A DNA stretch of 63,754 nucleotides, filler included, from Octopus bimaculoides (lineage: Eukaryota), in NCBI RefSeq assembly GCF_001194135.2. It is 6 parts of 6 records of this genome, joined end to end, with 100 filler letters (N's around TTAATTAATTAA, not from the genome) between each part and the next. Parts side by side here need not be neighbours in the genome. Positions count along the whole stretch, not along the records: positions 39,410 to 52,969 come from NC_068999.1; 5 more parts are not named here. One strand, given 5' to 3'. Made by a program: the position numbers and the translations under genes. The notes beneath the pieces were generated by a model. The model worked only from the letters and a program-made list of their open reading frames with translations, did not search any database and was not told the DNA's origin. Positions 1 to 63,754 of this stretch are shown one piece after another (within the stretch, counting starts at the first letter, position 1; the number at the start of each line of letters is the position of its first letter).

Positions 1-329
1 ACACAAAAACAAGTAAAACATGTAGATATACCTACATGCGAATATATATATATATACATACATGCATATATAAGTATACATACACATACATACACATAAT
101 ACACACACACAAATATATACATATGTACATATATATATATGCACATACATACACGTACACACATATACATACATATATATATACACACATACATATAAAA
201 CAGGAGCACAAGTGCATAAACATACCCACGCAAGTGCACATACAAACATACATGCACACACAGAGAATACATACATACACATAACCTAAGAGTGTAATAA
301 GAACTAATAAGAAAATGAAAAAGAGGTAA

Positions 330-1160
330 AAAATAAGATTATTTAAGGTTAATGAAAGGAAATTTGGACATGTTTACAAGAGGAAACTCGTCTCTCGAAT
401 TTAAGATAGAACCATTCATTTTTATAATTATGTAAGATTCTTCAAGGCATAAAAGGCACATTCTATTTCTAATCCTATTAGAGGGGGCAGAAGAAACAAT
501 ATTCCAAGAAATTGAGAAATTTATGTTGTCTCTTTTAAGTTGCCATACCTTTTTGGATAAACTAGTGCTACTTTCTTTCCGAGGATCATTAAAAGATGAT
601 TTATGATTATTCAAACGTAATTTAAGAGGGGTCTGCATGCAACCTATATAATGAAACCTAGAGATATCGTGTTGTAATAGTAGCTTTATATACATTTTTC
701 ATTTTATAATTACCTGTAACCTCACAGGTGTTAGAGTTTCTACAGTTACAATTGTTACTAATAGGTGTACTATTGTTATGTGTATGTGTGTTGATAGAGG
801 AAGAGTTTGTGTGAGTATGAGAATCCTTGGTAGAAGATACAGAGCTATTTGAATAACTGGGGTTAGTGTTAGTAGTAGAGGAGGTTAAATTCTTCTAGTA
901 AAGATTTAGATTTTTATTGTTAAAGGAAGAAATGATCCTGAATAAGTTAGGAGAAACAGAAAAGCCAAATCTGATCATTCTGTTATTGAATATCCCAGCA
1001 TAACTAGACTTACTAAAATTTGATTTAGAATTAATTACTAGCCTGTATGGTCTGGTTAAGTCAAAATGTTTTTTTGTATTCTTCCTTTCTACTTGGAAAG
1101 TTTAAATGTAGTTATAAAAATATGTCCTTCTGTTGAAATGAAATTTCAATAAATTTCTAT
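330..1160 (-). mobile_element. Penelope-like retroelement fragment (RT C-terminal region + Zn knuckle + GIY-YIG endonuclease), frameshifted
   Basis: ORF 339-695 has YIG..TPLKLRLNNHKSSF, LSKKVWQLK, CLLCLEE, LNSRDE. Upstream minus-strand frames read KHF..PY..IFN..FSVSPNL..II and CNCRNSNTCEVTG..KNV.YKATI, the layout of C-terminal GIY-YIG PLEs. Confidence 0.8.
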
Positions 1161-1167
1161 ATCTTTG

Positions 1168-1255
1168 TGCAGCTGAGGATTGCTCTGCATTTTACATTTG
1201 ATGTAATGATCACATTGCTTAAATAAATGGAGTCGCATGAAATGATCGTATTGCA
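1168..1255 (+). ncRNA. Degenerate minimal type I hammerhead ribozyme motif with long stem II
   Basis: tgcag-CTGAGGA-T-[long stem II]-GAAA-tgatcg-TA-ttgca. The homologous copy near 53.3 kb has GAAA-cgatcg-TA-ctgca, giving a perfect stem I and a palindromic stem III. Confidence 0.55.
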
Positions 1256-1489
1256 TTAACTTTGGATATCCTTGTTGCTTATTTTGATTTTAATTACCTT
1301 ATTTTGGAATTGTATGGATAATACCATACTTAATTCTGGTGCCTAAACTTAAGTACCATATTCACTTTGAACCTAAATTTTTTTAATATATGTGTGTGTG
1401 TGTGTTTATGAATTTGTGTTGCAAGATTCCTGAAGTGAAGTCATATGTTGAAACAGGTATTGCTGTATTTCAGGATGGTCATTTTATTT

Positions 1490-2960
1490 TTATTTTTGCC
1501 AAATAAACACATGCACTATGTATTCATTCTACACTTGTTTATTACTGTTCTTATTCTAACTCATGTCCATTGTCCAGAAATCTTTTGTTACACATCTGTG
1601 ATCTTTTCAGTGAGACTTTCCATCTTTTTGATCTGCTTATTCCATTCTGTTCTTCTATGATGTGTATCCTAATATGCACATGCATCTGTGTTTGTGTGTG
1701 TATCATTGTTCATAGTAGCCCTATGACCCTCCCCTCAGCCCCATCTCCTACCCCGTTGCCACTGCTGCTGCCATTTAACTCGACTCTATGTATTGTTCTT
1801 ATAAATTACTGTGTTTGTGTGTTCTCTCACACTGCCACCATCATGGTAGTTGTGGTTGTTGCTGTTGCCATTGTTGTCAGTCATATTGTTGATATTATTG
1901 TGGCTGTCTGTGAAGTTACTATATGTGTGTTTGTGGGTTGTATGGGTTCACTTCCTATGTTGTTTATATCTGTGCCCTTTATACAGTTTTTTAATGTCTC
2001 TAATTTTTTTATATTTATCATAGGTATGTGCATATATGTCTATTGTATGTGTATTATGCAGTTTATATCTGTTTTTTTTTTCTCCCTTCAGTCTTTAGTT
2101 ATCATGCTGTGTGGTGTGGTGGTGGGTGTTATTGTTCCATTCATATTTTCTGTTGAGGCTCAGTCTGTCTATTGCTATGTGTGTAGCCTCTGTGATCTGT
2201 CTCAGTGTCATGTGAGTTCTATGCAGTGTTAATACTTTGACCTCTATGCTATTGACTGAGTGAGCCTCTATGTTCTGCTTGAGCATGTTGATAGAGCACT
2301 GATGATCCTTTCTCTTCTTTGAGCTCTCACCAGTGTTCACCTATATGCTCTCCTATGCTGCATGCTGTCTCTCCAATGTAAGTAATTGTCATTCTTCTGC
2401 TCTGTCACTCGATACATCAAAAGCTATACACTATATTCCTATTCCTTACCTGTGGGTTTATCCTACATACAATGCAATTGTTCTCTGTACATGTGGACTT
2501 ATCAAAGGGATAGGTTCTACAGATCAGGGATTTTACAGAGGCACCAGGTCTTTCTACTACTTTAATCAATAGATTGGCCTTATCAAATGTTTTTCTAAAA
2601 AGTATGCTAGTTCGTCGCCAGAGGTAGCATCAATGAACATGACACGCTGGTATTTTGTGTTGTCATGCTATGAGCTGGCCTTATTTATCTTTTTCTCATC
2701 CTTTCTGTGCTATTCCAGGATTTACTCCTGTATAGCGGGCAGATCTCCTTTGCATCATTCTCTATGATGGCTTTGGACTCTAATCCTGTCCTTTGGTTGT
2801 AGCCAGAGAACAACCAAAGGGACAGGATTAGAGTGTACAAAGGAGCCAAGGCTAAGTATAAAGTCATCATAGAGAGTGATGCAAAGGGGATCTGCCCGCT
2901 ATACAGGAGTAAATCCTGGAACAGCACAGAAAGGACCAGAAAAAAGATAGATAATGCCAA
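1490..2960 (-). mobile_element. Penelope-like element (second family), decayed, with 5' fold-back inversion
   Basis: Reverse-complement homologue of 54269-55620. ORF 2095-2340 contains KVLTLH..RQITEA..I..LNRKYEW (GIY-YIG C-terminus). Inverted arms at ~2682-2800 and ~2812-2950. Confidence 0.8.
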
Positions 2961-3029
2961 CTCATGGTATGACAAAAAATACTTAGCCCTAGTTCCTTAG
3001 AAGTGTTACTATGAAAGGTTACTAAATAT

Positions 3030-3445
3030 GGAAAATGAATGGGAGGAAAATGAAGGAGTGTCTACCAAATATCAAACCAATTGAGGGACCAGCTGTCAGA
3101 GTGATAGCAGCATAATAGATAATTAAGGACAAGAAGACAGGGAAAGCCCCTAGGCCATCAGGAATCACTGCCGAGATGATTAAAATTTCCGATAGTGTAG
3201 GATACAGCTTAGTCACCGTATAGTTAATCAGGTTATTTAGGAAAGTATCATCCCCAATGACTGGTGTAGTAGTATTATATAGTTAGCTGCAACTAGGGAA
3301 AAGGTGATGCCTTAGATAGAAACAATTGCAAAGGTATCAAACTTTAAATTGCTAAACCAAGTCATGAAAGTTACTGAGAGGGTTGTAACTCAGTTGATGA
3401 GAAATAGAATTAAACTAGATGAGATGTAGTTTGGTTTTGTACCTG
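3030..3445 (+). mobile_element. RTE-clade LINE reverse transcriptase fragment, decayed
   Basis: Frameshifted translation GKAP.PSGITAEMIK, IPNDWCSSII, GKGDALDRNN.KGIKL, MKVTERV, DEM.FGFVP. Confidence 0.8.
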
Positions 3446-3944
3446 AATGGTTTTTAACGACTGGTTTTGACACTGAATGGTTTTCAACTACTGGTGACAA
3501 AGTTTTCTTTGCATTATTCATCTTAATGAGTATTGTGCAGAAACTGACACTCACTTCATATTGGAGCGGGGATCCCACAACTACAACATCTTTCCTTGCA
3601 GAGACAATACTGTGTGATTGGTTTTTGGTATTGCTGAAAATCCTTCATTTCAACTCTGGTGACAACAATGAGGACAGGCTTCACAAAATATGAAGGCTGG
3701 AGGCTATATCAGCCAAAACATTGTGTTTACAACAAACAAGATAAGGACAAATATCTGTCAAATGTAAATAATGTACATAATTCCTCATCTCTTAAATATA
3801 GAACTGCATAAACTTTGCCTTTCATCCTTTAATGATCAATAAAATACATGTCAGTTAAGTGCTGCGGTCAACATTATCAACTAGCCTCCTCCCTCAAAAT
3901 TTCAAGCCTTTTGCTTATAGCAGAAAAGATTATTATTATAATCA

Positions 3945-4150
3945 TTAAGGCAGTGAGCTGGTAGAATCATTAGCATACCAGACAAAATGCTTAGCAGCAT
4001 TTCAAATGTCACTTAGTCCGACTTTACCTTTCATCCTTTTGAGAACAATGAAATAAGTACTAGTTGAGCACTGAGTCAATGTAATCTACTACCCACTCCT
4101 TACAAAATTTCAGGCTTTGTACTTGTGTCTACAGTAGAAAGGATTATCAT
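3945..4150 (+). mobile_element. SINE family A (tRNA-like head, ATT tail)
   Basis: Begins taaggcagtgagctggtagaatc, shares the gactttgcctttcatcc core with copies at 43270-44185 and 45298-45505. A 3' half copy lies at ~3810-3935. Confidence 0.7.
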
Positions 4151-4154
4151 TATT

Positions 4155-4674
4155 GAGTGAGAGAGCAGCACATGCTGTCAAAGTGACACTGGGGTACAAA
4201 TATATGAAGCCAAATATAGCCATCATGACTACCTGTCTGATAAGGGTACACTAGGCACATACATCACAACCATATGCATGCAACATGGGGATCTCATATC
4301 AAGATAAACAGTGCATGACCTTGCAAGTGGAGCCTAGTTAGAATTTTCTTCAGGTTGAGTAGCTCATCCTGCTCAAAAGGTCCCTGAGTAAGGTTTGTTT
4401 AAGGATGATGTTTCCAAAGGTGAATTATTCAAATCACAAAGAATTCCTCTCAACACACGGCTATGATGCTCCCCCACTACTTCTACTCATAATCAGAGAT
4501 GCACATATCGTCAGCCACTAAGAGACATGCTCAACTGGTTAAGGTCAAGCAACTGACAAGCAAATCTGTGACATTGAACAGAATATTTGCTGTAGCCCAT
4601 CTTTTATACCAAGACAAAACAAATACAAAACAATTCTAATCAGTTAAGATCAAAAGTTTGGTATGCATCAGGGC
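4155..4674 (-). mobile_element. ~520-bp non-coding interspersed element X, copy 1, flanked by ATT/TAA repeats
   Basis: Co-linear direct repeat of 7462-7977 (both run gtgagagagcag ... catcagggc). No ORF. Strand is inferred from the TAA orientation of the neighbouring Dong elements. Confidence 0.65.
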
Positions 4675-4680
4675 ATTATG

Positions 4681-4733
<53 letters not shown>

Positions 4734-4734
<1 letters not shown>

Positions 4735-7412
4735 ATTGCCTTTGCACTGAATCATGAAATCCCATAGGATATTTGCATTTCTGTTTTCAACGATGCCTTC
4801 AGGTTTGTGGTCGTACCAATTTTTTGCTCTGTCAAGTCCATACTTGTTGCAGAGTGTCCAATGGACAAGCCTGGCTATATTGTCACAGCATCTCCTATAT
4901 TCCTTCTGGGCTAGTGACGTACATTGGAAGGTAATATGCTATACGGTCTCATCGTTTTGTCCACAGATTCTGCACTTATCACTTTCTGCTGTGTTGTCTA
5001 ATCTGTATCTTATGTAGTTTGTTCTCAGTGCTTGCTCTTGAGCAGCACAGAATAGAGCCTCCATTTCCGGTTTTAAATCACTTTTAGTCATCCACAACCA
5101 TCTTTTTTCTCTGTCTGTCTTATCTTCAACATCTCTATGAAATTGACCATGCATTCTTTTCTTTACCCACCTATTTTCAGTTTTATTTGTTTTCAATTTC
5201 CTGTATAGTGCTTTATCTTTGAAATCTTTCATCCTACACAAGCCTGACCTTCCTACTTCTAATAATAGCGGTTTTGTGGCATTTTTTACATACCATGCTA
5301 TGTTGTTTTCTTTTGCTCTAATGCAGTGTTCACATCCAATAAGTCCTTTTCCCCCTCTTTTTCTTGGTACATACAGTCTGTTTGTGTCACTTTTGGGGTG
5401 GAGTGACCCATATCTAGTTAGCAACTTCCTTGTTTCTGTCTAAGCTGTTTAGTTCATCTACTGTCCATGCGATTACCCCTGCTCCATATCTAAGGAGTGA
5501 AACCACCCTGGTGTTGATAGCTTTGATCTTATTCCATGCATTTAATTTTGACTTAAGGATCAGTCTCAGTCTGCACAAGTACTTCACCATAAATTTTTTT
5601 GTCATTTCTTTCCCCATCAATTTATCCATTTCCAAAATCCCCAAGTACTTATAACCCATCTCTTCTATCTGTTTCATAACCTCCCCCGACAGTATCATTA
5701 ACCTGTCCATACATTTGATTTTGCCTCTCTTCAAGACTAACACACCACACTTTCTCAGTCCAAACTCCATTCTGATATCAGCACTGAAGGTATACACCGT
5801 ATCAATGTGGGAACTGACTTGGACTTCATCTTTACCATAAGGTTTGAGGTCATCCATGAATAACAAATGGTTGGCTTTTTGCTGGCGGCTTTTAAATACA
5901 TACCCAGCTTTTGCTTTCCTCAGAATCAGTGTTAGTGATATCATTCACAGTACAAAGATCAGTGGGGACAGGCAGTCCCCTTAGAAGATGCCCCTCCTAA
6001 TTTCGACTCTCCCTAAACTTCTTCCATATGCTGTCAGGTCCATCATCCAATTCGCCATACTTTTTTCAAACAATCACTCAACATTTGATGCAATACCAAA
6101 TAGGTTCATACACTCCATAATCCAAGAATGTGGGATCATATCATGCGCCTTATGATAGTTGATCCATGACATAGCTAAGTTACTTTTCCTCCTCTTGCAG
6201 TCTCTAAGTACAGTTTTGTCTATCAGGAATTGATTCTTGGTACCTCTGCACTTACGTATGCAAATTAATACTGTAGTCATGCTCATGTGGCAGGACTCCA
6301 TTTTTTCCAGATGTTCGTACATTGACTCTGCGAGTATTCCAGTCAATAACTTCCACATAAGTGGCAAACTGGTATCAACTTTTCATCTGTACACCCTCCA
6401 TTTATTTCTTTATAGAATCTCTTCTGATCTACTCTGAATAACCTATTCTGGTGGTAACCCTTCATTCTTTGGTCATATCTTGCCATCTTTGCTTTCTATG
6501 CAACGAGGTGCTGTTTCAGTTCTCCACTACTACTTTCCTCCACTAATACTTTCCTCCACTACTACTTTCCTCCACTACTACTTTCAGGTCCTTTCTTTCA
6601 ATATTATACTCCATTTTCAGCGCCCTGTATTTTTGTTCGCTTTTAAGCTCCCCTTTCTCTTTTCGGTCTAACACAGAAATTTCCTTTGAGCGCATGTCTA
6701 ACCCTGCCTGGATTCTTCTTTTCCACCGTGGATCTTTTCTTTTGTCACTCCCATTATGTTTCTTTTTCTTAACATCAACACCCTCGTTTTCTGCTACAGC
6801 AATACTTGCTGCCTTGATCAAATTATTTGTTTCTGTGATGTTTGTTCTGATGTATTTCAGAATTTCATTGACATTTTTTGTTTCTTGATTCAATTTCCAT
6901 CGATCAAGCGTTTTAAGGTTGCAAATAATGTTGCTATCGTTCTCCTGTACTCTTACCTTTATTCTGTCGTGGATTGCCTTTTGTTCATCTGTCATGTCGC
7001 CATTAGTCTTATTGTCTTCTTTTAGATCATCTATATGTCTTTCATCAAGTAAACTACCACTGCTCTTTTCCTGTGCTATGGTATTACTCTTATTATTAGT
7101 AAGAACTCTATTTTCATTGTTATCTCTGCTGCTATTTTCCATGACCCGTCTTTTGAAAGCTTCAAGCTCTACTTTTGTGAACCAACAATTTTTTCTTATT
7201 GCTCTGGCTTGATCACATAGTCTCTGTTCCATGAGTTGAAACAATTCCTTTTCTCTCCAATGATCATACATACGTTGTCGGTAACCCCTAATTTGAGCAC
7301 CATTTTCATCTGCTAGGTTGCTCAGGTAGTAACACTCCATGACTACAGTATTAATTTGCTTGCTCCATCTACACTGTGTGGTGGTCCCTTTCTGGATATC
7401 GACAGGCTGGAG
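4734..7412 (-). mobile_element. Dong/R4-clade non-LTR retrotransposon (N-terminal domain, RT, CCHC), decayed and 3'-truncated
   Basis: VMECYY.S..GYRQRM..W..EQRLCDQARAI (Dong/R4 N-terminus); [40 protein letters not shown] (RT); CRICG..ETV. Bounded by (TAA)n on both sides. Confidence 0.9.
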
Positions 7413-7417
7413 CCGGA

Positions 7418-7461
<44 letters not shown>

Positions 7462-7462
<1 letters not shown>

Positions 7463-7977
7463 GTGAGAGAGCAGTGCATGCCATCAAAGTGACACTGTGG
7501 TAAAATATATGGAGCCCAGTATAACCATCATGACTACCCGTCTGAGCATGACAAGATGATCTCATATCAAGATAAACAGTACATGACCTTGCAGGTGGGG
7601 CCCAGTTAGAATTTTCTTCAGGTTGAATAGCCTATCCCGTTAAAAAGGTCCCTGAATAAGGGTTGTTTAAGGATGTTGAACAAAACACCCATTTTTCCAA
7701 AGGTGAATTATCCAAACCCCAAACAATTCCTCTCAACACATGGCTATGATGCTCCCCCACTACTTCTGCTTGGGATCAGAGATGCATGTATCATCAGCCA
7801 CTAAGGGACATGCTCAACTGATTAAGGTCAAACAACTGACAAGCAAATCTGTGGTATTGAGCAGAACATTTGGTGTAGCCCATCTTTTATACTAAGGCAA
7901 AGCAATGTACATGATAACACTTCCAATCAGTTAAGATCAGAAGCCATGAGAGCCACTGCCTGGTACTGCATCAGGGC
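7462..7977 (-). mobile_element. ~520-bp non-coding interspersed element X, copy 2
   Basis: Direct repeat of 4155-4674, flanked by (ATT)n at 7412-7461 and by the compound repeat at 7978-8162. Confidence 0.65.
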
Positions 7978-7983
7978 ATTATT

Positions 7984-8051
<68 letters not shown>

Positions 8052-8095
8052 CGTCGTCGTTGTTGTTGTTGTTGTTATTGCTATTGTTATTGTTA

Positions 8096-8160
<65 letters not shown>

Positions 8161-8162
8161 TT
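7978..8162. repeat. Compound (TTG)n/(TTA)n microsatellite; other (TTA)n tracts at 4678-4733, 7412-7461 and 9306-9366
   Basis: Directly visible. Confidence 0.95.
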
Positions 8163-9305
8163 ATGTTTGACTTTTGCTTTGCATTTGTACAAGTTGGATC
8201 CAAGTCTCANNNNNNNNNNNNNNNNNNNNNNNNNNNNNNNNNNNNNNNNNNNNNNNNNNNNNNNNNNNNNNNNNNNNNNNNNNNNNNNNNNNNNNNNNNN
8301 NNNNNNNNNNNNNNNNNNNNNNNNNNNNNNNNNNNNNNNNNNNNNNNNNNNNNNNNNNNNNNNNNNNNNNNNNNNNNNNNNNNNNNNNNNNNNNNNNNNN
8401 NNNNNNNNNNNNNNNNNNNNNNNNNNNNNNNNNNNNNNNNNNNNNNNNNNNNNNNNNNNNNNNNNNNNNNNNNNNNNNNNNNNNNNNNNNNNNNNNNNNN
8501 NNNNNNNNNNNNNNNNNNNNNNNNNNNNNNNNNNNNNNNNNNNNNNNNNNNNNNNNNNNNNNNNNNNNTATATTTGCTCAGTTTTTGGTAGGTCTTGACA
8601 GATATGTTTATATCGATTGGGACAGTCATATCAATGAGGAGGCATGATTTTTGTCTGAAGTCTTTCAGTATGATGTCTGGCCTATTTGCATCTATCTTTC
8701 TGTCAGTTTGAATGGTGAAGTTCCAGAGGAGTGCGATGTGATCATTTTCAAGTACTGGGGGTGGTTTGTGTTCCCACCAGTTTTTATCATGGGGCAAGTT
8801 CAGGTTTTTGCATATTACCCAGTGAATATATTGTGCAGCTTTATCATGCCTGTTGAGATACTCTGTAGGCGCAAGCAGACTGCACATGGAGACAACATGA
8901 TCGATGGTCTCATGTTGTTTTTGGCATATACAACATAATGGGGAGCTACCGTTCTTTAATGTTGGCCTGGTAGTTCTTTGTAGGTAGGCATTGGGCTGCT
9001 ATGATAAACCCCTCTGTTTCTGATTTCAAGCCAAAGGCCATTAGCCATTGATGGGTAAGGGCTTTGTCAACATCTGCATTATTCGCTCTCTTTAGGTATT
9101 TGCCATTGAGAGGTTTTCCATGTCATTTATCAGTCATAATATCTAAGGCAGCAATTTTAGCACAGGTTTTCAAGTGCTTAGCTTTTTCTGCAGGTGTTTC
9201 TAGTTCATCTAATTCTTGAATTTGTAATTGGAATTCACTTAGATATTCCTTTGCCTGTTTTCTTACTGAGTAAGATGCTTTCTTGCTTTCATGTTTTGAA
9301 ACAAG
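8161..9305 (-). mobile_element. Second Dong/R4 element, 5'-truncated (C-terminal restriction-like endonuclease), with internal N gap
   Basis: CSLLAP.EYLNRHDKAAQYIHW, LLWNFTIQTDRKIDANRPDII, LLIDMTVP, KLSKY. Flanked by (TAA)n at both ends. Confidence 0.85.
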
Positions 9306-9315
9306 TTTATTATTA

Positions 9316-9369
<54 letters not shown>

Positions 9370-9849
9370 GAGTTGTTATTAACCCCTTTAATTTTGACTA
9401 ATATTGTCACTGTTCTCTGCTATTAATATTGCTTTCATCAGAGTTGTTGTTACTACTATCATTATGGGTAGGATTGTGGGAGTTACATATTTCTGCCCAT
9501 AATAATAATAATACTAATAATAGTAACAATAACTGCAAGCAGACAGGCAGGTAGAGTGATACATAAACAGAGAGTAAGAAACTCTAGAGAGAGCTGACCA
9601 GAAGGTCTTCAGGGAAGTACCCTCTCCCCACTTTATGCAAATGTCTGCTCATAACTCCTTACACTTTAAGGGGACCTCATCTCAACCATTGCCTCCTGGA
9701 TATCTCTCAGCTGCCATATTCTGTGCTACTGTCTGTATTGCAACCCACCTGGATGGTCAAGATGCCCCAGAGCCAAGATATCTTGGGTGTTGTAACCACT
9801 TCTGTCTAAGGAGCCAAATGACTCTGGGTCAAGTTATGCTTTCTGAAAT

Positions 9850-10490
9850 TCACTCCTATTCTCCTGACCAGATACAATTGGAACTCTTTTCTGCTGCTTC
9901 TGTCTTGCTCTGGTTCTCTTACTCTCAGAAATTGAGAACTGTTTCGTGAGACCATAGGCAGATTTGTCTATAAGCTCTCTTGCATCCATCTCTGTGGCAA
10001 GGACTTTGGTTTAGAAGCCAGATTCTCTCAATTTGATGGCTAAGATGTTATATTTTCAGAGTTGTAGATGTAGGTAGGCTTCTGCCATTCTGCTTTCATA
10101 TGGCATAGTGAGTTCAGCCAGAATCACTTATTTTGATGAAAGTGAGGTAAGGTACAATGCCCAGTCTCATACCACTCTTGTTGGTGATGTCAGTGATTTT
10201 TCCATCCTAGAAGCTCTGCTGTGAATTCCAAGTCATCTGTTCCATCAAGACCCTGATACCATAATCCAGTTTCTTGCTCACTGCTGTACAGAACACTTGC
10301 AGAGCTTCTAATGGCATCAGCTTCCCTCTCTTATATAAGATCTCTTTTAAGCACTTAATTGTATTTCCATATGTACCTCTCTTGAGCTAGCACCACTCTA
10401 CATGAGCCCTGGACATGTTTGACTGTTTGCTTGCCTTCGCAGAGTGAGAATGTAAGGTTATCTAATTTCCCTCCACCTCACCAAGTTTGT
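9850..10490 (-). mobile_element. Highly decayed R2-superfamily (RLE-type, possibly HERO-like) non-LTR C-terminal fragment
   Basis: Frameshifted minus-strand translation resembles QTV.HV..S.RV.LAQ.RY.W ... SGMR.DIV ... VILAELTMPYESRM.EA ... EAAEKSS. Confidence 0.5.
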
Positions 10491-11085
10491 AGTTGAGGGC
10501 ACACAAATATACATATGCATATATAAACTTACATATACATGCACAGACATATATACACATGCATACAAACAGAAACAAACACAACACACCCATATATTTA
10601 ATTTAATGTTGCTTGATGCACCTCTAGTTAATAAATTCCACTTTGACTAAGCTTTATGCACATCAACAAAACATACTATTTGCTATTCTTATATATAAAA
10701 AAAAAACAGTGGTTCTTACATGGCTGTGGAGGACTGATTTAGTATTCATTGCTGATGAAATGTAACAATGCAAAAAACCATGTGTCTTAGATCCAATGAT
10801 GTCATTCATTGCTTTCACACATATTGTCTGTGAAGAAAATTTTCTCCCAAACTATTTCCACAGTGAAAGGTTTTCCCACATCCAAGTGTACATGATTGTA
10901 CATGCATGTCTTCATTCAGAAATGTTTTGTGTACCTCTAGTTAACTAATTCCAGGTTGACTAAGCCTTGCTCACATCAGTGAATGTATTATTTGCTGATC
11001 TTATTTGTGAGAACATTATTACAGTATTCATAGCTGATCATTCAATACTGCTTCATGTACCTGCTTCATACATTAACTCTAATTA

Positions 11086-11860
<775 letters not shown>

Positions 11861-11929
11861 TTAATTCGTGAGACATGACAGCAAAGAAGAGCACACATTC
11901 ACTCTCTGCATGCTTGATGAGTCTTCTCA

Positions 11930-12410
11930 AGCACAGCACATCGTCAAAGGTCTTGGTCACAAGTCATTATCTCCTTGAGGTTCAAAGTTTGAAGATCATG
12001 CTTCACCACCTCTTCCCATATCTTCCTGAGTCTACCTCTTCCACGGGTTCCCTCCACTGTTAGAGATCAGCACTTCTTTACACAGCTGTCCTCGTCCATA
12101 CACATCACATGACCATACCAGTGCAGTTGTCTCTCTTGCACACCACATCTGATTCCTCTTTTTTTCCAACTTTTCTCTCAAGATGCTTACATTCTGTCGT
12201 GTATGCACATCCAGCGAAGCATACTGGCATCATTTCTTTCAAGCCTATGCATGTCCTCGGCTGTCATAGCCCGTGTTTCACTGCCATGCAGCATAGCTAT
12301 TTACACACAGGCATCAAACAATCTGCCTTTCACTCTCAGAGAGAGGCCCTCTGGGGTAGGAGCTCTCTGAACTGTGCCCTTCCTAATCTTATTCTCACAG
12401 CTATGCTCTC
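11930..12410 (-). mobile_element. RTE-clade LINE 3' fragment
   Basis: Minus-strand translation QERQLHWYGHV..MDEDSCVKKC..LTVEGTRGRGRLRKIWEEVVKHDL. Confidence 0.7.
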
Positions 12411-12796
12411 AGTGCATAAACCTCCAGTACTAACTTGGTCACTACCTTTAGCTTGCAGTCTATTTTCTGCCCATTTTCAGCGTTTATTGTACTTGTGCAT
12501 CTTCCGCATATAAAGCTAGTTTCTCTGTTAAATTTCCGCTGATATTGCTGCATCTCATATGTGTCCAAAGCTTACAATGGGTGCATCTTATGGAATTTCT
12601 ACCTACACCTTTTCTACAGATTGAGCAAGCCATCTACCTGAAGGGATTTGTGATTTGTCTGCCTTCCTACTTACTAAGACTTTGGTTCTGCAAAATTAAC
12701 TCTAAGGCCCTTTGATTCTACTTTGCTTCCATACCTGAAACTTCTTCTCTAGTTCTGGTAGTGATTCAGCTATAAGAGTAAGGTCATCAGCATGCA

Positions 12797-12864
<68 letters not shown>

Positions 12865-13315
12865 CATATATATANNNNNNNNNNNNNNNNNNNNNNNNNN
12901 NNNNNNNNNNNNNNNNNNNNNNNNNNNNNNNNNNNNNNNNNNNNNNNNNNNNNNNNNNNNNNNNNNNNNNNNNNNNNNNNNNNNNNNNNNNNNNNNNNNN
13001 NNNNNNNNNNNNNNNNNNNNNNNNNNNNNNNNNNNNNNNNNNNNNNNNNNNNNNNNNNNNNNNNNNNNNNNNNNNNNNNNNNNNNNNNNNNNNNNNNNNN
13101 NNNNNNNNNNNNNNNNNNNNNNNNNNNNNNNNNNNNNNNNNNNNNNNNNNNNNNNNNNNNNNNNNNNNNNNNNNNNNNNNNNNNNNNNNNNNNNNNNNNN
13201 NNNNNNNNNNNNNNNNNNNNNNNNNNNNNNNNNNNNNNNNNNNNNNNNNNNNNNNNNNNNNNNNNNNNNNNNNNNNNNNNNNNNNNNNNNNNNNNNNNNN
13301 NNNNNNNNNNNNNNN

Positions 13316-13368
<53 letters not shown>

Positions 13369-13372
<4 letters not shown>

Positions 13373-13700
13373 GTCGGATCTTGTGAATCCAAATTTAAAA
13401 TTTGCTTGAACAACTACAGATTTTCTTTCAAGGTGCCGGAGAGACTCAATGCAATGACACTCACAGCATACATATGGCACCTAAAGGATGATCATACTCC
13501 CTTTAAAATCAGGTGGAAATTACTAGAAACATGTGGACCCTATCGCAATGGAGCAAGGCTATGTAAATTGTGTATGGCAGAAAGATATATAATCCTTATG
13601 AACTAACATGAGCCAGAAGGCTACCTGAACTCCAGGATGGAAGTTGTGGGGAGTTGTTCACATTTTCGGAAATTTTCACTTCAAAACTGGAAAACCTAGC
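13369..13700 (+). mobile_element. Penelope-like GIY-YIG C-terminal fragment, starting at a (TA)n tract
   Basis: YVGSCESKFKICLNNYRFSFK..TLTAYIWHLKD..IRWKLL..CKLCMAE..LNSRME..CSHFRKF. Confidence 0.8.
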
Positions 13701-13814
13701 TATCAAGTGAAGGAAGACAACTCCCCTAGCCATAATTTTTAAAAGAATATTTCTTCAACTATCACTGGTGTTCTTGTGTTTTTAAAAAACATTCTTTGCA
13801 GAGAACAATTATCG

Positions 13815-13877
13815 TTTAGAGAAACTGAAGATATGTCTAGTTCACACTAGATATGAAACCAATGGTATTTCTCTAAA
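13815..13877 (+). ncRNA. Minimal type I hammerhead ribozyme, core intact
   Basis: Stem I tttagagaaa/tttctctaaa (10 bp perfect); CTGAAGA+T; stem II atgtctag/ctagatat (8 bp, one GU); GAAA; stem III cc-aat-gg; GUA cleavage triplet (13865-13867). Lies ~115 nt downstream of a PLE ORF end. Confidence 0.75.
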
Positions 13878-13929
13878 ACTGTTGCTTTACACATACAAAT
13901 GTGTGTGTGTGTGTGTGAATATATGAGAG

Positions 13930-15110
13930 GCTGTTCTACATCAATCACCTACTACCCCCATATCATGTTCAAGAACATAGTGAAGGGTGTCAGCAAGAAG
14001 ATCTTAAATCTATCCTCAAGTCAAAAAATTTTTGATGACGATGCCCCCTACTACAACAAGGTATATCTCCTACATGCTAGGTTCTAACACCCATAAAAGG
14101 AAGCACCACTGGAACATTGTTTGGTTTTCCCCACCCTTCTCACCCAACAATCAAAATTTGTATGGGAAGAATATTCTTCAGGTTCGTAGACAAATACTTC
14201 ACTCAGACACATAGATACGGACGCTTGTTCAATAGGCACAACCTAAGGGTTTCTTTTAGTTGTACACTCAACATGGAAAGCATATTAGCTAGTAACCATA
14301 AAATGCAGTAGGAGGCCGATTGCTCTTTCAGGATGTACAATGATTGTCCAGTGGGAGGCCAATTCAAGGCCAAGGGAGTCATCTATGAGGCTATGGTGAT
14401 ACCCAGACCTGGTGACCATAGTAATAGCAGCAATAGATCATCCAACATAAACTGTACCAACAGCAGCAACAGCAGCAGAAACACCAGCACTGGCACCAAC
14501 GACCACAGCACCAGCACTATAGCTGGAGAGGATGACTATGTTGACATCAGCAGCACCAGTGAGGCTACCATCTCCATGACCAATATTTCCAATGATGACA
14601 CCAACAACAGTGCCAACACCATGGCCAGGGATGACTACCACAATGACAACAGCTGCAGTGATTTTGCTGGAACCACACCTCATAATGATAACAGCACCAA
14701 TTTCAGCCCCAGCAATACTGGTGGGAACAACAATATCTTCAGGCCTGGAGCCAACCGAAGATGTGCCAGTAATGTGAGCACAACCAATACCCAAGCCTGA
14801 AAATATATCGGGTCAGCCGAGATGGTCTTCAAACGATGCCTGCACAACCGCAGTCCTCTTTCAGGATTCTGAAAAGATGATTAATCACATCCCTGGCCAG
14901 CCATGTGTGGCACCTCAAAGATGAATGAATCCTATATGATATTAAGTGGAGGATCTTAGAGCAGCTGGGACCCTATATTAACGGGAGCAAGCGCTGCAAG
15001 TTTTGTATAGCTGAGTGATCAAGGATACTCAAAGACATGCTGAAACCTGGATCACTGAACACTTGCCAGGAAATTTACAGCTCAAAATATGAAGTAAAAA
15101 AACAGCCGAC
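13930..15110 (+). mobile_element. Penelope-like element (RT thumb + GIY-YIG with large N/S/T/D-rich insert), decayed
   Basis: IVWFSPPFS, FVDKYF..RLFNRHNLRVSFSCTLN, CPVGGQ..GVIYEAMV, then ~127 low-complexity codons, then KYIGSAE.VFK and a frameshifted LASHVWHLKDE..C.FCIAE. CTGATGA at 15113 may be a half HHR. Confidence 0.8.
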
Positions 15111-15324
15111 AACTGATGAAGGGTCGTTTTTTAATTCTGCTTGTCTTGTTTTCCATTTGTTTCCTTAATTGTTCACAAAAAAAAAGTTCGTATTCCATGC
15201 TTTCGTATTTTGTATTTCATGTTTCCGTATTTCAGGTTATGTTCTAACGTCCTGTGCCCATATATGCATATCTATAAACATATATATGTATGTATGTACA
15301 TATATGTGTGTATATATGCATATA

Positions 15325-15740
15325 CTCTTTTACTCTTTTACTTGTTTCAGTCATTTGACTGTGGCCATGCTGGAGCACCGCCTTTAGTTGAGCAAATCGC
15401 CCCCAGGACTTATTCTTTGTAAGCCTAGTGCTTATTCTATCGATCACTTTTGCTGAACTGCTAAGTTATGGGGATGCAAATACACCAGCATCGGTTGTCA
15501 AGCGATGTTGGGGGGACAAACACAGACATACAAACATATACACACATATACATGCATATATATATATATATATATACATACATATATATGACGGGCTTCT
15601 TTCAGTTTCCGTTTACCAAATCCACTCACAAGGCTTTGGTCAGCCCAAGGCTATATTAGAAGACACTTGCCCAAGGTGCCACGCAGTGAGACTGAATCTG
15701 GAACCATGTGGTTCGTAAGCAAGCTACTTACCACACAGCC
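15325..15740 (-). mobile_element. SINE family B (tRNA-like head, internal microsatellite)
   Basis: Head ggctgtgtggtaagtagcttgc..ggttcc.gattcagt at the right end. Homologous to 28565-28945, 34564-34820, 40430-40830, 44600-44950 and 53450-53990. Confidence 0.75.
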
Positions 15741-15916
15741 NNNNNNNNNNNNNNNNNNNNNNNNNNNNNNNNNNNNNNNNNNNNNNNNNNNNNNNNNNNN
15801 NNNNNNNNNNNNNNNNNNNNNNNNNNNNNNNNNNNNNNNNNNNNNNNNNNNNNNNNNNNNNNNNNNNNNNNNNNNNNNNNNNNNNNNNNNNNNNNNNNNN
15901 NNNNNNNNNNNNNNNN

Positions 15917-15954
<38 letters not shown>

Positions 15955-16309
15955 TCTCTCTCTTTCCTTATTACTAATTTCTTTGCTGTAAGTTGGCCTG
16001 ATATTGACACATAAATTAAGTGAAATATCTAAACTGAATCACAGATTGCTAGCAACATCATAGAAATTCAGTCATCCATCAACCTTTGCAATATAATGTA
16101 TATATAAATGTGTGTTTAGAGGGATATATTATTCAGACAGATATCATGATAGCTCTCAATCATGTTCCAGGTTATGGTTAACCGCATCAATTAGTATTTA
16201 ACATATTTAATGTCTTTGACTACTAGGAGTTATCACTCAAGTTATAAATTCCTTCAATAGATAATTCCATGTTTGCTTCACTGGATGGCAATATTATCTT
16301 GAGTGTATA

Positions 16310-16324
16310 TTCATTATCATCATT

Positions 16325-16362
<38 letters not shown>

Positions 16363-16860
16363 TATTATCATCGTTTAATGTCTGTTTTCCCTGCTGGCAT
16401 GGGTTGGACAGTTTGCCTGAGGTCTGGAAAGCCAATGGATGCACCAGGCTCCATTCTGATCTGACAATGTTTCTACAGCTGGATGCCCTTCCTAACGCCA
16501 ACCACTCCGAGAGTGTAGTGGGTGCTTTTTATGTGCCACTGACATGGGAGTCAGTCAGGCAGCTTTGGCATCGATCAGGCAGCCTTTGCATCACATTCAA
16601 ATAGTCCTTTTTACATGCCACCAGCACAGGAGCCATTGGGGGCACTGACATCGACCATGTTCGGGTGGTGCTTTTTACGTGCCACCGGCACAGGAGCCAA
16701 TCAGGCAGACCTGGCATCGACCATTTTTGGATGGTGCTTTTTACGTGCCACCAGCACAGGAGCCTGTGAGGGGGCACTGGCATCAACCACGTTTGGATGG
16801 TGCATTTTACATGCCACTGGCACGAGAGCCAGTCAAGGAGCACTGGCTTTACCGTATTTA
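16310..16860 (-). mobile_element. (GAT)n-tailed short retroelement with internal ~66-bp minisatellite (~5 units)
   Basis: (ATC)n tract at 16310-16372, then ggatgcccttcctaacgccaacc, then units ggtgctttttacgtgccaccagcacaggagcc near 16521, 16604, 16667, 16733 and 16799. Shorter relatives at ~27470-27600 and ~32325-32490. Confidence 0.6.
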
Positions 16861-16861
16861 G

Positions 16862-17267
16862 CAATAGTTATAATGATAGAGAATATGGAGACTGATACAT
16901 CCTCAAAATTTATTTCCTTTTATCTTATGATGTCATACAGCATATTTTTATTGTTATAACGACCTATATGCTTTTCCACTGCACAGAGTATGGGCAGCTG
17001 CATATGCAATCAGGCATAATTTTCTGTGTTAGCTGTTTATAAACAATAAACAACTAACTGAATTCAGTTCACTTCAAGCCAAGCTGGTTGAAAGACCCTG
17101 AAGAAAGCTGCACAGAAAATTATGCCCAACTGCATATACAGCTGGCCATACTTTGTGCAGTGGAAACATGTGTAAGTCATCATAACCATAAAATTTACTG
17201 TATGACATTGTAAAATAAAAGGAAATAAATTTTGAGGATGTACCAATCTCTATCATTATAACTATTA

Positions 17268-17272
<5 letters not shown>
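16862..17272. repeat. ~410-bp imperfect palindrome (arms ~165 bp) carrying an HHR motif
   Basis: Left arm aatagttataatgatagag... is the reverse complement of right arm ...ctctatcattataactatt. Abuts (TA)n at 17271. Confidence 0.85.
17094..17178 (+). ncRNA. Degenerate type I hammerhead motif with long stem II
   Basis: gacc-CTGAAGA-[ctgcaca...tgtgcag]-GAAA-catgtg-TA-agtc. The inverted arm supplies the perfect stem I partner ggtc (16961-16964, minus). Confidence 0.55.
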
Positions 17273-17317
<45 letters not shown>

Positions 17318-17617
17318 TAGATGAGGCAGCTGGTCAGCAGAGTTTCATCAAAAGGGAAAACAATAAATGTCATTAAATATGGCTGAGGGTATTAGAACAC
17401 CTACACTGCTAGAAATAAGAGCTGAAGGGCTCTATTGCTGCTTTCAACTCACATGATATTGTATACATACATGCTGGCAGTGGTCATAAATTCTGCTAAC
17501 TAGCTGTCTCATCTAATTATATACATGTTAGCAATTTGCTAAATCATCCATAAATTTTCATGGAATAAACATATATGATTGTAGCTGGGTTGTCCAGAAA
17601 CTGGAGATCTGTGCCAA

Positions 17618-17665
17618 CCCTTTTGACGATGCTTTGACTTAAAGCTGAAACTGTACAGTAAAGGG
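17618..17665 (+). ncRNA. Minimal type I HHR, unit 1 (C3->U mutation)
   Basis: ccctt-TTGACGA-T-gcttt(gactt)aaagc-T-GAAA-ctgtacag-TA-aaggg, with a perfectly palindromic stem III. Confidence 0.65.
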
Positions 17666-17970
17666 ATATCATGATCACCACTTTTCAGTCATCTATGGCC
17701 ACTGCCATCATGTATGTATACAATTTTATGTGCATTGACAGCAGCAACAGAGCCCTTCAGCTCTTATTTCTAGCAGTGTAGGTGTTCTAACACCCTCAGT
17801 CATATTTAGTGATATTTATTGTTTTCCTGTTTGGTGAAACTCTGCTAACTAGCTGCCTCATTTAATTATTTGTATACACTTTAGTGATTTGCTAAGTCAT
17901 CCATAAATTTTTATGGAGTAAACTTATATTCTTGCAGCTGGGTTGTCCAGAAACTGGTGATTTGTACTGA

Positions 17971-18018
17971 CCCTTCTGACAATGCTTTGGCCTAAAGCTG
18001 AAACCGTATAATAAAGGG
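17971..18018 (+). ncRNA. Minimal type I HHR, unit 2 (G8->A, stem III decayed)
   Basis: ccctt-CTGACAA-T-gcttt(ggcct)aaagc-T-GAAA-ccgtataa-TA-aaggg, 353 nt from the unit 1 motif. Confidence 0.55.
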
Positions 18019-18178
18019 ATAATACAATCACCACTTTCCAGCCATCTAAAGCTGCTGGTAGCATATATGCATACAATTTTATGTGCGTTAACAGCAGCAA
18101 CAGAGCCTTTCACTTTCTTATTTCTAACAGTGTAGGTGTTCTAACACTCTCAGTCATGTGTGTGTGTGTGTGTGCATA

Positions 18179-19417
18179 CAGGGGTTGGACAAAATAATGG
18201 AAACACCTAGCATCATAGCATAATAATTTTGAAATATCTATAAGACCATCAAAAGCTTGTCTATTTTTATGTTTTTTGATTTATTATTAGTGTTGCTTAA
18301 TATGTTTTGCTAAAATTGCTGTTTCTTTTCAGATATCATCAGAAAAAGGTAATTAAAATTCATTAAAATGACAGATCTATTGGACTTTCAAAGAGGTCAA
18401 ATTGTTGGTGCTCGTATGGCAGGTGCTAGCGTAATGAAGACAGCCAAAATGTTTGGTGTGTCAAGAAGTACAGTCTTGAAAGTAATGACAGCCTTTGAGA
18501 ACAAGGGAGAAACCTCCTCATTGAAACAAAACTCCGGAAGAAAACCAAAACATTTAGATAGGGACCATCAAACTCTTACACGAATTGTTAGAAGGGATCA
18601 CAAAAGCACAGCTCCCAAAATTACTGCAGAGCTTAATGACCACCTCAAGAACCCAGTTTCCACAGAACTGTTTGCTGGGAGCTGCACATAGTGGGATTTC
18701 AGGGGAGGGCTGCAATCAGAAAACCACTACTTTCAAAAACAAACGTCGCAAAGCATTTAGAGTGGAGTAAAAAACTACAGAATTGGTCCCTAGAGCTGTG
18801 GGAGAATGTTATTTTTTTCGACGAGTCATCCTTTACCTTATTTTTGATCACTGGCTGAGTATACGTGTGGAGACAGTCAAAAGAAGCATTTGACCCAGAC
18901 TGCCTTCTTCCAACTGTTAAATATGGAGGAGGATCTGTAATGATCTGGAGAAGCTATATCTTGGAAATTCAATGGTTTTCCTTCGTGGCAGAATTAATAG
19001 TCAAAACTATTTAAGCATTTTATCTGATCAAATTCATCCTATGTTTGTGGAACTGTTTCTGGAGGGAAACACAATCTTTCAGGATGATAATGCACCAATT
19101 CACACAGCTAAAGTTGTGTGAATAGCACAAGGAACACTCTAGTGAAGTTGAACATCTTATATGGCCACCACAGTCCCCAGATCTCAATATCATTGAACAT
19201 TTATGGTGCATTTTAGAAAAACAAGTAAGGAGTCTATATCCTCCATCATCATCACTACAAGATCTGGAGACTGTTTTAGCTGAAGAATGGACAAAAATTC
19301 CTTTGGAAACAATTCAAACTTTTTAAGCTGTAATTACTGCCAAAGGTGGTCCTACCCCATATTAAAATAAATTTGTTTGAAATTTTAAGGTGTTTCCATT
19401 ATTTTGTCCAACCCCTC
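18179..19417 (+). mobile_element. Tc1-family DNA transposon, near full length, transposase frameshifted
   Basis: TIRs caggggttggacaaaataatggaaacacct / aggtgtttccattattttgtccaacccct; TA at the left end; MTDLLDFQRGQIVGAR HTH; fragments FSDESSF, FQDDNAPIHTA, WPPQSPDLNIIEHLW. Confidence 0.92.
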
Positions 19418-19444
19418 TCACTCTCTCTCTCTCTCTATATATAC

Positions 19445-19480
<36 letters not shown>

Positions 19481-21052
19481 TGGCCCTTTGATATTCATAT
19501 GAAATTGATACTATAAGATAGATTTATTATTTCATTTTAGGATGGTGGTATTGGCAGCTTAGGAACAATAATTGATCACAGAACCTTGAATGGATGGGTC
19601 TCAGTGAAATGGGACTCTGGACACACAAATCTTTATCGAGTCGGTTTCCAGAATAGTTGTGATTTGGTTATTGTTGATCACAATTGTATGTTCATTGGTT
19701 TGAAATTTTTATCATAATCTTGGTCATTTTCATTGTCATATTGATTATCTTCAACAACATCCTCACCTTTATTATCATCATCTTCATCATCAATGTTGAT
19801 ATTTTATCATCGTCATTGACAAAAATCAAAAGATTAAAATCTCATGTGAAAGGAACAATAATATCTTGTTAACAAGTTATTACTTCTGTGTTGGTTCATA
19901 ACATCTGTTATTTTAATTACTGCATTCATCATCATAACTATCTTCACTACCACTTTCACATTCCACCTATAAACTCTGTTATCATCCCATTACCTTTAAG
20001 CTCACAGGATAATCTAGTGTGTATCATTAAATAAGATAGCAAGTGCAGTAGAAAAAACATGTTTATACAACTGGAGCTGAATTTTGAGACTTAAGTAGTG
20101 ACTAAAATGTTAAATATGAAGATTTCATTTTCAAATACTTAACATCATATATAAATACATTTTATATTTATATGTAGCCAGAATATAAACATCAGGAAAA
20201 AAATATTCTTATTCAAGTGGTGTAAGCCATTTACAATATTTTTAATATGGATGATAATCCATACACCATATTTTCTCAAAACACTATCATTCATGAAATG
20301 TTCTTAGATACATAACAACGTTGTGAAATTATTTTATAGTTAGCAATCTAGTTTCTACTTTGTAAAATATAAAGCAAAGATTATACTTCAACTTATGAAA
20401 CTCAGCATAATTTTTCTTGATTAAAGTGTAATTTAATAATTGGCAGTAATATCAAGTAATCCTACAGTAGTATGAAATGTATCTTTGGATTTTGGTGATT
20501 TTGATAGTGATATAAAATCCCATCATTCCATTTGTAATTGCTCTTTGATCATAGTAATGTAAAAATCAATGTATGTATGTTATAGAATATCAGCTCTTAG
20601 CTCATTTACAACAAATGTACCATAACCTACTACTTTACATCTAGAATTGAATCATGATTTTTGTATTCATTCATTGTTGAAATTCTCTTCTCTTCAACAG
20701 ATACTCAATGTATTGTCCAACCACAAAATAATACATTCAACACAGCATTTATTTTCCCAAGTGACAAAACGTTCCTAAATTCAAAAATGTGAGTAGTAAT
20801 CACTACTTAAGTTTATTAAATCTCTAAAAATGAAGTTATATAATCTCATTTTCTAATGATCTTTGGTTCTGTTCTTGTGTAATGAATTGATATACAGTAG
20901 CAGTACCATTAAACATTCTATTGTTATTTCGAAATGTAAAATTTTTGAAAGGTAAAATTGTAGCATTTGGTTCTTGAGGTGGCCTTGAGGTGTGCTGAAA
21001 ATACAATCATAACAGAGAGCATCTTTAAAAACTATTTTCTTTGTTATAATTG

Positions 21053-21098
<46 letters not shown>

Positions 21099-21489
21099 CG
21101 TGTGTGTATATGAAGGTATGTAGCTTAATGATTAGGGTGTTTCACTCATGATCATAAGACTGTGGTTTTGATTACTGGACCAGGCACTGCATTGTGTTCT
21201 AACACAAAATACTCTTTTCCACATTGCTCCAGTCCACTCAGCTGGCAAAAATGTATAATCCTGTGATAGGCTGACATCCCATCAAGAGAAGGAATATATA
21301 TGCCACAGAATCCAGAAAAATGGCCTTATGGCTTGGAAAGAACCTTCGATCCTTTGCTTTTTGATGTGTGTGTAAAGTATGAAATGTATTTGTAGGACAT
21401 ATTTGGTAATTTAATAAAATTACTCTAATCTAGCAAAACTAAATGCACTACTTCAGTGTGGGCCTGGAACCAGTGATATGTCTGCTCGA

Positions 21490-22330
21490 AATTTTATTTA
21501 TTTATTTCAGACATCACCTGGAAAATGACAGCCTTCAGTTAACTCTGATAATACAAGGATGTCAATTATTCTCCTTTTCAACAATGCTCCGAGTATAATA
21601 GCCTATGAGATTTAAATCTGGCAAGTTTGGAGGCCACAAATTTGGTGCTACATGAACAAAAATATTTTCTGTCATCCATTCTTGGGTTACGTGGGCTTTC
21701 TGAGAAGGTACAGCATCTTGTCAAAACATGTATGGCCTTCATCCATCCAGAGCTTAATAACTGTCTCCTGCACCTCAAAGTATCCAGCATTAATTCTAAA
21801 ACTTTGTGGAAAGATGTGAGGTGGTATGACATGACCTTCATTACACACTACTTCTAAAACTATCACAATTGCTAAAAACTTAGTGTACATCACTAAGGGA
21901 ACATCAGAAAGATCTGCCCATAACCATCTGTCATTTCTCCTATTAGACTTTTGGTCTTTTCTCATTAAAAGAGAACCAAAGCATGCCATGTTCATGAGGG
22001 TTTTTAACCTTGTTAGCTAAAAGCTTGGTACAGATCAAATGGTTTTTACTGTCTTTGCAGACATAAATTAGCCTCTCCTCAGTACATATGACTTGTATGA
22101 ATTGTTCTCATGCATCACAGTTCTGAAAGTCCATTCCAACACCAGAAGTTCTTTGTTAATGGCCTTTATTGATTTCCCAGTATCATCATCAATAACATTT
22201 TTAATTTGTTGGATAAATTGCAGTGTCCTTATAGTGACCAAACATTTAAAATGTTTTTCTCTCTTTGATATAATTGAAATATTTCTTCCAGTGTTTCAAT
22301 TTCACATGAATTTTCAGTAGAAAAGATTTT
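21490..22330 (-). mobile_element. maT/DD37D-like Tc1-mariner transposase remnant
   Basis: KFLA.V.VLEVVCNEGHVIPPHIFPQSFRINA.Y..V.ETVIKLW; the 3' part resembles PPNSPDLNP.DYY. Confidence 0.65.
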
Positions 22331-23373
22331 GCGAAAATTACAAAATTGACGCTTTCTGAATTACTATGTTCTGCACATATGGCAGCATTTCATCTGACAT
22401 GAAGTATCTGAAAGAAATAAACACTTTTTAATTGGTTCAAAGAGAGTAATATGCTACCAACACAAGTGAGACACAATATTGATTTAAAAGCATTTAATAC
22501 ACTTCGTAGTATATTATGGTTGCATTATGAAATATGATGTCCCTACCAGCAATTACTATGAATGTACCAGTTACCAGAAATGTGTTTAATATGCAAAATT
22601 GGTATATATAATTATGTTACATCACTACATTTAGTGGCTATTTAAGTAATGTATTCATGGATGGTTAATGGGTTGGATGTGGTGCTGAAGAAGGAGCAAT
22701 AACTCCTGGAATAAGCATATATACCTATTACCTATTTTTCCATCTTTGATCACATTGTTTACATAAATGTATTTGTATACAAAACATCATAGTTTTCAAT
22801 GCTGGCTCTATTTCTACTTTAAAAGGTGATAATTAAGTGTCTTCAAATATGCAATTGAGGCAATATTAAATTAAGATAGCCATATATATTTCATATTTGA
22901 TGTATATATAATGTTGATAGGCCAGTTACTGCTGTATTTGTCTGGAGATAACATTTCATATGGATGTGCTATGTTAAAAATACACTAGATATCAAAGAGA
23001 GACAAAAAATCATCCCACCAAGAGCCAGTGAGAAAACTCAGTGCATTTCAACCTTTCTTGGGCCTTTTCAATGATGCATACCTGCAGCAGCCACATGTTT
23101 GGATGAGAATTAGTCACCTCAAATATAGAAAACCATGAATAAAACAATCACTGATGATGCAAATAGCCACCCAGCTGAATAAAAATCCAGCATATACAAC
23201 TAAGGCAGTATTGAATTAAGGTAGTCATCTATGTATCATATTGAACACTTACTGCATAGGAACTGAATTCCATGTGTGTGAACTTGAGACATGGAAACTG
23301 AGTTAACTTGTTTTTGTCATATTGCTTTGTCAAGCATTCCCCATATCACAACCACCCCTCCTTGACATGTTAC

Positions 23374-26300
23374 TGTTGTGGCAAGAGTCACGACACCCCC
23401 TGCAAGAATAGACTGACCAAATGACTATAAATAGTAGCAGTCTAAGTGAGACACAATAGTCATTAATCGCAGGAAATCGTAAGGTGTTGTTTTGGTAGTT
23501 TGTTGGAATATTGTTTGTTGGTTCGTGTATAATTCATGGAGAGTTTGTTGGATTGTTACGTTGTTGTTACCCTGCTTTATATATTTTATTGCACCACACG
23601 GTTATAGTGTAAAAAGTATCGTCATAACAATTGGTGATACAACAATATTGGCAATGAGGATTCAGAGTTCACACAGGTCAGTTAAATTTTTGTGATATAA
23701 AGTTGTTAACTATGGAAGACCTATTAGCTTCTATAATACAGTTGCAAAAGCAACAGCAAGAGCAGCAACAGGTGTTGCAGTAACAACTACAACAGCACAG
23801 CAACAAGAATTGAACAACAGTACTTAAAGAGTCAAGCAACAGTACTCAAGAGTCAAACAACAGTACTCAAGAGTCGAACAGCAGTACCCAAGAGTTGAAC
23901 AACAGTACTCAAGAGTTGAACAACAATACCCAAGAGTCAAACAACAGTACTCAAGAGTCGAACAGTGGCTGCTGGAATTAATGCTAAAGTCCAGAAATAC
24001 TATAAGTTTGTTTTCACCAGACAGCGTATCGAACTCTATAACAGAATTCAGTTATAACCCAGAAGAGTATAACATTTGTTGCATAATTCATAAGGTATGA
24101 AGAGATCTTCAGGAAAGATTGTAAGTCATGAACAGATGAGGAAAAAGTAAAACTATTATTATGTAAATTAGCTCTGTCAGAACATGAAAAATATTGTAAT
24201 TTTATACTACCCCAAAAAACTAGTGAAATTTGTTTCCAGGAAACAGCTGAATCACTATCAGAAATGTTCAGTGATAAGAGTTCCCTATTTAACACTCGAT
24301 GGGCAAGTTGGAATCTAGTTAAAAAAGAGAATGAAGACTTTGTCACGTATGCTGGGACTGTAAACAGAATATGTGAAAGGTTTAAACTAAAGGGACTAAC
24401 TCCTGATATATTTAAGTGCCGCATTTTTGTACAAGGGCTGACGGCAAACAAAGATGCGGAGATATGTGCAAGAATTCTCACAAAACTTGAACAAGCAGAC
24501 CAGAGTTTAACCCTGCAGACAGTTACAGAGGAGTGTCAAAGAATGGTAAACTTGCGACAGGACATAAAAAAAATTGAAGCGAAGGATTTCTCACAAGTAC
24601 AGGCATGTTGACTGGGAAGGAATAAATAAAAAAGAATGTTAGGACCAAGCCCATGCTATGGATGTGGAGGCCTATATTTCAGGAAGGACTGTCCTTTCAA
24701 AACACAGAAATGTTACAGTTGCCAAAAAATAGGACACAAGAGCTCACATTACAGAGCAAAGTTAGGAAGGTCGAACATAAAAAATTCTAAAGTTTTCTCA
24801 ATGAAAAGTAAAAATGACACCAAAAAGGAGAAATTTGTACATGTAAAAGTAATGTTACACAAATATAAAGACGATAATATGAAGGCAGTGGTTCATGCCT
24901 CACATTCTCTGATAGGGGCAGAGAAAAATTATAGCCAAACAGAGAAAGAAGCTCTTGTGATTATTTTTGCCATGAAGAAATTTTACAGATTTTTGCACAT
25001 TAGAAGTTTTAGACTACAAACTGATCACTGACCGTTATTATCAATTTTGGGGTCAAAGAAAGGCATTCCTACCCATACTGCAAATATATTGCAGCATTGG
25101 GTGACGATATTGTTGAATTACGATTTTAAGATGGAGTACATTCTTTCTAAGAATTAGACTAATCACGAAGAATGCAGAATCACTGGAAGATATGCATTAC
25201 AGTCAGAGAAGGAAATTAAAAACATTGTGTAATGTCATTCAGGAGCTGCCAGTGACTGTACAAAATATAAAAAGTAAATCAGCAGAGGACAAATACATCA
25301 TGAAATTGAAGGAAACCTTGAAAAATAAACAAAAGAGAAACATGAATGCAAACCATTTTTCACTCTGCGACGATGTTTTAATGTACATACAAAGAGTGGT
25401 AGTACCAACTGCACTATAGAAACGTGTATTACATGAATTTCATAGTGGACACCCAGAGATGTCAAGAATGAAAGCTTTGATGAAGAGTTATGTATTTTGG
25501 CCAACAATGGACCGGGACATTGAAACTTGGTGAAATCATGTTGAGGTTGTGCACTAGCAGCCAAGGCACCACCGGTGAAATTCCAGTCGTGGCCTAAGAC
25601 TTGTAGTCTGTGGTCCAGGGTACATATAGATTATGCTGGACCAGTGAATGGTACGTACTACTTAATCATTGTTGATAGCTTTACCAAGTGGCCAGAAGTA
25701 TGTAGGTGAAGTCATTCAACCTTGAAGGCAATAATAAAGTTCCTGCATGAACTTTTTTGCTCGATACAGTGTTCCGGACACCATAGTATTGGACAGTGGA
25801 ACACAATTTACAGGATACAAATTCAAAAATGTCTGCAAAATGCATGCAATCAAGTACATTTTTACCCCGCCCTACCACCCAAGATCAAATGGGCAAGCCG
25901 AACGATTCATAGACACTTTTAAGCAAGCACTAAAAAAAAGTAAGGAATGAGTTAAATGACAAAGTGCTAACTCAGTTCTTAAGGGTGTACAGAATAACAC
26001 CCTATCCAAATGCCAGTTCAGGCAAGTTGAATGCAGAGCTAATGTTTGCTTGGAAGATAGAATCTATCTTTGACAAATTGTTGCCAAAGAAAAAAATGTA
26101 TAAAGAAAATACAAAAAATTCAACAAATCATTTTGATGTGGGAAACAAAGTCCATTTCAAAATATATAAGAATGGTAAAGAAGTTTGGGAGGATGGTATA
26201 GTGATGAGAGCATAAACGACACCTAAATCAATTAAAAACTAGACATACGGAAGAAAGGAAGGAAATTCCAATGGAAGTGTTTTACAACATGTTCGATGTG

Positions 26301-26786
26301 CCAGAACCAAAAGAAATTGAGCCTAGAAGGAGCAGTAATAGAAAACGTAAACAGACTGAACATTTAGAAATAATTCCTAAGTAGAAAAGGTATTGAATTC
26401 CCTAAGGAATCAAAATCTCAAAAAAGGAGAAGTGTTGGAAAGAAAAAAAATAATAAAAATAAAATAAAATAAATTTCATTTCCTACAGAAGTCGAAATCT
26501 CAAAAAGAGAGATGTTGTGGCAAGAGTCACAACACCCTCTACAAGAATAGACTGACCAAATGACTACAAATAGTAGCTGTCTGAGTGAGACACAATAGGC
26601 ATTAATCACAGGAAGTTGTAAGGTGTCGTTTTGGTAGTTTGTCGGAATACTGTTTGTTGGTTTGTGTATAATTCATGGAGAGTTTGTTGGATTGTTACGT
26701 TGTTGTTACCCTGCTTTGTTATATATTTTATTGTATTACATGGTTATAGTTTAAAAGTACCATCATAACAATTGGTGATACAACAG
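23374..26786 (+). mobile_element. Ty3/Gypsy (Mag-like) LTR retrotransposon with both LTRs, lacking protease and RT
   Basis: LTRs 23374-23644 and 26513-26786 (TG...CA); TSD GTTAC on both sides; PBS-like tggcaatgagg; PPT aaaaagagaga; gag with CCHC knuckles; RNase H YSQTEKEAL; integrase HIDYAGP, DSGTQF, PYHPRSNGQAER. Confidence 0.92.
23805..23965 (+). repeat. 21-bp minisatellite (~7.5 units) in the Gypsy gag 5' region
   Basis: Unit (g/a)aacaacagtactcaagagt(c/t), translating as QQYSRV(E/K) heptads. Confidence 0.9.
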
Positions 26787-28564
26787 TTACATCCCCTAAT
26801 TGTTTATACTACCAATGTCTCACTTCCTCCCTCCACTTTCATTCTTTGTTCTCATTTTCAGCTACTCCTATCTTCTATTCCCCTTTGCCACTCCTTCGGT
26901 CAAGCTTAACATCTCACATATCTGCTACCATTCATAGCACCTTCACTTGTCCACCACCATGCCCACTCACTAGATACCCCTGATGTACCTCTACTATATC
27001 TCTTTCCCCTTCTATGCCTTGCTCATTATCTCCTACCCTTTGAACTATCATCCCTAAGCCACTCCTATCTCTCTCTTCCATACTGATATTTCCCATCAAG
27101 CCACACCTCCACCCTTGTTCATTATTCTCTATATTCACCTCTACCCCTACATCTAACCATCTGTTATTATCCCCTTCTGACCCACTACCCATATCATCTC
27201 TTGTTTCCTGAGAGTTTTGCTCTGACAACCCATTACTACCATCTTACCTTTTCCGCTAGTACAACTTCCTACTTTTATATAAATGCAGGGTATAAATGTA
27301 TCTTTTCCATAGTTAGACACTTCTGCTTGATTCTAGCATAAAATCTCTTCTCCACCCTCTCAAATACTCCCCCATTTAATCAAAGGGGGATTTCCCTTTC
27401 CCCTGTTTTCTCTTTTCTTGTTCTTTCCTGTTTCACAAGTTACTTGGTAACCCCACAAATGCTATGGCATGAGAAATGCACCCAGTAGACACTGTGAACA
27501 TGGAGCATGATGCAACCTTACAGCTCACCAAATTCTGTCAAATCATCCAATCCATGCCAGCATGGAAAACACACGTTAAATGATGATGATGATCATCATC
27601 ATTATGATGATGGTGTAATTTAAATGAAATTTAGGAGCTATTTCTAGTAGATGACTTGTATAAAGGCTCCTTTGACCTGTCTTTCAGTTTTTGAACTTAC
27701 GTATATTACCTTGGGATTAAAACCTTCTAAATTATTTTGGAGCATGACTACAGGATCCTTTTTGGAATTAATCAATTAGTATGAATTATGGTGTGCAGTT
27801 AATTAATATGTCCTATTGCTATGTAATATTTCTCATTGTTGATGTCGCTCAGCCCCAAAGCAAACCTATGATGAAAGGCATTCAAGTTGTAATTATACCC
27901 ATCTTTTTCCAGATACAGCATATTTACAACTACATTATTCTGTCTTTTTATAAAATAGACAGGTGTGATTTGAGACTGATTTCATTGCTATTTTCAATAG
28001 GCCAAGTGCCCAGTTAGTATTGCTGTGTGTGGTACAAAATTATAGTATTGCTGTGTGTTATCCAAAATTAGAGTATTACTCAAAAAATTTATCTAATTTC
28101 AGATTCAATTACTGTCAAAGAAAAATCGTAAGTTCAAGGAGCGATAGAATTATTTCCTTCACACTCTTGTGGTACAATGAAAATTCATGCAATATAACAG
28201 TTTATGAGGGTGAGTACACCATATGTTACAACTCATATTTATTTTCTACACATACAATGATGTTGCAGCTGACCAAGTCAGTGAAGTGTTGAACAAATGA
28301 TTGAAAGTTTGATAGCTGATACTTTGTCACCAGTATACTTAATTCTTTCTTGCACAGAGTACTAAGTTCTATGCATAAACACAACTTAAAACTAAGGGGT
28401 CAAGAACTCTATAGATTTTCAATAGAATTCAGAGCCAGCACTATAACTTACAATGTTTCATAAATTAATGCATCTATGTGAACAATGTGATTGAAGATAG
28501 AAAAAAAAAAAAGTAATGGGTGTATATGCATATTTTAAAAGTTATTGTTCTTTCATATATGTTT

Positions 28565-28945
28565 TATCTTTAACTTGTTTCAGTCATTAGACTGCGACAA
28601 TGCTGGGGTAGCACCTTGAAGAATTTTTAGTCGAATGAATCAATTCCAGTACTTATTATTTTTAAGCCTGATACTTATTGTATTGGTATCTTTTGCTGAA
28701 CCGCTAAGTTACAGAGATGTAAACACACCAACACTGGTTGTCAATTGGTGGTGGGGGACAAACACAGACACAAAAACACACATACTTACATATGTCAGGC
28801 TTCTTTCAGTTTCTGCCTACCAAATCCACTCACAATGCTTTGGTTGGCCCAAGGCTATAGTAGAAGACACTTGCCTGATGTTTCATGCAGTGGGACTGAA
28901 CCCAGAACCATGTGGTTGTGAAGCCAGCATCTTACCACACAGCCA
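28565..28945 (-). mobile_element. SINE family B copy
   Basis: Homologous to 15325-15740. Confidence 0.7.
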
Positions 28946-30203
28946 TGTAAACAACTTACAGTTACAAGTGCTACCACTTGAAAGCTCTCCATACCAGATA
29001 CCAGCAGGCTTATAGGGTTATCAGAAGAGAATATGTGCCATTTCAGGGCCTTCCTCTGGACAGCATTATTGTGCACCACCCCACTCATTAAGATGAGACC
29101 TCACTTGCTAAATCAACTGGTTCAATCAATATTCTTCTAGCCATTGCACATTGTCTCTTTTTAACCAAATCCAGTAGCTTGCCTTCTCCAGTGTAGCCTG
29201 GATATCTTAGCTCTCTGCCCCCTCCATTATCCCAGCTCTTCATCACTTACATCATACTCTTTCTCTCTCCCAGATTACCTCTAATGCCTCTCAACACTTT
29301 CTCTTGCTGTTATCCCACTGCTTACCTTTCTTTACACCTCTAAGATACTCTCCAGCCTTTCTTTCCTTCCCTGCACTCGCCTATAGTTTACCCCTAATCC
29401 TATTTCTTCCTATCCTCTCTCTACTGCCTTCCCTTTTTTGATCCCTCTAATGTCTCACCATCAAAAATGCTTTCACAGCATTCACATTCTGCTTTTCTCC
29501 TTCTCCCTATCTCCATTGTACTCACCCACTGCTCCCTCATGCTCTTTTACATTTCTGTTCACTACACTTTCTCCAGAGCTTCTCTGTATGCATTAACATA
29601 CTAAGAAATTGAAAATAATAAAATATAAAATACACAACCACACCCACATAGTTGTATATTCTTGTTCTCATTAATCTACATACACAGAGATAAACATTAG
29701 TGCAAACTTAAACATATGTATGTATACACAAGTATAAACACAATATATAACTAAATATGTACCAAAACGCATACATATACATAATATAAAAATATAAAAA
29801 GATATGCACATACAGATAAATGTACAAACAGGGAAACATACATATATATATACCTATAGAGGCATATATATATATATATATACATGTAAAACACACACAC
29901 ACACACACACATACATTACTGCAAAGATACACTCTTATATTGATAGTTGAAAGGCACCTATAGAGGCACATTCAACTACACACATACATATCCATAGACA
30001 CAAATATGTATATTGATACATAAATATGCATGTATCAATAAACTAGAAACTAGAACTATGGAGAACATCTAGCAAATAGCTAACTCCATCCACCAGAGTA
30101 TTTAAAGTAACAGCAGACTACCCTAGCATGGAACCCTGATTATAGGCTACAGGTCTTAGACATGGAACTCTGGCTGGAAATGAAGAATAATAAAGTCCAT
30201 GTG

Positions 30204-31427
30204 GTGTTATGGGCTGTGATGAGCTATGTGTTGTTGGTGGAGAGAGATGAAGCAAACGGAAGTGAAGCTGGACCGGAAGGGCCAGGCCGGAAGTCGGATA
30301 CACGCGGTCGAAGGTCAGCACGTGTGGGGGGGGGGCAGTCAGAAGACAGACAGCTTACGAGGAAGACATGTTTTGATCTGGAGCGATCGTTTACTCCGCC
30401 GCGGTCGACGAAGTAAGGTCTTAACGTTTCATTCTATCCTTTTGCTTCTTGTTANNNNNNNNNNNNNNNNNNNNNNNNNNNNNNNNNNNNNNNNNNNNNN
30501 NNNNNNNNNNNNNNNNNNNNNNNNNNNNNNNNNNNNNNNNNNNNNNNNNNNNNNNNNNNNNNNNNNNNNNNNNNNNNNNNNNNNNNNNNNNNNNNNNNNN
30601 NNNNNNNNNNNNNNNNNNNNNNNNNNNNNNNNNNNNNNNNNNNNNNNNNNNNNNNNNNNNNNNNNNNNNNNNNNNNNNNNNNNNNNNNNNNNNNNNNNNN
30701 NNNNNNNNNNNNNNNNNNNNNNNNNNNNNNNNNNNNNNNNNNGGACCAACTTAGCGCGGAAAAAATAGAAATCCGCTTGATGGAGGCCTTCGCAGAAGGA
30801 ATGTTTGAAGCGTACGCTCGCCTGGGGAGAGCAAAGTGGACTGGCGAACAGGTCGACGTGTTTGCCAACGAACTTAGGAGATTGGCTAAACTGACGGGGT
30901 ACGAGGGAGAATCGCTAGATCGGACGGTTAAGTTGGCGTTTGTGACTGGTTTTCCTGACCACATGTCGGTCAAATTGCAGAAACTGCCGGACGTGAACGC
31001 CATGCCCATGGCGGATATAATAACGAGAGCCCGCATGTTAGTTTCATGTTGTAGATCGATGCGGTTGGCAGCAACTGCAACAGCAAAAGGTGGCCGACCA
31101 AGGAGTAGCGGAGAGGGGTCGAACAAGGAACGTGTGCGACCGCTCAAAGGACAGTGTTTCCAGTGTCAGGGCCCGCACATGGTGCGAGACTGCAAGTTAC
31201 CCAAGCCTGAGGTCATTTGCTACCCTTGTCGAGAAACGGGACATATAGCCAGCGCATGTCTGCAGGGAAATGGTCTAAGAGTGACTACTGCACCAGTGGT
31301 CATCCCTTTGGATCAATAGAGGCGCGTTTTTTGCTACCCGTTGTTGAGGTGCTGGTGGAGGGGAAGATGTCGCGAGCCCTCGTGGACACAGGCTGTACAA
31401 CGACCCTGATGACTCCGGGAGTGGTAG
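30204..31427 (+). mobile_element. Second Ty3/Gypsy element: probable 5' LTR, gag and start of protease, cut by scaffold end
   Basis: ORF 30777-31319 has two CCHC knuckles (CFQCQGPHMVRDC, CYPCRETGHIASAC). The -1 frame gives ALVDTGCTTTL (aspartic protease). GC-rich relative to flanks. Confidence 0.85.
31265..31303 (+). promoter_or_regulatory. Putative -1 ribosomal frameshift signal (G GGA AAU + hairpin)
   Basis: Heptamer 31265-31271 is in the gag frame; hairpin gtgactactg-cac-cagtggtcat starts ~9 nt downstream; a -1 shift joins gag to the protease frame. Confidence 0.65.
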
Positions 31428-31471
31428 NNNNNNNNNNNNNNNNNNNNNNNNNNNNNNNNNNNNNNNNNNNN

Positions 31472-31483
31472 TTAATTAATTAA
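31472..31483. other. Artificial scaffold-joining linker TTAATTAATTAA in a 100-bp N spacer
   Basis: 44 N + 12-mer (stops in all six frames) + 44 N; identical at five sites. Confidence 0.95.
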
Positions 31484-31529
31484 NNNNNNNNNNNNNNNNN
31501 NNNNNNNNNNNNNNNNNNNNNNNNNNNGT

Positions 31530-31739
<210 letters not shown>

Positions 31740-34700
31740 GCCTTTCACTCTCTAAAAAACATAGACCTTCAAAGATTTGTTGTTATCGTCCCCAACTCTG
31801 CGCTATCTTTTTCTCTCCTAGGTCTTGTTGGTTTTGAATTTATGTCAAAGTTCTTTAAGTTTGCTTTATTTCTAGGTAGAGGTGAAGGCTCTACACACAA
31901 ACCCATTTTTACCTTTAGGTAGAGATGGTCCATATAAGTTTGGCCTCTATCATTTGACATGTCCAGCATTACAGGCCTTGGCAAAAGCCTATGCCTCTCT
32001 TGCCATATTTTTTAGGGTTATTACTCACAGAAACTAAATACAGTACACTAAATGTAATATTCAAGTTTTTATGATTAAATAGAGTTCATTTTTTACTTAT
32101 TCATAAAATTAGTAATTTTTCTGGTAATTTCTCCTGTGTGAACACGTTTATGAGTTAAAGGATTCTTCTAAGAGAATGGTTTGCCATACAACAGTGATAT
32201 ATAAAAGTAATTTAACTAAATGTATGCATTAGTAATGGGCTTTTGTTGATTTGTTTCTAGTGATCCACTGTCTCCAAATTGGTATTGCTTGTACAGGGTC
32301 ACAGTGTGCTTCATGTCATGTGATCATTGTCATTTAATGTCCGTGTTCTATAGTCGCACAAATTAGATTGAGACGACTGGATTCAGCAAGCTGCAACACT
32401 ACTTCAAGCTCCAGTGCCAGTTTTGACATATTTTCTATGGTTGGATGTCCTTTCCAATGCACAACACTTTACACAATGTACTGGATGCAAACTCTCAAGA
32501 TAGAAAGGTTGAGCATAAGAGAAGATGGCGACAGTGGGTGGTGGTGGGAGGGGATGAAAGAATGGACGCTTGTATAAGGGTATGGGTGAGGAGCAATGGC
32601 TGATTGAAGATTGGGGTAGAGATGAATAAAGGTGGTGGTTCAGTTGAAGGTAAATACCAGTATGGAGAGGAAACATGAGAGATATAGGAGCATGTCAGGA
32701 AGTAGTGGGATAATGTGCAATGTGTAGGAGACATGGATAGGGAGATATAGAAGTACATAAGGGGCTATAGTAAGTGGGACATGGTGATAGATATGAGAAG
32801 GGATTGAGAATGATGGCAGATAGGTGTTAAGATTGGAGACTGGCAGAGGGGTTAAGAGCAGTGGCTGAAGGCACTTTCAAAGACAGAACATTTCTAGTGC
32901 ATTAATTCTGAATTTACATTCTTGTATCTGACTATAATTTTTCATTTGAACCTATCATCACAGGTGCATTAGACTATGTATCTACAGACTTACATGTACA
33001 AACCAAGAAGTGCAAGGTTTCCCATAAAATGACATGGTCTCCAAATGCAATCTGTTAGCCACACAGAGAATGTTTATCAGAGATGTAGCAGATTCGAAGT
33101 GGAATTGACAGATTGCCAAGTGAGAGTCATGGCCATTTGATATGATCGGCCGATTAAATGACTAATCAGCATTGATCTATCACATGAAGCAACTGTAATG
33201 AGACCAATTTCTATTATTGCCTATTGAAGACATTTGACTTAATCATGTCAGTGATTGGTTAACATACCTACCATGTGAGTATTTGGACATTTGTTGAGTC
33301 CTGTGTTGTGATTGGTTGAGTGTTGTGCAGGAAGTTGATCGAAGGTCCAATCACATTGCATGTAACATATTTCAAACAATTAATCCTGCATATGTTCTGG
33401 AGCCTCCTTTTTTCCCCCATAAATTGGTGCAACAAATTATTTATGAGTTAGACGGGTGATAGTTTTTCATCAAGGTGAGTTATGCAGATCCTGCCATTTG
33501 CCAGGAAATTTAATCTATAATGGATCCCATGTAACCAATGACAACCCAAGCTGAATTATCAAAATGATGGGTGAACAACAACAGAATTTGTAATGTTTCT
33601 TGCTTTGGTCCACTGTAGCACTTTACAAAGGAATGAAGTCTCACTGTTATTTTAAAGTTGGTTTCTTTTGTTATTTCTATGAACAAACCCCTAAGATATA
33701 TTATACAATGATATACATGATTCTTTAGTACAACCAAGGGAGACTTTAAACCATCATAAAACAAATTTCTAGAACCTATTGTAACGAAGCTTATAAATAA
33801 ATGTTTTGGATCTCATCTAGTCTTCAGTGTGTATTCACAGATCTTATTCAAGCAATTATTTTCTTATAACTACCAAATTGTCTTTTCTGTTGTGTATACT
33901 TTGTTGTATTATTAATTCAAGAATTTTTTTTTCTTTTTTATGAATTTGTTTTCTACACTCAGGAATTCATACGATTATGGAAAAACCAAACAAAAGAAAA
34001 ATGAGGAGGGGTGTGTGTGAATTAAGGCTAAGGCTTATTTCTGTTTGGCTATTACTTTTAGCTCATCTCTCAACCAGGGTACAAACAGCAAATGGGCAAA
34101 AACAGGAGAATACAATGTTGGTGTACCTGCTTTAATGTACAATATATTTGTTGACACGTGCTATCTCGCAGGCAAAAGAATTGTCATGTTCGGCTTGTTA
34201 CTATGGAAACAGGCATAAATGTATCTCTGGCTTACAATTGGCTAAAATTACCCAAGATTTGCAAACTTTAAAAGCTATTAATTCTTTATTTACTGACTTA
34301 TCACAAAAATGAATTTCATGGCATTTGATTAGCATATAAAACTACATTATTACACCGAATATGAAATCAATTTGAACAGAATAAATTAAAGAGATTGGAA
34401 ATTGGCAGCCAAACAGAAAGGATCCCTTTCTTCTTCAAAAAACAGTTAGTTACATTTCTCTCTCAATTCTTGGGACCACCAATCTTCATTGGATTGCAGA
34501 ACAAATTGTCTGCAGAGACCAGCTGTGAATAACTTTTATAATCTGCCACAGTGACACCATTCAGTAATTCACTCCAGGCACCTTGGGCAAGTGTCTTTGA
34601 GAATGGATTTGGTAGATGGAAACTGAGAGAAGCCCATCATTTATACGTGTGTGTGTTTGTTCCCCACCATTACCTAACAACTACTGTTGGTGTGTTCATG

Positions 34701-35049
34701 TCCCTGTAACTTAATGGTTTGGCATAACTGACCGATACAGTACTGCGGTCGATTATTTTGATTAAAATTCTTCAAGGTGGAGCCCCAGAATGGCCACAGT
34801 CTAATGACTGAAACAAGTATAGAATTAAAGATAACCAACCAAGGGCCCATTTAATGGATACACACTTTCGGCCCAGTATACTCAGCCATGACATGAAAAA
34901 CTAATTAATGAAGTGGAGTTGTCATCACCACAAATAGTTTCGACTTCCACTGTTACTCTGTTCAATTCAAACTCATTTCCCCCCCCCCCACTAATGTCTA
35001 ATTTCATCATTTATGCATGCTGCATAAATGTATTGCGAGGAGATTCACC

Positions 35050-35415
35050 CAAACAGATTGTTGTTGTTGTTGGCACTCCGTCGAGGGTTCCAGTTGATCC
35101 GATCAACGGAACAGCCTGCTCGTGAAATTGACGTGCAAGTGGCTGAGCACTCCACAGACACGTGTACCCTTAACGTAGTTCTCGGGGATATTCAGCGTGA
35201 CACAGTGTGACAAGGCTGGCCCTTTGAATTACAGGCACAACAGAAACAGGAAGTAAGAGAAAGTTGTGGTGAAAGAGTACAGCAGGGTTTGCCACCATCC
35301 CCTACCGGAGCTTTAGGTGTTTTCGCTCAATAAACACTCAAAACGCCCGGTCTGGGAATCGAAACCGCGATCCTATGACCGCGAGTCCGCTGCCCTAACC
35401 ACTGGGCCATTGCAC
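35050..35415 (-). mobile_element. SINE family C (tRNA head with A/B boxes, (CAA)n tail)
   Basis: Minus strand tggcccagtgg (A box) ... ggtttcgattccc (B box); highly similar to 38078-38445 and 63413-63754. Confidence 0.85.
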
Positions 35416-35851
35416 CTTCACACTCAAACAGATTATCAAGAAGCGATACAGAATATTTTATTTTTAGACGAGTTTCCTTAATTTCATATCATGTGCCATT
35501 TTCCCTACACATTTAATTTTTGTTGCATTTCACATCTTTCTGATGTTCAAGGATGGATTCTGATGTGTGTGAGTCTTATGAAATGTAATTCTGGAGAACT
35601 GAAGAGGAAAATCTATTTTGTCTTATTCATTTTTCCCCAGCTGAATTTGCCTTTTATCTGCTCAGACAATGAAGATGATTTTCTGAAATGGTTCCGAATA
35701 TGTAATAGTGTTTTTAATGCATTTATTTAAGGTCATTTGCTTAGTTGATATAGTTCTTGTAACGTACGTCTGTGAAAAAAAATTTTTTTTCCTCAAAGTA
35801 AAAAAATGCAGTAATTATTCCTCATTGTGCCCCGCCACTTGTATGTACGTA

Positions 35852-36390
35852 TGATAATGGACCTCAGTTACGAGTGCGAAGTTCCATAACTTTGGTCTAG
35901 AATGGGACTTCACACGCACAACATCAAGCCTGACATGCCCACAATCAAAAAGATAAGCTGAGCATATAGTTCAAACAGTAAAAAATCTGCTCAAGAAAAC
36001 AGAATTTAGTAGCCGAGATATCTACTTAGCTCTGCTTGAGTACAGAAACACACTAGGTGACATGGTCAGTCTCTCACCAGCTGAAATGCTAATGAGTAGG
36101 CGCCTGAAAAGTCGCTTGCCTGTGTCCGTTGCTTTACTGAAACCTCAAGTACAGGACAAGAAACAGCTACTTGCTTAGCTGAAAGCACTTCAAGACGGCA
36201 AAAAGGACCACGACAAAGGTAATAGAGAGTTACCTCCCTTGACTTCTGGACATCAAATCAGGATTCTTGGAAGTTTGGAGTTGTCAAATCAATTGACGAC
36301 ACACCAAGATCCTACAACATAACGACGTCAGATGGAAGACAGTATCGACAAAATCGCCGTCACCCGCGGACAACTGCTGAGAATCCAACA
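35852..36390 (+). mobile_element. Gypsy integrase remnant
   Basis: Frameshifted DNGPQ..EWDF..TTSS..PQS..AE..VQTVKNLLKK and TPRSYNITTSDGRQYRQNRRH. Confidence 0.7.
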
Positions 36391-37456
36391 GCTCAGCGGG
36401 AGAATGTGAAGAGCCTTTGAACTGTGATACGGATGCGTCTAAGACTATAGATACGAGCTGTAATCAAACTGAGAGATTCATGAACTGCGTTAATTGCTCA
36501 CGTTTCTTAATGAGAAAAAAATTCAAGTATGGACAGTTAAATTTAAAGAGGATATATTCATGGACTTTCGAGAAAGTTGCTTTATCAGGATGATAATGAA
36601 TATATAACTGAGTTTATTTTAAGTTGATAATTCAAGTTCCAAATATTGCCATAACTTAAATTTTGTGTGTATATAACTACAATACTTCTTGCAATGTTTT
36701 TAAAGAAGAGAGATGTAATGAAAATGACTTTATGTTAAGATGTGCAAAGTGACATGACGAGTTTCTGTGCCATCTCATATCATAATTTACAACCTTGATT
36801 AAACCTTCAGATACACAACCCTAATTAAGCCTTCTGGTATTTTTTCCGGACCCGCTTTCATTTGCCCTGTACATATTTAATTTTTGTCGCATTTCTCAGC
36901 TTCCTGATGCCCAAAGATGGATATTGTTGTGTATGAGTGTTTGATTAATTTCGATTCTGTAGAATCGGAGAAGAAAATTTATCTTATCTCGTTTTAATCA
37001 TTTTGTCCCAGCTGTAATAGTGTTTTAAATGCATTTAGAGAAGACCATTTGGTTAGCAGATATAAATTTTGTAAGGTAGTGAACATTTATAAGAAAATTC
37101 TTTTTTTGAAGTAAAAAATGCAGTAATTATTCCTCATTGTATCCTGCCACCTACCTGTATATTTCATTGGAGTGTGTGTGTGTGTGTGTGTGTGAGACAG
37201 AGCTGGAAGGAGACTGTTTGTGTGACTGCATGTATGTGACTATTCTGCGCACTCAAGTAGATCAAAGGTATTCTCGGCAACCTCCAATAAAAATGGATAT
37301 TAAAGAGAAAAAAAAATCTTTTCCGTAAATTGCCGGACACATCACTGAAAATCAATGGATTGGTAATTGTTCAGTTTGTTTAGTTTAAAAAAGTAAATAA
37401 AATCGAGGGGGAGATAAGTAGTAAAAGAAGCATTCTTTACTTGGCGGTCGATCGGA

Positions 37457-50479: not shown

Positions 50480-52389
50480 TTATCGAAGGGAATGGGCCAG
50501 TGTTCGCAAGTACATGATCATTTCCGGTAGAGAAGGTCGAACTTCCGGTTTCACAGCTAGACAGTGTTGCAGTATTTTTAAGCGAGTCTTTCCTTTAAGA
50601 CGGTTGATAACTTGTTGGTAAACGTAGCATAAACTATAGATATCACTGGCTGGAGAGGTCGGGGAGCCAGCCCTGACTTCCGGCGCTAGGAATATGAAGT
50701 CGCTCAAGTCAATTTCATGAACTAGAAATACGTAAGCTTCATTGTAAGTGGCTCGGGAGAGGTCACTAAACCAGACAGGGTTTTTCGTATTTTCCGGATC
50801 AATCATAATGTTATATTCGTTTATATAATTAAGTAGGACTTCTTTGCGGTGTATTTCGAGGAGATGTATGGCGACGTGAATGAAGAAAACTAAAATTTCG
50901 GCATCAGAAAGACGGAGTGGATAATAATGCAAAATATTGGCAACGGACACCATTTTCCCGAAATATGACTGAACTATTTCGAATTCGTCCAAAAGGGTGC
51001 CTGTGGGCAACAAACCGTGAAATGGAAATACGGCACCCGTATCTTTTAAATGCAATAAAATTCGTGATTCTTCGAGGATTCTCACGAACGATCCATTTTC
51101 ATAGGAACGGATCATTACTTTACAATTACATTTTACGAATTTGCCAATTTGTAGTTTAGTGTCTCCTAAGAATTCATACATGTTAACAATCGCACTGTCT
51201 TTATAAGAGTCATTTTCAATAGAGCTGATGGCGTTTGGGCCAAGTATTGGTACATTGTACTGAATTAAAAGTGGGTAATTTTTTTCCTTTGTGTTTGGGG
51301 TCTGCCCCGGAAATTTTATTTTCTGTTGTTCTAACTTCTGTTTTTCTTTTATGAATAGCTCATTTATCGATACTGTTAAATCACTCAAAGTTGGTCGAGA
51401 ACCAGGCTCCGTTAGTAAACACTGGTTAGCTAGTTTCTGCAGTTCTTCAATGTGGCTAATATTACTGATACGACTAAGCAAAGAACCCAAACTGTAAACA
51501 TCTGACGCAGGAGTCCCTGGTTGGCTTTTTCGCAGCTCTGGAGCCAAATGTTCGTAAGTATATAGAGAACCGTTATAGTTTTTATATTTATAACCTGACC
51601 GGAAGGTTGCATGTCCCATGTCGATATAGACGACTCGCAGATAAGGCTGTTCTATAAGGACATTTCCTTCGTGGATGTCATTAAGAAGGACGTATTGTTG
51701 GTGTATCTTTTGTAAACCTGCCGTCAACTGCAGAGATATGTTTAACCAGTTCACGGCTGTCAATGTAGTTTCGTTCTCTTCGTTCAGATGGTCCTCCAGA
51801 GTCATACCGCTGATATATTCTTGGACCAACGAAAGGTTACTTGCCATAAGACCAGTCGGAAGTAAGCCTAAGATTTTGGGAATCACCCCCGTGCTTGACA
51901 GATATTGTGTGATTATCACTTCAGATATAATGTCCAAGTAATCAGAATCGAGAAACAGTTTCACAGCAACGACCTGTTTACTTACGGCCATCTCTGCCAG
52001 GTAAACCTCACCGAAAGAACCTTTACCAAGGAATACAACCTCGTCATCATAATCTCGAAAATAGCGAACAGATTCAGCGTCGAGAAGTTCCGTTCCGATA
52101 TGAGCCAAGTTAGGTGGAATATTTTGGTAGCTATAATTATATTGCAAGAATATATCCGAAATGTCTTTGATTTCATAATCTCTGTAACTTCTAGCAGTGG
52201 ACATTTCAGTTCCTTTCCTAGTTTTGTTGCTTTTTTTGATTTCTGAACAGTCTTTCTGACTTCCATCTCTAGTTTCTTTCCGTAAAGATTTCATGAGGAG
52301 TTGGTAGTTAAATCCGCAGCAACATTTCCCATTCCATTTTGGACAGCAGGCATTGGTAGAATTACACATTGCATTGCTTCCTGGTACTG
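50480..52389 (-). CDS. Tandem protein kinase + pseudokinase (>=629 aa) with Cys-rich N-terminus; single large terminal exon, probably 5'-partial
   Basis: Uninterrupted 629-codon ORF. Domain 1 (aa ~112-339): GKGSFG, VAVK, E150, LLNDIHEGN, DMG, APE, SDVYSLG, SRP. Domain 2 (aa ~399-625): MIRS, LLNYINEYN, DLS, APE, SDIYSL, RP. Splice acceptor tttttttcttctgtttcag ends at 52390. ATTAAA ~40 nt after the stop. Confidence 0.88.
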
Positions 52390-53013
52390 CTGAAACAGAA
52401 GAAAAAAAGAGTAGTTATTGAATCTGTAAATCTTAGATCATCAGGCGATTAATTATTTGAGAATTACATAACAATGACTTTCCTTTGAGTGAAGCTAAAA
52501 GCAATACTGAAAATTCTCTTACATAGCGAGTCTAAAATATTCTGATGGGTCTAGAAACTGTAACAATCAGGTTCGACATATAGAGATCGATAGAATAAGT
52601 ACCAAGCAGAAATAAGTACTAGAGTCGACATGGATGACTAAATCCTTGAAGGCCGAGCCTCAGCATGGCTGAAATCAATGAACTGAAACCAGTAAAAGAT
52701 TAGAAGAGCAAAAGAACATATATACTAAATGTGTTTAAAAATGATAAGTAATCGCCTGTAAGAAAAAAAAAAAAAAAGAAGTCTATTAAGATCAAGAACA
52801 TCTTTTCTAAAGATAGACGAACCTTTTACGTGGAGAAAAAAACACAGAGACAACAAAAAGCAAAATGGCAAAACATGTAAGTAATAAGCCCTTCCCCACT
52901 ACAATATAAAACCGACAAAAGTCTTTCTGAAACACGATACTGTAAAAGGGCTTCAAAGATCCTTTGAAGNNNNNNNNNNNNNNNNNNNNNNNNNNNNNNN
53001 NNNNNNNNNNNNN

Positions 53014-53025
53014 TTAATTAATTAA
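53014..53025. other. Artificial scaffold linker
   Basis: N44-TTAATTAATTAA-N44. Confidence 0.95.
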
Positions 53026-53207
53026 NNNNNNNNNNNNNNNNNNNNNNNNNNNNNNNNNNNNNNNNNNNNGCAGAACTATACAAGAATTGTCTTCATAAAA
53101 TTAGACGAGCGATTTTCTTTTGTGGTTAGGTCGTTGATGACCTCTTTCTAGCATATTGGATGTCCACCTAGTGGTCATCCCTTCTTATACGTACACACAC
53201 AATATAT

Positions 53208-53450
53208 AAAATCAAAATAAGCAGCAAGGATATTCAAGGTTACTGCAGTACGATTCGTTTCATGCGACTCCATTTATTTAAGCAATACATTTAATGTAAT
53301 GCTCACATTGCTTAAATAAATGGAGTCGCATGAAACGATCGTACTGCAGTAACCTTGAATATCCTCGCTGCTTATTTTGATTTTTGATCACCTTATTTAT
53401 GGAATTGTTTGGATAATACCATACTAAATTCTGGTGCCTAAACTTAAGTA
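53208..53450 (+). repeat. Copy of the 1168-1356 element whose 5' half is replaced by a fold-back (78-bp arms, 20-nt loop)
   Basis: 53208-53286 is the reverse complement of 53307-53384. The right arm and downstream sequence match 1213-1356. Confidence 0.85.
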
Positions 53451-53990
53451 GGAGTGGCTGTGTTGTAAGTAGCTTGCTAACCAACCACATAGTTCTGGGT
53501 TCAGTCCCACTGCGTGGCACCTTGGGCAGGTGTCTTCTACTATAGCCTCGGGCCAACCAAAGCCTTGTGAGTGGATTTGGTAGACGGAAACTGAAAGAAG
53601 CCCGTCGTATATATATATATATATATGTATATATATGTATATGTGTGTTTGTGTGTCTGTGTTTGTCCCCCCCCCCCAATNNNNNNNNNNNNNNNNNNNN
53701 NNNNNNNNNNNNNNNNNNNNNNNNNNNNNNNNNNNNNNNNNNNNNNNNNNNNNNNNNNNNNNNNNNNNNNNNNNNNNNNNNNNNNNNNNNNNNNNNNNNN
53801 NNNNNNNNNNNNNNNNNNNNNNNNNNNNNNNNNNNNNNNNNNNNNNNNNNNNNNNNNNNNNNNNNNNNNNNNNNNNNNNNNNNNNNNGGCTTCCAAAGAA
53901 TAAGTCCTGGGGTCGATTTGCTCGACTAAAGGCGGTGCTCCAGCATGGCCGCAGTCAAGTGACTGAAACAAGTAAAAGAGTAAAGAGTAA
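53450..53990 (+). mobile_element. SINE family B copy, with internal N gap
   Basis: ggagtggctgtgttgtaagtagcttgc head; gtgctccagcatggccgcagtc 3' part. Confidence 0.75.
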
Positions 53991-53994
53991 AGAG

Positions 53995-54025
<31 letters not shown>

Positions 54026-54268
54026 TTTTATTCTTTTACTTGTTTCATTCATTCGACTGCAGCACCTCCTTAAAGATTTTTTCAATCGGAAAAATCGATC
54101 AAATGACTTATTCTTTGTAAGCCTAGTACTTATTCCTTCGGTTCTATTGCTGAACCGCTAGGTTACGGGGACACAAACACGTCAACAAGTGATGGGGGAA
54201 CAAACATACACACAACGACACACATATACATAAATGCACATACACCCACACACTATATATATATATAT

Positions 54269-55620
54269 AGCAGACTTAGGGAGTGTAATGAGAAATGTGT
54301 CTCGCATTGGAAAGACACACACAACACTTCATCCACGGCATGCAGTTATCTAGTTACAACCAAAGGGACAGGATTAGAGTGTACAAAGGTGCTAGGGTTA
54401 TGTTCGAAGCCATCATAGAAAGTGATGCAAAGGGGATCTCTCGCTATACAGGTGTAAATCCTGGAATAGCACAGAAAGGACCAAAAACAAGAGAAATAAG
54501 GCCAACTCTGGGTATGGCAACAAAAAATACCAGTGCCATGTTCGTTGATGCTACCCCTGGCAGTGAACTAGCATACCTTTTTAGAAAAGCATTAGATAAG
54601 GCTAATGTACGGATTAAATTAGTAGAAAGGCCTGGCGCCCCCATAAAATCCCTTCGATAGGTCCCATGTACAAGTTAATTGTAAGGTTAGGAATATAGTG
54701 TATAGGTTACGATGTACTGAAGTGCAGAAACATGACAACTATTTACATTGAAGAGACAGCACGCAGCATAGGGGAGTGTATTAGTGAACGCAGGCGGGAG
54801 CTCAAAGAAAAGAAAGGCTCTTCAGTGCTCTACCAATAGGCTCAAGCAGAACATAGAGGCTCGGTTAATAGCATAGCGGTTAAGGTATTATCAATGCATA
54901 GAACTGACACACCTCGACAGATCACCGAGGTTACACATAGCAATAGACAGACCGAGCCTCAATAGAAAACATGAATGGAACAATAGCACCCACCACAACA
55001 CCATACAATATGATGATTAAAGACAGAAGGGAGAAAAAACCCAGATACAAACAGTATAATACACACACAATAGAAAAATATGCACGTACATATAAGCAAT
55101 AAAGATAAGTTTAAAAACTGTATAAAGGGCACGGATAGAAACAACATAGGAAGCGAACCCATATACACACACAAACACAAATACAGTAACTTCACAAGTG
55201 GCCGCCAAAATATCAAGAACACGACTAACAACAACAACAACATCAACTACCACGATGGCAGCAACGTGGGCGAAAACAAACACAGAGAGATTCAGCAACG
55301 GTACCAAAAGCCGAGGTAAGGGCAGCAGCAACGGAAACGGGGTAGGGAATGAAGCTGAAGGGAAGGTTATAGGGCTACTAAGAACAACCACACAGACACA
55401 CACACACATGTGCACATATACACATACATGCACACAAATACAGACGTAAACGCGTACGCATATAAGGACACACATCAGAGAACAGAATTGACTAAGCGGA
55501 GCAAAAGCACACATGAGGACGGAAAGGGTCATTGAGGATGTCACAGATGTGTGACAAAAGATTTCAGGACAATGGAGATGAGTTAGAATAAGAACAGTAA
55601 TAAACAAGTGAAGAACGAAT
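54269..55620 (+). mobile_element. Penelope-like element (same family as 1490-2960), 5'-truncated at a (TA)n tract
   Basis: FVDATPGSELA..RIKLVERPG, then YIEETARSIGE..RQITE..LN.K.EW; long CAA-rich tail; decayed HHR-like hairpin gtcaca-gatg-tgtgac at ~55540. Confidence 0.8.
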
Positions 55621-55883
55621 ATATAGTGTGAGTTTATTTGACATCACCCCACCTCCGCCAAAAAACAAAATTACCGTCCCAAAATACAATATCTGTTTCA
55701 ATACACGGTTTCACATCAGGAAATTCATAAACGTATATATATACGTACGTGCGTGTGTGTGTGTATACGTATATGTGTGTGTGTGTGTGTGTATATATAC
55801 GTATATGTGTGTGTGTATACGTATATATGTGTATATATACACGTATATGTGTGTGTATGCGTGTGCGTGCGTGTGTGTATGTG

Positions 55884-56045
55884 CACGAGGAGTGTTGAAG
55901 GGCCAAACTTCCGAGTTCTTTTACAGGACTTAGAAAAACTGAAGGGCCACTGCAATAAGTGTGTGATTCTGAGGGGAATAAAATCATAATTAACTTATCC
56001 TCCTGTATCTCCATTTACCTAAAGTCAGGAACTTTTCAGCCCTCA
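55884..56045. mobile_element. Mariner-derived MITE fragment; relative at 58260-58420
   Basis: End aaag(t/c)caggaacttttcagc(a)cc(c)tc shared with 58392-58420; shared internal ttacag..cttagaaaaactgaagg. Confidence 0.55.
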
Positions 56046-57622
56046 AGAAATACATCCTGTCGGAATTTAAAAGTGGACCACCGGACACTTAATAAATCAT
56101 TAATATCTGGTTGACGTATGCTTGACATCGAATTATTGTAATGTTGGTTATCTCCTTTGTGTTTTTTCTTGTCTTCTTCTTTACAAGCGTCTCTTGTTTA
56201 AACACTCTCAACTCAAAAGACAACCGACAAATGGTTTTGTTTTCAGCTNNNNNNNNNNNNNNNNNNNNNNNNNNNNNNNNNNNNNNNNNNNNNNNNNNNN
56301 NNNNNNNNNNNNNNNNNNNNNNNNNNNNNNNNNNNNNNNNNNNNNNNNNNNNNNNNNNNNNNNNNNNNNNNNNNNNNNNNNNNNNNNNNNNNNNNNNNNN
56401 NNNNNNNNNNNNNNNNNNNNNNNNNNNNNNNNNNNNNNNNNNNNNNNNNNNNNNNNNNNNNNNNNNNNNNNNNNNNNNNNNNNNNNNNNNNNNNNNNNNN
56501 NNNNNNNNNNNNNNNNNNNNNNNNNNNNNNNNNNNNNNNNNNNNNNNNNNNNNNNNNNNNNNNNNNNNNNNNNNNNNNNNNNNNNNNNNNNNNNNNNNNN
56601 NNNNNNNNNNNNNNNNNNNNNNNNNNNNNNNNNNNNNNNNNNNNNNNNNNNNNNNNNNNNNNNNNNNNNNNNNNNNNNNNNNNNNNNNNNNNNNNNNNNN
56701 NNNNNNNNNNNNNNNNNNNNNNNNNNNNNNNNNNNNNNNNNNNNNNNNNNNNNNNNNNNNNNNNNNNNNNNNNNNNNNNNNNNNNNNNNNNNNNNNNNNN
56801 NNNNNNNNNNNNNNNNNNNNNNNNNNNNNNNNNNNNNNNNNNNNNNNNNNNNNNNNNNNNNNNNNNNNNNNNNNNNNNNNNNNNNNNNNNNNNNNNNNNN
56901 NNNNNNNNNNNNNNNNNNNNNNNNNNNNNNNNNNNNNNNNNNNNNNNNNNNNNNNNNNNNNNNNNNNNNNNNNNNNNNNNNTTCACCACCAGCGTCAACA
57001 CGACTTACTATGTACACCAAACTAAACCACCGCGGCACATCTCTCTCTTCGATTCTGTTAGGTGACTCAGCTTCACCACGATAAATAAACAGACAAGAGA
57101 TTTCAGCCAGCGACGAACGACGAACATCTGTATAACAAGAATCACGGCCCGGTATGGAAGCCAGCACATCACAACTAGTGATCAGCTCTGCCACACTCAC
57201 AGCCTCAACTCCCTTCACATACAGACTCTTCCAATTGTGTACTCAAGAAATGGTATAAATGCTCACGTGTTATTGACTCTCTTTCTATCTGCTGTAATAA
57301 TACACATACACATACATGTATCACTCACATACATACTTTTCTTTGTACGACGGCTTGTCTTTGATTATGTTCTTATATGTCGCATTCACACTCACACACA
57401 GACATACATCTTTAACGCCATAAATATTTCTGTTATTCATCTTATACGGTTGTGGTCTTTCATTACTGGTCATCTATGTTATCGTATTATAGCATATTTC
57501 ATGTATATCATCTTTGATATATATTATTTTTGTGTTCGACCGTGTGACGCGTTTAAATAAAAGGAGTCCTCTGTTTTTTCCATCCGTCACCATTTCTCCT
57601 TTTTGAGTTCGCACGGTCGTCC

Positions 57623-58060
<438 letters not shown>

Positions 58061-58084
58061 TATATTAATTAATTGATTATATAT

Positions 58085-58141
<57 letters not shown>

Positions 58142-58190
58142 TACACNNNNNNNNNNNNNNNNNNNNNNNNNNNNNNNNNNNNNNNNNNNN

Positions 58191-58202
58191 TTAATTAATT
58201 AA
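58191..58202. other. Artificial scaffold linker
   Basis: N44-TTAATTAATTAA-N44. Confidence 0.95.
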
Positions 58203-59244
58203 NNNNNNNNNNNNNNNNNNNNNNNNNNNNNNNNNNNNNNNNNNNNCAGGAGGATCAGTTAATTATGATTTTATTCAACATATTCCCCTCTCAAATCCAC
58301 GTACATATTGCAGTGAACCTTCAGTTTTTCTAAGCTCTGTAAAAGAACTCGGAAGGTTGGGCCTCCAACCAGGCCTTTCACGATACCCTTAAAGCCAGGA
58401 ACTTTTCAGCACCCCCTCGCATATTTAATTCAAAATATAAACAGCTGAGTGAACTGGAGCAACACGAAATAAAGTGTCTTGCTCAAGAACACAACACACA
58501 GCCCAGTCCAGAAATTGAACTCACTACCTCATGACTGTGAGCCTGATGCTCTAACCACTACACCATGTGCCTTCACTTACAAGGGTAAAGGTAAGTTAAT
58601 TAAATGGCACTCAGTACTTAAGTGGTACTTTGTCTTATTGACCTTGGTGGGACTTGAACTCAGAATATATAGTCTCAAAGCAAATACCGCAAAGATTGAC
58701 CAACCGACATGCTAACGAGCCTACCAAAATAATAATAATTGCTTTTATTACCATAAGGACAATGAATGGAGAAGGAACATATGACATTACAAAGAAATAA
58801 AACATTGGCAGTCAGCCACAAATATATCGGTGAAGAGCTTAGTGAATAAAATTGACTTCTAACTACTTTGATTTGTGCTAATGTTATTGATTCTGGAGAG
58901 ATGAAAGGCAGGAATCAGCATCAACCCCAGTGGGGATTGAACCCAGAACTGAAATGAGTGAATCTAAATGCTGCAAGGTATTTTGTCTAACACTTATGGT
59001 GTTTACTGACATGGAGATTGGCTGTTTGGGTGATAGAATTGACGTGTTGCTGATGATGGGGCAATTGCTGTATTGAGGATGACGAAATGAGGTGCAATAA
59101 AAGGATGAGAGATGGGAGGAGTGTGAGGAATTGGAGGTGGTGCAGCGAAAATAAGGTTATGGGGAGGGAGGGAGCTGGATGCATCGAAGGAACAGAGGAG
59201 ACTCATAGATTCTGTTTAAAACAGCTGCTGCTGCTGAATGAATG

Positions 59245-60178
59245 GATAGATAGACAGGGAGATAGATAAGTTGATTAGATGAGAGGTAGATAGATAAGTT
59301 GAGAGGTGGACATGCAGAAAGATAGACAGACAAGTAGAAAGATAGACAGACAAGCAGAAAGATAGACAGACAAGCAGAAAGATAGACAGACNNNNNNNNN
59401 NNNNNNNNNNNNNNNNNNNNNNNNNNNNNNNNNNNNNNNNNNNNNNNNNNNNNNNNNNNNNNNNNNNNNNNNNNNNNNNNNNNNNNNNNNNNNNNNNNNN
59501 NNNNNNNNNNNNNNNNNNNNNNNNNNNNNNNNNNNNNNNNNNNNNNNNNNNNNNNNNNNNNNNNNNNNNNNNNNNNNNNNNNNNNNNNNNNNNNNNNNNN
59601 NNNNNNNNNNNNNNNNNNNNNNNNNNNNNNNNNNNNNNNNNNNNNNNNNNNNNNNNNNNNNNNNNNNNNNNNNNNNNNNNNNNNNNNNNNNNNNNNNNNN
59701 NNNNNNNNNNNNNNNNNNNNNNNNNNNNNNNNNNNNNNNNNNNNNNNNNNNNNNNNNNNNNNNNNNNNNNNNNNNNNNNNNNNNNNNNNNNNNNNNNNNN
59801 NNNNNNNNNNNNNNNNNNNNNNNNNNNNNNNNNNNNNNNNNNNNNNNNNNNNNNNNNNNNNNNNNNNNNNNNNNNNNNNNNNNNNNNNNNNNNNNNNNNN
59901 NNNNNNNNNNNNNNNNNNNNNNNNNNNNNNNNNNNNNNNNNNNNNNNNNNNTAGACGGCAAATAGATAGACGGCAAATAGATAGACGGCAAATAGATAGA
60001 CGGCAAATAGATAGACGGCAAATAGATAGACGGCAAATAGATAGACGGCAAATAGATAGACGGTAAATAGATAGACGGTAAATAGATAGACGGTAAATAG
60101 ATAGACGGTAGGTAGATAGATAGATGGCAAATAGATAGATGGTAGATAGTAGAGAGATAGATAGATAGATAAATAGAT
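59245..60178. repeat. GATA/GACA-based minisatellite (20-bp and 16-bp units) spanning an N gap
   Basis: gatagacagacaagcagaaa units left of the gap; atagacggcaaatag(a) units right of the gap. Confidence 0.9.
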
Positions 60179-60373
60179 TAGTATTTGTTCTGGCTCTCTG
60201 CATTGTAAGTTCAAATTCTGCTGTGGTCAGATTTACTTTACATCCTCTTGTGGATTAACAAACAAGGTATCGGCCAAGTACCTGTAACTGATTCTTTCTT
60301 TATCTCTCCTTTCAGAATCACTCATAATATAACACGTATATAATTTTATGCATGTGGGTTTATCTTGAAATTT

Positions 60374-60590
60374 TAACCCTTTAATATTCAGATTACTCTG
60401 TCAAATGAAATGCTTATTTATTCACATTGTTTTGAATTAATCATCCATTATCTCAGCTTTGAGAATTCGATGATGCGATTGTTTATCTTAGACATTGTAG
60501 AGTAGGTGTGAGAGGTCAAATTTGGCCACTTTGACCATAGAGCAGAATATTTGGCTCAGATAGGGTCTGTTTAAATGCTAAAGGTTGAAT
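60374..60590. mobile_element. piggyBac-type MITE, decayed
   Basis: TTAA-ccctttaatattc ... tttaaatgctaaagg-ttgaa ends. Confidence 0.5.
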
Positions 60591-60813
60591 TAGATGTCTA
60601 GAAGTCAGAAAAAACATTACATTCGATATGTAGAATAGAACTCCACAATACACTTATGTCTGTCTATGTGTGTATGTGAATAAGTACATTTGTGTGTGTG
60701 TGAATGAGTACATTTGTGTGTGTGTGTGTGTGTGTTGTTTAGGTGCATGTATGGGATCTTATGAACAAGTATTAAAAAACAAATAAAAACGGTTAAGTTT
60801 GTGACTGCATGTT

Positions 60814-60846
<33 letters not shown>

Positions 60847-61253
60847 ATGTATGTATGCGAGTGTGTATCCGTATATATATGTGTGTATGTATGCGAGCAA
60901 TAAGACACAATTTTTTTTTCTTGCTATTCCAGTTTGCAAATCCTTTCACCCACACACCCACACACAAATTCTCTTCTATTATTTCTTTATCTCTTTTATT
61001 CTTACCAAATGCTCATTATTTGTCTTCTGTACGACATTGACAGATATATAGATATATCGGATAATTTTAAAATTATACAAAATTTTCAACTATTTATATA
61101 TTGGTAGGTGTGTACCTGTGCGTGCGTGCGCGCGTATACACACACATATTCACACAGAGAACGCGTAATCCGTGTTACTTTCATATGCATGTTTATCTAC
61201 ACAGCTATCGTGTGTGGGTGTGAGTGCCAGCATGTACATACATACACACACAC

Positions 61254-61284
<31 letters not shown>

Positions 61285-61328
61285 NNNNNNNNNNNNNNNN
61301 NNNNNNNNNNNNNNNNNNNNNNNNNNNN

Positions 61329-61340
61329 TTAATTAATTAA
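61329..61340. other. Artificial scaffold linker
   Basis: N44-TTAATTAATTAA-N44. Confidence 0.95.
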
Positions 61341-61639
61341 NNNNNNNNNNNNNNNNNNNNNNNNNNNNNNNNNNNNNNNNNNNNTATATATATATATATA
61401 TATATATTTATGCACACATACATATTCCATGTTGAATCAAAAGTGCTTTCATGTTTCGAGAAATCATTTATAGTTCATAGACATTTCAGGCGAAATGTAT
61501 TTATTCGCCAAAATATATCCCATCATATTCTATAGTCAGTTTCCTTGGTTGTACCAGAAACGTAGTTCCACGTGTATACTATGTGGACTGTTTCGACGCA
61601 TAACGTTCCCTACACCCATTTTCAATTTCATTCACGTTG

Positions 61640-62320
61640 TTGAGCATGCATCCGAGCTGTAAAAATCTGATAGTACAAGACAAGACTATAGGCAGTGTGA
61701 TGCAATAATTCCAACCCATTAAGTTCGATTTTCAGCTTGGTCACATTGGCAGGTGTGTACTTAAGCATTGTTATGCTGTTGGAGAGCGCGTTTTCCATTC
61801 GCCAATGCCAGATAGCATGTTTTCAAAGCATCATATATTCCCAGATATTGTAGAACCTAAAAGTTTAACGCAAACATAAACATATTTCGGAAACACAAAA
61901 TGCAACAGCCCATCTCTCGAAATTCCACCCAACACACAACAACACCTTCTGTTCAAACATCCCCTGTTTAAAAACTACTTATGAAGCCTGGCCGTAACGA
62001 AGCCAAAGATTTTTTTTATTTTTATGGATTACGAGATTTAGCACCCATTTTTTCTTCCTATTACAATTTGATACCAAAAACGGGCATCTCAGGAGTTTTC
62101 TCGAAGTTATTTGCAATTGCTCACATGTAGTTGACCATGATCATTGGTAATTTCTTGAGGAACACTTGCCATTATCTTTTCGCCAGGCAGAGCCTATGGA
62201 AGTGACGACGGAAGGTACTTTCTGAAGGATCAAGTTTTATCGATAACGTAGGGGAGGTTGTGTTTGGCTGTTGTTCAACTATTTAAAGCAAGGCCTCTGT
62301 GGCTTAGAGAAGACGGACGT
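61640..62320 (-). mobile_element. Mariner transposase remnants
   Basis: Frameshifted L.QHNNA..HT..ELNGLELLHH.AYS and GKWVPQ-like/HGQLHVSNC segments. Confidence 0.55.
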
Positions 62321-62469
62321 NNNNNNNNNNNNNNNNNNNNNNNNNNNNNNNNNNNNNNNNNNNNNNNNNNNTTTGAAATAGATGCTACTTAGGAGAAGTG
62401 ACATACACCCGACAAATACCATTTGGTCTGTGGTGTCTTGGCTCTTTTTTTTTTTTTTAGGTCAAGCCA

Positions 62470-62800
62470 TGGTGATGTGAATGACAGAGCATTGCGTGTT
62501 AGTCTACGACAGTTACGTGAAGAATAGCGAGTCGATCACAACAGTTCAGCGCGGGTTTCGGCACCACTTCAAAATTCAATGAAATCAGGCTGTTCGAACC
62601 CCTAACACAATCATACTTTGGCTGTATCTACTACGTACACGAGGTACACTAATGAGTAGGAGACCAGTGGGGGTGTGCCACGAACGTTACGGAGTCCGGA
62701 TTAATGTGGAACGCGTTAGACAAGATTTAATACGGACTCCCAATCGCTCTGCTAGGAGCATTCCACTGAACTTAGCATCGGTAATCGATGGGTAAGACAT
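62470..62800 (+). mobile_element. Tc1/mariner-superfamily transposase N-terminal HTH remnant
   Basis: VLVYDSYVKNSESITTVQRGFRHHF..TI..W..GT..RPVG.PRTLRSP.NVERVRQ..PNRSAR. Confidence 0.6.
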
Positions 62801-63412
62801 TTTTTTTTTTTTTTGCAAGAAGACTTGCATTTCCACCCGTACTAATTGGTCACTGGGCAACAGTTGAAACCATGTCCTGTGCACAGTGCAATAATCATCA
62901 CCGTCAATACTATCCGCTTAAATTTTATTTTCTGCTTCTGAACGCATATTTCCTCCGCTTCATCAATGTCATGATAATCTTCATGATCATCACCCTCGTC
63001 ATCATCATCATGATCATTGTCGTCATCACTATCATCATCATCGGTATCACAATCATCGTCGTCGTCGTCGCCGTCACTATCATCATCAATTTCTACATTA
63101 TCTTGCAACTACTGTCGCTATGAGAAATACCATAACAACTACGACCATGTGTTCTTCCATATTTTTGGCACACGGTCAAACATTTTGAGGGGAGGGGAAC
63201 TCGATCACATCCACCATAGTGATCAGCTTGTATTTGTGTATAATTATTTGCATATATAATTTATACCTCATGTACATTACACAACTGCCCGATCGGAGCT
63301 GAAAATATATATATCTGCAGTACTACGTGGGGTTTAAAATCAGTTGCGGCAAATGTAATGAATTCTTTGCCGGCAGAACCATTAGAGAAATTCACAAAAA
63401 AACACCTACGTA

Positions 63413-63754
63413 AATGTTGTTGTTGGCACTCCGTCGCTTACGACGTCGAGGGTCCAGTTGATCCGATTATTGGAACAGCCTGCTCGTGAAATTAACGTGC
63501 AAGTGGCTGAGCACTCCACAGACAGGTGGACCCTTAACGTAGTTCTCGGGGATATTCAGCGTCACACAGTGTGACAAGGCTGGCCGTTTGAATTACAGGC
63601 ACAACAGAAACAGGAAGTAAGAGTGAGAGAAAGTTGTGGTGAAAGAGTACAGCTGAGTTCGCCACCATCCCCTGCCGGAGCCTCGTGGTACTTTAGGTGT
63701 TTTCGCTCAATAAACACTCACAAAACCCGGTCTGGGAATCGAAACTTCAATCCT
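63413..63754 (-). mobile_element. SINE family C copy, cut by the window end
   Basis: Homologous to 35050-35415. Confidence 0.85.

What the first reader, a model, noticed from the sequence alone, without database searches (positions are those of the whole stretch)
50480..52389. Intronless tandem kinase-pseudokinase gene arisen by internal duplication
Seen: a 629-codon ORF free of stops amid decayed repeats. Domain 1 keeps all catalytic residues (GxGxxG 115-120, K137, E150, D231, N236, D250-MG, APE, D290, R325). Domain 2 has lost the Gly loop, has R for the VAIK Lys and Y for the catalytic Asp (LLNYINEYN), and reads DLS. The halves share idiosyncratic motifs (QYN..P..G pre-kinase segment, GLLPTG, VLLN, PASD(V/I)YSL), indicating intragenic duplication. 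Established: animal dual-domain kinases such as JAK and GCN2 put the pseudokinase N-terminal; kinase-then-pseudokinase tandems are known as plant resistance proteins (e.g. wheat WTK1/Yr15). Inference: a lineage-specific tandem kinase protein, possibly immune or decoy-type, not matching a family I recognise.
Basis: partly seen in the sequence, partly recalled or inferred. Interest (0 to 1): 0.75.

Follow-up and report, generated by a model that had tools for sequence, protein, structure and literature searches.

The report
Conserved mollusc kinase–pseudokinase tandem gene
This is the main exon of a real, expressed and strongly conserved octopus gene for an active-looking protein kinase fused to a dead copy of itself; it belongs to an unstudied family found across molluscs, and its members probably enter the secretory pathway.

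Summary
Domain 1 keeps all catalytic residues. Domain 2 has lost the Gly loop, the beta3 Lys (now R) and the catalytic Asp (now Y). The two halves are homologous (BLASTP E 1e-25; hhalign E 1.8e-47).

The gene is not intronless: a canonical acceptor sits at 52390-52391, residues 1-30 lie in an upstream exon, and cuttlefish transcripts splice across a 16.9 kb intron. It is not cephalopod-specific: tandem relatives occur in many gastropods and in the brachiopod Lingula, with single-domain relatives in bivalves and gastropods. The duplication is old, not recent.

The gene is Octopus bimaculoides LOC128250143 (UniProt A0A0L8GQN6), annotated but uncharacterised. Purifying selection is strong (omega about 0.02 for D1 and 0.05 for D2). 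No transposon or virus carries it.

New here: tandem members usually start with a signal-peptide-like segment on its own small exon. Their kinase domains carry 1.7 times the expected number of N-glycosylation sequons, against 0.8 times in single-domain relatives. My best reading is a secretory-pathway kinase with a fused regulatory pseudokinase. Localisation and function are inferred, not shown.

The parts
52390..52409 (-). 3' end of the upstream intron: polypyrimidine tract and canonical AG acceptor (AG at 52391-52390)
   Evidence: Sequence read (ctttttttcttctgtttcag|CAG...). RefSeq model XP_052830831 (P0240) reads ...NQ/TVPGSNA across this junction. Residues 1-30 of P0001 are not found anywhere in the piece.
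50480..52389 (-). Coding part of the large exon (exon 2 of the CDS) of O. bimaculoides LOC128250143 / UniProt A0A0L8GQN6, stop codon 50480-50482 included. It encodes residues ~31 to the end of the 666/667-aa protein.
   Evidence: Nucleotide conservation with Argonauta hians (79%) runs from 52404 to 50385 only.
52316..52366 (-). Six-cysteine cluster (ORF residues 2-18, C..CC......CCC), conserved in octopods and decapods
   Evidence: Alignment; cysteine positions. Its role is not tested: either a disulfide knot in a secreted protein or a palmitoylation cluster.
52067..52315 (-). Variable, predicted-disordered spacer (ORF ~19-70) followed by the conserved pre-kinase segment (ORF ~71-101)
   Evidence: AF2 pLDDT is below 50 for P0001 residues 25-108. 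dN/dS is 0.22-0.24 for the N-terminal part and 0.03 for the pre-kinase part. The pre-kinase motif is shared with gastropod members.
51329..52066 (-). Domain 1 (ORF 102-347): protein kinase domain with a complete catalytic set (G-loop 115-120, K137, E150, D231, N236, D250). It is non-RD (LND in place of HRD), has DMG in place of DFG, and has a short C-lobe.
   Evidence: AF2 pLDDT is 80-97 with a single helix between alphaF and alphaI. dN/dS is ~0.02.
51203..51328 (-). Inter-domain linker (ORF 348-389): a helical continuation of D1's last helix, then a low-confidence stretch
   Evidence: AF2; dN/dS 0.09-0.38.
50483..51202 (-). Domain 2 (ORF 390-629): pseudokinase. No Gly loop, R421 for the beta3 Lys, Y515 for the catalytic Asp. 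It keeps the alphaC Glu (E434), N520 and D536.
   Evidence: AF2 gives a kinase fold with pLDDT 65-93. dN/dS is ~0.05.

Best explanation
SHOWN. The ORF is the large second coding exon of a genuine, spliced, expressed host gene: Octopus bimaculoides LOC128250143, with orthologues in Octopus vulgaris, Argonauta, cuttlefish and another decapod. Its product has five parts in order. First comes a short hydrophobic N-terminus encoded by a separate small exon. Then a six-Cys cluster, a disordered spacer, a kinase domain with every catalytic residue intact, and a paralogous pseudokinase domain without the catalytic Asp, the Gly loop or the beta3 Lys. Both domains are under strong purifying selection. 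The protein belongs to an uncharacterised family. Tandem forms occur in gastropods and cephalopods, and a three-domain form occurs in the brachiopod Lingula. Single-domain forms occur in bivalves and gastropods.

INFERRED, fairly well supported. The duplication that made domain 2 predates the gastropod-cephalopod split. Domain 2 was already catalytically dead by then.

INFERRED, moderately supported. The N-terminal segment is a signal peptide or signal anchor, so the tandem proteins work in the lumen of the secretory pathway or outside the cell.

INFERRED by analogy only. Domain 1 is the phosphotransferase, and domain 2 serves as an allosteric partner or substrate-docking scaffold. This would resemble the paralogous pseudokinase Fam20A activating the secretory kinase Fam20C, here fused into one chain.
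For: Identity and orthologues:
- 100% match to A0A0L8GQN6 / XP_052830831.
- 84% identity to Argonauta and 70-72% to decapods over the full length.

Splicing and expression:
- Acceptor at 52390-52391, first 30 residues absent from the piece.
- Cuttlefish Logan contig L002 maps to the A. pharaonis genome as three blocks with a 16.9 kb intron, so it is cDNA.
- Decapod cluster members were seen on 84, 43 and 10 assembled contigs.

Selection:
- dN/dS is 0.020-0.021 for D1, 0.044-0.062 for D2 and ~0.05 overall.
- Conservation with Argonauta stops within ~100 nt of the coding exon ends.

Duplication:
-.
- D2 falls below Pfam thresholds on its own and finds nothing significant in the PDB, yet it folds as a kinase.

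Family:
- 44 cluster representatives at E<=1e-30.
- Every named one is a mollusc or Lingula.

Old, dead D2:
- All 24 tandem proteins lack the catalytic Asp (N in most, Y in cephalopods, C or R in Haliotis) and the Gly loop.
- D1 keeps the ND.H..N loop and D.G invariantly, and the beta3 K in every row that covers it.
- All D2s form one clade in the NJ tree.
- Cephalopod D2 is less like cephalopod D1 (hhalign score 154) than like gastropod domains (198-203).
- Haliotis shares the gene structure: a small exon for residues 1-22, then one large exon.

Secretory route:
- A hydrophobic N-terminal segment (Kyte-Doolittle 13-residue mean >=2.0) occurs in 12 of 29 tandem members with room for one, against 4 of 87 single-domain members.
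- N-x-S/T sequons in tandem kinase domains: 118 observed against 67.7 expected, or 1.11 per 100 aa. In single-domain relatives: 54 against 69.5, or 0.31 per 100 aa.
- The NLS sequon ahead of beta5 survives in the 24-sequence consensus.
- There is no internal transmembrane segment between the N-terminus and D1 (sequence).
Against: - No dedicated signal-peptide or topology predictor was available, and there are no localisation data.
- The octopus N-region has no positive charge and a Lys follows the hydrophobic stretch. This would also fit an N-out anchor with a cytosolic kinase.
- One O. vulgaris model and one decapod transcript use other first exons.
- Many family gene models lack an N-terminus, so 12 of 29 is a floor measured on imperfect data.
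- Canonical-fold protein kinases are rarely lumenal.
- Bootstrap support is weak: 44% for D2 monophyly and 26% for D1.
- Profile scores do not separate D2 orthology from independent duplications.
- AF2 pTM of 0.52-0.54 gives no confident D1-D2 interface.
- Catalytic activity of D1 and inactivity of D2 are read from motifs only.
Confidence: 0.6

Rival explanations
1. Same gene and family, but the protein is cytosolic and tethered to a membrane. The N-terminal hydrophobic helix would be an uncleaved N-out signal anchor. The adjacent cysteine cluster would be palmitoylated. The kinase-pseudokinase pair would then signal on the cytoplasmic face of a membrane.
For: - AF2 draws a 20-residue helix at residues 5-24.
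- The octopus N-region carries a Glu and no basic residue, and a Lys follows the hydrophobic stretch.
- There is a dense Cys cluster, C..CC......CCC, near the N-terminus.
- Nearly all canonical-fold kinases are cytosolic (general knowledge).
Against: - Sequons are enriched 1.7-fold in tandem kinase domains but depleted in single-domain relatives.
- Decapod N-regions are basic and are followed by acidic residues, which is the opposite charge pattern.
- The hydrophobic cores in Lottia and Lingula are only 12-13 residues and are followed by small residues, as in cleaved signal peptides.
- Gastropod members lack the Cys cluster.
Confidence: 0.25
2. An immune sensor or decoy that works like plant tandem kinase-pseudokinase resistance proteins. 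The dead domain would bait pathogen effectors and the live domain would signal.
For: - The kinase-then-pseudokinase order, with no other Pfam domain.
- A non-RD first domain, as in WTK1.
- Several paralogues in gastropods: Haliotis A and B, Patella A and B, and a four-domain Lottia protein.
Against: - Cephalopods show one orthologue cluster with dN/dS of 0.02-0.06, not the rapid turnover of resistance genes.
- Plant TKPs are cytoplasmic, have no targeting motifs, and derive from receptor-like kinase lineages.
- Plant receptor-like kinases fall outside the family in the tree.
- No infection-expression data were available.
Confidence: 0.08
3. One reading: an intronless, lineage-specific cephalopod gene whose pseudokinase arose by a recent internal duplication.
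For: - One long stop-free ORF holds both domains.
- Idiosyncratic motifs are shared by the two halves.
Against: - An upstream intron and a signal exon exist.
- Gastropod and brachiopod relatives share the same architecture.
- D1 and D2 are only 28% identical, whereas the octopus and cuttlefish proteins are 72% identical over the full length and D1 is nearly invariant across cephalopods.
- Cephalopod D2 scores lowest against cephalopod D1.
Confidence: 0.03
4. Cargo of a transposon or endogenous virus, or a decaying pseudogene.
For: The flanks are repeat-rich, and a decayed mariner-type transposase remnant lies 2.5-3.4 kb downstream.
Against: - No terminal repeats bracket the ORF.
- Conservation with Argonauta is confined to the exon.
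- The gene is spliced to exons many kb upstream.
- The 629-codon frame is intact and omega is ~0.05.
- An IMG/VR scan and a viral fold library return only generic kinases.
Confidence: 0.02

Closest known systems
Plant tandem kinase-pseudokinase proteins (WTK1/Yr15, RPG1; PMC6170490)
   Same: - An active-looking kinase followed by a pseudokinase in one chain, with no other recognised domain.
- The first domain is non-RD.
- Many plant members also arose by duplication of one kinase domain.
   Different: - The kinase lineage is unrelated: the plant domains are receptor-like-kinase types.
- The plant proteins are cytoplasmic, have no targeting motif and are polyphyletic.
- The mollusc proteins have a signal-like N-terminus on its own exon.
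- In cephalopods they form a single, highly constrained orthologue cluster.
JAK (JH2-JH1) and GCN2 (pseudokinase-kinase)
   Same: A kinase and a regulatory pseudokinase sit in one polypeptide.
   Different: - The order is reversed: the pseudokinase is N-terminal in JAK and GCN2 (general knowledge; PMC12867742 for GCN2's two domains).
- Their FERM/SH2 or RWD/HisRS-like domains are absent here.
Fam20A-Fam20C pair of the secretory pathway (general knowledge, not tested here)
   Same: As inferred here, a lumenal kinase works with a pseudokinase paralogue made by duplication.
   Different: - Fam20 proteins are a different, atypical kinase-like family, and no such Pfam match was found.
- Fam20A and Fam20C are two separate proteins, not a fusion.
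Single-domain mollusc relatives (e.g. Sinanodonta ACJMK2_010607, Potamilus CHS0354_039491, Solemya ScPMuIL_010916)
   Same: - The same kinase subfamily: (L/H/F)ND catalytic loop and the shared LAPEV...SDVYSLG block after the activation segment.
- 36% identity to D1.
   Different: - One domain at the C-terminus, after a long N-terminal region.
- Almost never a hydrophobic N-terminus (4 of 87).
- Sequon-poor kinase domains.
Lingula anatina LOC106167409
   Same: A signal-like N-terminus followed by tandem kinase domains of the same family.
   Different: - Three domains, all of which keep the Lys and the catalytic Asp.
- The three form their own clade (88% bootstrap), so they multiplied independently.

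Membership tests
Eukaryotic protein kinase superfamily (Pfam PF00069 / PF07714) | Profile match above the curated threshold | tested here: met
   For the whole protein, Pkinase scores 101.8 bits (cut-off 31.7) and PK_Tyr_Ser-Thr scores 81.4 bits (cut-off 23.1). Domain 2 alone scores 20.4 and 21.1 bits, below both cut-offs. Its membership rests on homology to domain 1 and on the predicted fold.
Eukaryotic protein kinase superfamily (Pfam PF00069 / PF07714) | Bilobal kinase fold | tested here: met
   In the AF2 models both domains have pLDDT mostly 75-97. Foldseek matches FGFR2, LCK, IRAK4 and MET with target-normalised TM 0.65-0.76. The C-lobe is short, with one helix where alphaG and alphaH normally sit.
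Active protein kinase (domain 1) | Gly loop, beta3 Lys, alphaC Glu, catalytic Asp and Asn, DFG Asp | tested here: met
   All are present in the window. The catalytic loop and D.G are invariant across the tandem proteins, and the beta3 Lys is present in every row that covers it. Activity itself is not testable here.
Pseudokinase (domain 2) | Loss of at least one of the beta3 Lys, catalytic Asp or DFG Asp | tested here: met
   R421 replaces the Lys, Y515 replaces the Asp, and there is no Gly loop. The DFG Asp (D536) is retained. Lack of catalysis and nucleotide binding are not testable here.
Plant tandem kinase-pseudokinase (TKP) family | Kinase then pseudokinase, with no other domain | tested here: met
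   This is a resemblance in architecture only.
Plant tandem kinase-pseudokinase (TKP) family | Domains derived from plant receptor-like-kinase lineages; cytoplasmic protein without targeting motifs | tested here: not met
   Plant receptor-like kinases fall outside the mollusc family in the domain tree. An N-terminal hydrophobic segment is present. The TKP features are taken from PMC6170490.
JAK / GCN2-type dual-domain kinases | Pseudokinase N-terminal to the kinase, plus FERM/SH2 or RWD/HisRS-like domains | tested here: not met
   The order is reversed, and no such Pfam domain appears at E<=1.
Known secretory-pathway kinase families (Fam20, FAM69/DIPK and the like) | Match to those families' own profiles | tested here: not met
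   Only Pkinase, PK_Tyr_Ser-Thr and a borderline ABC1 match were found.
Known secretory-pathway kinase families (Fam20, FAM69/DIPK and the like) | N-terminal signal peptide or anchor with a lumenal kinase domain | tested here: inconclusive
   Hydropathy and sequon statistics point that way. No dedicated predictor was available and there are no localisation data.
Names given by automatic annotation (Dictyostelium shkC; PRKCQ / protein kinase C theta) | SH2 domain after the kinase (shkC); C1/C2 domains and an AGC kinase with its tail (PKC theta) | tested here: not met
   No SH2, C1 or C2 match. PKC theta is only one of many ~40-bit hits. These names are best-hit transfers.

The most novel reading that the evidence does not exclude
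Molluscs, and in a three-domain form brachiopods, may have an old family of canonical-fold protein kinases that are sent into the secretory pathway. Each kinase would be fused to a dead paralogous domain that regulates it. That would be an extracellular or Golgi phosphorylation system that arose independently of Fam20, VLK and the other known secreted kinases.
Probability: 0.4. Interest if true: 0.65.

Novelty: new variant of a known kind. Interest (0 to 1): 0.45.

Why it matters
Kinase-pseudokinase pairs are a recurring regulatory design, seen in JAK, GCN2, Fam20A/C and plant resistance proteins. This is an animal family with the plant-like order (kinase first), kept for what is probably more than 500 million years. 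No paper in eight literature searches mentions it.

If the signal-peptide reading holds, it adds a canonical-fold kinase to the short list of animal kinases that act in the secretory pathway or outside cells. That would open the question of what molluscs phosphorylate there.

The result also corrects misleading automatic names in public records, such as 'shkC', 'PRKCQ' and 'melanoma receptor tyrosine-protein kinase'.

Tried and rejected
Searches that found nothing:
- Eight full-text literature searches on tandem kinases in animals, accession numbers, locus names, run accessions, secreted kinases in molluscs and lophotrochozoan kinomes found nothing on this family.
- An exact look-up of the 667-aa octopus protein found no contig.
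- The organisms behind the Logan runs could not be identified, including SRR29346471, which encodes the closest non-cephalopod relative (P0047).
- An IMG/VR scan and a viral fold library gave only generic kinases.
- Rfam and tRNA scans of the piece found nothing.

Tests that did not settle the timing of the duplication:
- Cephalopod-only D1 and D2 HMMs scored against gastropod domains gave an ambiguous answer. Gastropod D2s shift ~60 bits toward the cephalopod D2 model, but some still score higher on D1.
- The hhalign profile matrix tied: cephalopod D2 scores 198 against gastropod D2 and 203 against gastropod D1.
- NJ bootstraps for D1 and D2 monophyly are weak, at 26% and 44%.
- The first tree script timed out.

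Other dead ends:
- Two AF2 runs gave pTM 0.52-0.54, so no D1-D2 interface can be claimed.
- I first counted five cysteines in the N-terminal cluster. There are six.
- ORF 41886-42128 looked like a reverse-transcriptase fragment, but Pfam did not confirm it.
Full report
**Observation.** The piece (39410-52969) holds one long ORF at 50480..52369 on the minus strand, 629 codons.
- Domain 1: GKGSFG 115-120, K137, E150, D231 and N236 in LLNDIHEGN, DMG 250-252, APE 276-278, D290, R325.
- Domain 2: R421 in VMIR, Y515 in LLNYINEYN, DLS 536-538.

Pfam Pkinase matches at E 5.7e-29 in two stretches. The halves match each other at 90 bits, E 1e-25, 28% identity over 207 residues. Two profiles cut from a ten-species alignment match at E 1.8e-47 over 247 columns. 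For scale, domain 1's best solved-structure hit is 41 bits (CTR1). Domain 2 alone reaches only 17 bits, E 0.03, in the PDB and falls under both Pfam cut-offs. So domain 2's nearest relative by far is domain 1, and intragenic duplication is confirmed. GLLPTG, VLLN and PASD(V/I)YSL are in register. The 'QYN' coincidence is not, although a pre-kinase segment does belong to the repeated unit.

**What the gene is.** The translation is 100% identical to Octopus bimaculoides UniProt A0A0L8GQN6 (667 aa). RefSeq calls it 'uncharacterized protein LOC128250143'. Orthologues:
- Octopus vulgaris.
- Argonauta hians, 84% identity.
- Acanthosepion pharaonis and related cuttlefish transcripts, 72%.
- A second decapod, 70-71%.

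The automatic names 'shkC' and 'PRKCQ' are best-hit transfers. No SH2, C1 or C2 domain is present.

**Not intronless.** Directly upstream of the ORF lies a polypyrimidine tract and an AG (52390-52391). The annotated protein's first 30 residues are nowhere in the piece.

In the cuttlefish, a Logan contig carrying the complete CDS maps to the genome as three blocks: a 5' UTR piece, a 123-nt exon holding codons 1-30, and the large exon 16.9 kb further on. That contig is therefore spliced cDNA, which also shows the gene is expressed. Related cluster members were assembled from many runs, on 84, 43 and 10 contigs.

Haliotis rufescens has the same layout, with a small exon for residues 1-22 and then one large exon. 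Biomphalaria has three small exons and then a large one. Some transcripts and models use other first exons.

**Not mobile-element cargo, not decaying.**
- Nucleotide similarity to the Argonauta locus (79%) runs from 52404 to 50385 and then stops. Elsewhere only short SINE-like repeats match.
- No direct or inverted repeats bracket the ORF.
- Nei-Gojobori dN/dS is 0.020-0.021 for domain 1, 0.044-0.062 for domain 2, 0.09-0.38 for the linker and about 0.05 overall. dS is 1.4-1.9, close to saturation, and saturated between octopods and decapods.
- A scan of IMG/VR and a viral fold library return only generic kinases.

**Not cephalopod-specific.** A profile search of 1.84 billion cluster representatives found 44 proteins at E<=1e-30 and 287 at E<=1e-10. 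All those that carry names are molluscs or the brachiopod Lingula.
- Tandem proteins occur in Lottia (four domains, that is two pairs), Patella, Haliotis, Gigantopelta, Batillaria, Nucella, Elysia, Lymnaea, Biomphalaria and Physella.
- Lingula has three domains.
- Single-domain relatives, with the kinase at the C-terminus, occur in bivalves (Sinanodonta, Potamilus, Solemya) and gastropods.

Across 24 tandem proteins, domain 1 keeps the ND.H..N catalytic loop and D.G invariantly, and the beta3 Lys wherever the gene model covers it. Domain 2 never has the catalytic Asp (N in most, Y in cephalopods, C or R in Haliotis) and never has a Gly loop. Its beta3 residue is K, R or H, varying among lineages.

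**Age of the duplication.** In a neighbour-joining tree of 48 domains, all D2s form one clade. All tandem D1s but one form another. Lingula's three domains form their own clade at 88%. Support for the D2 clade (44%) and the D1 clade (26%) is weak.

Two profile tests do not settle D2 orthology. They do exclude a recent cephalopod event: cephalopod D2 scores lower against cephalopod D1 (154) than against gastropod D2 (198), gastropod D1 (203) or the single-domain profile (251).

The unnamed closest relative, P0047, groups with cephalopods (79% for D2). It has N at the catalytic position and R at beta3, which bridges the gastropod and cephalopod states.

With the shared architecture and exon layout, one duplication before the gastropod-cephalopod split is the most economical reading. 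It is not proven. By general knowledge that split is Cambrian.

**Structure.** Two AF2 runs gave mean pLDDT 72 and 81 (10 and 24 sequences). Both kinase-like domains are confident and residues 25-108 are disordered. Only one helix lies between alphaF and alphaI in each domain, so the C-lobe is compact. pTM is 0.52-0.54, so the mutual orientation of the domains is not predicted. The nearest solved folds are generic tyrosine-kinase and TKL types: FGFR2, LCK, MET and IRAK4, at TM 0.65-0.76 and about 20% identity. No known subfamily claims it.

**Where it probably works.** Full-length tandem members begin with a short hydrophobic segment. Examples come from Lottia, Lingula, Patella, Haliotis B, Lymnaea, Biomphalaria, Physella, the cuttlefish and the octopus.
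- A 13-residue hydropathy mean of at least 2.0 within the first 60 residues occurs in 12 of 29 tandem proteins that have room for it. It occurs in 4 of 87 single-domain relatives.
- There is no later transmembrane segment, so these are not receptor kinases.
- N-x-S/T sequons in tandem kinase domains number 118 against 67.7 expected from composition. In single-domain relatives they number 54 against 69.5, a 3.6-fold difference in density.
- By my own tally from the table, 13 of 15 lineage-thinned tandem proteins exceed expectation.
- One sequon, NLS before beta5, persists in the family consensus.
- Cephalopods add a six-cysteine cluster just after the hydrophobic segment.

Together these point to exposure to the lumen of the secretory pathway. 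I could not run a signal-peptide predictor. The octopus charge pattern would also allow an N-out anchor with a cytosolic, perhaps palmitoylated, kinase. That is the main rival, at 0.25.

**Mechanism.**
- Shown: an intact catalytic set in domain 1, a degraded one in domain 2, and strong constraint on both.
- Inferred: domain 1 phosphorylates secretory-pathway or extracellular proteins, and domain 2 acts as a regulatory or docking partner. The nearest functional analogue is the Fam20A-Fam20C pair (general knowledge), here as a fusion.
- Substrate class (Ser/Thr or Tyr) cannot be read. The catalytic loop has His where Ser/Thr kinases have Lys and where the single-domain relatives still have Lys.

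**Comparison with plant tandem kinases.** The order, the lack of other domains and the non-RD first domain are the same. The plant proteins are cytoplasmic, lack targeting motifs, derive from receptor-like-kinase lineages and are polyphyletic (PMC6170490). This is a resemblance in architecture, not membership. The single, slowly evolving cephalopod orthologue also speaks against a decoy role.

**Verdict.** The gene is annotated but unstudied. The family-level picture appears to be undescribed in the literature I could search: mollusc-wide, old, kinase-then-pseudokinase, and probably secretory.

Noticed in passing
window 47057-47966, minus strand: Decayed mariner-type transposase remnant. Pfam PF01359 (Transposase_1) hits lie in two different reading frames (E 5.8e-5 and 1.2e-3). 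By eye, the transposase frame is broken by at least four frame changes and several stop codons. It lies 2.5-3.4 kb downstream of the kinase stop codon and does not include the kinase.
   Followed up: partly
window 48059-48226 and 48237-48404: Two 168-nt copies, 100% identical, sit on either side of a 10-N gap (family D6). This is almost certainly an assembly artefact at a scaffold gap.
   Followed up: no
window ~40680-40850, 44679-44835, 46592-46764: Copies of a short SINE-like repeat in both orientations (I1-I3). The same repeat matches several places in the Argonauta hians locus L001, so it is an interspersed repeat shared by octopods. Neither ARAGORN nor Rfam finds a tRNA-like part.
   Followed up: partly
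window 45691-45744 / 46239-46292 and 43422-43475 / 43965-44018: Two pairs of 54-nt inverted repeats (91% and 80% complementary), each about 490 nt apart (I4 and I7). They look like small MITE-type elements.
   Followed up: no
window 39410-41470, 42707-42870, 49486-50236: Dense microsatellites, (TG)n, (TA)n, (GA)n and (TATG)n, with N gaps at 42785-42794 and 49805-49905. All the long 'ORFs' there are translations of simple repeats.
   Followed up: no
L010 (Acanthosepion pharaonis genome), ~28585-28655: The genomic copy does not read through where the transcripts do. tblastn splits into overlapping pieces. The annotated protein P0005 is truncated to 556 aa and skips part of the Cys cluster. A likely cause is an assembly or annotation error in that genome, not a broken gene.
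   Followed up: partly
L001 15791-19569 (Argonauta hians): The next called gene, 4 kb downstream of the Argonauta orthologue, encodes 466 aa with no Pfam hit on record. I did not check whether the octopus window holds its counterpart. Nucleotide search found none in the piece.
   Followed up: no
P0242 (O. vulgaris CAI9736880) and P0247 (decapod transcript), N-termini: Alternative first exons. One is non-hydrophobic and one has a different hydrophobic segment. Both join the same large exon. The gene may produce isoforms with and without the signal-like segment, or some models may be wrong.
   Followed up: no
P0045 (Lottia gigantea LOTGIDRAFT_158785): The whole kinase-pseudokinase unit, including its pre-kinase motif, is itself duplicated in tandem. 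This gives a four-domain, 1088-aa protein behind one signal-like N-terminus.
   Followed up: partly
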